A DNA stretch of 64,000 nt from Octopus vulgaris (Eukaryota). This document shows, in pieces, positions 1 through 64,000 of the stretch. Made by a program: the position numbers and the translations under genes. The stretch lies in assembly GCA_951406725.2 (NCBI GenBank), contig OX597824.1, positions 9,486,001-9,550,000 on the forward strand. Direction: 5' to 3'. Under the pieces are notes generated by a model. That model was not told the origin of the DNA, did no database searches, and saw only the letters and a program-made list of their open reading frames with translations. Position 1 is the stretch's first letter. Each line of letters begins with the position of its first letter.

Positions 1-218
1 ATATATATATATGTATATATAAATATGTATATATATGTATATATAAATATGTATGTATTTATATATATATTTATGTATATTTATATATGTGTATATATAT
101 ATTTATGTATGTATATACATATATATGTATGCATATACATATATATATGCTTGTATATATATTTATATATATATTTATGTATGTATATATGTATATATAT
201 ATGTATATGTATGTATAT

Positions 219-277
<59 letters not shown>

Positions 278-340
278 TATATGTATGAATGTATGTATAT
301 ATATATATATATATATGCCTGTATATATGTACATATATAT
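1..340. repeat. (TA)n/(TATG) compound microsatellite
   Basis: Direct inspection; dozens of similar tracts occur throughout the window. Confidence 0.97.
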
Positions 341-344
341 TTCT

Positions 345-716
345 GGTGGCTATGTTCTAGGAAGCTTGCTTCCCAACCACATGGTTCCAGGTTCAGTCCT
401 ACTGCATTACAACTTGGAACAATTTTTTATACACCCTCGGGCCGACTGAAGCCCTGTGAGTGGATTTCGTACACGGAAACGGAAAGAAGACCCTATATAT
501 GTGTATATTTCTGTGTGTCTGTGTTTGTAGAGCCACCATTGCTTGACAATCGATGTTGCTGTGTCTACGGTCCCATAACTTAGCGGTTCGGCAAAAGAAA
601 CTGATAGAATGAATACTAGGTTTATAAAGAATATTTCCTGGGGTCGATTTCTTGAACTGAAGGTGGTGCTCAGGGCATGGTACACTCACAGGACTGAAAC
701 AAGCAAAACAATAAAA
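345..716 (+). mobile_element. SINE family 2 (internal microsatellite)
   Basis: Homologous to 2547-2808(-), 17399-17841(+), 20765-21168(-) and 29655-30032(-). tRNA-like head gtggctgtgtggtaag..gggttcagtccc in the better-preserved copies. Confidence 0.82.
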
Positions 717-1399
717 ACTACGCCATTTTATTCCCGAACAACACCAGGTATCTCTGCTAGTAGTGTATATATATATATATATATTTATATTGGTTTTACA
801 GTATTTATAAACAGAAAGAGATATAAAAACCTTATTGAACTTTTCTGAAAATAATTAAATTTTGAGAGGAAATTAAAAGCTGCTCGAAAATTGTATAAAT
901 GTAGTCGAAAAGGATTAGAGAAGTACGTATCCAACACAACGGATAACAACAATAATGAAATATGTATTTATCCTTTGGTAAACAGGATATTGAAATTAAT
1001 TAATAAATAACCAGATAAAGATATAACTAGTTAAGTTAATCTTGACTGACCCTGGCGAAATTAAAATATTTAAAATGAATAATATATTAGTTTGTAAACT
1101 TTGCCGACGAGATTTTCAATTATATTGAAGTTATAAGAAACGAGTTTTAGATAAAGATACGGTAAATTTTCATGAAAGTGGTAAACACCAGACATATGAA
1201 CGGTCAGATAATGAAAACATATATATAGTGAAATAGAAGCGTATGTGGCTTATTGGTAAGCGTGTTGAGTGTTTAATCATAAAGTTTCTTGGTTCCATTC
1301 GTGAACCTTGGAGCGTATTGTGTCCTGTAGAAAAGCATTTCATTTTACGTTGCCGTAATTCAGTTCAGGTCGAATGACTTACAGCAGCGTACCGGAGCC

Positions 1400-1906
1400 G
1401 CTCTGTTTCTCTCACTCTATCTCTTTTTCTCTATCTCTACCTCTCTCCCTCTCTCTGTTTCTTTCTCTTTCTCGCTTTCTCTCTCTCTCTACCTCATTCT
1501 CTTTCCCTCTCTTTATCTCACTCTCACTCCCTCTGTCTCTCTCCCGTCTCTCTTTCCTTCTCTCTCTTTCTTTCTCTCTCTTTCTTTCTCTCTCTTTCTC
1601 TCTCTCTTTCTCTCTCTCCCTCTCTCTCTCTTTCTTTGTCTTTCTCGCTTTCTCTCGCTACCTCTCTCTCTCCTCTCTCTTTCTCTCTCTCTCCTCTCTT
1701 TCTCTCTCTCTATATATATTATATATAATATATAGGTATAATATATATATACACACATATATACACATATATACACATATACACATATATACATATATAC
1801 ACATATACTCATATATATACATATACACTTATATATACATATACATATATATACATATAAATATATATACATATACATACACATACATATACACATACAT
1901 ACATAA

Positions 1907-1988
<82 letters not shown>
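1400..1988. repeat. (CT)n followed by (TA/CA)n microsatellites
   Basis: Direct inspection. Confidence 0.96.
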
Positions 1989-1993
<5 letters not shown>

Positions 1994-2113
1994 CTCGCAA
2001 CCTATATAATTTTCCTATAAAAAAAAACTAGATTTCTAATATCTACAACAAAAGACTTCAGATATTCAGATAAGAAGTGAGGATATTTAATCTATTACAT
2101 ACACACACACACA

Positions 2114-2156
<43 letters not shown>

Positions 2157-2546
2157 AATGGATATCATATCAAAAGCAAATATTTATCTCAAGTGAATTG
2201 ATACTGCATTATTGACAATGTAATCGTAGTTATAAAAACATTAGATTATTTAAGCCGAAGTAACAGCAAAGCGGAATGTGAGAAGGCCAACATAATTCAA
2301 TCATTGTTTGACATTGTAAATGATTGCCTCCAAATATCAAAATAGATTTCTGTCTTGGGAAAAAAATTGTTATTATATCCTTAAAGCTATAACATTTATA
2401 TTTTTGCTTCATGGCGTTTAATTCAAAATTCTCCTTCGTCGCTAAGTCCCTCTGCTTTCTTCGCTTACCTAGAGTACACTCAGTTTTCTGAAGACGGTGC
2501 GTAGTGCCTTGTGATGCCTGGGTTTTCTGACGAGAAATTTATTAGT

Positions 2547-2808
2547 CTTTTACTTGTTTCAGATATGCGACTGCAGCCATGCTGGAGCACCGCCTTTAGT
2601 CGAACAAATCGACCCCAGGATTTATTCTTTGTAAGCCTAGTACTTATTCTATCTGTCACTTTTGCCGAGATGCTAAGTTACGGGGACGTAAACACACCAA
2701 CATTAGTTGACAAGCGATGATGGGGAGACAAACACAGACACACAGCACACAAATATATATATATATACGATGGACTTCTTTCAGTTTACGTCTACTAAAT
2801 CCATTCAC
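2547..2808 (-). mobile_element. SINE family 2, partial
   Basis: 3' two-thirds of the family 2 sequence. Confidence 0.8.
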
Positions 2809-3063
2809 AATATATACACATATACCTGCCACCAGTGTACTACCATCAAATGGCGCAGCGAAGAATGTTTGTTTTATCTTGCTGTGAAAGCAATGCTATG
2901 TTATCCCGCCAGCGCTGGCGTCTTACTTGGTGGATGTATGCCTATAAAACGGATCTACAACTTCAATACCCACACATATCTTACATCTATTTTCTTTCCT
3001 CCACCTCACTATCTATTTTGTATCACATCTAAACTAACTATGACTTAATTTTCCTCTCACACC

Positions 3064-3118
3064 GTCTCCGATGATGGGATATTATTGTTAATTAATATCC
3101 TAGAAACAGCTGTAAGAC
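3064..3118 (+). ncRNA. Type-I hammerhead ribozyme motif in a probable PLE 3' fragment (~2830-3185)
   Basis: gtct|CCGAUGA|tgggatatta..taatatccta|GAAA|cagctg (palindromic helix III)|UA|agac. Confidence 0.75.
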
Positions 3119-3326
3119 CTCCTATCTATAAATGCTCTAATATCTATACAGCCTTGGTGTTTTATCTTATTACGCAAAAAATTCATATATACACACGCTG
3201 ATATAGAACCAACGTTGAACTCTTTATTCGTAATATTACTGAATCTGGAACTTAATTATGGTCTGTCTATAGCACTTATTCAGCATTACCTGACACTTTT
3301 GGGTCTCAATGACACCATTATCTCTT

Positions 3327-3359
<33 letters not shown>

Positions 3360-4126
3360 TGATGAGGGAGAGAGGTTGAGAGATATGTAAGGGATTATAT
3401 ATATATATGCATATATACATGTGTGTAAATGGCTACTATAGTCAACTATGGTATTTTTCTAATTTAAGAAGATACGGTGTAACTTTCAGTTAATTTGGCT
3501 GCTATTTCTAGCAGTTCCAGCAACCATGCGGTAGTCTACGTGCTTTTGGTTGAACGCTTAACACCATATCAGCCCCTGATGAAAAATACCAATAATAAAA
3601 AGTCTTATATTTGCATGGCCATCTTTACATAAATCAGGAATTATGCTGTTCAATATAACTTTAACTTATGATGGTAGATTACGATGTTGCGAAGGCTTAT
3701 GTATGAATTCCAGTAGGTTCTTACGTCCATTATGAAAGTCTCTAAGGGGCAAGCTTCGTGCGAAAAATTCTATCAGCACTCTTAATCAGACGCCCAGTTA
3801 CCTCGGTCAATATTAGAATTATCTCCAAGACAAATATGTCTTATGTTATTGATATCGCTGTCTGCTCTTTGTGGCAGCTACTTTACTATTTTACACGCGT
3901 GTTGTAAGTTGAGAAACATCACAAGAGAAAATGTTGAAGTTATATGTTTATTTCAGGTTTACAAGTGATCGAAGAATAAATGAAAAATAAGATAATGAAG
4001 GATAACGTTTCGTAGACAGAACATTAATATAAATGGGGAGAAATAAGTAATTTGCAATAATTCTCAAAATAAAATTCTCGAGTCAAGTTTTAGTAAAAAT
4101 GTTCAATATAAAACTAAGTAAGTAAA

Positions 4127-4466
4127 GTAAAGACCCCCTTCGGTCATGAGTGACCATGGGTTTGCACCTAGAGAGTTACCCTCTGAGGCACAAGTCTGGG
4201 CAAGGTTGTTTTTATGGAAGACCAGTAGTCGCCCATGCATACCGGCCTCCCCTCTCCACGCCACCAGTGTTATCCAAGGGAAAGACAAAGGCCGATACAG
4301 CTTGGCACCTGTGACGTCGCAACTCATTTCTACAGCTGAGTGAACTGGAGCAACGTGAAATAAAGCGTCTTGCTCAAGAACACAACACGCAGCCCGGTCC
4401 GGGATTCGAGCTCACAACCTCACGATCGTAAGCTCGACGCTCTAACCACTGAGCCATGCGCCTCCA
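4127..4466 (-). mobile_element. SINE family 3 (tRNA-derived head)
   Basis: A box tggctcagtggtt, B-box-like gagctcgaatccc and tgtgttcttgagcaagac core. Near-identical to 5068-5408. Confidence 0.9.
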
Positions 4467-4902
4467 TAAATAACATTTACATCCATAAATGTAAACATCT
4501 TGAATAACCTATGCAACTAGATGTATGTTTTAAGTAAAACATACATCACTGAATTATAAATAAGCAACACAGCTATACATTTAAAATACATTTTATATTT
4601 TAAATACATCCATATATCTTTAGACTCGGCATTTAGTTGCTTTAAATGAACTATATAAGTATAATTACACCATTAGAGCTATGTGGTCCACAGATCTAAT
4701 AGTCTAAGTGACGAAAGCCCCCACCAAACCAGACATTAGTGAGTGGGAACGACACATTGAATAATTTAGTTCAATGCCAAGAGGGAGAAATGAAATGGTC
4801 ATGGCTAGGCTGCTATTGATCACTGAGGTGTGACCATGGTATAAAAGCAATAACATATATACGTACAGACACACACAGGTGTATAAGTATATATATACGC
4901 AT

Positions 4903-4949
<47 letters not shown>

Positions 4950-5067
4950 AATATATATATTTGTACAAATATATATATATATATATATAATCTCATCCAT
5001 AGAAATAATATATATTATAGAAACTTGATAAGTATGTATATGTATGTGTGTATATGTATATGTATAG

Positions 5068-5408
5068 TGAAGGCGCATGGCTCAGTGGTTAGAGCGTCGA
5101 GCTTACGATCGTGAGGTTGTGAGCTCGAATCCCGGACCGGGCTGCGTGTTGTGTTCTTGAGCAAGACACTTTATTTCACGTTGCTCCAGTTCACTCAGCT
5201 GTAGAAATGAGTTGCGACGTCACAGGTGCCAAGCTGTATCGACCTTTGTCTTTCCCTTGGATAACACTGGCGGCGTGGAGAGGGGAGGCCGGTATGCATG
5301 GGCGACTACTGGTCTTCCATAAAACAACCTTGTCCAGACTTGTGCCTCAGAGGGTAACTCTCTCGGTGCAAACCCATGGTCACTCATGACCGAAGGGGGT
5401 CTTTACCC
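5068..5408 (+). mobile_element. SINE family 3
   Basis: Same head, boxes and core as 4127-4466, on the opposite strand. Confidence 0.9.
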
Positions 5409-5415
5409 TTATATG

Positions 5416-5481
<66 letters not shown>

Positions 5482-6702
5482 CATACATATACACACATAC
5501 ATATACATACTTATCAAGTTTCTATAATATATATTATTTCTATGGATGAGATTATATATATATATATATATTTGTACATATATATATATGTGTGTGTGTG
5601 TGTGTGCATATATATAAATGTGTGTATGTATATATATATATATATACACTTATACACACATACATATACATACATCTACACATATGCATATTTGGACTCA
5701 CGTGGACCGTTATTCTAATACATCTGTTTTCTACACCGCCTGTCTTCTTCATTTGGTTTTTTTTCGTGAATTCTCCCTGTGTATATATATATATATATAT
5801 ATACATATGCACATACATATATACATATATAGGGAAGAAGATTTGAAAATGCAGGGTCTTTTAAAGATATTTATTGAATTGACCGGTTTCACATTTAAAA
5901 AAAAAGTTTTTCAAAAGTATACACACACAAACGCACACTCACAAACACACCTAACCGACCCCGACACTCCCGACACCCCACACAAACCACACACACACGC
6001 ACACTCACACCATCTTGAACTCTAAGACCAGACCATAAACCAGTTAACCATGACAGACTAGCTCAAAAAAATCCTTTTGACTTCTCAGACTATTTGAAAT
6101 CAGATCGTGTGAATGCTTTTCCCCTAGCAACCAACCTCCCGTACTATTTCTAAAAATAGCAACAACCATCCTTGCCAAACACACATGCAAGACTGGATGG
6201 CAATGAAGGACATTCTATATAATTATTTAAGTATGATTTCTGATGAAGTTTTGACCAAGCAATACACGCTTTCTTCAATCAAATGCTGTCTACAAATTCT
6301 TTCTGTATATATACTTATATACAATCATGATTTTTGATGAACTTATAAATAATTATGAATTTATATTACTACCTGTTTCGAACACTTTTATGTAAACTGT
6401 TTCAGCACAAAGCCTCACTTAACGTTTTCTTATCATTATCAAAGACTCTATCACTGTATTTTAATACAACTATGTTAACCATTTTTTAACACCACAAAGA
6501 GTACACAAAGCTTTACATTTTAGAATTGAAAATATTTATAAAAAAAACCTGAAATCGTCAAGTCAATAAACATCTTTAAAAGACCTCTTTATTTTCAAAT
6601 CCTCTTCCCTATATATTTTCACTCGTGCGGTAACTTCCAATTTTACGTTGTTATATATATATATATATATATATATAATTATATTATTATTGTAGTTATC
6701 TT

Positions 6703-6804
6703 TAACCTGATGAGTGGCTATATTTATATTGAAGTGATTTTACTACTACTACTAATATTTTTCTATAATCATTTCTTAAATATAGCCACGAAACACGTTC
6801 GTTA
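6703..6804 (+). ncRNA. Type-I hammerhead ribozyme motif with long loop II
   Basis: taac|CUGAUGA|gtggctatattt...aaatatagccac (12-bp helix II)|GAAA|cacgt|UC|gtta. The insert (~6677-6960) lies between TA tracts. Confidence 0.72.
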
Positions 6805-7610
6805 TTCTACCAAATATATACGTTTTATTTATTATTTTGCACATTACTTAATCATCGTTATATTTTTGATCTTATATTTAATCTTTCTATTATATGTAAT
6901 TTTCTAGATGGTGTAAGTTAATTTTTCCTTTTTAATTGATAAAAGGTGTTCTTTTTCTAATATATATATATATTTGAACGGATGAATGTGAGTTCGTCTT
7001 TTAACTGAAATAACTTTCGAAGATTTCTGAGAAGATTTCTAATATCTTTTCTTCATAATTTACTTTTGAATCTACTTATATAAATTCGTATAGATACGAA
7101 AGCTTGTATAGAAATATTAAATAATCATTATATGATTTCACTTATAAAACACAGTTCAACATAATCATTCATATTTATGCAATGGAGGAGATTAGACGTT
7201 AAAATGGATTCTAATTTTTATTTTTCATGTTGCTATACAATTTGTTTCAAGCAGAAAGACGCAGATATTCATAATAGAAAATCTTAAGTCATATTTGTAT
7301 TCGTCGGTAGCTGGTATAAAACCTAAATAAAGACGTTAAAAGTACATAGATTTTGCCTTATCATCTTGTAGTAAAGAGTTCGTTCTTGCAGTCATACTTG
7401 TTTTAAACAAGACTAACAAATATATAAGAGGGTGCTGATATTAAAATACTGATATTCTCTCTATGAATTTCTATATGTATATCTATTTAAAACTCCGTAA
7501 ATGAATTATATAAACAAGTCAGGCTGTATTTGTATTTACAATGAGGAATCCAAATCAGGCATTGTAGGAATTTTCAAATACAAATTTAGGCTTTACTTAA
7601 CCGTCAATTG

Positions 7611-7860
7611 TGGAGGCGCGTGTCTAAGTGGATAGGGTGTCAGCATCATGATCATAAGATTGTGGTTTCGATTCCTGGACCGAGCGACGCGTTGTGTTCT
7701 TGAGCAAAACACTTCATTTTACATTACTTAAGTCCACTCAGCTGGCAAAAATGAGTAACGCTGCGATGGACTGGCGTCCCGTCCAGCTGGGGAACACATA
7801 CGCCATAGAAACCCAGCCCATGAGCCTGGTTAGGCTTTAAAAGGGCGCATTTATTTATTA
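7611..7860 (+). mobile_element. tRNA-head SINE related to family 3, different tail
   Basis: Head tggaggcgcgtgtctaagtgg..ggtttcgattcc; TSD ttaaccgt(c/t)aatt. Confidence 0.8.
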
Positions 7861-8447
7861 TTAACCGTTAATTATCCTTTCGACTTAAAACATTATTATG
7901 AAAAATAGTGTTTAATAGTATTCAATGATAATTTCTGGTTTATAAAATGTATAGTTTAAGTGTTTATTGTAAATAATAGGTCTAATATTCATAGACAAAA
8001 TATAAGTGTTATATGTCATAATTAATTAACTATTCACAGTATTGGTATGTTATTGGGAAAATTTAGAAGTAGATACTATACGAGTAATAAGGTATAAATA
8101 AAGTCGAAATGAAGGGAATTTATTTCTTATCAACTTAGAAAATTATGAACGTATACATCTATATACAGCTATAGAAATAAGAAAGGTTTTCTTTTTTTGA
8201 TAGAGTATATCGACGAAAACTGTTTATATTATTGTTGAGTAAAGTTTAGCATAGAGAGGAAAACTCTAACTCTTTCACAAATATATATCTGCTAAATAGG
8301 GAACCTAAAATGGATCCATAGCTCCCGTCTCAGTTACGAGCTTGGAACCCTGATAATCTGTTACAGCATTTACCCATTTACCCTATTCGTTTAGTTCAAA
8401 AGTGAACTAAACCCCATATATTATCTCTCTCTCTCTCTCTCTCTCTA

Positions 8448-8500
<53 letters not shown>

Positions 8501-8502
<2 letters not shown>

Positions 8503-8700
8503 CCACGTGTGCATCGTTGGCGATTATTTTCCTCCGTCTTTTCTTCCTTGGATCTTTCCTTTTCCTGTGTTTCTCACGAAGAGCTCCGCTCGAAACGTTA
8601 AATCCTCCTCTTTCTTTCCTTTCCTGAGCGTCCAATAACACTATTCTTGTTCCATGTCCTCGCGTTGTTGTGTTTTCTCTTTGCGTTTTCATGTTTGGAT

Positions 8701-8703
<3 letters not shown>
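8501..8703 (+). mobile_element. Short HHR-bearing repeat family A (PLE pseudo-LTR-like) in (TA)n
   Basis: Homologous to 16603-16807, 17878-18083, 45661-45889 and 46133-46361. Its core reads CUCACGA-a-gagc-tcc-gctc-GAAA-cg-UU, with G5 mutated. Confidence 0.8.
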
Positions 8704-8776
<73 letters not shown>

Positions 8777-10010
8777 ACACGAGTCCCTTGGAAGTTTCAT
8801 AGGCCGACCAACATCCATACCCTCTGAAAAATGAACTGTGAGGTTCATCATTTTTCATCATGATCCCCCCTTATGGTCCATTCAATTCTTCCTTCCGTTG
8901 GTATTGCAGTGATCCAGTTGGTGAAGATGATTTTATCCAGTCAGTCAAAAAAGTCATCGACAGCAGATATTTTGCCATCATCACTGAGACACTGGTTTTC
9001 AGTCAAGTGTTATTTCATGTTGGGAACATATGATAGGCAGATGGCGCCAAATCAAGAGAACAGGGTGAGTATTTAAACAGTTAAAAGTCACTAATGGTTC
9101 AATGCCAAGCAGCCATTGAAACCGACGACTTGCGAGTTTAAACCTTGTCCTGATGAAGCAAGACACCTTACGTCAGTTTCCTTGAGTATTTCATCTCCAT
9201 AGCCTTTCGTAACTGCTTCAGCAATTTGGTACAGAACTCTCTGTTGTAGGTGGTACCTGTGGTGACCATCCCATAGGTGAAGCATCGACAGGATTTACAC
9301 AGAATATACTTGACCAGATTCTTCTTATTAATTCCAAACATTTTGGAGGACTGCTGTTGCTGACAAGATATTTCCCATTACAGAGTACTCTTGTTTACAT
9401 CAGTAAATTGTACCAATCTTAGCAAAATGTCCTGGCCTTAGATACTGCATTGTGCTATTGATGAAATACAACCATTCACCTTTCAGCCAGTAGGCCGACA
9501 CGAAATTGGCTTAACTATCTGAAGCTCTCCACTTAACCGTTTTGTTACTGTATTAATTTGGTATAGTACTCTCTGTTGTGCGTGTAGCCCTTCCAGATAT
9601 ATTTAAGGTGGCGAGCTGGCAGAAACGTTAGCACGTCGGGCGAAATGCTTAGCGGTATTTCGTCAGCCGCTACGTTCTGAGTTCAAATTCCTCCGAGGTC
9701 GACTTAGCTTTTCATCCTTTCGGGGTCGATAAATTAATTACCAGTTACGCACTGGGGTCGATGTAATCGGCTTAATCCCTGTTTCTGTCCTTGTTTGTCC
9801 CTCTATGTTTAGCCCCTTGTGGGCAGTAAAGAAATAAGATATATTTAAAAAGCACAAGGCCATTTGTATCGCAAACAACTGAGGCCCTCAGTTTCCCAGC
9901 AGATTATATGACCTTGGATTTCCTTGGAGCTGGTGAGGAGGGGTGACACCACAACAGGAATTGTCTCTGTGTATCTGGCTCAAAGAGATGAGCCCATCAC
10001 TCATCTTGCG
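8777..10010 (-). mobile_element. mariner 3' fragments (8777-9120 and 9843-10010) interrupted by other DNA and a SINE
   Basis: DLAPSAYHMFP, AVDDFFD and SPAPRKSKVI.SAGKL.ASV. The terminus resembles that at 40282. Confidence 0.6.
9605..9837 (+). mobile_element. SINE family 1 (tRNA-like head, Deu/Nin-like core)
   Basis: ggcgagctggcagaaacgttagc..gagttcaaattcc..tcatcctttcggggtcgataaa..cccttgtgggcagtaaagaaata; more than 15 copies in the window. Confidence 0.88.
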
Positions 10011-10485
10011 TAAAGAAAGTTCAAGGGAAACTAGCTGCATCTGCCACAAACAATGTCAGATACATAAACGACTTGACTTATATAAAAAAACATTATTAAA
10101 ACTATTTACAAAATTCTACAACTAATAAAAATAATGGTGAATAACGAGTTAATATGCCATGACTACAAATTACGTGAAGGCCAACATATTTTATAGAACA
10201 GTAGATTACTCGGATCGGTAAAGGAAAAATAACCCCCTGGGAGGCAGGATTTCAAAACTAATGAGAAAGGAAATAAGACGCCTGGAAAATATAAGCCATT
10301 AAAGAAATGCATCTAAAAATTAATTATTTTGTGCAAATGATAACATTTTTAAAAAAAAAATTCAAAAATTGTAATTTCAAAACAAATGAAATATACACAA
10401 AGTAATAATTATGCAGCCATACACACATACTCAGAAATAGAAAGACACACATACACACACGCACAATCACACATAATACTTATTT

Positions 10486-10516
<31 letters not shown>

Positions 10517-10539
10517 AGAAAATGGATGTAATAACAAGG

Positions 10540-10604
<65 letters not shown>

Positions 10605-10663
10605 ATATATATGTATATACAGATACATATAAATATACAGATACATATAAAAATGTATGTATG

Positions 10664-10726
<63 letters not shown>

Positions 10727-10923
10727 CTACACGTTAGCACGCATATTTACACACATTGTTTTCATGAGTATGCATACATACATACATACAGACAGACAGA
10801 CAAACAGACAGACGAAAATCTTATTAAAGGTTGTCATACTTATTCTAAGTAGTTCAAGAATACAGGAACACAAGCGTATATCCGTATAGCATCAAACAAT
10901 ATACACATGCATGTATATTTCTT

Positions 10924-10963
<40 letters not shown>

Positions 10964-11249
10964 CAAAGAAATATACATGCATGTACGCACACAAACAGAC
11001 AAAAATACACACACAAATACCTATCAGAATAGAAGAACACAAAACTTTATTAAACATGAAAGAACTATTCCGTTGCTATTGATCGTCAGACACAAGTATA
11101 CACTTATACAGACACACATCTGAAGCTTAATTTTTGCAAAATATAGTTCTCGAGCGAAAACTCCCAAAAGGTCAGGTTTATAAGAAAGTCAAAACCGCCC
11201 ATATGAAATTCATGGAGTCAGTTTAGGAACAGAAAATCTTAATAATGTA

Positions 11250-13300
11250 GTTCTAAATAACATATGGTCAACATTCCATGCGATAGTCTCGGTTGGAATG
11301 ACTTTAGTCTTTCGTCTGCAGAATCACAAGTTGGTGTTGGCTTAATCAATCACGCCACTGTAGATATTGATGCTGTGCCCCACAGCATGTTATTGAATCT
11401 ATGCAACCCTTTTGGAGTTTTAGAAAGTTCCATTTTTTGCTGTAAGGACCGGCACAAAATTTTACTTTCCACTAGAGAAGACTGGCTTGCTTCTTCACGG
11501 TTCATTGCAAAGAGAGCTGAGCATTTTTGCCATAGTTTTACAGAGGGTGTTCAGGAGGGAAAATCGTCTGGTAATTTTCCTGCATTTAACTGAGAAATTT
11601 CCATAGAAAATTTTGGTTGATCGTACGTTTTGAATTCTGTGTAGAGTTCCCCATGAGTTTTCGTCGAGTACTATCACAGAAGGAAATTAAACGCTCTTCC
11701 CTCGATATACATCTGTAGTTACAGGTTGAAATTTACATCTGGCGAGGATATGTAGGAAATATAACGCTCTTCCCTCGATATACATCTGTAGTTATAGGTT
11801 GGAATTTACATCTGGCGAGGATATGTAGGAAATTTAACGCTCTTCCCTCGATATACATCTGTAGTTATAGGTTGGAATTTACATCTGGCGAGGATATGTA
11901 GGAAATTTAACGCTCTTCCCTCGATATACATCTGTAGTTATAGGTTGGAATTTACATCTGGCGAGGATATGTAGGAAATTTAACGCTCTTCCCTCGATAT
12001 ACATCTGTAGTTATAGGTTGGAATTTACATCTGGCGAGGATATGTAGGAAATTTAACGCTCTTCCCTCGATATACATCTGTAGTTATAGGTTGGAATTTA
12101 CATCTGGCGAGGATATGTAGGAAATTTAACGCTCTTCCCTCGATATACATCTGTAGTTACAGGTTGAAATTTACATCTGGCGAGGATATGTAGGAAATAT
12201 AACGCTCTTCCCTCGATATACATCTGTATGTAGTTAGAGGTTGAAAATTACAACATCTTGCGTAGGAAATTTAACACCCTTCCCTCGATATACATATGTA
12301 GTTATAGGTTGAAAATTACAAGATCTGGCGAGGATATGTAGGAAATTTAACGCTCTTCCCTCGATATACATCTGTAGTTATAGGTTGGAATTTACATCTG
12401 GCGAGGATATGTAGGAAATTTAACGCTCTTCCCTCGATATACATCTGTAGTTATAGGTTGGAATTTACATCTGGCGAGGATATGTAGGAAATTTAACGCT
12501 CTTCCCTCGATATACATCTGTAGTTATAGGTTGGAATTTACATCTGGCGAGGATATGTAGGAAATTTAACGCTCTTCCCTCGATATACATCTGTAGTTAT
12601 AGGTTGGAATTTACATCTGGCGAGGATATGTAGGAAATTTAACGCTCTTCCCTCGATATACATCTGTAGTTACAGGTTGGAATTTACATCTGGCGAGGAT
12701 ATGTAGGAAATTTAACGCTCTTCCCTCGATATACATCTGTAGTTACAGGTTGGAATTTACATCTGGCGAGGATATGTAGGAAATTTAACGCTCTTCCCTC
12801 GATATACATCTGTAGTTACAGGTTGGAATTTACATCTGGCGAGGATATGTAGGAAATTTAACGCTCTTCCCTCGATATTCATCTGTAGTTAGAGGTTGGA
12901 ATTTACATCTGACGAGGATATGTAGGAAATTTAACGCTCTTCCCTCGATATACATCTGTAGTTACATGTTGGAATTTACAACATCTGGCGAGGATATGTA
13001 GAAACGTGGCATAAGGTTTAATGTCCTCATTTGGCGGCTGTATTTGATTTATGGACTTTACAGCTGGGAAATATTTCTAATTTAATCAATTTATAAATGC
13101 GGTGGAGTCTAAAATGTATAGACATCCCCCATGTGTGTCGATTAATCAACAAAAATTGTATTCTCAAGCTTAATGAATATGCGATAGAGCACAATTCTAG
13201 CAGTATTGATATTGATTCAAGCTGCAATATGGCGGAAGCTTAAAGATAAGAATACGTGAGGGACCAGAGCAAATTTGTTGTTCAGTTGAGTAGGGATTTA
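11250..13300 (-). mobile_element. Possible highly degenerate Ingi-like LINE remnant hosting the minisatellite
   Basis: Broken frames give SIAYS, IKP...FLHILA (cf. L.PTP..WLP.LA), CRSLQQKMELSKTP and IYSG in the expected order. Confidence 0.3.
11681..13001. repeat. 73-bp minisatellite, about 18 copies
   Basis: The unit aggaaatttaacgctcttccctcgatatacatctgtagttataggttggaatttacatctggcgaggatatgt is repeated head-to-tail with few variants. Confidence 0.97.
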
Positions 13301-13679
13301 TCATGAAAATTTAGAAATGCTGATTTCGACTGCGTTCACCTTATGCTCGTATTTAATGAAGTACTGTCAAAAGGATGTGCAGATAATATTTTCCCATTGT
13401 TATTGTATTTCACTGCGGCAATGCGAGTCATAATGTACTCCATTGTTGAGCTTTCGAGAATGATTTTAGTTTTAGCCGAATGAATTATTGTGGTGCGAAA
13501 GAATTGTTGAGAATCAAACCATTTATATACGGTAAATCATGTTTTCAATTAATTATTCCGTGCCCCAATAAATATTCTCATCGCGTAAAAGTCAACTTAA
13601 GATTTTCATACTTCACTTTCTTTCTCAAATGATGAATGATGAAATGACCGACAGAAACGACAACTATAAATCCTTAAAA

Positions 13680-14127
13680 AGGCAGTGAGCTGGCAGAAAC
13701 CCTAGCAGGCCGGACGAAATGCTTAGCGGCATTCCGTCTGTCTTTATGCTCTGAGTTCGAATTCCGCCGAGGTCGACTTTACCTTTCATCTTTTCGGGGT
13801 CGATAAATTAAGTACCAGATACGCACTGGAGTCGATATAATCAACTTAATCCCTTTGTCTGTCCGTGTTTGTCCTCTCTGTGTTTAGCCCCTTGTGGGCA
13901 GTGAAGAAATAGGTATTTCGTCTGCCGTTACGTTCTGAGTTCAAATTCCACCGAGATCGACTTTGCCTTTCATCCTTTCGGGGTCGATTAAATAAATACC
14001 AGTTAGGCACTGGGGTCGATTAAATAGATACCAGTTAGGCACTGGGGTCGATGTAATCGACTTAATCCCTTTGTTTGTCCTTGTTTGTCCCCGCTATGTT
14101 TAGCCCCTTGTGGGCAATGAAGGAGTA
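13680..14127 (+). mobile_element. SINE family 1, tandem dimer
   Basis: Full copy plus a partial second copy; TSD aactataaatcctt. Confidence 0.88.
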
Positions 14128-14432
14128 ACTATAAATCCTTGAAATATTACTTCCTTTGAATAATTTATTGTAAACAAGTTTAAGATATGTAACACTTCGC
14201 TGTTACCAGGCTATTAATTCCGCTTATGAAAGGGGTTAAATTCAATTCCTTAAGACTAGAAGTACCAACGTGATGTTTGACCACTTGATGCAGCATAGCC
14301 AGATGATTAAGAAAATTTCTAAACAACTGCGAGACTCTGGGTTCGATCATATTGCATGGCAGTTTGCTTTTCATCTCCCTTGGGTCAATTTAAAAACCAA
14401 TCAATTTCTAAATTTCATTGAGGCGTCCAACC

Positions 14433-14663
14433 TATTTTTTACTCCCCACAAGGTGATACACACAGAGGGGACAAACAAGGACAGACAAACGGATCAAGTC
14501 GATTATATCGACCCCAGTGCGAAACTGGTACTTAATTTATCGACACCGAAAGGATGAAAGACAAAGTTGACCTCGGTGGAATTTGAACTCAGAACGTAGC
14601 AGCAGACGAAATACCGCTAAGCATTTCGCCCGACGTGGTAACGTTTCTGCCAGCTCACCGCCT
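14433..14663 (-). mobile_element. SINE family 1
   Basis: 15-bp TSD ttgaggcgtccaacc at 14418-14432 and 14664-14678. Confidence 0.9.
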
Positions 14664-16571
14664 TTGAGGCGTCCAACCCACTCCCGTTAAAATTGTGTCT
14701 TTATTCGGAACTATTATTGTAGAATCAAAAACAGCGGTGTATTGGTTGCGTCGATACAAACACGGAGGACATGACTTGCAAAATAGGTCAACTTTATTGA
14801 TCCCTTTATGGGGAGGGCAATAAAATACACAACCACTCAAGTCCTGGGCTCTATTAAATCGACTACCTTCCCTAGCCCAAATTTCGGGCTTCGTGTCTCT
14901 TCTAGAAATAATTATCACCGTTAAAAAGCAGCAATGGACGAAATACCTTTCTCGATAATTTCTCGCTCTTGTGTTTCTGAGCTTAACTTTCATCCTTCAT
15001 AGAAATCAATAATATAAACTGCCAGTTAAATGAGTGATGCTATTGATGTAATAGATTATCCCTCTGCCCTGGACGTTTTCTGGCCCCTTGTTTCTAAATT
15101 AGAAATAGTAATGATAGAATCAGGAGCGTGGTCGGATTAGCAGAATGGTTTGGGGGATTAGATAAAATTGCTCAGGGTAACTGTCCGGATTTTTTACGTA
15201 CTGATATCAAATACCACATTCCATCCTTGACTGTGCTTGATAAAACTAAGTACCTGTGATGCACTGGTGTCGATTTACTCGGCTAACACCTACACCAAAT
15301 TTCGGATATTATCATTATAGAATCAAGTAAGGTAGAATCGTTACCGTACCGGAAAAAATGCTTAGAGGCGATCCTTCCTTATGTACGCTCTGAGTTCAAA
15401 TTCTGCTGTGGTTGATTTTAGACTTTCGTTCATTCGGGGTTGATAAAATAAGTACCAGTAAGATACTGAGGTCGATGTAACAGACTAACCTCTCTCCCAA
15501 AATTGCTGGTCTTTTTCCAAAATTTGAAACCGATGTTAAAGAATTACATCAACAGGACGAGTTTCGATATTTATTTTCCCCCGTTTTTCAATCGAATCTT
15601 TTTCTAATAAGTTAAATAATATTAAATCTTCTCGGACTCTAAAGACGACTGAAAAAGCTACTCAAGAAGAAGATAATAATTAAAATATCGGAAAATTGGA
15701 AATCTTTCTAATGTCATCTACGTTGACTTTCACCTGCATGCTGAGAATATCTAACAGGCTACCGAATAATTTATTGAAAATAGTTTATCTTGGAAAAACT
15801 GTATCTTGGTGTGTCACTGATAAGGGGATTATATTATTTCCATAATAATTTGTTTTAATAATCTATTTATTTTCTCAGGTGAATTAACTGATCAGATATT
15901 ATCATTTAACATTTAATCCACAGGTAAAAAAAAAAGTGCAAATCAGCAGTCCTTGATTAATAAATTCATATGCCATAAAAAGCGAAATGCTAAAAGCAAT
16001 TAATCCTCCTTTGGTTCTCCTTCCTCTTTGCATAGCTTTCGGCTGGTGGAAGACGCAATGCATGCAAATACTTGAACATTCAAATGGATCTCCGTCGGTT
16101 CGACGATGCTTATTCATTTGTTCGATCAACTGAATTACCTGCTCATTAAATTAGTGTGCATGTGGCTGGGTATTCCAGAGAGACATACCCATTTAATACT
16201 ATTCTCGGAGAGAAACAGCGTGAGAGATGGACTGAATGCGTTAAGCCATGCAATGAACCCAAGACCCACCCGGTAGCTTATTTTATCTGACGTGGATGGA
16301 TGGATGGATGGATGGATGGATGGAAGGCAAATTATGCCCTGGTGAGATCTCAACTCGGGACGAGAGATTTAGAATAATACACTACAACAAATTTGTCCGA
16401 TTGTTTAACAATTCGACCAATTCACCGCCCATTTTGATGATCGTAGAGCCATCTGTCTCATGGTCTCAATATTATATAAAGATAGATTTGACTAAACTCA
16501 TGTTATACATAATCTATAAATCCGAATCTCCTATTTGCACGCGTGTGTGCTAGTATCTATATGCATCTATG

Positions 16572-16602
<31 letters not shown>

Positions 16603-16603
<1 letters not shown>

Positions 16604-16807
16604 GTTAATCCAAACAAAAAAGCACAAAAAAACACAACAAAGCGAGGATGTGGAACAAATATAGTATTATTGGACGCTCAGATAAGAAGGAAAGAAGGAG
16701 GGTTTAACGTTTCGAGCGGTGCTCTTCGTCGGAAACATAGGAGAAGGAAAGATCCAGAGAAGGGAAGACAGAGGAAAAACATCGCCAACGGTACACACGA
16801 GGTCACA
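16603..16807 (-). mobile_element. Short HHR-bearing repeat family A
   Basis: Same family; HHR motif at 16702-16736(-) with core CCGACGA. Flanked by (TATG)n. Confidence 0.8.
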
Positions 16808-16964
16808 TTTATGTACGTATGTATGTATGATGCATGTATGTATGTATGCATGCATGCATGTATGGATGTATGTATGTATGTATGTATGTATGTATTTATG
16901 TATGTATATATGTATGTATGTATGTATGTATATATATATACACATATATGCGTGTGTTTGTGTG

Positions 16965-17003
<39 letters not shown>

Positions 17004-17188
17004 TATACATATATATATATATATACAGTAATCTCTCGCCATATCGCGGTTTATCATTTAAGCTTACGTCGATTCCTCTGTAAAATGCTGCCGAAACAAA
17101 TGTTGCATATGTTCTTATATATGTGTGTATGTGTGTGTGTATTGTTGAACCGTTAATCTGTACATATTTTTTTCCTCACTCCGTTTTT

Positions 17189-17237
<49 letters not shown>

Positions 17238-17249
17238 TCTCTCTCTCTC

Positions 17250-17392
17250 GGTTTCCCTCCTTAATCCTTTCTGCCGAAGATCGCAAGCTAGAAACGTAAA
17301 AGATTTTTGTGTTCTTCCTGAGCGTTAAGCTAATACACCTGCTAGTTGTTCCTGCGCCTGTCTTCGTCTTTCGTTTTCTACAAATTTCAAAT
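17250..17392 (+). mobile_element. Short HHR-like repeat family B (related to A)
   Basis: cttt|CUGCCGA|a|..|GAAA|cg|UA|aaag followed by a cctgagcgtta..ctaatac..gtcttcgtcttt tail. Homologues at 18150-18237(-), 60105-60246(+) and tail only at ~5712-5778. Confidence 0.62.
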
Positions 17393-17398
17393 ATATAT

Positions 17399-17581
17399 AG
17401 GAGTGGCTGTGTAGGCGCAGAAGTGGCTGTGTGGTAAGTAGCTTGTTATCAACCACATGGCTCCGGGCTCAGTCCAACTGCGTGGCGCTGTGGGCAAGGG
17501 TCTTCTACTATGGCCTCGGGCCGACCAAGTCCTTGTGAGTAGATTTGGTAGACGGAAACGGTAAGATTCCCGTCGTATATA

Positions 17582-17636
<55 letters not shown>

Positions 17637-17839
17637 ACGTGTCTACGTTTGTATCCCACCATCTCTTGACAGCCGATGCTGGTGTGTTCACGTCTCCGTA
17701 ACTTAGAGGTTCGGCAAAATAGACCGGTAGAATATGTACTAGACTTACAAAGAATAAGTCTTGGGGTCGATTTGTTCGACTAAAGGCGATGCTCCAGCAT
17801 AGCCGCAGTCAAATGACTGAAGCAAATTAAAAAATAAAA

Positions 17840-17841
<2 letters not shown>
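17399..17841 (+). mobile_element. SINE family 2
   Basis: Full copy with internal (GT)n. Confidence 0.86.
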
Positions 17842-17877
<36 letters not shown>

Positions 17878-17880
<3 letters not shown>

Positions 17881-18083
17881 ATCCAAACATGAAAACACAA
17901 AGAGAAAACACAACAACGCGAAGACGTGGAACAAGTATAGTATTATTGGACGCTCAGGAAGGAAGGGAAGAGGGAGGGTTTAACGTTTCGAGCGGAGCTC
18001 TTCGTCAGAAACATAAGAAAAGGAAAGGTCCAGAGAAGGGAAGACGGAGGAAAAAAAATCGCCAACGGTACACACACGGTCAC
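17878..18083 (-). mobile_element. Short HHR-bearing repeat family A, canonical core
   Basis: 17978-18012(-): gttt|CUGACGA|a|gagc-tcc-gctc|GAAA|cg|UU|aaac. Flanked by (TA)n. Confidence 0.82.
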
Positions 18084-18089
18084 ACTAAG

Positions 18090-18150
<61 letters not shown>

Positions 18151-19173
18151 GTTGGAATTTACGAAACAAAAGAAAAGACGAAGACGGGTGTGTAACGCTC
18201 TGGGAGTGAGAAAATCTTTTACGTTTCGAGCCTACGAGAGAAAAAAAAAAAGATTTTAGTGGCTAACGATGAGTCATAGTGAATACCGGACAGAGATGGT
18301 CCGACAGGAGAGCTAGGAAGAAGGGGAGATAAAGAAGGGTATATATGTATATATATATCACCTTGATCACCTTGACCAACCAGTCCGTCAAGCGTCCATT
18401 TGACACCGCTGGTCACAGCACGCTGTCCACTCCATATATATATATATATATATATATTCAGGATTTATTCATTGAACTCCTGAATATATATATATATATA
18501 TGATTTGCTCTGTGTATTAAACACGCTGGTGTTGAAATTGTAATTTTCCTGCTATGTTTCATTTCTGGTGAGCAATATCTAATAAATCTTGTCGCTCGGT
18601 TGCCCATAGCTATGATATATAATATCATTAGAGTAGCGGTGTACAGGAATTTTGTTGCTCAGACACTGAAGAAGAAATTGGAAAAAGACGGAACTTTATG
18701 TTAAAACGATTGAGTAGCTTCAAGAGACGAGATTCAACTAATGAAAATTTGTAGCATATTTCGTTATTAGACTAATTTAACTGCTTTAGAACGACAACTA
18801 TGAAATATATGAAACATGAATGACAATTCTAGATTTATTGATTGTAACGAATGTTTTAACATGAACTTTAGTTCTTAAAATCAAAACTGACAACTGATCG
18901 ATTAAGGCAATTTCTTTTAAGTGATAAGTGTGTGTCCGTGGGTGTGCGTGTGTCTGCGTGTGTGCCAGTGTGGGTGTATACATATACATATATACATATA
19001 TAGATATGAGTGTGCAGAATATATAGATATATATGTATATATGTATGTATGTATGTGGGTGTATGAGTGTGGTTGTGGATGTGCGTGTGCACGTGTGTGT
19101 GTGTCTGTCGATGTACGTATACGTTTTGCATATATACACATCCCTGTGCTGTGTGTGTATGTATTTATATATA

Positions 19174-19214
<41 letters not shown>

Positions 19215-19216
19215 GT

Positions 19217-19247
<31 letters not shown>

Positions 19248-19250
19248 GAT

Positions 19251-19323
<73 letters not shown>

Positions 19324-19651
19324 TACAGACAAACAGACAGACAGAGAGGGAAACAGATAGAAAGACAGATTAATGATTATTTTTCAATATAGTGACAGCC
19401 AGCTGGAGAGGATGTTCCATGGGGTTAAAGAACAGTAACATCCGTCCTGACCAGGGCAGCTACATTATGTTGGCAAATAATGTTTACTCTAGAGTACTGT
19501 TACTGAATGTTTCTCGCTCAGAGATTTAGAAATAATAATGTTTCTATTCATATACATATGGATAGTGTGTGTGTGTGCGTGTGTGTGTGTGTGTGCATAC
19601 GTGCGTGTGTGTAGAAGTTTCGAAGTGATGTACGTATTATTGTATATTAAG

Positions 19652-20340
19652 AAGGTGGCAACCAGAATTTTTGAATAACTCTAGGCAACAAAATGTCTGC
19701 TATTATTAGACGAAATTGTGCTCATAGGTAATTTGTGAGCGCTGATTCCGACTCTGCAATCATTTTAGCTCTAGCACGTCAATGTTTTTGCGCAATCATT
19801 ATTATGCTGCTATGAAAATTACAGTAATGTGAGAATTCATGACAAATAAAATGAATGTTACGTTAAGCGTAAATTACCGTTATTTGATATCAGAACAATA
19901 GCAACAAGATGGAGCAGCAGCTCTAAAACTATTAAAACACAAAATAAAAAAAGTGTAAAGTGAATATTATTAATTTGATTTTTTTTTTTAAGTAGCTTTG
20001 GCATCTTCTTTTACGCCAATGTTGCATGCCAGTTTCTTGTTCTAAAAACCAGCAATAGTCCGTCAGCATGTTTGATTTAAGTCTGCCACCGTAGCAGCTT
20101 TCTAGTTCTTTGATTTCGTGATGAAATCGTCCACAATACTCATCGCTTACATCGCCTATATTGGGTGAAAAAAAGTCAAGATGAGAGTGGAGAAAATGAA
20201 CTTTTAGAGACACTCTTGCCCCAAGTTGCTTATAAGCTTTCCAAAAAGCCATTCGTAAATGCCACGTAGTTAGGTGATTTTTCATTTCCCCAAAAAAGTT
20301 TTACAAGAGAAATAAACTTTTCTCAAGCACAACCTGGACC
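19652..20340 (-). mobile_element. DNA transposon 3' remnant (SLK.HFLHSHLDFF transposase family)
   Basis: ORF 19932..20285 reads LGARVSLKVHFLHSHLDFFSPNIGDVSDE..RFHHEI..E..Y.GR...MLTDYCWFL, a motif I recall from repeated invertebrate transposon-derived ORFs. Superfamily uncertain. Confidence 0.72.
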
Positions 20341-20764
20341 CCAGTAGTTCTGACTTTTCTTTTGTTACATATAAATATTGATCGTTCGTCTGTATATCTA
20401 TATATGTGTGAGGGTATGGATGTTTAGTATGGTTGTGTAGGTGATTCTTTGAAATCGCTACAGAAGTCGCTGCAGAACATCTTTAATATAGAGAGGGAAT
20501 AGTGAAACGCTTTACACCTGATTTTCTGATTGGATTAGAAACTCATTAGCGATAACAAACTATGACATTCCTTTATTCGTTGACTTCAAAAGCAAGACAC
20601 CTTCAAATGATACCTGACAATAGTGAGGCACAATATGGTCAAGCGAACAATAAAAGAGCTCTTCAGAAATCCAATGATAATTTCGTAAGGCTGGGAAATG
20701 GCTCCAAAAATATTCCTAGCTCGGGATATTAGACTTACAGGGATATTAGGCCACTGAGTGCTCT

Positions 20765-21168
20765 ATTATCGTTTTCTTGTTTCATTCATTGGACTGTCGA
20801 TATACTGGGTTATCGCATTCAAGGGTTTAATAAAACAAATTGACTCTAGTAGTTAATTCTAAAGTCTGGTACTCATTCTGTTGAGTCTTTTGCCGCGCTG
20901 CTAAGTTAAATGGTCGTATACAAACGAAAACCAGTTTTCAAGCTGCGGGGCGTTGGACAAACAAACGGAAACACAAAGACGTATATATGCAAAGATACAA
21001 TGACCCTCCACAAAGTATCCGTCTAACAAATTTACTCACGAAGCATTGGTCAGCCTCGTGCTAAAGTAGAAGACACACTCTCTCTCTCTCTCGGTGCCGT
21101 GCAGTGTGACTGAACACGGAACTATGTGGCTGCAACGCGAGCGTCTTAACCACACAACAATATCTGCT
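20765..21168 (-). mobile_element. SINE family 2, old copy
   Basis: Diverged homology to family 2. Confidence 0.7.
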
Positions 21169-21452
21169 CCATATCTTAACACAGCCATATCTTCAGAAAT
21201 TATTACAATGGGGTTATTGGTTTATTTTCTGACAAACTCTTGCCATGGTTCAGATCCCAAATGGAACGAATCTTTAATAGTCAAATTAAAGTCAAACGCA
21301 ATTGTAATTACACACATTTAACCAAGTCGAAATGAAGAGACTATATTTAAAATCAATAGTAACAGATTATAAAAGCGCAATAAAATCTCTTCGCTATATG
21401 GAAGATTTGCAAACATATATTTTAAAATATCTGTAAGTCGATCACAGAAAAT

Positions 21453-21680
21453 ATGTTACCATTGAAAAAGGAAACACTGCACCATCAATACTACGATGTT
21501 TCGCTTAATGGATGCATAGCACGAAGGGAGATTCCAACACTAGATTCATTATCGGTGGAAGATCTCGGAATTATCTTTGGAAACAATGCAAACTTTTATA
21601 ATTATATTGCTAAGATGGCAACTGTATGTGAGAAACTGACACAGATGATGCTGAGATGGTTTGCACGATAAGAGAAGAGA
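21453..21680 (+). mobile_element. CR1/L2/Jockey-group LINE remnant
   Basis: VEDLGIIFGNNANFYNYIAKMA...MLRWF resembles the post-RT V.DLG...F..HI motif. Confidence 0.45.
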
Positions 21681-22114
21681 ATGGTTAAGAGAAAAACAAA
21701 AGTGTGATGTCGACAACCACAACTGGGTTTCTTGATCAACCGATTCTGAGAAACGAAGAAGAATTCTTAATTTTTTTTCCCTTCGGTTTGATGTAATGAA
21801 AACAGCAGCAATGATGTGTATCTAAGTACTGTTCACTGATTGATGAGATTCAGAGTAAAACATTAAGGATATAAAGTGTGAATTGTCACACAAAATTAGC
21901 AAACATCTACTAAAAGTACCCAGAATTCGGGAAAGATTCTCACTTAAAACTGTTCTGAATAAAAAATATTTTGTTCGTTCATAGAATGAAGGTGAAAAAT
22001 TCTAAAAGAACAATTAGAGAATTTTGTGGCGTGCGATTGCAATTGTTTTCTGGTTTAGGCACAGCCATTTCTAGGAACCTTCGTTTAATTGATAACACTC
22101 GTATACAATTTTAT

Positions 22115-22341
22115 AAGGCGGCGAGCTGGCAGAACCGTTAGCACGCCGGGCGAAATGCGTAGCAGTATTTCGTCTCCCTGTACGTTCTGAGTTCAAATTC
22201 CGCCGAGGCCTACTTTCATCCTTTCGGGATCGATAAATTAAGTACCAGTTACGTACTGGGGTCGATGTAATCGGCTTAATCCGTTTGTCTGTCCTTGTTT
22301 GTCCCCTCTGTGTTTAGCCCCTTGTGGGTAGTAAAGAAACA
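22115..22341 (+). mobile_element. SINE family 1
   Basis: 22-bp TSD gataacactcgtatacaatttt at 22091 and 22342. Confidence 0.9.
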
Positions 22342-22808
22342 GATAACACTCGTATACAATTTTGTCCACTCCGGATTAGATGAAAAGCGAAGCTAATGTC
22401 CTGGAAATTGAACTCAGAAAATAAAGAATCAGAACAAATATCTCAGAGTAACATTTCTGATGCTCCAGCGATTCCGGTAGCTAGCTACAATGATGACGGA
22501 ACATATTTCAAAAAATTGAAAGTCAATAACCTTAAAATATTTTATGTTTCAGATATCAAAATAATACAATAATTATAATAATGCCGTAAAGTACAGAATT
22601 TTTTTGTTCGAAAGATATAGTTCTGGTTGAAATACCAATGTAATTTCCCTCAAAACCAAATTTGCTATCTTTTCATAGGACAAATTGAATGATGATGCTC
22701 GCAGCATATTATTCTAGGAGATAATATGTCATGATTAAAAACGTGTATCGTTATAGATTTGTCTACTGCTTCAGAGCTGGCCATGGGCTAAATAGCAACA
22801 ACGTTATA

Positions 22809-23201
22809 TCTCTCTGTATATAAAGCTGAAGTTGTCTGTGTGCGGCAGGTTTGGTAGCCTTCAACTAACACTATCTCCTCCGAGACCCTGCGGCGCAAGT
22901 TGACCAAAATTGAGAGTATGATAGAAGAAGTCTTGCTCTTCCTTCCGTAGAAGAAATGATTCAAATCGAACCATGTTAACACCAAAAATTATTTACATCA
23001 AAAAGGTGCTTTTTTCTATGAAAATCCCTATTTTTTACGATTTTTTTACTGCTGTGTCGCCATTTTTCAGTGTATTTCAACCAGAAAAATGTTCACTTAA
23101 AGAGAATAACAAGCTACATAATGCAATATTTTTACTTTTCAAAAATTCCAATTCTAAAGGGTTCGAAACACACCTGAGCAACGCCGGAGCGATACTGCTA
23201 G
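22809..23201 (+). mobile_element. Non-autonomous Helitron
   Basis: 5' TC..tatataaagctgaagttgtctgtg; 3' cctgagcaacgccggag hairpin-like motif then CTAG. Sits between A and T, with no TSD. Confidence 0.75.
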
Positions 23202-23572
23202 TCTATGATATATTAAAAGCAAAATGTCTTCATATGTATATTCAGCGGTAATGAAAATTGTTTTAGACTGTTGAAGAAAACAGGAGATAAAAAGAATTCG
23301 CTTCGCTGCTGTCTGGAACATATAAAGAAAGAAAGAAAGAAAAAAAACAAGTGGAAACATTTAGCGGAAGTTAACACAGTTGGTTTGTTAACTTTGCAGA
23401 CTAAGCTGAGATCAGATCAACAGAGATTAAATGGTGAAGCTTGTACACGCACCGGAAACAACAAACTACCGCTGTTTAATAAAAAAGACACCTAATGAAA
23501 TATATGATCGGTTTGGAAACATCTGCTAACGTAATAACATGAAGTCGGTGAATGCTCTTCAGACGCTTGTGT

Positions 23573-23632
<60 letters not shown>

Positions 23633-23940
23633 AGTGTGTGTTTGTGTGTGTTTGTGTATGTGTTTGTATGTGGTGGGGTGTCCTACATTTAACTGACACA
23701 GAAGTACGTAACCCTGATCTTACAAAACAATAAACACTACTCACATCTCTCTCTCTCTCTATCTCTTTCTGTCTCTCTTTATCTCTCACATACACACAGA
23801 CACACACACACACACACATACGATTGTCAACCCCGTCCCACACCGCTACCCAATTGCTGGTACGTTTGAATACCATACTTACCTTGTATTATCCTACTGT
23901 GTAGGTGCATATATATATATGTGTGTGTGTGTGCTAGTGT

Positions 23941-24487
<547 letters not shown>

Positions 24488-24561
24488 CGTTTACTTAAGA
24501 AAACATAAATCGGAGAGGAAGCGCACTCTAAGTAGTAGAGCAGTCAATATTTATTACTGCT

Positions 24562-24770
24562 AAGACGGCGAGCTGGCACATACTGTAGCAAAATGCATAG
24601 CGGCATTTCATCTGTCTTTACGTTCTGAGTTCAAACACCGCTGAGGTCGACTTTGCCTTTCATCAGTTCGGGGTCGATAAATTAAGTAGCAGTTGCGTAC
24701 TGGGGTCGATCTAATCGACAGGCTCCCGCCCCCAAAATTTCGGGCCTTGTGTCTAGAGTAGAAAAGAATA
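24562..24770 (+). mobile_element. SINE family 1 variant with alternative tail (ccccaaaatttcgggccttgtg..agtagaa)
   Basis: Same head and core. The variant tail is also seen at 54555-54748(-), 58523-58743(-) and 60630-60827(+). Confidence 0.8.
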
Positions 24771-25305
24771 TTTATTACTAGTGAAGACCGGTTTATATAT
24801 ATATATATATATATATAACCCCTACACATCTCCTATGTTCGTTGCTTTAGGCTTTTACTTCATACACGCCAGCTCAATTTGATTCATTCTCAGTCGAAAG
24901 ACACCTGTTGTTATTTTCTTGTGTTTGTATTCGTAATTGTGTAACATGTTCTCCGTTTTTTGTTTGGACAAGACATTGATGAGGCGACAAGACACTGATG
25001 AGGCGAATGATAATAATACAAGAGGATAAGGATGGGAGAAGACAGAAACGCCCGCCGACCCATTGTTGCCGTACACATCCGCTAGCTTTCTTACTAAGGG
25101 GTCTAATACTCCTAACTTAGACGTTTGTGGGGAGCAACCAGATCAAACCATCTCAAGGATAACTGCCTGAAATTCTGGTGCTTGACTGAGGAGAGAAAGC
25201 CACGAATGACCCGTCTTTCTTCCTTCTAATTGTTGTTTCTCTCGTCCGCCTTTGTATCGTCTATCTGTCCGAATGTTTTAACATCCTCTATTGCGTTTTT
25301 GTTCC

Positions 25306-25376
<71 letters not shown>

Positions 25377-25391
25377 TATATATATGTATGT

Positions 25392-26255
25392 ATTGTTGTT
25401 GGCATCCTTTCTGTCTCGGGAGACAATGGAGTTCAACATAAAGTAGTTTAGTCCGGCTTTTATATTTCATGTCTTGATACATTTCCTGCTGTGGAACTGT
25501 GTAGTCAATCTATCCTGGACAAACGCTACATGGCATTTTACCGCAAATGTGCGAAGACTGTTCCTGCTGGTTGTAATGCCATAGTCTCTTGTTGACGTCT
25601 CTTCTTTTCTTTCCATTTCTCCTCTCTCTCTCTCTGTCACTCCTTTGTATTCCCTCTTTTACGGTACGTCGCCATTCTCCACGGTTGCCGGCAACTGCCT
25701 CCCAACCGCTAATATTGATGTTGCAGGCCTTCATATCCCTTTTGCAAACATCCTGGTAACGTAAGATCGGTCTACCCACAGACCTAGTACCCCTAGCAAG
25801 CTCTCCGTAGAGTATGACCTTGGGGATTCTGCCATCTTTCATACGGCTAACATGCCCAAGCCATCTCATACGTCCTTGTGTGAGGAGTGCAAACATGCTT
25901 GGTATTCCTGCTTGCCTGAGGACATCTTTGTTGGGGGTATGATTCTGTCATTTGATGCGGAGGATTTTTCGGAGGCAGCGCAGGTGAAAGATGTTTAGGC
26001 GACGCTCTTGGCGTGTGTATAGCGTCCAGGTCTCACTTCCATACAGTAGAGTGCTGAGTACACATGCCTGGTAGATCTTCATTTTCGTGTTCTTGGTCAG
26101 CTTATTGTTGTCCCAAGCCCGTTTGGGGAGTTGGGCCATCGCAGCAGCTGCCTTGCCAATGCGTATATTGATCTCAGCGTCAAGGGATAGGTTGTAGGTA
26201 ACGGTAGAGCCCAGATAGGTAGAGCCCAGATGTATATAGCAGTGATATATAGCCC

Positions 26256-26260
<5 letters not shown>
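25392..26260 (-). mobile_element. RTE-clade LINE 3' fragment, copy 1
   Basis: Translation includes YLGSTVT, KIYQACVLSTLLYGSETWT, RWLGHVSRM and ILYGEL..G.RSVGRP. 3' tail is caacaacaat. Confidence 0.92.
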
Positions 26261-26314
<54 letters not shown>

Positions 26315-26331
26315 TATATATATATGTATGT

Positions 26332-27217
26332 ATTGTTGTTGGCATCCTTTCTGTCTCGGGAGACAATGGAGTTGCGCATAAAGTAGTTTAGTCCGGCTTT
26401 TATATTTCATGTCTTGATACATTTCCTGCTGTGGCTGTGTAGTCCTATCCTGGACAAACGCTCCCTCTGGCAGGTACCGCAAATGTAGCGAAGACTGTTC
26501 CTGGCTGGTTGTAATGCCATAGTCTCTTGTTGACGTCTCTTCTTTTCTTTCCATTTTCCTCTCTCTCTCTCTCTGTCACTCCTTTGTATTCCCTCTTTTA
26601 CGGTACGTCGCCATTCTCCACGGTTGCCGGCAACTGCCTCCCAGCCGCTAATATTGATGTTGCAGGCCTTCATATCCCTTTTGCAAACATCCTTGTAACG
26701 CAAGATCGGTCTACCCACAGACCTAGTACCCCTATGTATAAGCTCTCCGTAGAGTATGTCCTTGGGGATTCTGCCATCTTTCATACGGCTAACATGCCCA
26801 AGCCATCTCATACGTCCTTGTGTGAGGAGTGCAAACATGCTTGGTATTCCTGCTTGCCTGAGGACATCTTTGTTGGGGATATGATTCTGCCATTTGATGT
26901 GGAGGATTTTTCGGAGGCAGCGCAGGTGAAAGATGTTTAGGCGACGCTCTTGGCATGTGTATAGCGTCCAGGTCTCACTTCCATACTGTAGAGTGCTGAG
27001 TACACATGCCTGGTAGATCTTCATTTTCGTGTTCTTGGTCAGCTTATTGTTGTCCCAAGCCCGTTTAAGGGAGTTGGGCCATCGCAGCAGCTGCCTTGCC
27101 AATGCGTATATTGATCTCAGCGTCAAGGGATAGGTTGTAGGTGAAGGTAGAGCCCAGATAGGTAGAGCCCAGATGTATATAGCAGTGATATATAGCCCAG
27201 ATAGGTAGAGCCCAGAT
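26332..27217 (-). mobile_element. RTE-clade LINE 3' fragment, copy 2
   Basis: ORF 26407..27339 ends in the C2H2-like C..C.R...SRIGLHSHSRKC typical of RTE/BovB. Same 5' truncation as copy 1. Confidence 0.93.
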
Positions 27218-28509
27218 GTATATATGTAAGTATGTATGTATGCATGTATGTATGTATGTATGTATGTATGTATGTATGTATGTATGTATATGTAAAACAA
27301 GTTAGAAATAATGGTCATCCTATCTCTGCTTTCGTGCATTGGGTGTTCTAGCGCTATAATAGCAACGATGTGAGATAATGTAATGATTTCGTGAGTCTAG
27401 GCTTCTATAATATCATCTTATAACGGCCACCGAAACATGTGTAAAACGCTGCTAAAATTCTTTTCTTTCCCATTTTTTTTTCTTTGGGTAAAAAATACCC
27501 CGAATTCTCTTTGCAGGTTTCTCATTCTAATTATAAAGGAACACATAGCGTTCTAATCAGTGATTATATGTCACGCGTTTTGTGCATATACAGAAATTTA
27601 GGTACGTACATATATGTTTATATATATGCATACACATGTATGTATATATGTTTATATATGTTGATATATAAATACTTACATACATACATATATATATGTA
27701 TGTATGTATGTATGCATGCATGTATGTATGTACGTATGTATGTATATATTCCCTTTTTCGTCTTTTTTTCCTCACTTAACTTGTCTCTTCCTCTCTCTCT
27801 CATTCTTCATTCTCTCTCCCCCTCACCATTCTTCATGGTCTCCTCGCACCATTCCCCTTCTTCTCTCCCTTCCTCTTGCTCCTCCTCCCCCATTCCCGTC
27901 GTCCATCTGCGACGATACTTCCGTCGTAACTGCTATCCTGTCTTTTCTCGCCCGCCTTCTAAGGCTACTGGTCGACATTCCTGCTCTCTCGTCGTCCACT
28001 ATAATCCAGCGTTTGCAATACTTTTTTCGTCTGGCGTAAACAGCCCTTCTTATCTTGTTCTCCGTGTCCTGTCTCTTACTGTTATATATTTATTTTTCCA
28101 CTGTTTATATATATTTTTTTACTGTTTATATGTTTGTACTGTCGTTACCGTCTTGCTTTTTTTTACCATTTTTTACCCCTCTGCGAGATCCATATGGATG
28201 TCCACGACGAAGACGACGACGACGACGACGACGATAACGGTTACGACGACGATGATGACGACAATGATGATGATGGTGAGCGACTGAAGAAGGGGTTTTT
28301 TCGTTGTGCTAATTGTCCTGTACTCCTTTTTTTCTTGTCCTGTACTCCTTTTTTTCTTGTCCTGTTCCTTGGTTTGTGTCTATGTTTTTCGTCTCACTAT
28401 GTGTTCGACGTCTTTTTGGTGTCCTGTACACATATATGCGTGTATATGTACATGTAGAGGTAGGTACGTACATATATGTTTATATATATGCATATGTTCT
28501 ATTCTTTTA

Positions 28510-28553
<44 letters not shown>

Positions 28554-28652
28554 TATACATATATATATACACACATCCATACGATACGAATATGTATATA
28601 TATGTAAATATATATATATACATATATATGCATATATATATATTCATACGAT

Positions 28653-28700
<48 letters not shown>

Positions 28701-29517
28701 GTACATATGTATATAGGTGTGCGTGTGTGTGTATATGTGCATATACCAACAAAGTCATGGAGAGCTCATTTATCTAGGATACAATCTGCACAGTACCATT
28801 CTTAATATTGATACAACTGTAACTAAGCAGAGTTTAAAGTTGATGGAACTCTTGTGAAGAAGTAACTAACAAATAATTCGCTAAGCGCTATTACGGTAAA
28901 TTACGGCCAGAGAAACTGGGAAGCGAGAAGACCTGCAACGACGTACATTGAGATGTTGGACGTGACACGATCCTGTTTGCTGTGGACAACAAATAGATAT
29001 GTAATGGGAAGCAGGTTTCAGTGTTGGCTTGTTGTTAATTATGTCCGATGGAGATCCATATGGATGTCCACGACGAAGACGACGACGACGACGACGACGA
29101 TAACGATTACGACGACGATGATGACGACAATGATGATGATGGTGATGATAATGATGATAATTATGATGATAATAATCATCATCATCATTATTATCAGCAT
29201 CCTCATTGTCAACATCACCATCATTTCCATCATTATGTGGTGGTGATTGTGGTGGTGGTGGTTGTGGTGGTGGAGGTGGTGGTGGTGATGGTGGCAGTGG
29301 CGATGGTGGTGGTGGTGGTGGTGCTATATATAAGATCATGTTTCCTTACATTTATGGGTTCTCTCACCATTGGCGGTTATTGAATTCATGGTTGTGCCGA
29401 TAATATTATGTTCAAACACATATGGAGACACACAGACACACGCACACACACACACACACACACACAAACAAATATATATACTTACGTAAGTACATACATA
29501 CGCACATACACACACAC

Positions 29518-29560
<43 letters not shown>

Positions 29561-29654
29561 CATACATACATACATACATACATACATACATACATACATA
29601 CATACATACATACATACATACACAAAGAAATACAGAATATGTATGCGGGTATTG

Positions 29655-30032
29655 CTTTCTTTTACTTGTTTCGGTCATTTGACTGCGTCCATGCTGGAGC
29701 ACCGTCTTTAGTCGAGCAAATCGACCCCGGGACTTAATCTTTGTAAGCCTAGTACTTATTCTATCGATCTCTTTTGCCGAACCGCTAAGTGACGGGGACG
29801 TACACACACCAGCATCGGTTGTCAAGCGATGTTAGGGGACAAACACAGACACACAAACATATATATATATACATATATACGGCAGGCTTCTTTCAGTTTC
29901 CGTCTACCAAATCCACTCACAAGGCATTGGTCGGCCCGAGGCAATAGTAGAAGACACTTGCCCAAGATGCCACGCAGTGGGACTGAACCCGGAACCATGT
30001 GGTTGTTAAGTAAGCTTCTTACTACACAGCCA
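29655..30032 (-). mobile_element. SINE family 2
   Basis: Full copy. Confidence 0.87.
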
Positions 30033-30287
30033 ATGTATATATGTATGTATTTATGTATGTATGTATGCATGCAGATTTGTTTGGTTTCTATTATGTATGC
30101 ATTCTCATGCATATATTTGCATATCGAGACATGCTCATATATACTAAATTAATAAACCTCTGGAAAGTTTTACAGATCTTTATAGTTCCACTGATGGCTT
30201 TCTCCTTTCTCGTTTTGCGAAGCTTAATTAATCAAAATTGGTATTTAGGCAGTATGTTGTATATTCTAGTTCCTAAGTCTGTCTGTC

Positions 30288-30613
30288 TGTATGTATGTAT
30301 GTACGTATGTATGTACGTATGTATGTATGTATGTATGTATGTATGTATGTATGCATGCATGTATATATGTATGTATGTATGTGTGTGTGTATGTATGTAT
30401 GTATGTATGTATGTATGTATGTATGTATGTATGTACGTATGTATGTATGTATGTATGTATGTATGTATGTATGTATGCATGCATGCATGTATGTATGTAT
30501 GTATGTATGTATGTATGTATGTATGTATGTATGTATGTATGTATGTATGTACGTACGTATGTATGTATGTATGTTTGTATGTATGTATGTATGTATGTAT
30601 GTATGTATGTATG
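30288..30613. repeat. (TATG)n microsatellite
   Basis: Direct inspection. Confidence 0.98.
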
Positions 30614-31199
30614 TGTCTATTATGTTTGTATGCGTTTATGAGAGAGTAAACTTATCTGTAACAATCAGAAGCACATCTTAGCAAAAGTTTCCACTGACTC
30701 ACGTTGCAGATGAGGTTTGACAAAAGAATCAATCGCCTGGCACTCACTGACATCTTTTACATTTCAGAAACATCAACAAAATGACAGCTAGTTTAGGAGC
30801 AGAAACATCAGAATGGCCAAAGTGATGTGCAACGTATTTCCTACTTGGATTCAATGAATTTTCTGAACTTTAAAACCGAGGGGATGGATTTGGTTCCTCT
30901 CCTCCTACACGAAGCATCACCCCTTTCTCCCTCGACCTCTGTCTTTCTCTCTATTTCTCTCTTTCTATCTCTCTGTCTCTTTCTTCTTCGCGCTCGCTCC
31001 CTCTTTATAAGTATTTATCTATCTATCTATGTATCTCTCCCTCTATCTCTCTCAGACATACATACAGAAACACACACATAAATATACACGTACACACACA
31101 TATATATATATATACAGAGAGAGAGTGGAGGAGGGAGTTAGAAGGAGAGTGTCACACAGACCGACAAACAAACAAATAGCCATACAGACAGATAGATAA

Positions 31200-31267
<68 letters not shown>

Positions 31268-31578
31268 GTACATACAGGCATACATACATAGATATATTTA
31301 TGTGTGTCTGTGTGTGTGTGAGTGTATGTGTGAGAGAGAGAGAGAGAAAGAGAAAGAGCGCAAGAGAAAATTAGTGAAATAACTGCGTGTGTATTTGTGG
31401 GTGTGTCTATGTGTTTGTATCTCAATACAACGGCTATTACATATATAGATATACATTTATGCCCAACAGGTGGAATCTCATGCAAGCTCTCCACACAAAA
31501 ACACACGCACACATACACATAATCGTACACATGCATGCTTACAAAATGCTGCTATGCATGCTTATATATACATACACA

Positions 31579-31630
<52 letters not shown>

Positions 31631-31636
31631 CATATG

Positions 31637-31781
31637 TACAAGTAATAAGAGAAAGACCACATGTGGTCACTCTAACGCTAGAAATATATCCGCAAAGGCA
31701 ATCCACCACTAAAGAATTCCCTTTGCGGATCTATTTCTAGCATTAGAGTGACCACATGTGGTTTCTCCCTTATTACTTGTA
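31637..31781. repeat. Fold-back/MITE-like hairpin
   Basis: ~60-bp arms tacaagtaataagagaaagaccacatgtggtcactcta..ccgcaaagg / cctttgcgg..tagagtgaccacatgtggtttctcccttattacttgta. Confidence 0.85.
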
Positions 31782-32481
31782 TTAATAATTTTTACTGTAT
31801 CACAGTTATTTTTCGCTAGGCCACTCGGTGTTTTAAATTGATGTTATTAATTAATATTCAATTTTTTTCACCCTTATCGTGATTTATATACATATGTATA
31901 TATATATGTACATACATGAACGCTCACATGCATAAGTATGTATGTATGTATGTATGTATGTATGTATGTATGTATGTATGTATTTTTAGATGGACAGATG
32001 GACAGACAATAGACATAAAATCGTATCTGCAGCTATTATTGTTATTAGGAAATATAAAGGTTAATATACAAATAGACTCATATATGTGCAGGAAGTCAAA
32101 AAGCATATCTATGACGGCGACACGAGCCTGACAAAACCTAGACACCATTCCCTGATGTCACACCTTATCGTTTTAAAATAGATGCAATGGTCATGGCTGA
32201 AGTGCCTTTGCAAGCTGATCTGATGGCTTGAATTGGATCCGGACATGAACGACCACAACTACAAGAACACAAACAGCGACGATTCGACATAACTACTCAC
32301 AGAAATGAACACATGTGAAGGGAAACATGTAAGCGTATACGCAGTGTAAGATGGTAGACATTTATGACAATGGATGTCTGCATATACATGTTCATACAAC
32401 CACACATACATATTTATATCTATATAGGTACAGGCTTATAGATATATGTATATAGATAGATAGAAGTATACGTACATATTT

Positions 32482-32522
<41 letters not shown>

Positions 32523-32634
32523 CATGCATACATATATGTGTGTGACTATGCATATATCTATAAATGTCTCTATCTGTCTACCTATCTATTACATACATAC
32601 GCACACACACACATATACACATGCGTACATTCAC

Positions 32635-32671
<37 letters not shown>

Positions 32672-32715
32672 CACACATATATATATATGTATATATATAT
32701 GTATATATATATACG

Positions 32716-32757
<42 letters not shown>

Positions 32758-33176
32758 CATATATATATATATATGTATATATATATGTATGTATGTATAT
32801 ATATATACATACATACATATATACATACATACATGCATACATATATATATGCATACATTCATATATAAACATATGAGCGTATGTGTGTGTCTGTCTGTCT
32901 ATTTTTTGTCTGTGTGCCTATACACACACGCATACATACAAACATGCATACATATATATATATACACATACAGATACACACGTGACTCTGAGTGGGTGTA
33001 CGCTTAGGCTTACATCAAAGCACAAAATCATGTGCACTTTTATAATTAAACATGAATAAAACATGGGAGACAGACGACAGCACTTACCTCGCGCCTTCGC
33101 AGTCACTCCCAACCTCATCACACACAAACACATCCCTGGGCACTATTTTCTTATAAGCAACCTCGCACACATACAC

Positions 33177-33286
<110 letters not shown>

Positions 33287-33597
33287 TTATATATTTATAT
33301 ATTTATATATAGCAGTCACATGAGCAATCATACTTGAAACGTCATGAACAAAATGCAAACACGCGTTAGGATAAGAGAACAAACATTCAATTACATTATG
33401 TGTAAAGCATTGTTGGGCTGCATGTCGTGCGCGTACAAACTGTCATTTTATTTGCATTGGATATGCCGTTATGTCGTTTTTCTCTCTCTCTATTAAACAT
33501 AACTAGGATTTATTTGTCAGTTAACTGTTGCTCTGCTTCTTTACTTTAGACAGTAATGCCAACTGGCTGACGGCTTCCATATATATGTGTGCATATG

Positions 33598-33640
<43 letters not shown>

Positions 33641-33646
33641 ATATAC

Positions 33647-33685
<39 letters not shown>

Positions 33686-33698
33686 TATAGATAGATAG

Positions 33699-33762
<64 letters not shown>

Positions 33763-33767
33763 GTATG

Positions 33768-33798
<31 letters not shown>

Positions 33799-33937
33799 AT
33801 CTCTCTGTACTTATACGATATATATATGTATGTATATATACATATATATATATATCTTTATATATAGATATGCATATACATATATACATACATATACAAA
33901 TATAGGTATATATATATATGTATATATATACACACAT

Positions 33938-33981
<44 letters not shown>

Positions 33982-34074
33982 AAACAAATCTATATTAATA
34001 AGGGAAGATGAGCTATAGACAATAGATAGATAGGTAAATAGATAGATAGATAGGTAGATAGATAGATAAATAGG

Positions 34075-34194
<120 letters not shown>

Positions 34195-34589
34195 CAGACA
34201 GACAAATAGAAATCAAAAGAATGCATTTATATACTCATGATTGAACGAGGAGGTAAATAAATAATATTTGGAGTCAGGCAAACGAAATCATGGTGATGAA
34301 AAGCGTAAAGATATAAAGCAATAAAGAAAAATCAAAGAAATGCTCACAGAAGACAGAAACAGAAAATGTCCCTTCGAGGGACATTTTTTTTTTTTTATGA
34401 AAGTGCAGAAAAATATAAAGAGAGCCAAAATTTATATTCCTGTGTCAATGCAGAAGAAATGGCTGGTAATTCACGGATTGATGGCAGCAACTATCATTTT
34501 ACCTAGGTAAATATACACATGTGTGTGAATGTGTGCTGACACATCTACATGCGCTCTAACACACACATACACACACACACTCACACTTA

Positions 34590-35031
34590 GAGGACAAACA
34601 AGGACAAAGAGATTAAGTCGATTATATCGACCCCAGTACGTAACTGGTACTTATTTAATCGACTCCGAAAGGATGAAAGGCAAAGTCGACCTCGGCGGAA
34701 TTTGAACTCAGAACGTAACGGCAAACGAAATACAGCCAAGCATTTCGCCCGGCGTGCTAATGTTTCTGCCAGCTCGCCGCCTTAACGAAATACCTATATC
34801 TCTTTCTTTACTACTCACAAGGGGCTAAACACAGAGGGGACAATCAAGGAGAGACAAACGGATTAAGTCGATTATATCGACCCTAGTGCGAAACTGGTAC
34901 TTATTTAATCGACCCTGAAAGGATGAAAGGCAAAATCGACCTCGGCGGAATTTTAACTCAGAACGTAACAGCAGACGAAATACCTCTAAGCATTTCGCCT
35001 GGCATGCTAACGTTTCTGCCAGCCCACCATC
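34590..35031 (-). mobile_element. Two adjacent SINE family 1 copies
   Basis: Reverse complement of the family 1 sequence occurs twice. Confidence 0.88.
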
Positions 35032-36365
35032 TTCACCACAGTTCAAATAATCTGGGTTAAATAGGTCTCTATTAGCACACTCCATGACAGTATGATGATA
35101 TAGAGTGTCAAAGATTAAAACGCCGTTAAACAGAGGAAAATAGTAGAGGAGGACAGTTTTACTAGAAAATTCGAACGTCTAACACGGTTGGAGGTTTGCA
35201 CATCTGCGCTGTTTTAACTATATTCACCGATACAAGACTGTATTACTGTTGGATGAATTATTCAGGCATATCGCAAGTTCTCGGCGATACACCGTGTGTC
35301 GTTCATTGTCGCCATACATCATCAGCTTCTGTTTAATTGTCGGAAGTTTTTATATTAATTATTAAAGCTCCGCGACGGGAACCATTGCTGTTCTTTTCAC
35401 ATATGAACTCCTCAACGTTTAGAATTTTTGATATGTTGTGTGCTACGGCTAGTATTATTAATAAGCAGTGTAAATACATGTGGACTTGGATTATATTTTT
35501 CTAAAGACGGCAAATTCCGTTGTAAACAACGAGTTTTTTTGGGGTGGGGTTTGTCATTTTAATAATGTATGATCAAGCATTCATTTCATTGTACATACAG
35601 CCATATGTGTATACAGACATGTGTCTTTACGTATGTATGCACGTGTATATATACACAATCACTCGCACAAATACGCTTACGCGTGTGTATGTATATGTGT
35701 GTGTAAGCATTTATATGCATATAAAAACAGAGTGAGCTAGAAAGAAAATGGAGGAAAACGGAGGAGATATTGCAGTGTGTATTTATGTGGGTGAGAGTGT
35801 GCGTACGTCTTTATACCTTTGTGGTTTTAGACATGAATCTCTGTTTACTGTCGTAATATATTCACCCATCCGTACACACACACACAAACACACGTATCTC
35901 TCTCTATACGATTGTGTGCGTGTATACGCGTGTGTGTGAGAGAGAGAGAGGAAGGAATTATGTGTTTGTTTGTGTGTGTACTAGCATTAGCGATCGCTTT
36001 GTATATGGGTTTATAACATTTTTTTCTTACTCTAGTAGGAGTTTATTAGCAAAGTTTATTGAAATAATTAAGATGATTTTAATTTAAATTTGCTGTGCAA
36101 GGGAATTATAATTTCCATTTACTTTTTTTTTTTCTTTTTTAGTAATAATTGATTTTCAAAATACATTTATTTTGCGCATTTAAGAAAATGGTTTTAATGA
36201 GAATTGGAATATTGAAAAGGAGGATTTATGTGGTTTGAAATACCTGATTAAATATTATGTAGGGCTGTACTTTTGTTATTTTTCACGAATTTTCTGTTCT
36301 TGTTCAAACTATCGAAGTTTTGGAGGTGTTTCATACATGTATGTGTGCCTGTGTGTACGAATATA

Positions 36366-36405
<40 letters not shown>

Positions 36406-36702
36406 TAGATGTATCTACGTAGCTATATGTGTGTGTGTATGGGAGAATGTATACGCATGTATATATATATATGTATATATATATATATAATATATAAATA
36501 TATAGAGAGAGAAAGAGAGACAGAGACAGAGACAGAGATAAATACACACACACAGACACACACGTATATATATATATATACATATCATGTACATATATAC
36601 ATATATACATACATACATACACACACACATATATATATATATATATATGTGTGTATGTATGTATGTATGTATGTGTATATATATATATATACACATACAT
36701 AC

Positions 36703-36771
<69 letters not shown>

Positions 36772-38348
36772 CATATATATCAACACATGAATAAGGGCAT
36801 ATTAAATATATGAAATATCCTAAGCTTCCAGAGAAGGTAGAAGAATCGCTGGTTGGCAAATGGAATGAAATTTTATATGAGAAGGCGGGCGTAATTTCAT
36901 AAATTAAGATTTCTTCAAAATTGATATCCCATTATCTGATTGTCTGGAAACAAGTGGACAATGGCGGGCAAGTGTTTCTACCTCAATAGCAGTCATCAGC
37001 ACAGCAGTTGACCTACCTTATAAGGCATATTTGTAGAAAAAAAATTAGAATAAACCAAATCTTTATGCCGACAATTATTTGCAAGCAACATATTTTTATT
37101 TTAAAAGGATATATTATATTGTAAATGAAGCATACGTTCAATTTATATCCAGGCTATTTTTTTCAATAAGATGTAAATATTATTTAAAGAAAAGAAACGT
37201 TCAGAGAGATGAAAAGTTCATTTATATCTAAGATTACACGCAAACCCTTGAAGATAATCCGAAATGTCACTATTTGCGTAATCCAACACAATACCGTTCT
37301 TTTAACGCTCTTTACTTATACGGGTGCACTCCATTGTAAAATAACTTCTCGAACCTCAACAAAATGCTGCTCATTACGACTAGCCTCCAACACACAAGAA
37401 GCATTTCAATGTGATCTAACGATGGAGTTATATAATTTCTATGCCAGGCTTCGTTATGATTATTTGTGCAATTTTCTTCTTGAACAATTATATTGTACAT
37501 ATTCCATGGAATAGGACTGAATAACGGGTGACCAATTGTTTACGGCACCCGATTTCAAGGACGTTGACTTTCTCGAAATATCACATTTTGGAAACATTTT
37601 CTTTCAGCTTTTGGAAGGTTTCCGGGAGCTGATCTTGTAGAACAAATGTAATCGTATTCACATTACCGTAACATTGGAAAAATGTCTTCATTGCTATTCT
37701 GCCGAATGACAAGCTCATTGTTCTCGTTTTCTTCCTAAAATGATTCAGAAAGGTGAAAGAAATAAACGTAGACAGGAATGCTAGTATCCAACACAGGGAT
37801 AAAAGAGTTGTTTACAACCAACTCAGTATCAGTTATATTACAATCTAGATTACGGTTAGCGAAAATTTCAACAAAGGTTTCCGAGGCGAATTGGCAGAGT
37901 TATTACAATGTCGGAGAAAATGATTCGCGTTACGTGTTCAGATACTCTGCGCCCTCAGTTCAAACTCCACCGATATCAATTTTGCCTTTGATCGTTTCAG
38001 AATAAATAAAAATAATTCCAAAGCACTTCAGAATGAAGGCTTTTGCGATTGCCTTCATAGGTTATATACTTTATCCATGGCCGAGTTTAAAACTACCACC
38101 TAGCATTTGGGTGCCTTTAGCGGAATCGATTCAGTCGCAAGCGTTCGTGTCAGGTTTCCGAAGTGAACATACTGTAATCCTTTCTTCCAACCAGTCTTGG
38201 AGACCCTATTTCCTTCGTTATTAAAAATAATTTTAAAAGATAATGCAGTATATTTCTACATTTTTCCAGGCGTAAACTTGCAGAATAAAGACTTCAATAG
38301 TCAATAGAAACTGCAACGACTGGTTTACAACAGCGAGAACTAATACAT

Positions 38349-38402
<54 letters not shown>

Positions 38403-38449
38403 GCACACGCACACACACATACACACACACACGCCCACACACATATACA

Positions 38450-39310
38450 CAGGGTGCATAAGATATTTGAGGAGAGATTTATGTTTATAAGAAAAAACAT
38501 ATATAGTAACAGATATGAAAAAATGCTATGAGGATAAAAATAAAGCCACCATCAGCTTCAACAACTGCTTTTGTATGAGATCTAAATCATCTACGTGCTC
38601 GAATCAAGTGGTCTTGGTTCATTTTGGACATTGCTCTGACTATGGCAGCATTCAAATAATAGTTGTTGTTATGGGCGTTTACATTGACCTCTCTCTCGAC
38701 AACGTTCCACATGTAATAGTGAAATGGATTGAGATCTGGCGAATTAAGAGGCTAAATGTTAGGGATTATGTGATCATGAAAATTTTCAGCCATCCATTCC
38801 TGTGTTACTAGAGCCATGTGTGATTGTGTACAGTCATACTGAACACACAAGGCCTTCTAGTGCATACACTATGTATACATGACTTAACAATTGTTTGCAG
38901 GACCTCAATGTGGGCGGCAGAGTTAACTCTAAGGCCTTGTGGAAATAAGTAAGGTGGCATCACATGCCCATCATTGCTGACAACCCCTAAAACCATGATA
39001 GTTTCAGGAAATTTTGTATGCATGACACTTGGAACTTCAGAAGGTTTTGCTCATAGCCATCTGTCAGTTCTTTTGTTAACTTTTTGATCTTGGTCGAAGT
39101 GTTTCTCGTTTGAGAAAAAATTCTACTGGACTTTTCAGTATGTTTAAGAACCTTTTAGATCTAATGTAATGATTTTCGTTTGCTTTTTCTGACAAATTAC
39201 CTTTCCTCATCATACAATACTTGTATGTGATGTCTTCGTGGATAACATTTCTGATTGTTCCTACTGACACATGGAGATCCTTTGCAATTGACCTGATGGA
39301 CATGGTGGGA
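38450..39310 (-). mobile_element. Tc1/mariner-superfamily (maT/DD37D-like) transposase fossil
   Basis: SIRSIAKDLHVS..TIRNVIHED, TKFP..MVLGVVSNDGHVMPP..GLRVN, NSPDLNP..YYMW and AVVEADGG. Terminus is cagggtg. Confidence 0.82.
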
Positions 39311-39779
39311 TTGTAATATAACTGAGTTGTAAATAACTCTTTTATTCCTGTGTTGGATGCTAGCATTCCTGTCTACGTTTATTTCTTTCACCTTTCTGAA
39401 TCATTTTAGGAAGAAAACGAGAACAATGAGCTTGTCATTCGGCAGAATAGCAACGAAGACATTTTTCCTATGTTACGGTAATGTGAATACGATTACATTT
39501 GTTCTACAAGATCAGCTCCCGGAAACCTTCCATAAGCTGAAAGAAAATTTTCCAAATATGATATTTCGAGAAAGTCGATGTCCTTGAAATCAGGTGCCGT
39601 AAACAATTGGTCACCCGTTATTCAGTCCTATTCCATGGAATATGTACAATATAATTGTTGAAGAAGAAAATTGCACAAATAATCATAACGAAGCCTGGCA
39701 TAGAAATTATATAAATCCATCGTTAGATCACATTGAAATGCTTCTTGTGTGTTGGAGGCTAGTCGTAATGAGCAGCATT
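39309..39779 (+). mobile_element. Segment containing MULE-like transposase remnant; inverted copy at 37363-37845
   Basis: LFSPIPWNMYN....CTNNHNEAWHR resembles the W..Y....RTNN..E.WH motif of Mutator-like transposases. Confidence 0.6.
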
Positions 39780-40281
39780 ACAATCTGTTGAACCTGCTGG
39801 ATAAATTCAAATGTTCCGATGATTTCATAGCGTTTAGAATACTTTTTTATGGTTTGATACTGGTGATACGTTTCCATCTTCAATCGTCTCTATCTCCTTA
39901 CAAACTTTGTAGACGAAAGATCTGGCAACATTTTAAAATCTAGATATTTCTAAAACGCTATGCTCAGCCTTTATAACCACAATAACAGCATGCCTCTTCA
40001 TTTCTTAAGTAAGCTGAGGGACTGCTATTATTATTTTCTGAAACAAAGATTATACAGTGATAGCAAAAAATGCGCCAATGACCCAAAAATGTATGTCCTC
40101 AAATACCTTACGCATTCTGTATATAATATATTATATTAATTTACTTTAATACCTTTTTGTTTTAATGACACACTGTGCTACAGGATACATCTAGAAACGT
40201 TAGCCATCTTTATATATAATAGACAGAGATAAACATTTTTGTTTGTACGCAATATTTTCGTGAAATAGTTTCTCTCCCCTA

Positions 40282-41010
40282 TTACGAGCACGGTCTGAAA
40301 CGTTCATAGGTTGACCATGAAAGAGTGAGACTAGAGCTGTGAAATTCTGCATGCGTTAATTTCAAATCGTCTATTTAACAACTGCATTGTTGCTTTTCAG
40401 GAAAACTGACATTTGACTCATCAAACAGGATTTCAAAAGTAACTAGTGGTGATTTCTCTTGAAAATGACAAAATTTGGTATCGTGATATTATCAAGTTCC
40501 TGCAGAAAAACGTTTAGCTCTGAAGGTCAATCTTACATTCATACTAAATTATGGGATAGCGCTCCAGATTTATCAACAGTGCACAAGTGGGCGGCTTAAT
40601 TTAGGAGGAGAAGGGTGATTGTTGGAGATAACATCTAGACATCCTGCAACCGCCACCACTGAAAATAAAACATTTATTGGGTTCACTAATGGTGACGGAC
40701 GACAAACGATTGACTATAAATCAAATAGATAATGATGTTAGCATATCTAGTGAGTGAGTTGAGAATATTCTGTACCTTGAACTTGACATGACGAAGGATT
40801 CTGCACGGTAGGTACCATGTCTTCTGACACCTGAACAGAAGCGCACAAGGCTGATCACAATTTGGGAAAATCTGACGTTGCTTGAAGTAGACCCAGGCTG
40901 GTTTCTCCAAACGTTTTCTAACCCAGGGTAAGTGTTGGCTTGATTACTTTGAGCCAGAAACAAATTGACAATCCATGCAGTGGAACAACCCCACCTTACT
41001 TGATCCAAAG
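40282..41010 (+). mobile_element. mariner 5' fragment (degenerate)
   Basis: TIR-like start tacgagcacggtctgaaacgttcatagg. Broken frames give YR..IKFL, STVHKWAA and SAR.VP.LLTPEQK. Confidence 0.75.
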
Positions 41011-41029
41011 AAGATCAAGAAATTTCAGG

Positions 41030-41521
41030 AGACGGGTAGGTCGATAACATCGACCCTAGTGTTTAACTGGAACTTAGTTTATCGACCTCGAAAGCTTGAA
41101 AGTCAAAGTCAACCTCACCGGAATTTGAACTCAGAACGTAACCACATACGAAATGCTGGTAAGCACTATTTCCGACGTGCTAACGATTCTGCCGGCCCGC
41201 CGCCTTAGTCTCGAACCAATATATTATTCCTCATTAACAACTATTTCTCATTAAATGTATTCAAATAAACAAAATGATAATGGTTTCTTATTTCTTTATT
41301 GCCCACAAGGGGCTAAACACAGAGAGGACAAACACGGACAGACAAACGGATTAAGTCGATTATATCGACCCCAGTGCGAAACTGGTACTTAATTTATCGA
41401 TCCCAAAAGGATGAAAGGTAAAGTCGACCTCGGCGGAATTTGAACTCAGAACGTAACGGCAGACGAAATACTGCTAAGCATCTCGCCCTACGTGCTAACG
41501 ATTCTGCCAGCTCGCTGCCTT
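41030..41521 (-). mobile_element. Two SINE family 1 copies (41030-41205 old; 41288-41521 young)
   Basis: Family 1 homology. The younger copy is flanked by aatgat(a/t)atggttt. Confidence 0.85.
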
Positions 41522-42472
41522 GAATGATTATGGTTTATGGCACCATGGTGTATATCGATGCTTGTTACACTAAGCACACCAGTCTATTATTCACACCAAT
41601 AATGCATCAGTAGAGAACATATCGATGAACATATTCCTTTGTGCAAGTAAAGCTGAATCAGAAAAAATTCAAATTATAAAATCATTGTTGGTGTTGCCCT
41701 TTGTGCACTAAAATTCTATAGTGAACTTCGTGCGTTTTAATAATTTCATAATAAGAGGACAGAAGAAAAGCATTCCAGTGAGAGGGAAAAAAAATTTCAA
41801 ATTAAGAAAAATGTTTCTTTGGCAGATGACTTTTCAGTTCAGAAATGTCAATGTCTTCATTTCCCCACAAGACATACGAATTTCTTCAATTTTACAGACT
41901 TTATAACATAATGATTTCCGGGAGATTTTCAAACTGTGTAACATGATTTTTGTCCTTGAGTAGAAAGTGTTACTTCCCATTTGCTTACTTACCCCTAGAA
42001 GTCATGAGAAATCTCTAATATTTCAAACTTTGCTTTTGGTACATTTATTCAAACCCCAAAGAATACCTCTCAACACATAGTTATGATGCTCTCCCACTAC
42101 TCCTGTTCATGATCAGAGATGCACATATTGTCATCCACTAAAGAACAACTGACAAGCAAACTCTGTGCTATTGCGCAGATTTGCCATAACTACGTTTCTA
42201 CTTCAGTAACTCAGTGCTGAATCTGTCTGAAAGGTAATGGAAAATAGGTCAGTTTCAAAACATTGATGTCTCAGGTCGGAAAAACAAAGGTTGAAGGGAA
42301 TGGTAGTCATTTCCTTTGCTTTCTAAATAGAAGCAAATAGGGAATAACTCTTACGGACCCAAGCCAAAAATTTAAAATTTTGTTAGTGTTATGCGTTCCT
42401 GTATGATACGGTCAAGTGCAGTGAAACATGGCATTCACCAAAAAAGTAATTAAATTCACATATATATGTATG

Positions 42473-42518
<46 letters not shown>

Positions 42519-42590
42519 CGTATGTATGTATATATACATACATATACATACATACATATACATATATACATACACACACACATATATATA

Positions 42591-42680
42591 TACGAGGGTG
42601 AATCAAAAGTTTTGAGCCTTGAAGTCTCGTACCATATTTTGTTTCTTTGGGGCTCAAAGATTTTTCATACACCTCCCGTA
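42591..42680. mobile_element. ~90-bp mariner-type MITE
   Basis: Imperfect TIRs tacgagggtgaatcaaaagttttgagcc / ggctcaaagatttttcatacacctcccgta, with TA at both ends. Confidence 0.7.
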
Positions 42681-44111
42681 CGTATGTATGTATGTATGTA
42701 TGTATGTATGTATGTATGTATGTACGCATGTATGTATAAGTGCGTCGCACTGATTTTTACTTTAGTTATTTTAGTGAGTGCGACGCACTTATATGCCATA
42801 TTCAGGTACAAGTCTTATTTTTTCTACAGAAAATGTTTTGTTTTTTTTTTATGGTGCGGGGACGTCGCACTTATTTATTTTAGTTTCACTTTGCTATATT
42901 TTAGTCTTGAATTCGCGCCTCATACAGCAGAATCAACAAGAATCTGTCAAACAGAGAAGGCAGGTATCACTCTAAAGACAAACATCCCTGTATATTTGGC
43001 CGTCAGTTTCGCTCTACTACTTACTCTACAGCTGTGAAGCATGGAATGTCTACCAACAGCTTGCGAAGAAGTGGAACTACTTCCTTTCTACCTGAGACTC
43101 TTGGCATCGAGTGGCAAGACAGTATTCTTAACGCAGAGCTACTCTCTAGTTCTGAGCACTCCGGCATCCACACGACACTAATGCAGTCACACTGCGCTTG
43201 GTAAGTCATGTAGCTAGTATGCCAGACCACCAGCTACGAAAAAAGATGTTCTGTAGCAAAGTATAGCACGGTAGAACCTTCCACAGGAACCAGAAATAAC
43301 GCTGCATAAAAGAGATTGAATTTCACACAGAGGACCTTCAAAATCAAGAGTAAGAAGTGAGCATTAAATAGATGAGAATGCTGTACAACAGTTCACCAGT
43401 GTTACGTGACACTGGTGACTGTAGCTGAACAACTTACGAAGACTAGAACGGAAAACGCCACCATATCTTCCAGTTCCGCTAGCATTCCCTAACCGCACTG
43501 CCAAATAAACACTCGTAATTCCGTTCAAGGAATGGTCTAGCTCGGGGTCTGAACACTCACAAGGACAGGCAATTTCAGTATTACGAGATTGCTCTAACGG
43601 ACATGATACTTCTTAAAGAAATTTAATCAGACTCTTCCATATTATGCGGAAAAGCTGTTAGTAGGTACTTTCCTGGCAGAATTCGTCGTACAGTTATGTT
43701 ACCTTCCTTCTAGCTGCTAGAAAAGCTGTTTCAAGATATTCGACACATATTTTCTTCACAAATAGTTCACCCATTTTTAACTGAACTCTTTCGTGCAATA
43801 CACAACAAGAAATAACGTACATTAAAGTTTTCGTTAAATATCCATTAAGATTGTGTCAAAATTAATAACGCTTTGCGTCAAAATCGGTACTTTCCTTTTG
43901 ACATACAAACCGTTCATATTTTAGGATTCCAAGTTTATACTTATATTATTTGTGTCATGGGGAATATTATTTCTAACAGCTGTACAAACAAGTGTTTATG
44001 TATCTTACTTTCTGCTGACGGGAGTACAACTTTACATACATATATACATACATGCATATATACGTACATACATATAAAAAAAACACACACACACTCATGC
44101 ATACACACACA

Positions 44112-44198
<87 letters not shown>

Positions 44199-44213
44199 TT
44201 GTATTTATATATA

Positions 44214-44261
<48 letters not shown>

Positions 44262-44275
44262 CATACGTGTATAGA

Positions 44276-44320
<45 letters not shown>

Positions 44321-44685
44321 CTACCTATTACACTGACCTATAATCACATACGTCTGTTAATAGAAATTTGACAGCCTTGTATTCTCCCTTCCACTTCAAA
44401 TTTTACTACTAAAACAACTACTCACTTGGCGTCACCCTACTCATACATTTTCTCTATCCATTTCTTAATGCAGCTCTAACATATCACCCCTACTCACATA
44501 TTTTACACTTATTCACTCCTTACCTTCTCATCTCATCCTATCCCTCCCCACTGCTTTCCCATTCTCCCCTCACATTATCTTCACCACCAATTAACACTCC
44601 TTTTCTCATTTCTTTCACCCTTTCTTAATTTGTTTTCACTCTTTTCATTGTTTCTTTCTCTTTTTTCTCGCTCTTCCTCTAATCC

Positions 44686-44778
<93 letters not shown>

Positions 44779-45613
44779 GGTTAAAAATTGTTAAAATAAT
44801 AAACTTATACCAGTGGTTAGCCTGTGTAGAAAAGGTCTTAGACATAAATATTTTTATAATATATACGAGTGTATAAAAATTTATACACGGAGAGAAGGCC
44901 ACTAAGTGGTCTTCTTACATGCCAAAAAGGGCAGTCAAACCCTAAGCCATGAAAAATATTCTTATTTACAGCACTTTGATTGTAAGCGAGGAGGAGAAAT
45001 TGAGAGAATTAACATATCAGATAATTCTCCATTCCGACGTTTCACCATGGGTGATAATATAAATCAATCAATTAATTAATTAATTAATTAATTGATTGTT
45101 TAACCAACCATCTGTGGATCTTCAGTGCTATAAATCATTATTTCAAAAAAATTTACCCTTATATTTTATATATTTGAGTATTTTAATTCTTGGGTCAGAT
45201 AACTCACTGTTGAACTTATTCACTGCTCTTCTATTCCAGCTCTGTACATGGATTGTGGACATTTTGATTTGAATTTCTGAGGTATAAAGATGAAATTAAG
45301 TACACACGTGTTTTCTTTTCTACTTTTGTTAGGTATTCTAGTTTTATAATTATATATCTTCAGCGATTCTACTGAAGACCCAATGATGTTTGATTAATCA
45401 ATTAACTAATTTATTTATTTATTTATTCATTTAATTATGAATGGTGAAACTTCGGAGTATAAAATTAACTGACATTTTAATTCCCTCAATTTGTCCTCCT
45501 CGCTTGCAATCGGAGTGATCTTAATAAGAATGTTTTACGTGGTTTGGAGTTTTCGCTGCCCTTTTCAACATGAACATAAATTTTGAACATAAATTTTATA
45601 CACTCATAAACTT

Positions 45614-45660
<47 letters not shown>

Positions 45661-45663
<3 letters not shown>

Positions 45664-45889
45664 TCCTTCCGGCCTCTCAACATGTGACCGCGTGTGTACC
45701 GTTGGCAATTTTTTTCCTCTGCCTTCCCTTCCTTCTCTGGATCTTTCCTTCTCCTATGTTTCCGACGAAGAGCTCCGCTCGAAACGTTAAACCCTCATTC
45801 TTTCCTTCTTTCCTGAGCGTCCAATAATACTATATTTGTTCCACGTCCTCGCGTTGTTGTGTTTTTTGTGCTTTCTTGTTTGGATTATC
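45661..45889 (+). mobile_element. Short HHR-bearing repeat family A
   Basis: HHR at 45758-45792: gttt|CCGACGA|a|gagc-tcc-gctc|GAAA|cg|UU|aaac. Confidence 0.82.
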
Positions 45890-46132
45890 AGAAACATGAC
45901 CGAATCCACATTGAGATACATCGCTGCTTTGTTTATTTTTATATCTGTTATCTCCAAAGTTAATTAAGTGCCGTTCATCTTTTGGTTCTTATAATTAGGT
46001 TCTTAAAAACAACAGGTTTGCTAATTTGATTGCAGTTTCTTTTTGACACATCTGTAATCATTTCCGATTACCTAGTGCACGCGTTGATGCGGTTTTATGA
46101 TTGTCTTACTTTCTAAGGCTTATATATATACA

Positions 46133-46460
<328 letters not shown>

Positions 46461-46469
46461 GTGTGTGTG

Positions 46470-46662
46470 TGGAGGCGCAATGGCCCAGTGGTTAGGGCAG
46501 CAGACTCGCCGTCGGAGGATTCCCAGACCGGGAGTTGTGTGTGCTTATTGAGCGAAAACACCTAAAAAACACCTGGCCTCCCGTCCAGCCGGGACGAACA
46601 CATACGCTACAGAAACCAATAAACCAGTCCTATGAGCCTGCCTTGGCTTGAAAAGGGCGACG
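46470..46662 (+). mobile_element. Chimeric/deleted tRNA-head SINE abutting the PLE
   Basis: Head matches 62555-62662(-); tail matches 7770-7848. Confidence 0.72.
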
Positions 46663-46670
46663 TGTATCGT

Positions 46671-47204
46671 CTAATATTTTTAACTAAATTTTTGAATACT
46701 ATAGGGGGATGGCATGAACCTACATTAATATAACTTAGTCTATCATTGGGCTTCCTATAAGGCTTATAAATATTATTATTAAGATCTAAGGAAACGTCTA
46801 AGAAATTGACAACCGTCAGGTTAGTGTCTATAGTTATACTAAGTCCGAAGTGTTTCATTAACTGGATAATATCCTTCCTAAAACGATCTTGTGCTGGTCC
46901 ATTTGTATTAGCTGTTAAGGCGAGGGCATCATCTTTGTAGATGGCGAAATGTACGTTAGGGAATGTCTTACCGAAGGTATCTAGGAGAAAGAGTCCAATT
47001 AGATCACAGATGCCTGCCCCATCATATGAACCCATGCTCACATCGAAAGCGCCCTCCGTGTCGGTGTTTTTTACCCACTTTGCATTCTCACTGAAAAGTA
47101 ATGTCTTTCTAGCATGGAAGATTATATCCTTATCTTTGGTACTAATTTCTATGAAGTCACTAGCGAAGATTAGGGCTTTATCTAGCAGTTCTTTAGAGAT
47201 AGAT
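46671..47204 (-). pseudogene. Inverted duplicate of PLE RT segment
   Basis: ORF 46607..47443(-) reads SISKELLDKALIFA...KNLVKNI. It is identical in translation to the + copy over the shared part. Confidence 0.92.
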
Positions 47205-47726
47205 AAAGCCCTAATCTTCGCTAGTGACTTCATAGAAATTAGTACCAAAGATAAGGATATAATCTTCCATGCTAGAAAGACATTACTTTTCAGTGAGAAT
47301 GCAAAGTGGGTAAAAAACACCGACACGGAGGGCGCTTTCGATGTGAGCATGGGTTCATATGATGGGGCAGGCATCTGTGATCTAATTGGACTCTTTCTCC
47401 TAGATACCTTCGGTAAGACATTCCCTAACGTACATTTCGCCATCTACAAAGATGATGCCCTCGCCTTAACAGCTAATACAAATGGACCAGCACAAGATCG
47501 TTTTAGGAAGGATATTATCCAGTTAATGAAACACTTCGGACTTAGTATAACTATAGACACTAACCTGACGGTTGTCAATTTCTTAGACGTTTCCTTAGAT
47601 CTTAATAATAATATTTATAAGCCTTATAGGAAGCCCAATGATAGACTAAGTTATATTAATGTAGGTTCATGCCATCCCCCTATAGTATTCAAAAATTTAG
47701 TTAAAAATATTAGTGAGGATTTCTAG
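47201..47726 (+). pseudogene. PLE reverse transcriptase, C-terminal part (lacks N-terminus and first catalytic motif)
   Basis: ORF 46941..47726 from DKALIFA onward contains MGSYDGAG, YKDDA and NFLDVSLDL. The upstream part of that ORF is only the antisense translation of the inverted arm. Confidence 0.9.
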
Positions 47727-48534
47727 CCTCTCATCTAATGAGGACATCTTCAATAGCGTTGCCCCAGTTTATAATAAAGCTTTAAAAGATAGTGGTTTTA
47801 GCGAAAAAATAAAATATACACCTATCACCAGCCCAACAATAAGGAAAAGGAATAATAGAAATAGGAAGGTCATCTGGTTTACGCCCCCTTACTCACCCGA
47901 GGTGGCCTTCAATATAGGTAAATATTTCCTAGCACTGATAGATAGACATTTTCCAGTTAACCATGCTTATAGGAAACTCTTCAATAGACACAATTTAAAA
48001 ATTAGTTTTAGTTCAACTACCAATTTTAAAAACATAATCAATCATAACATACAAAAAACACAAGAAGAAAACAGCTGTTCATGCAGGAATAAAGAATTGT
48101 GCCCGCTAAATGGAGCTTGCATGTCCAAGACCATCATATATGAAGCTACCGTAAACTCTATAACCACTAAAGACACCGTTTCGACGAAGAAATACGTGGG
48201 CCTGACAGAGGGTAATTTCAAGGCCAGGTTCAATAACCACACTTTGAGCTTTAGGCACTGGAACAAAAGAAAAGCGACACAATTATCCAATCATATTTGG
48301 TCTTTAAGAGATAAAGGTGTCGATTATAACATACAATGGAAGATTTTGGCCAGATGTAAGCCCTATACTAACGGCAGCGGAAGGTGCGGTTTATGCGACA
48401 TGGAGAGATGGCTTATCTGGAAAAGCAGCTTAGACCCTACCACATGTCTAAATACAAGGACAGAGCTTTTCGGATCATGCCCACATGTGACTAAATTTCT
48501 GTTACGTTTTTGGTCCCCTAAAGAAAACGGATAG
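47713..48534 (+). pseudogene. PLE RT thumb/linker and GIY-YIG endonuclease, out of frame with upstream RT
   Basis: Motifs RISSLSSN, WFTPPYS, CSC..CPLNGAC, IIYEA..KYVGLTEGNFKARFNNH, LSNHIW, CGLC.E and LNTRTE..CPH..KFLL. Confidence 0.9.
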
Positions 48535-48721
48535 AACATGCTTTCTGTGTTATGTCCCAAGAAGATTTTATATATTTTTATATATTTTTATATATTTTTA
48601 TGTATTTTTATATAATTTTTATGACGAAAAATGCGAGCGATGTATAAGTACGCAGGCAAAGCAGAGTTATAACAGTAATTTCCCTTCATTTTTAACGGTA
48701 TTTTTTCAAAACGTTTTCAAA

Positions 48722-48795
48722 TAGCCAGATAACCGAAGAGATGGTGTTGTGGATTTCCACTTCGGCATCTGAAACTCAGAGTTTTATCTTGACTA
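48722..48795 (+). ncRNA. Type-I hammerhead ribozyme in PLE 3' UTR
   Basis: gataa|CCGAAGA|gatg..catc(t)|GAAA|ctc-a-gag|UU|ttatc. Helix I extends as tagccagataa/ttatcttgacta. U4C core variant. Confidence 0.72.
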
Positions 48796-48889
48796 CCGAG
48801 TAATGTAACATATTGTATAGATAAATTTCCTCTATTTACATAATATTGAGGTCTCTTTCTTTCTTTTGTTATCTTACCGTTTTATCAAT

Positions 48890-48906
48890 ATATAATATAT
48901 ATATAT

Positions 48907-48989
<83 letters not shown>

Positions 48990-48991
48990 AT

Positions 48992-49022
<31 letters not shown>

Positions 49023-49035
49023 GTATACATATATA

Positions 49036-49132
<97 letters not shown>

Positions 49133-49255
49133 TATAATATATATCTATATATATATACATGTATATATATATATATATGTATACATATATATATGCATGT
49201 GTACATGTAATGTATACATGTAAGATATATATATATATCTGTCTATATATATATT

Positions 49256-49317
<62 letters not shown>

Positions 49318-49326
49318 GTATATATA
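48890..49326. repeat. Long (TA)n tract at PLE 3' end
   Basis: Direct inspection. Confidence 0.97.
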
Positions 49327-50505
49327 CATCCCACTTACTCATTTCATTTAGGTGTTTTTTATTTCGTGTCCTTATTTTTACGCGTTTTCGCATTCATATT
49401 TGTATTCCATCATATACACACCTAAATCAAATATACATATCACTTTGTTCTGTTAGGTTTAATGAACCTTCACTTGATTATATGAACATTTCCTTTGGTA
49501 AAGATATATGTGTCTTGGTGATTATATATTATTAAGTAGGAAAAATTATAAGAAAAGTTAATTAAAAATCAACATCAGAGCAAATTCCACATCAGAAACA
49601 TGACCGAATCCACATTGAGATACATCGCTGCTTTGTTTATTTTTATATCTGTTATCTCCAACGTTAATTAAGTGCCGTTCATCTTTTGGTTCTTATAATT
49701 AGGTTCTTAAAAACAACAGGTTTGCTAATTTGATTGCAGTTTCTTTTTGACACATCTGTAATCATTTCCGATTACCTAGTGCACGCGTTGATGCGGTTTT
49801 ATGATTGTCTTACTTTCTAAGGCTTATATAGAGAAGCGATATGTTCAAAGGTTCAGTTACTAAGAATGAAACAAAAATGAGCAAATGAAAAGATTTGCGC
49901 AGATCGTCGACAGAAGTTATTTCAGAGATTATCAGAAGGAGAATGTGGCTGAAGAAATTTACTACACAACTTCTGCTGGCGTTCGTACTTATCGAAATAT
50001 ATATAAATAAGTGTACGTAGGTCAGGTGAAGAAAAAGTGCGCGAACACAGGTATGTAATCACAAAGTCTTGCGTATATATATATGTGTGTACGGTTCATT
50101 AAGTGGTGGTGTTTTGCGTGTGTGTGTGAGTGTGTGATTATTTTTATAAAGCATGTTTCAGAATACCGACAGAATATATATTAATAGGAAAATGAGTGCT
50201 TAAAATATGATACAACTCGTTTTGATTTAGGCTTCAAGTACACACACAGACACACACATATATGTATACACTTTTGTGACCTTCCTCTCATGACCTGGCA
50301 GAGTGAAAATTTCTACTTAAAAGTGAAAATTTCTACTTAAAAAAAAAAGAACGGTTCAAAACCATTATAATGTTATCGTAATTGCAAAGCACTGCCCATG
50401 AAGCTACGCTCCATCACTTTATAAGTACAGATACATACATAGACACATGTACACAAACACACACAGACACACACAGACAAATACATACTACACACACTCG
50501 CATAA

Positions 50506-50602
<97 letters not shown>

Positions 50603-50707
50603 CAGGCTGACTGACGGACAGACTGACTGACGGACAGACTGACTGACAGAGAGACATACAGACTGATTTACAGACAGACAGACTGATAGACAGACAGACA
50701 GACAGAC

Positions 50708-50782
<75 letters not shown>

Positions 50783-50824
50783 TTCATACATATAAACCAA
50801 CATGCATATATATATATATATGCA

Positions 50825-51490
50825 TCTTGGTTTATATCCAAGTCTTTGCTTTGCAGTTAAACCGGGTCATATTAAAAATACGATCAGACGTCCGAAATCT
50901 GGTTCCGATTCCCCTGTTGCACTCCTTGAAAGCATACCAAAGTAATGCAGCAAAACAAATAGCGAAAAGTGTAGGGGCAAGACTATCTCCCTGTTCGACA
51001 CCATTGTCCACCGAACACTCATGAGATAGCTCACCATTAAAGACAACTTGAGCTTTCATATTTCTGTGTATTTCCTTAAAAATGCTCACAAAATATGTTG
51101 GTCAACCAAGTTTACACGAAGCAATCCATAGTGCCTCACTGTTTACCATGTCAAATGCCTTACTTAAATATACGAAGAGCTGGTTTAGTGGCATTTGTTC
51201 CCCTAAGCATTTCTTTTGAGCCTGCCTCACGGAAAATATCATGTCCATCGCTCCTCGCTCAGGTCTGAAACCGCACTGTTCTTCAGGAATCACATGTGGA
51301 CACATATTCTGAACAAGACGATCTAACACGGTATGTTCCAGAAGAGTTATCCCTCTAGAATAACCACACAGTGCTTTCGGGCCCTTACCCTTGGATACAG
51401 AGATAAGAATGCCATTTATCCATACTTGTGGCACAGAGGATCCATTCCAAACACGAGTTATTAGGTTATGAACTTCAGATGAAATACTTA
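50825..51490 (-). mobile_element. RTE-clade LINE RT fragment (degenerate)
   Basis: RGITLL, PEEQCGFRPERGAMDMIFSVRQ, LSKAFDMVN and GVEQGDSLAPTLF. Confidence 0.88.
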
Positions 51491-51671
51491 CGCTCTGCCA
51501 TTTTGTCCCGTTGTACGTGTCTTTATTTGCGCATGCGTATACCTCTATGTGTGTCTATGTATAGTTAGTGTGTGGTGGGGAGTGCTTGTAATATTTGTAT
51601 CTCGTGTTTATACACGTTCGTGTAATTTGTTTTTGTTTATTTTGTTCATGTATTTACACCTACTTATTATC

Positions 51672-51755
<84 letters not shown>

Positions 51756-51807
51756 GTTGTTGTTGTTGTTGTTGTTGTTATTATTATTATTGTTATTATT
51801 ATTATCA

Positions 51808-52184
51808 TTCAGTAGTTTTATTTTTATAGCGTGCTTTCACTTCACTACCGAGCGCAGCTCTGTGTGCCTTGGGTATGTGCTGTGATTTGTTGTGATGCTC
51901 TGATGGTTATTGTATGGAAAGTGTTCTGCGTAGGATGTATGCAGTGCCTAGTAGTGCAATTTTCTGTATGTTATATGTGTTTGTAAGTCCTGGTGTTTTT
52001 GTTATGTATTTGTCTGAATATTTTTTTATCATGCCTAATGCACCTACTATGATAGGAATTGTTTCTGTTTTCAGATTCCACATTCTAGTTACCTCTATTT
52101 CCAGGTCTTTCTATTTTGAGAGTTTCTCCATTTCTTTTAGAGACACGTTGTCATCTGCCGGTATTGATACATCAATTAGAAAGC
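51808..52184 (-). mobile_element. R4/Dong-clade non-LTR 3' fragment in (TAA)n
   Basis: Minus strand reads LIDVSIPADDNVSLKEMEKLSK*KDLEIEVTRMW..PIIVGALG..IQKIALLGTAYILRRTL (restriction-like endonuclease end). Flanked on both sides by TAA repeats. Confidence 0.85.
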
Positions 52185-52215
52185 ATTATTATTATTATTA
52201 TTATTGTTATTATTA

Positions 52216-52322
<107 letters not shown>

Positions 52323-52354
52323 TTTAGAATATTTTTCAAAGATTTTGTTCAAGC

Positions 52355-52399
<45 letters not shown>

Positions 52400-52952
52400 T
52401 GTGTGTTTGTGTGCAGAAGCAATATTTCATCGTTATCTGAATTACCACAAATAAGATCTTTTTGTTGTTGCTGTTGTTTTTAACGTCATATAATTAAAAA
52501 AAAAACAGAAGTGATTAATATATAAATCGGAGTTAATGGGTTCTTTATAATCTATAAAACTTGACGTCAGGTTGAAGAAGTTGTCTACTACAATATACAC
52601 CAAATATGGACGATCACGTCAAATAACCGTTAGTGTCATTCAGATGGATGTGCTGGACACCATATTTAATTGAAGTGTCATTCAAGTAATTGAACTGTGA
52701 TGGTCATGTGTCGGTGTCAGGAATCGTTAATACAACGGAGACGGACGTGTTTGTAAAGAAGTCACAGCAGATGAAACTTGATATAAGGCAGCATTGAGTT
52801 GCGTTAAATTAGGGTCTTTGATTATAAGCAGTATTGGCATTACCTTTCCATTAAAAATACTGATCTTGTGCCAAAAATTTTACACAATCATCCTCAACAT
52901 TATCATTCTTGTTGTTGTTGTTGTTATTAATATTATTATTATTATTATTATT

Positions 52953-53280
52953 TTATGTTTGACTTTTGCTTTACATTTCTACAAGTTGGTTCCAAGTCTC
53001 ACCCAGAGACCTCAAGAGACAACAAGTTGGAAGTTCATGTTGGTGTTATGCCTAGGGTGCCATGTATTTGGTTTTGTACGTAGTGTTGTTCTAGAGAATG
53101 TTTAAGAAACCATAAGAAAATTATGTTTGTTTTAAAACTTGAGATTACATAGAAAGTATTTTGCATAGGATATGGGCAGTTCCCATGAGCACTATCTTTT
53201 GAATTTCTGCCATTTTGGGGTTTCCTAGTATCTGAGCTAGGTAGCAATCAGCCCCTTTTGCTATCATTCCCATGGCACCT
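52953..53280 (-). mobile_element. R4/Dong-like 3' fragment, second family
   Basis: Minus strand reads GAMGMIAKG..EIQKIVLMGTAHILCKILS. TAA/TGA repeat flanks. Confidence 0.72.
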
Positions 53281-53296
53281 TGTTGTTGTCGTTGTT

Positions 53297-53355
<59 letters not shown>

Positions 53356-53371
53356 TATTATTATTATTATT

Positions 53372-53603
53372 AATTGACAAAAATTCTCAGCCTATTTTAC
53401 TGGTAATGCTGGAAAGTGTCAGATGCCCACAGCAAAGAGCCTAAGATGATATTTGTTCAGTGATAATTCTTCAAGAACTCTGCTGGAAACTCTTGCAGTT
53501 CCAAGCAATAATGGTTTATGTTGGTGTTCTATCTTTACATTTGTACCAATCTTTTTCACTCCAAGTTGGTCGCTGTGTGCTGATTCTTCGAAGCGCGCCA
53601 ATC
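53372..53603 (-). mobile_element. R4/Dong-like 3' fragment, third family (degenerate)
   Basis: KIGTNVKIEHQHKPLLLGTARVSSRVLE resembles the LQK.ALLGTARILR.VL terminus. TAA tract at its 3' end. Confidence 0.55.
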
Positions 53604-53823
53604 ATCATCATTATTATTTAATTTTGGTTACATTTCTACTTGTCTCATTGTTCTTGCTTTTGTTCTTATTTTCATATACACACAACATATTAGACATTTG
53701 GAAATGAAAAATTCCTAACATTGGGCTACAACAAGTAACCTTAAATACCGAGAACCCCCACCTCCCTAAGTAACCTAGCTGTCCCTAATAACACAACGAC
53801 AGATATTATTCAGCAACAGTACT

Positions 53824-54066
53824 TTGGAGTAAAAGTTGTTTGCCAACATAGCATGGCAGTCATGGTTTAGGATGAATGTTGCTGTAATTTAGCCCCAGAA
53901 GACATAGTCTCCAGCTGGCTATACGACACGATTTGTGTTCGAAAATATAACGACACAGATCGTGTCGTATAGCCAGCTGGAGACGATGTCAGCTGGACTA
54001 AATAACAGCAACATTTGTCCTAAACCAGGACTGCCATGCTATGTTGGCAAACAATCTTTACTCCAA
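53824..54066. repeat. Long fold-back hairpin of a dispersed repeat
   Basis: ~115-bp imperfect arms around a ~10-nt loop. A diverged single arm occurs at ~19395-19491. Confidence 0.88.
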
Positions 54067-55094
54067 AACCAAACACTCTCGTCAGAAACATAACGACCGG
54101 ATGATAATCTGATAGAAAACTAATGATTTGACACTATATATATTGAAAATTACTATTCAGCTAAACAACCAGCCGAGAAATGCATGAAAACGTAATGTCG
54201 ACAATCTTGTTTTGATAAGAACAATTATTTTTTTTAAATGATAGAATCGCATTATTTATTTATTTATTTATTTTGTAATTAAATACTTTTTTCCATTTAT
54301 TTTCAGATTATCTGTTTTATTTTCCATAAGAAAACAAATATAAACAGAAATTTAGTCTTAACTGATTTTTAAGCAACTTATTGCAAATTTTAAATGATGA
54401 GACCAAATTAGTTTTTAAATTAAATATATGTTTAATTATGTTCTTGTTTGGTGTATGTGAGTGTGATTTCGTTATGTTCAGCGTTTTTCACAACATAATA
54501 AACATTTGACTGTTTTAAATTACTTAGTAGTATTTCCAATAATTCTTTGAAATTCTTAGCTCAAGTCTGCAATTTTGAGGGGAGGGGAAGTCGATTACGT
54601 CGACCCCAGTGCACAACAGTTCGTATTTATCGATCCAGAAAGTGAAATGCAAACCTCAGCGGCTTTTGATCTCAGAATGTAAAGGGCAGGAAGAAATACC
54701 GCTATGTATTTTGTTCGACACACCAAAAGTTTCGCCAACTCGTCGTCTTCCTATCGACCTATGAATAATGACAAGCAAAGCTGATCATAGTGTCATTTAA
54801 TTGCAGAACCTAATATTACAGAACGCAAAACCGCAGTCTTATGGGTTTCGTGCTTTGTGGGTACATCCCAAACTGTCCAGCTTCGTTGTAACAATGATTC
54901 TTGATTTTAGCAAAACACCAGCTGTAATGAATAGAAATGCAGGTGGACTACTTTGGCACCTGTCATTGACAGGTGCTTTATTTTATTAACCGCGGAAAAA
55001 CTGGCGTCTCTGAACTCACAATATGAAAAAAACGGAAGTAATGAAGTTGAAAATACACAGAGAATATATTAAAATTAATTTGATTTTAATTATA

Positions 55095-55265
55095 CAGTTC
55101 TATATTTAAGACATTAGGAATTATGTACATTATTTACATTATTTACATTTGACGGATATTTGTCCTCATCTTGTTCGTTGTTAACAAAACGTTTCGGTTG
55201 ATATACCCTCCAGGTTCGAAATTTCCCCAAAACACTTGATGAAGGCTGGAGGGTATATCAGCCAA
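55095..55265. mobile_element. Two inverted fragments of another HHR-bearing PLE-like repeat
   Basis: The + piece reads acac|UUGAUGA|a|ggctg..cagcc. The - piece supplies the continuation ..caacc|GAAA|cg|UU|ttgtt. ggttgatataccctccag (55196-55213) pairs with ctggagggtatatcagcc (55246-55263). Confidence 0.6.
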
Positions 55266-55720
55266 AATACCGCTAAGCATTTCGCCTGGCGTGCTAATGT
55301 TTCTTATTTGTTTATTGCTCACAAGGGGCTAAACATAGAGGGGACAAAGAAGATCAGTAAAAGGTATTAAGTGGATTACATCGACCCCAGTGCGTAAATG
55401 GTGCTTAATTTATCAACCCCGAAAGGATGAAAGGCACAGTCAACCTCGGCGGAATTTGAACTCAGAACGTAACGGCAAACGAAATACCTATTTCTTTACT
55501 ACCCACAAGGAGCTAAACACAGAGGGGACAAACAAGGACAGCCAAACGGACTAAGTCGATTATATCGACTCCAGTGCGTAACTGGTACTTATTTAATCGA
55601 TCCCTAAAGGATGAAAGGCAAAGTCGACATCGGCGGAATTTGAACTCAGAACGTAGCGGCAGACGAAATACCGCTAAGCATCTCGCCCGGCGTGCTAACG
55701 TTTCTGCCAGCTCACTACCT
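55265..55720 (-). mobile_element. SINE family 1 tandem array
   Basis: Family 1 homology repeated. Confidence 0.85.
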
Positions 55721-56206
55721 TACATTTGTGACAATATTACGCATGAACGAAACGTTTAAATACAAACATAGGATCAAATCTATGTGTGTGTACTTGAGTC
55801 TGTGCACAAGTGTGTGAGTGTATTTGTGTGTGTCCACGTGCGCATGCGTGTGACTGTTTAGATTTAATGTGCTTTAAGTGGATAATATTGCTTTACGGTG
55901 AGTGGTTCGATAACCAGTGTTCTTATTAATGCAATTTAAAACTAAATTAAGTGCTACTGCAGTTTTTAATGCAATTTAATACTAACAAACTATCAAATAA
56001 ATTATGATGTCAACTTTACTATTTTTAATTCTTTACTACATTTCGTATTTTTATATTCACCAGCAATTTTGTAAGGTTATGTTTGTGACTTCCTAATAAA
56101 ACCAGCATTTCATAAACAACAGATAAAAATGGCGCATGTTGTTAAATCGTTGATTGCCTGTTCTCAGGTAGACTGCCGTTGCTATGATTATACATTAAAA
56201 CAACAA

Positions 56207-56436
56207 AAGCGGCGAGCTGGCAGAACCGTTAGCACGCCGGGCGAAATGCGTAGCCGTATTTCGTCTGCCGTTACGTTCTGAGTTCAAATTCCGCCGAGGT
56301 CGACTTTGCCTTTCATCCTTTCGGGGTCGATAAATAAAGTACCAGTTTCGCACTGGGGTCGATGTAATCGACTTAATCCGTGTGTCTGTCCTTGTTTGTC
56401 CCCTCTATGTTTAGCACTTGTGGGCAGTAAAGAAAT
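56207..56436 (+). mobile_element. SINE family 1
   Basis: TSD tatacattaaaacaacaa. Confidence 0.9.
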
Positions 56437-56765
56437 GTATACATTAAAACAACAATATATAACTGTGTATTTTGTGGTCTTTCATCGTATTGTAGGCATT
56501 CGATTACGATGCTTTTCTTGTAACGTCTGATCAACTTAATAAAAAGATATCGCTAGTTTTTAGAGCAGTGAAGGTTGCCACACAGCAGTTATTTTTTTTT
56601 TTCGGTTCGGTGTATCCCAGTATAGTAGTTCATGATTAGAAGTCCATTGTGGCTGTTATTGTTAGAAGTGTTGGAGATGGTGGTGGTGGTGGTGGTTGTA
56701 GTGAATTTACTTCATTGAAATGCTTTATCTCCACAGAATACCGGACTTTTTAACTGTGTGTGTGT

Positions 56766-56828
<63 letters not shown>

Positions 56829-56887
56829 CACCCACACACATATATATTCACATATACACACACATATACACACACACAAGCACTTAA

Positions 56888-56948
<61 letters not shown>

Positions 56949-57087
56949 ATACAGGGTACATTCGAACACATAAGAGATACCCAAAAAATAGGATATCTGA
57001 CTCACTAGAAACAGCAGTTGAACTCCAAACCACTAACTGTTGTAATTCCGAAAGTGATTGAAAAAATAAAAATAAATAAGGTAAAAG

Positions 57088-57184
<97 letters not shown>

Positions 57185-57186
57185 CT

Positions 57187-57229
<43 letters not shown>

Positions 57230-57921
57230 TATGTCTCCATTGATGTATTGATCCGTGTGTATATATGTGTACCGCGTTATATTAGAAAAGAAATTCTGTG
57301 AAGAAATATTGTCTGGGTTATTTGGCCAGGAACCTAGAAATCTTGTCACGGAAATGATAAAACCTCGCATACAAACGTTGATCACATTCCAAATGACAGA
57401 GAAATCGACTGAAATCTTACAGAAATAACTATTGATTATAAACAATTTATTCAATTAATTAAATGCCACCTTCTCTATCAATTCATTCGTATATGGAATT
57501 GAAAATTAATTTCAAAAATGTAATTAACTCCAGGCAATGATAATCATAGAAAATATAAATCAGAAAAAAAAAAATACAAAGAAATATATATAAAAGAGCG
57601 AAATAAATATTTTATGAAGTTAGTCTTTGCAATCATTCGTTAATGTATTCCTGTATAAATACAAGGCAGTATTTGTACCAAAATGCTTGTAATACTTGTG
57701 TAAGAATATTCTTATTGAATATTGGATATCGTCACTGATTTAATTAAAAATGGTGGCAGAAACATCGTCGAAGAAGGCGCACATATTTATTTTGTACGTT
57801 AAGGGAAAGGAAATGTATTAGAACGGTCGTCATAGGAAGATGTTACCGAACGCCGCAGCTATAATCAGGTAATTTTTCTATTGATTGCGTCTGAAACCAA
57901 TAAGAACCGTTAGCTACACAA

Positions 57922-57958
<37 letters not shown>

Positions 57959-58522
57959 GAATATGTGTGTATATATTTATTGCATGCATTGTGAAGGTGT
58001 GTGTCACATATGGCGTAAAATTAAAATACACTTTGTTACTTTCCTCACAAGTCTCTGTAGTGTGGTATGAAATTAGTTCCAAATCAGCGAGATGTCGTAG
58101 GTGCACTTAAATAGGTTAGCAATCACTTGAATAATATGTTTATAACGGGAGAGTTCACACGAAAGTTGGATATGTTCAATTGCCATGATGAATGTGGTTT
58201 TTAACGTTTCATTTATTCTCATTCTCAAGGAGAGAATGAAATGAGAATAGCGTTATTGGTTCAAATGTACGCAAGTAAACACTCACATTCGCTTATGTAG
58301 TTAAAGCCTAAAACTCGATACGTGATTCTCTTTATTTCTCATTAACAGACGAAGGGCAAAAACCCGAAACGCTAGATGTTACAACCTGTAAATCAAACCA
58401 AGTGATTCGACCCTTCTTTGAACTTTACTATGGAATAAATGTTTCCAACACGTCACCATCAATTTCCTTCCACTTCAAATTTCCTTATATATTTAAAGAT
58501 ATTACAAAGAGAGTAAATAAAC

Positions 58523-58743
58523 ATTCTTTTCTACTCTAGGCACAAGGTCTGAAATGTTTGGGGAGGCAGGACATTAAGTCGATTAAATCGACCCCAGTAC
58601 GCAAATGGTACTTTATTTATCGACCCCGAAAGGATGAAAGGTAAAGTCGACCTCGGTGGAATTTGAACTCAGAACATAAAGACAGACGAAATATCGCTAA
58701 GCATTTCGCCCTAGGCGCTAACGTTTCTGCCAGCTCGCCGCCT
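58523..58743 (-). mobile_element. SINE family 1 variant
   Basis: Family 1 head and core with the variant tail. Confidence 0.82.
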
Positions 58744-58767
58744 TGGCCTCGCAGCAAGTAAACAAAA

Positions 58768-60027
58768 TATTGGGTTGTCCGAAAAGTTCCTGCCGATTTT
58801 TAAAAGAAAGAAAAAGGTCAATAAATACTTGCCATTACATTTTTAATCAACCAAATATGAACCATTTTGTTGCACAATGCGTTTCCATCTTTCCTTTAGC
58901 TTGAAAATACTCTCTTCCCAGAATTGAGGTGGTTTCATGGCAAAGAATTCATCAAGGTATCTTTTTACGTCATCCAAGGAATTGAAATTTTTACAATTAA
59001 AAGTATTCTGCAGAGACCTGAATAAGTGGAAATCCGAAGGAGCAATATCTGATGAATATGGAGGGTGGGGTAACACATCTCAGCCGAGCTGCAGCAATTT
59101 TTGTCTGTTTCCCAAAGAAACGTGCGGTCTTGCATTATCATGTTGGAAAACAACACCCTTCCTGTTGGCCAATTCTGGACGTTTCTCTTGAATTGTTCAG
59201 TTGTGTTCAGTAATTCTCAGAATTAATTGTCTAGTTACTTGGGAGAATCTCATAGTACAGAATCCCTTCCAATCCCACCAAACACAAAGCAAGACTATTT
59301 TAGGGTGAAGACCTGCGTTTGGGGTGGCTAAGGGTGGCTCATGTCGCTTACTCCAGGATCTCTTTCTCTAAACATTTCGGTACATAATCCATTTCTCATC
59401 ATCTGTCACAATTTCCTTTAAAAAGGACACGTTTTCATTCCGTTTATAAAGCGAATCACAGATGGAAATGCGACCCAAAAGGTTCTTCTCACTCAACTCA
59501 TGTGACACTCAAACATCGTAGCGATTTGTGCACCCAAGCTTTACCAGGTGCTCATGAACGACGCATTTTGATAGGTTGAGGCTTTCTGCCAATTCTCGGG
59601 TTGTGCAATGTGGATTATTCTCAATTAATGACTTGATTTGGTCATCATCTGTAGTGGATGATGCACCAGATCGCTCTTTATCAATAAGGCTACAATCTAC
59701 AGCTCGGAACCTTGCGAACCATTTCCGTACAGTTGTTTCGGATAAAGAAACATCACCGTAAACTGCGCATATTTCTTTGGTTGCTTGTGAGGAATTTTCC
59801 CCTTTACGGAAAAAGAAAAGCATCAAGTGCCGAAAATGAACATTCTTATCTTCCTTTCTAAAGGGTTACAGAATTAACACAGGTTATAGGAACATAAACC
59901 TTCTTCCACGAAGAGATAGCTTAAACTGTGCTTTAAATGCCCAATCCTATTTTATGGACTCAACCATGTTCTAAAATAAGTCGAACGGTAAGCTACTATA
60001 CATCGGCACGAACTTCCATATGGATAT
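58768..60027 (-). mobile_element. mariner (DD34D-type) element, near full length, pseudogenised
   Basis: MLFFFRKG..ICAVYG..VRKWFARF and HPPYSSDIAPSDFHLFRSLQ..RWKRIV..NGSY. Ends aagttcctgccgat / atcggcacgaactt are inverted; span ~1.26 kb. Confidence 0.9.
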
Positions 60028-60104
60028 ATATATATATCCATTCGCCATGATAGATCGCTAGCCACAAAACCTTTTTCTTTTATTTTCTCTCTCTGTTTTT
60101 TTTT

Positions 60105-60246
60105 CTGCGTTCCTTTCTGTCGAAGAGCATAGGCTCGAAACGTAAAAGACTTTCTCACTTCCCGAGCGTTAAACTAATATATGTGTTTGTTGTTTACACA
60201 TCCGTCTACGTCTTTGTTTCTTCTTAATTTTTGGAATTTCCAACTA
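60105..60246 (+). mobile_element. Short HHR-like repeat family B
   Basis: 60113-60148: cttt|CUGUCGA|a|gagc-atag-gctc|GAAA|cg|UA|aaag. The element ends at TATATA. Confidence 0.65.
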
Positions 60247-60826
60247 TATATATACATCTCTGTGTGAATGCGTGTGTGTCTCTGTGTGTGTTTGTGTGCA
60301 TGTGTTTATGAGTGTATGTACGATTGTATGTGTGTCTACATGTATGTGAAAATAGATATAATGAGGAAGAAATATAAATTAATTAAGAAAAACAGAGTCC
60401 AGAAACAAAATGTTTAACCGATAAAAATCGAAAATGGTAGCAAGCATATTAATTAGGTTTGTTCTTAGACTTTTCAATGTCTACGCTGATCTCATTAATT
60501 TATCGTTAATTGGTAGACAACAAATATACGTTAAATATTTTAAGGCTTCCATGATCGATACATTTATAATTATCACCATCAACGTAATCATCGTCGAAAA
60601 AATGTTAACGTTATTATTAAGATATTAAAATGCGGTGAGCAGGCAAAATCGTTAGCGCACTAGATAAAATATTTAGCAGTGTTTCGCTCTGAGTTCAAAT
60701 TCCACCGAGGTCGCTTTGCTTTTCATCCTTTTTGGGGTCGATAAAATAAGTACCAGTTGAGTACTGGGGAGATGTAATTGACTTAACCCCCCCCCCCAAA
60801 TTTCAGGCCTTGTGCTTATAGTAGAA

Positions 60827-60903
<77 letters not shown>

Positions 60904-60950
60904 CATTATTATTATTATTATTATTATTATTGAAGGCGAATTATTATTAG

Positions 60951-61240
60951 TGAAGGCGCATGGCTCAGTGGTTAGAGCGACGAGCTTACGATCGTGAGTT
61001 TGAATCCCGGACCGGGCTGCGTGTTGTGTTCTTGAGCAAGACACTTTATTTCATGTTTTTCCAGTTCACTCAGCTGTAGAAATGAGTTGCGACGTCACAG
61101 GTGCCAAGCTGTATCTGCCCCTTTGCCTTTCCTTTGGATAACACTGGTAGCGTGCAGAGGGGAGGCCGGTATGCATGGGCGACTGCTGGTCTTCCATAAA
61201 CAATCTTGCCCGGACTTGTACCTGGGAGGGTAACATTCTC
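60951..61240 (+). mobile_element. SINE family 3 in (TTA)n
   Basis: Homologous to 5068-5360. Confidence 0.88.
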
Positions 61241-61248
61241 AATTATTA

Positions 61249-61319
<71 letters not shown>

Positions 61320-62295
61320 GAGTGAGAGACAAGTACACGCCATCAAAGTGACACTGGGCTAAAATATATGAAGCCCAATATGCCCATCATGACTACCTGT
61401 CTGATAACAGTTCACCAGGCACATGCATCAAAATCGTATGTGCACAACATGCTCATCTCATATCAAGAAAAAAGTGTATGACCTTGCAGGTGGGGCCCAG
61501 TTAGAATGTTCTTCTGGTTGAGTACCCCATCCCGCTCAAACGGTCCCTGAATAAGGGTTGTTTAAGGAGGTTGAACCAAACTATAATAATACAATACTAT
61601 AATAATATCATAATAAATTCATAGTGTCCCCCAATCCAATGCCTTCCCCCAACACCTCCTTTTTCTCTACCCCACACCACCAGCTCCCACCTGGACCGTC
61701 TCAATGCCCACCAGAGGGCGGTAGCACCCACTTTAAGGACGCATAGACTCTATGCGATCAGACAATTTGCTAGAAGTGACAGTTAAACGACCCTCTTGTG
61801 ACACTATAATAACTTCTTAATGAGAGGGATAAGGTTGCAGCGGATAATGTGGTCCCTACTATGCATAAAGAGACAGAACCTTCGCGAGTATGTGACTGAA
61901 ACCATCATTTGTCATAAAAATGTGCGGCCAAGGCGGGGTGGGGCGAATAGTAAAAATAAGAAAATAAAACAAAAGCAAAAACAACACCACAGTAACAACA
62001 ATCCGAAAAACTACTTGTAGGTTTCGATAGTCATATTTTTCAGTTTTGGTGAATTCCAATTGAAGTTTGTATTAATTAGATTGTCATATCAGTTAATTAC
62101 TGCACAGTTTTATGAAGAATCGGTGTATCGTGACATCATAAATGATATATTTTAAAGATTGACCATTTAATGTAAACTTTATGGAGAAAGTGTCAAATAT
62201 CCTCGAGCCCTTTTTGCTGTCGTATTTGTTGTTGTTGCTGCTTGTGTGTTTGTTGCTGCTTGTGTGTTTGTTTGTTTGTTTGTTTGTTTGTTGAA

Positions 62296-62662
62296 GTGGT
62301 CTTCGCCCCAGAGCTCGCAAGATCGCGCCTCAGGAGAAGTCCGAAACGTGGTCCTTTGCTATTCGTAAGACCCGCAGAAGAGAAAGCAGGTCAATCCCCG
62401 ACACCGAAAGCATCGACGGATGGATGAATGCGCATCCAGGCTCAGCGGTTGCGTTGGAAGTCGGGGACAAGAAACAGGAAGAAAGAGTGAGAGAAAGTTG
62501 GGATGAAAGAGTGCAACAGGGGTCATTACCACCCACTGCCGGAGCCTCGTGGAGCTTTAGGTGTTTTCGCTCAATAAACACACAACGCCCGGTATAGGAA
62601 TCGAAACCGCGATCCTTTGACCGCGAGGCCTCTGCCCTAACCACTGGGCCATTACGCCTCCA
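62296..62662 (-). mobile_element. tRNA-head SINE (family 4)
   Basis: ggaggcgtaatggcccagtggttagggc..ggtttcgattcc head; the 3' end runs into AAC/AAAC repeats. Confidence 0.8.
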
Positions 62663-62758
62663 CTGTTGTTGTTGCTCTGTAGTTTCAACGTCGGCCGTCA
62701 TCGAACAGACCGCTGATCAAAGTCACACCAGCTATAACCAGTCTTAACTCTATGTCTA

Positions 62759-62986
62759 TATTTCTTTACTACCCTGAAGGGGCTAAACACAGAGGGGACA
62801 AACAAGGACATACAAACGGATTAAGTTGATTATATCGACCCCAGTGCGTAAATGGTACTTATTTAATCGACCCGAAAGGATGAAAGGCAAAGTCGACCTC
62901 GGCGGAATTTGAACTCAGAACGTAGCGGCAGACGAAATACTGCTAAGCATTTTGCCCGGTGTGCTAATGAGTCTACCAGCTTGCCT
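62759..62986 (-). mobile_element. SINE family 1
   Basis: Family 1 homology. Confidence 0.86.
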
Positions 62987-63237
62987 CTATCTCTATGTGT
63001 AGCATTATTATCCGTTTTACCACCACCACCAGCTGGCACTTGGCTGCCTTCAGCATTGCAAGCATTCGAGACAGGTCTCTTATCGGAAGACACCTTTATA
63101 ATTCCACCAATGACCAACGTTGGTGACCCTGAAAAATTTTAAGGGTCAGGTGATCTGAACTTTCTCCTGTGATTCAGCATTATCCGCCCAGATTATATTA
63201 TCAGAGGTGTTGTTCTTTCTGACTGTATGCTTATATG

Positions 63238-63470
63238 TATTTCTTTATTGCCCACAAGGGGCTAAACATAGAGGGGACAAACAAGGACAGACAAAGGGAT
63301 TAAGTCGATTACATCGACGCCAGTGCGAAACTGGTACTATATTTATCGACCCCGAAAGGATGAAAGGCAAAGTCGACCTCGGCGGAATTTGAACTCAGAA
63401 CGTAACGACAGACGAAATACCGCTAAGCATTTCGCCCGGCGTGCTAACGCTTCTGCCAGCTCGCCGCCTT
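63238..63470 (-). mobile_element. SINE family 1
   Basis: TSD tttctgactgtatgcttatat on both sides. Confidence 0.9.
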
Positions 63471-63501
63471 ATTTCTGACTGTATGCTTATATATGTTAGT
63501 A

Positions 63502-63830
63502 AAGATGCGCGACTCAATGGTTTCGGTATTCGATTCACGATCGTAAGGTCATGAGTTCGATTTCCAGTGATGCGTTTTGTCCCCAAGGAAGATATTCTTT
63601 TGCCCACTACTTCAGTCCACTTTGCATGCAAAAATGGGTTGCACGTGTAGTTCAAATAGCTAGCCTTGTCACATTCTGTATCATGACGAATCTCCTTGAG
63701 AATTAGGCAATGGATACGCCAGTCTGTTGAGTGCTCAGCCACTTGCATGTTTAGTTCACTAGCAGGCCGCTCGGTTAATCGAATCAGATGGAACATCCGT
63801 CGTGATAATCGACGGAGGGGCCATGCTTTA
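63502..63830 (+). mobile_element. Old tRNA-head SINE (family 5); related piece at ~16050-16290(-)
   Basis: Degenerate A/B boxes; 3' body shared with the 16 kb region. Confidence 0.6.
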
Positions 63831-64000
63831 ATTTGAGGTTGTAACGCATCAAATAAAGAAACTACATAGAGGGTCCCGCGTGAGTTCGGTTTATTTCCAA
63901 TGCCGCAAGCAACCAATTTCGATAGATAGAGCCAGTTTCTCTCTGAGAGAATTTTCGTTCTGCAGAACAAGATTTCTTCAGACTTCAAAATAGACTCTCA

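Follow-up and report, generated by a model that had tools for sequence, protein, structure and literature searches.

Architecture of the locus

The window, the whole 64,000-nucleotide stretch of Octopus vulgaris DNA analysed here, contains what its sequence identifies as a 5'-truncated, frameshifted Penelope-like element (PLE) of the Hydra clade, beginning with a long and perfect palindrome. The PLE copy is dead, and the palindrome has no evident function. A search of public runs with positions 47185-48880 listed 24 runs, 20 of which held at least half of its words. Four of the 24 were compared with this stretch: X1, X2 and X16, as contigs, and X24, as raw reads, which was uninformative (1 read of 12.9 million matched). 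The locus is built from the following features:

46469..46659, plus strand: chimeric tRNA-like SINE, the upstream flank, with 78-79% matches to 62556-62663 and 7771-7847
46660..46670, no strand: 11 nt between the SINE end and the left arm
46671..47203, minus strand: inverted reverse transcriptase (RT) segment of 533 nt (left arm, spacer and 4-nt stem), with an open minus-strand frame matching relatives; the family antisense strand agrees through 47203 and then differs
47185..47199, antisense to the main body: spacer or hairpin loop, 15 nt, where contigs X1 record 1 and X16 record 4 change strand
47200..47203, no strand: fold microhomology of 4 nt, pairing with 47181-47184 and native to the family (X1 and X16 contigs)
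47200..47713, plus strand: right arm, with the RT core (MGS at 47349, YKDD at 47445) and the start of the thumb
47249, no strand: rare base, mirrored at 47135 in the left arm; another base stands in 295038 of 295758 (99.8%) of the X2 depth and in the single covering contigs of X1 and X16
47714..47715, plus strand: 2-nt loss responsible for the frameshift, one base beyond the arm end (47713), placed by family contigs and relatives' spacing
47716..48534, plus strand: thumb, CxCx5C linker (48076-48102) and GIY-YIG endonuclease without CCHH, with CxxC at 48385 and CxH at 48478, assigned from motifs and PF01541
48727..48789, plus strand: minimal hammerhead-like motif of the 3' UTR, its core a variant, found by eye against the Hydra hammerhead table (PMC8557442 supplement)
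48889..49330, no strand: (TA)n tract at the element 3' end; X2 loose ends behind 48877-48878 run into (AT)n

Identity of the element

The clade assignment draws on a set of marks described for Hydra elements: a CxCx5C linker, the lack of a CCHH finger, a CxxC plus a CxH, a (TA)n target and a hammerhead-type 3' motif (PMC8557442). The copy shares the first four and has a hammerhead-like 3' motif; it departs from the clade in the variant core of that motif, its 5' truncation and its frameshift. RT and GIY-YIG endonuclease follow one another in the expected order, with all 12 longer relatives aligning over both pieces. The linker reads CSCRNKELC at 48076-48102, the endonuclease core has no cysteine pair between IIY and YVG, and a CGLC (CxxC) and a CPH (CxH) lie near the C terminus; the PF01541 match is weak (E 0.016, below cut-off). 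The N-terminal RWK/DKT region is missing from the copy; among the 12 relatives, 6 have RWK, and those of sufficient length have DKT or a variant of it. Membership of the Naiad group was rejected on the C-terminal position of the endonuclease. At the 3' end the (TA)n insertion feature is present, and on the upstream side stand the SINE end and 11 nt.

The 3' UTR motif has a core that reads CCGAAGA against the canonical CUGANGA, with C for the consensus U, and its stems I-III match the Hydra layout by eye. In predicted folds, stem II appears in the minimum free energy structure and stem I in the centroid (z -1.26); an Rfam search of the motif gave no hammerhead match, and the family contigs list no variant at the core C position. 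PMC4209133 and 10.64898/2026.07.22.740005 provide hammerhead context only.

Of the named proteins compared, the nearest is Hydra-1_Obim (Craig et al. 2021, PMC8557442), which by eye shares 29 of 34 residues with the copy around the frameshift. It represents a different family, as its endonuclease linker and hammerhead sequences differ. Protein searches returned no near-identical family member, only 12 matches at 38-45% and 68 at 38-54%. Viral contigs gave 0 matches to an exact 29-nt pattern, and 0 of 20 candidates for the endonuclease part were confirmed in them. Metagenome contigs yielded 12 loci of distant relatives (32-64% identity), with an inverted repeat longer than 34 nt in 0 of 12; these are short contigs of other families and give no evidence either way.

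A perfect palindrome with an antisense spacer

The two arms, 46671-47184 and 47200-47713, are exact reverse complements over 514 nt with 0 mismatches when the 64-kb window is compared with itself, and they form the longest of its 7134 inverted pairs. The preliminary description had reported precisely this palindrome and its 15-nt spacer, and self-alignment bears it out. It had also stated that the spacer reads as RT on the minus strand only, and this holds as well: SISKELLDKAL is readable through 47185-47199 solely on the minus strand, from which RT sequence continues in the same orientation to 46671; from 47200 on, the plus strand carries this RT sequence too. In tblastn, the best minus-strand match begins at 47203 in all 12 longer relatives, and the plus-strand match begins at 47199-47208 in 11 of them. 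All 12 align with the window in three places: over the right arm (frame +3), over 47701-48531 (frame +1) and, on the minus strand, over the left arm beginning at 47203.

The overlap at the fold had been given as 5 nt (47200-47204). An overlap exists, and its length is 4 nt: in antisense, two contig records (X1 record 1, X16 record 4) agree with the spacer and with 47200-47203, beyond which they run into other letters as loose ends. The four bases are therefore native to the family, and the fifth was rejected because the family antisense strand continues differently behind 47203. A short inverted complement at the turn, as in snap-back, is thus already present in family contigs, as a 4-nt stem with a 15-nt loop. 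When forced, the stem has a free energy of +0.7 kcal/mol (DNA parameters), which makes it weak and unstable alone. An overlap of at least 4 nt is expected at 1.9% (0.019) of random inverted junctions, and a stem of at least 4 nt within a 30-nt loop is offered by 12-15% of positions along the antisense strand. A microRNA at the palindrome centre was considered and rejected; the Rfam microRNA matches there are all under the gathering score and reflect the perfect hairpin.

A frameshift beside the arm end

The open reading frame changes frame once, from +3 to +1, near 47714. Contigs that bridge this point carry 2 extra bases (one contig in X1, one in X16 and two in X2), and the distance between a conserved H codon and a conserved R codon is 43 nt in the window against 45 expected, with 15 residues between the two in all 48 relatives that span the site (80 examined). 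At the same place, the Hydra-1_Obim protein reads ISKRIS (PMC8557442). In the X2 depth at 47714 the 2 bases are shown in 5099 of 87684; the remainder is uninterpretable as copies lacking them, as short contigs may end there. Whether the frameshift sits in the family consensus or in non-inverted copies had been proposed as a check, and it is absent from the bridging X1, X16 and X2 family contigs.

The preliminary description had set the frameshift at the outer end of the right arm (~47713). It does adjoin the arm end, but the 2-nt loss lies behind 47714, one base outside. That it is the only frameshift also holds for the ORF; a second 2-nt shortfall against the family contigs is found at 48671-48673, in the 3' UTR. 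Given two indels in 1678 bp, a lesion would fall within 2 nt of the arm end by chance with a probability of 0.006. The 3' UTR shortfall counts against a special origin of the first, as it shows that the copy can differ by indels away from any arm.

Two further comparisons bear on when the lesions and the arms arose. Over 47328-48880, X16 record 8 differs from the window copy by 2 other letters and 4 gap letters, and on this near identity the copy is young, which favours lesions made at insertion. The rare base at 47249 and its mirror at 47135 imply either that one arm served as template for the other or that a single template yielded both; the shared base fits a second arm copied from the first strand, and could also stem from the RNA.

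Among other family members, single X2 contigs join 47608 with 47914 and 48250 with 48466 on opposite strands, and these represent other inverted family copies. In another X2 contig, listed without direction, 5 letters separate 47203 from 48658, and this contig may mark a second junction at the same stop point.

Flanks and target site

The SINE that forms the upstream flank begins with what reads in its sequence as an A-box-like, putatively pol III, start. The 11 nt that follow it at 46660..46670 are either a degenerate remnant of the (TA)n target or junction filler. They differ from the tail of the sole other SINE copy in the window (7848 on); their one exact match, at 22741 in an unrelated context, was rejected as chance, as was a 4-bp hairpin at 46659-46671. 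No target-site duplication can be seen at the locus, nor does the upstream flank share visible microhomology with the RNA immediately past the arm end; this flank is also not a pure (TA)n tract. There is no upstream copy of 47714-48889: the inverted part stops at the mirror of 47713.

The interval 45661-46361 holds two copies, facing inward, of a dispersed repeat of ~230 bp that has a hammerhead-like core, their arms 1 mismatch apart; other copies of this repeat occur at 8446-8716, 16606-16808 and 17865-18142. The 240-bp piece they enclose, 45887-46126, is 239/240 identical to DNA across the PLE (49591-49830). The 240-bp structure resembles a templated insertion combined with fold-back, or else a genomic piece twin-primed at each end, and it may stem from the same event as the palindrome. 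An older inverted pair (78%) lies near the palindrome at 44925-45126 and 45371-45565.

A proposed second cDNA folded back on itself

The palindrome is real and beyond chance, and is most likely the scar of an insertion with self-priming. Our reading is that, in one insertion event, a second cDNA of 533 nt, primed by the upstream target end, underwent snap-back, served as its own template and then switched to the first cDNA, and we give this a probability of about one half. The order of the product can be read along the plus strand: flank, antisense RT piece (533 nt), sense copy starting from the native 4-nt stem, 2-nt loss, remaining element and (TA)n. The cutting, priming, folding and jumping that would have produced it are what we infer.

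In this scheme, the element endonuclease would have cut both strands of a TA-rich site. The downstream end would have primed the first cDNA at the RNA 3' end, and its synthesis would have stopped ~3 nt short of the arm-end position. The second cDNA would have been started at the arm-end position by the upstream end, which would not have base-paired with the RNA there and may have used an RNA break; this cDNA would correspond to the segment 46671..47203, running 5' to 3' on the plus strand. After 533 nt, its 3' end would have folded onto the 4-nt complement 15 nt back, presumably held there by the enzyme, given the instability of the stem by itself, and would have been elongated with its own strand as template as far as the flank junction. 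The strand would then have jumped to the 3' end of the first cDNA, with 1 base replacing 3 family bases, and gone on as second strand, after which the other strand would have been filled in.

An antisense spacer implies that the folded strand began at the arm end, as its 5' end is needed there and a simple snap-back of one cDNA does not give such a spacer. Against the scheme, the base at 47714 is the family base rather than the complement of the flank end, so that copying into the flank is not seen; the restriction to one locus, the lack of a visible target-site duplication, the impure upstream flank, the weak stem and the run listings, in which neither junction of this locus occurs, also weigh against it. 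The inverted piece starts near the lesion (arm end at 47713, lesion behind 47714), as in twin priming, provided that the lesion marks the end of the first cDNA. Purified PLE protein (PAc) cleaves and extends both target strands and starts reverse transcription with no homology to the cut DNA (PMC11167929), which excuses the missing primer microhomology at the locus.

The combination of internal priming and self-priming proposed in the preliminary description is therefore upheld in part. The absence of the lesion from the family, the native 4-nt stem and the minus-strand spacer speak for it. Against it, there is no flank/RNA microhomology, the same product can be reached by other routes, and internal priming enters as a deduction; it is the likeliest origin, not the only one. 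The further claim, that the locus is a direct footprint of how PLE inversions form, goes too far: this is one copy, with an inverted part that has no 3' end, unlike the inverted PLE copies described in PMC8557442.

Other routes to the same structure

The best placed of the alternatives, though unlikely, is twin priming with read-through and no self-priming. The first cDNA would have passed the second priming site with a 2-nt slip, and both cDNA 3' ends, near one RNA 5' end or pause, would have annealed via the same 4 nt. This would give an identical sequence, the antisense spacer included; internal duplication is reported in 283 of 1703 L1 inversions (10.1101/2024.08.27.596794), and the X2 contig joining 47203 to 48658 may mark a recurrent stop near 47203. 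The route nevertheless needs the two cDNAs, having overlapped for 514 nt, to terminate no more than 19 nt apart, whereas the L1 duplications have a median of 22 bp (10.1101/2024.08.27.596794) and the overlaps a median of 12 bp (PMC12016303), and the rare base of both arms must have been in the RNA.

Next comes an improbable pathway with one cDNA, which would have snapped back at the 4-nt stem, followed either by a nick at the arm-end position with the hairpin joined in reverse, or by a later flip of the spacer between perfect arms. Snap-back of R2 with upstream junctions to antisense sequence is documented (PMC11371274), the PLE endonuclease favours 5'-ATT-3' (PMC11167929) and the sequence at the arm end is AT-rich, and for inverted repeats both inversion of the spacer and homogenisation of the arms by template switching have been described (PMC8604942). 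Plain snap-back, however, predicts a sense spacer and an unlesioned sense copy, and the locus calls for two additional events, one falling precisely on the mirror of the flank junction.

Third, and also improbable, is an assembly or consensus artefact, in which the palindrome or the 2-nt loss would come from a chimeric read or from two family copies wrongly joined at a repeat boundary. In its favour, the flank junction 46670|46671 and the fold junction 47203|47204 are absent among the joints and loose ends listed for the four runs. The 100% identity of the arms, the trouble that inverted PLE structures cause in assemblies (PMC8557442) and the presence of another near-perfect inverted duplication ~300 bp upstream point the same way. 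Yet a fold-back read should enter the reverse complement of the upstream flank, not the endonuclease half, and the window is free of any N. The rare base, kept in both arms, would tend to be erased by polishing with family reads, and the 240-bp piece common to both flanks suggests one locus.

Rearrangement after insertion, whether in a head-to-head pair with two 3' ends from which deletion or cruciform processing removed most of the left copy, or in an older copy where a template switch at replication built the palindrome, is very unlikely: head-to-head 5'-truncated copies are the usual PLE form, including Penelope-13_HM of the Hydra clade (PMC8557442), and short-microhomology fold-back occurs at breaks with no retroelement involved (PMC11724301), but the lesion at the mirror of the deletion end would be left to chance (~0.006) or to an unusual four-way cut, and a copy so near the family contigs had little time.

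Comparison with known systems

Published precedents exist for self-priming (PLEs), for twin priming (L1) and for snap-back (R2). PLE inverted copies are described as 5'-truncated with the 3' end kept (PMC8557442), and this typical feature, an inverted copy with its 3' end or pLTR, is missing here; the inverted part differs in the same way from that of Penelope-13_HM. For PLE junction palindromes, self-priming on an antisense template has been proposed (Arkhipova et al. 2013, PMC3846280). The locus is like those head-to-head PLEs in having a palindrome at the inverted junction and an antisense strand as the self-primed template. Their inverted parts, however, are pLTRs and their template is thought to be antisense RNA, whereas the arm here is internal RT sequence, and the spacer polarity and arm-end lesion point to a cDNA begun inside the element.

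L1 twin priming (Ostertag and Kazazian 2001, as cited in PMC12016303 and 10.1101/2024.08.27.596794) likewise yields an inverted 5' segment that starts where the non-inverted part has a small lesion. The locus differs in the extra 514-bp sense copy between the two cDNAs and in that no primer-RNA microhomology is seen; the L1 variants termed 5' and 3' switching involve a change of RNA template and no fold-back. In R2, snap-back 5' junctions have been described (Zhang et al. 2024, PMC11371274), where a cDNA 3' end also primes on cDNA and the upstream target is joined to antisense sequence. R2 uses one cDNA and would be expected to leave a sense loop and an unlesioned sense copy, both unlike the locus. 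Fold-back inversions at DNA breaks (PMC11724301) and L1-associated inverted duplications (10.1101/2024.12.14.628481) form a further point of comparison. Break fold-backs, made by host polymerases, share the short stem, small loop and inverted duplication, but copy genomic DNA at a resected end, whereas the folded strand here is element sequence. No report of twin priming combined with self-priming or snap-back in a PLE was found in the literature searched, which covers subscription journals thinly.

Implications for PLE inversions

The route to tandem and inverted PLE insertions is named as an open problem in PMC8557442, and the steps after first-strand synthesis are left unvalidated in PMC11167929. 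It is tempting, if doubtful, to generalise: PLE RT would routinely prime from both cut strands, snap-back of the upstream cDNA would start the second strand, and this copy would preserve all three joints. Antisense spacers and arm-end lesions would then be common in palindromic PLE copies, as marks of a general DNA-level mechanism for PLE inverted structures. If the self-priming reading of this locus holds, two marks, the polarity of the spacer and a lesion mirroring the outer arm end, could be scored in long-read genomes rich in young PLE copies, where they would separate self-priming from two-cDNA annealing. PLE inversions would be tied to cDNA, not to antisense RNA, and a retroelement would be seen to make a long perfect palindrome in one step. 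A single locus is a lead and no proof.

Other repeats in the window

Several other repeats accompany the PLE. Inverted repeats of ~480 bp at 37363-37845 and 39309-39779 (95% identity, 1.46-kb interior) resemble a DNA transposon or a derivative of one. Two imperfectly self-complementary, MITE-like sequences lie at 53823-54067 (246 bp, 86%) and 31637-31781 (145 bp, 86%), and an inverted SINE pair with 95% identity occupies 4127-4493 and 5037-5406. Tandem repetition is represented by a 73-bp array of ~18 units at 11681-13004 and a 1-kb duplication (94%) at 25318-27277. Finally, a minus-strand ORF at 51102-51554 looks like a fragment of a LINE RT.
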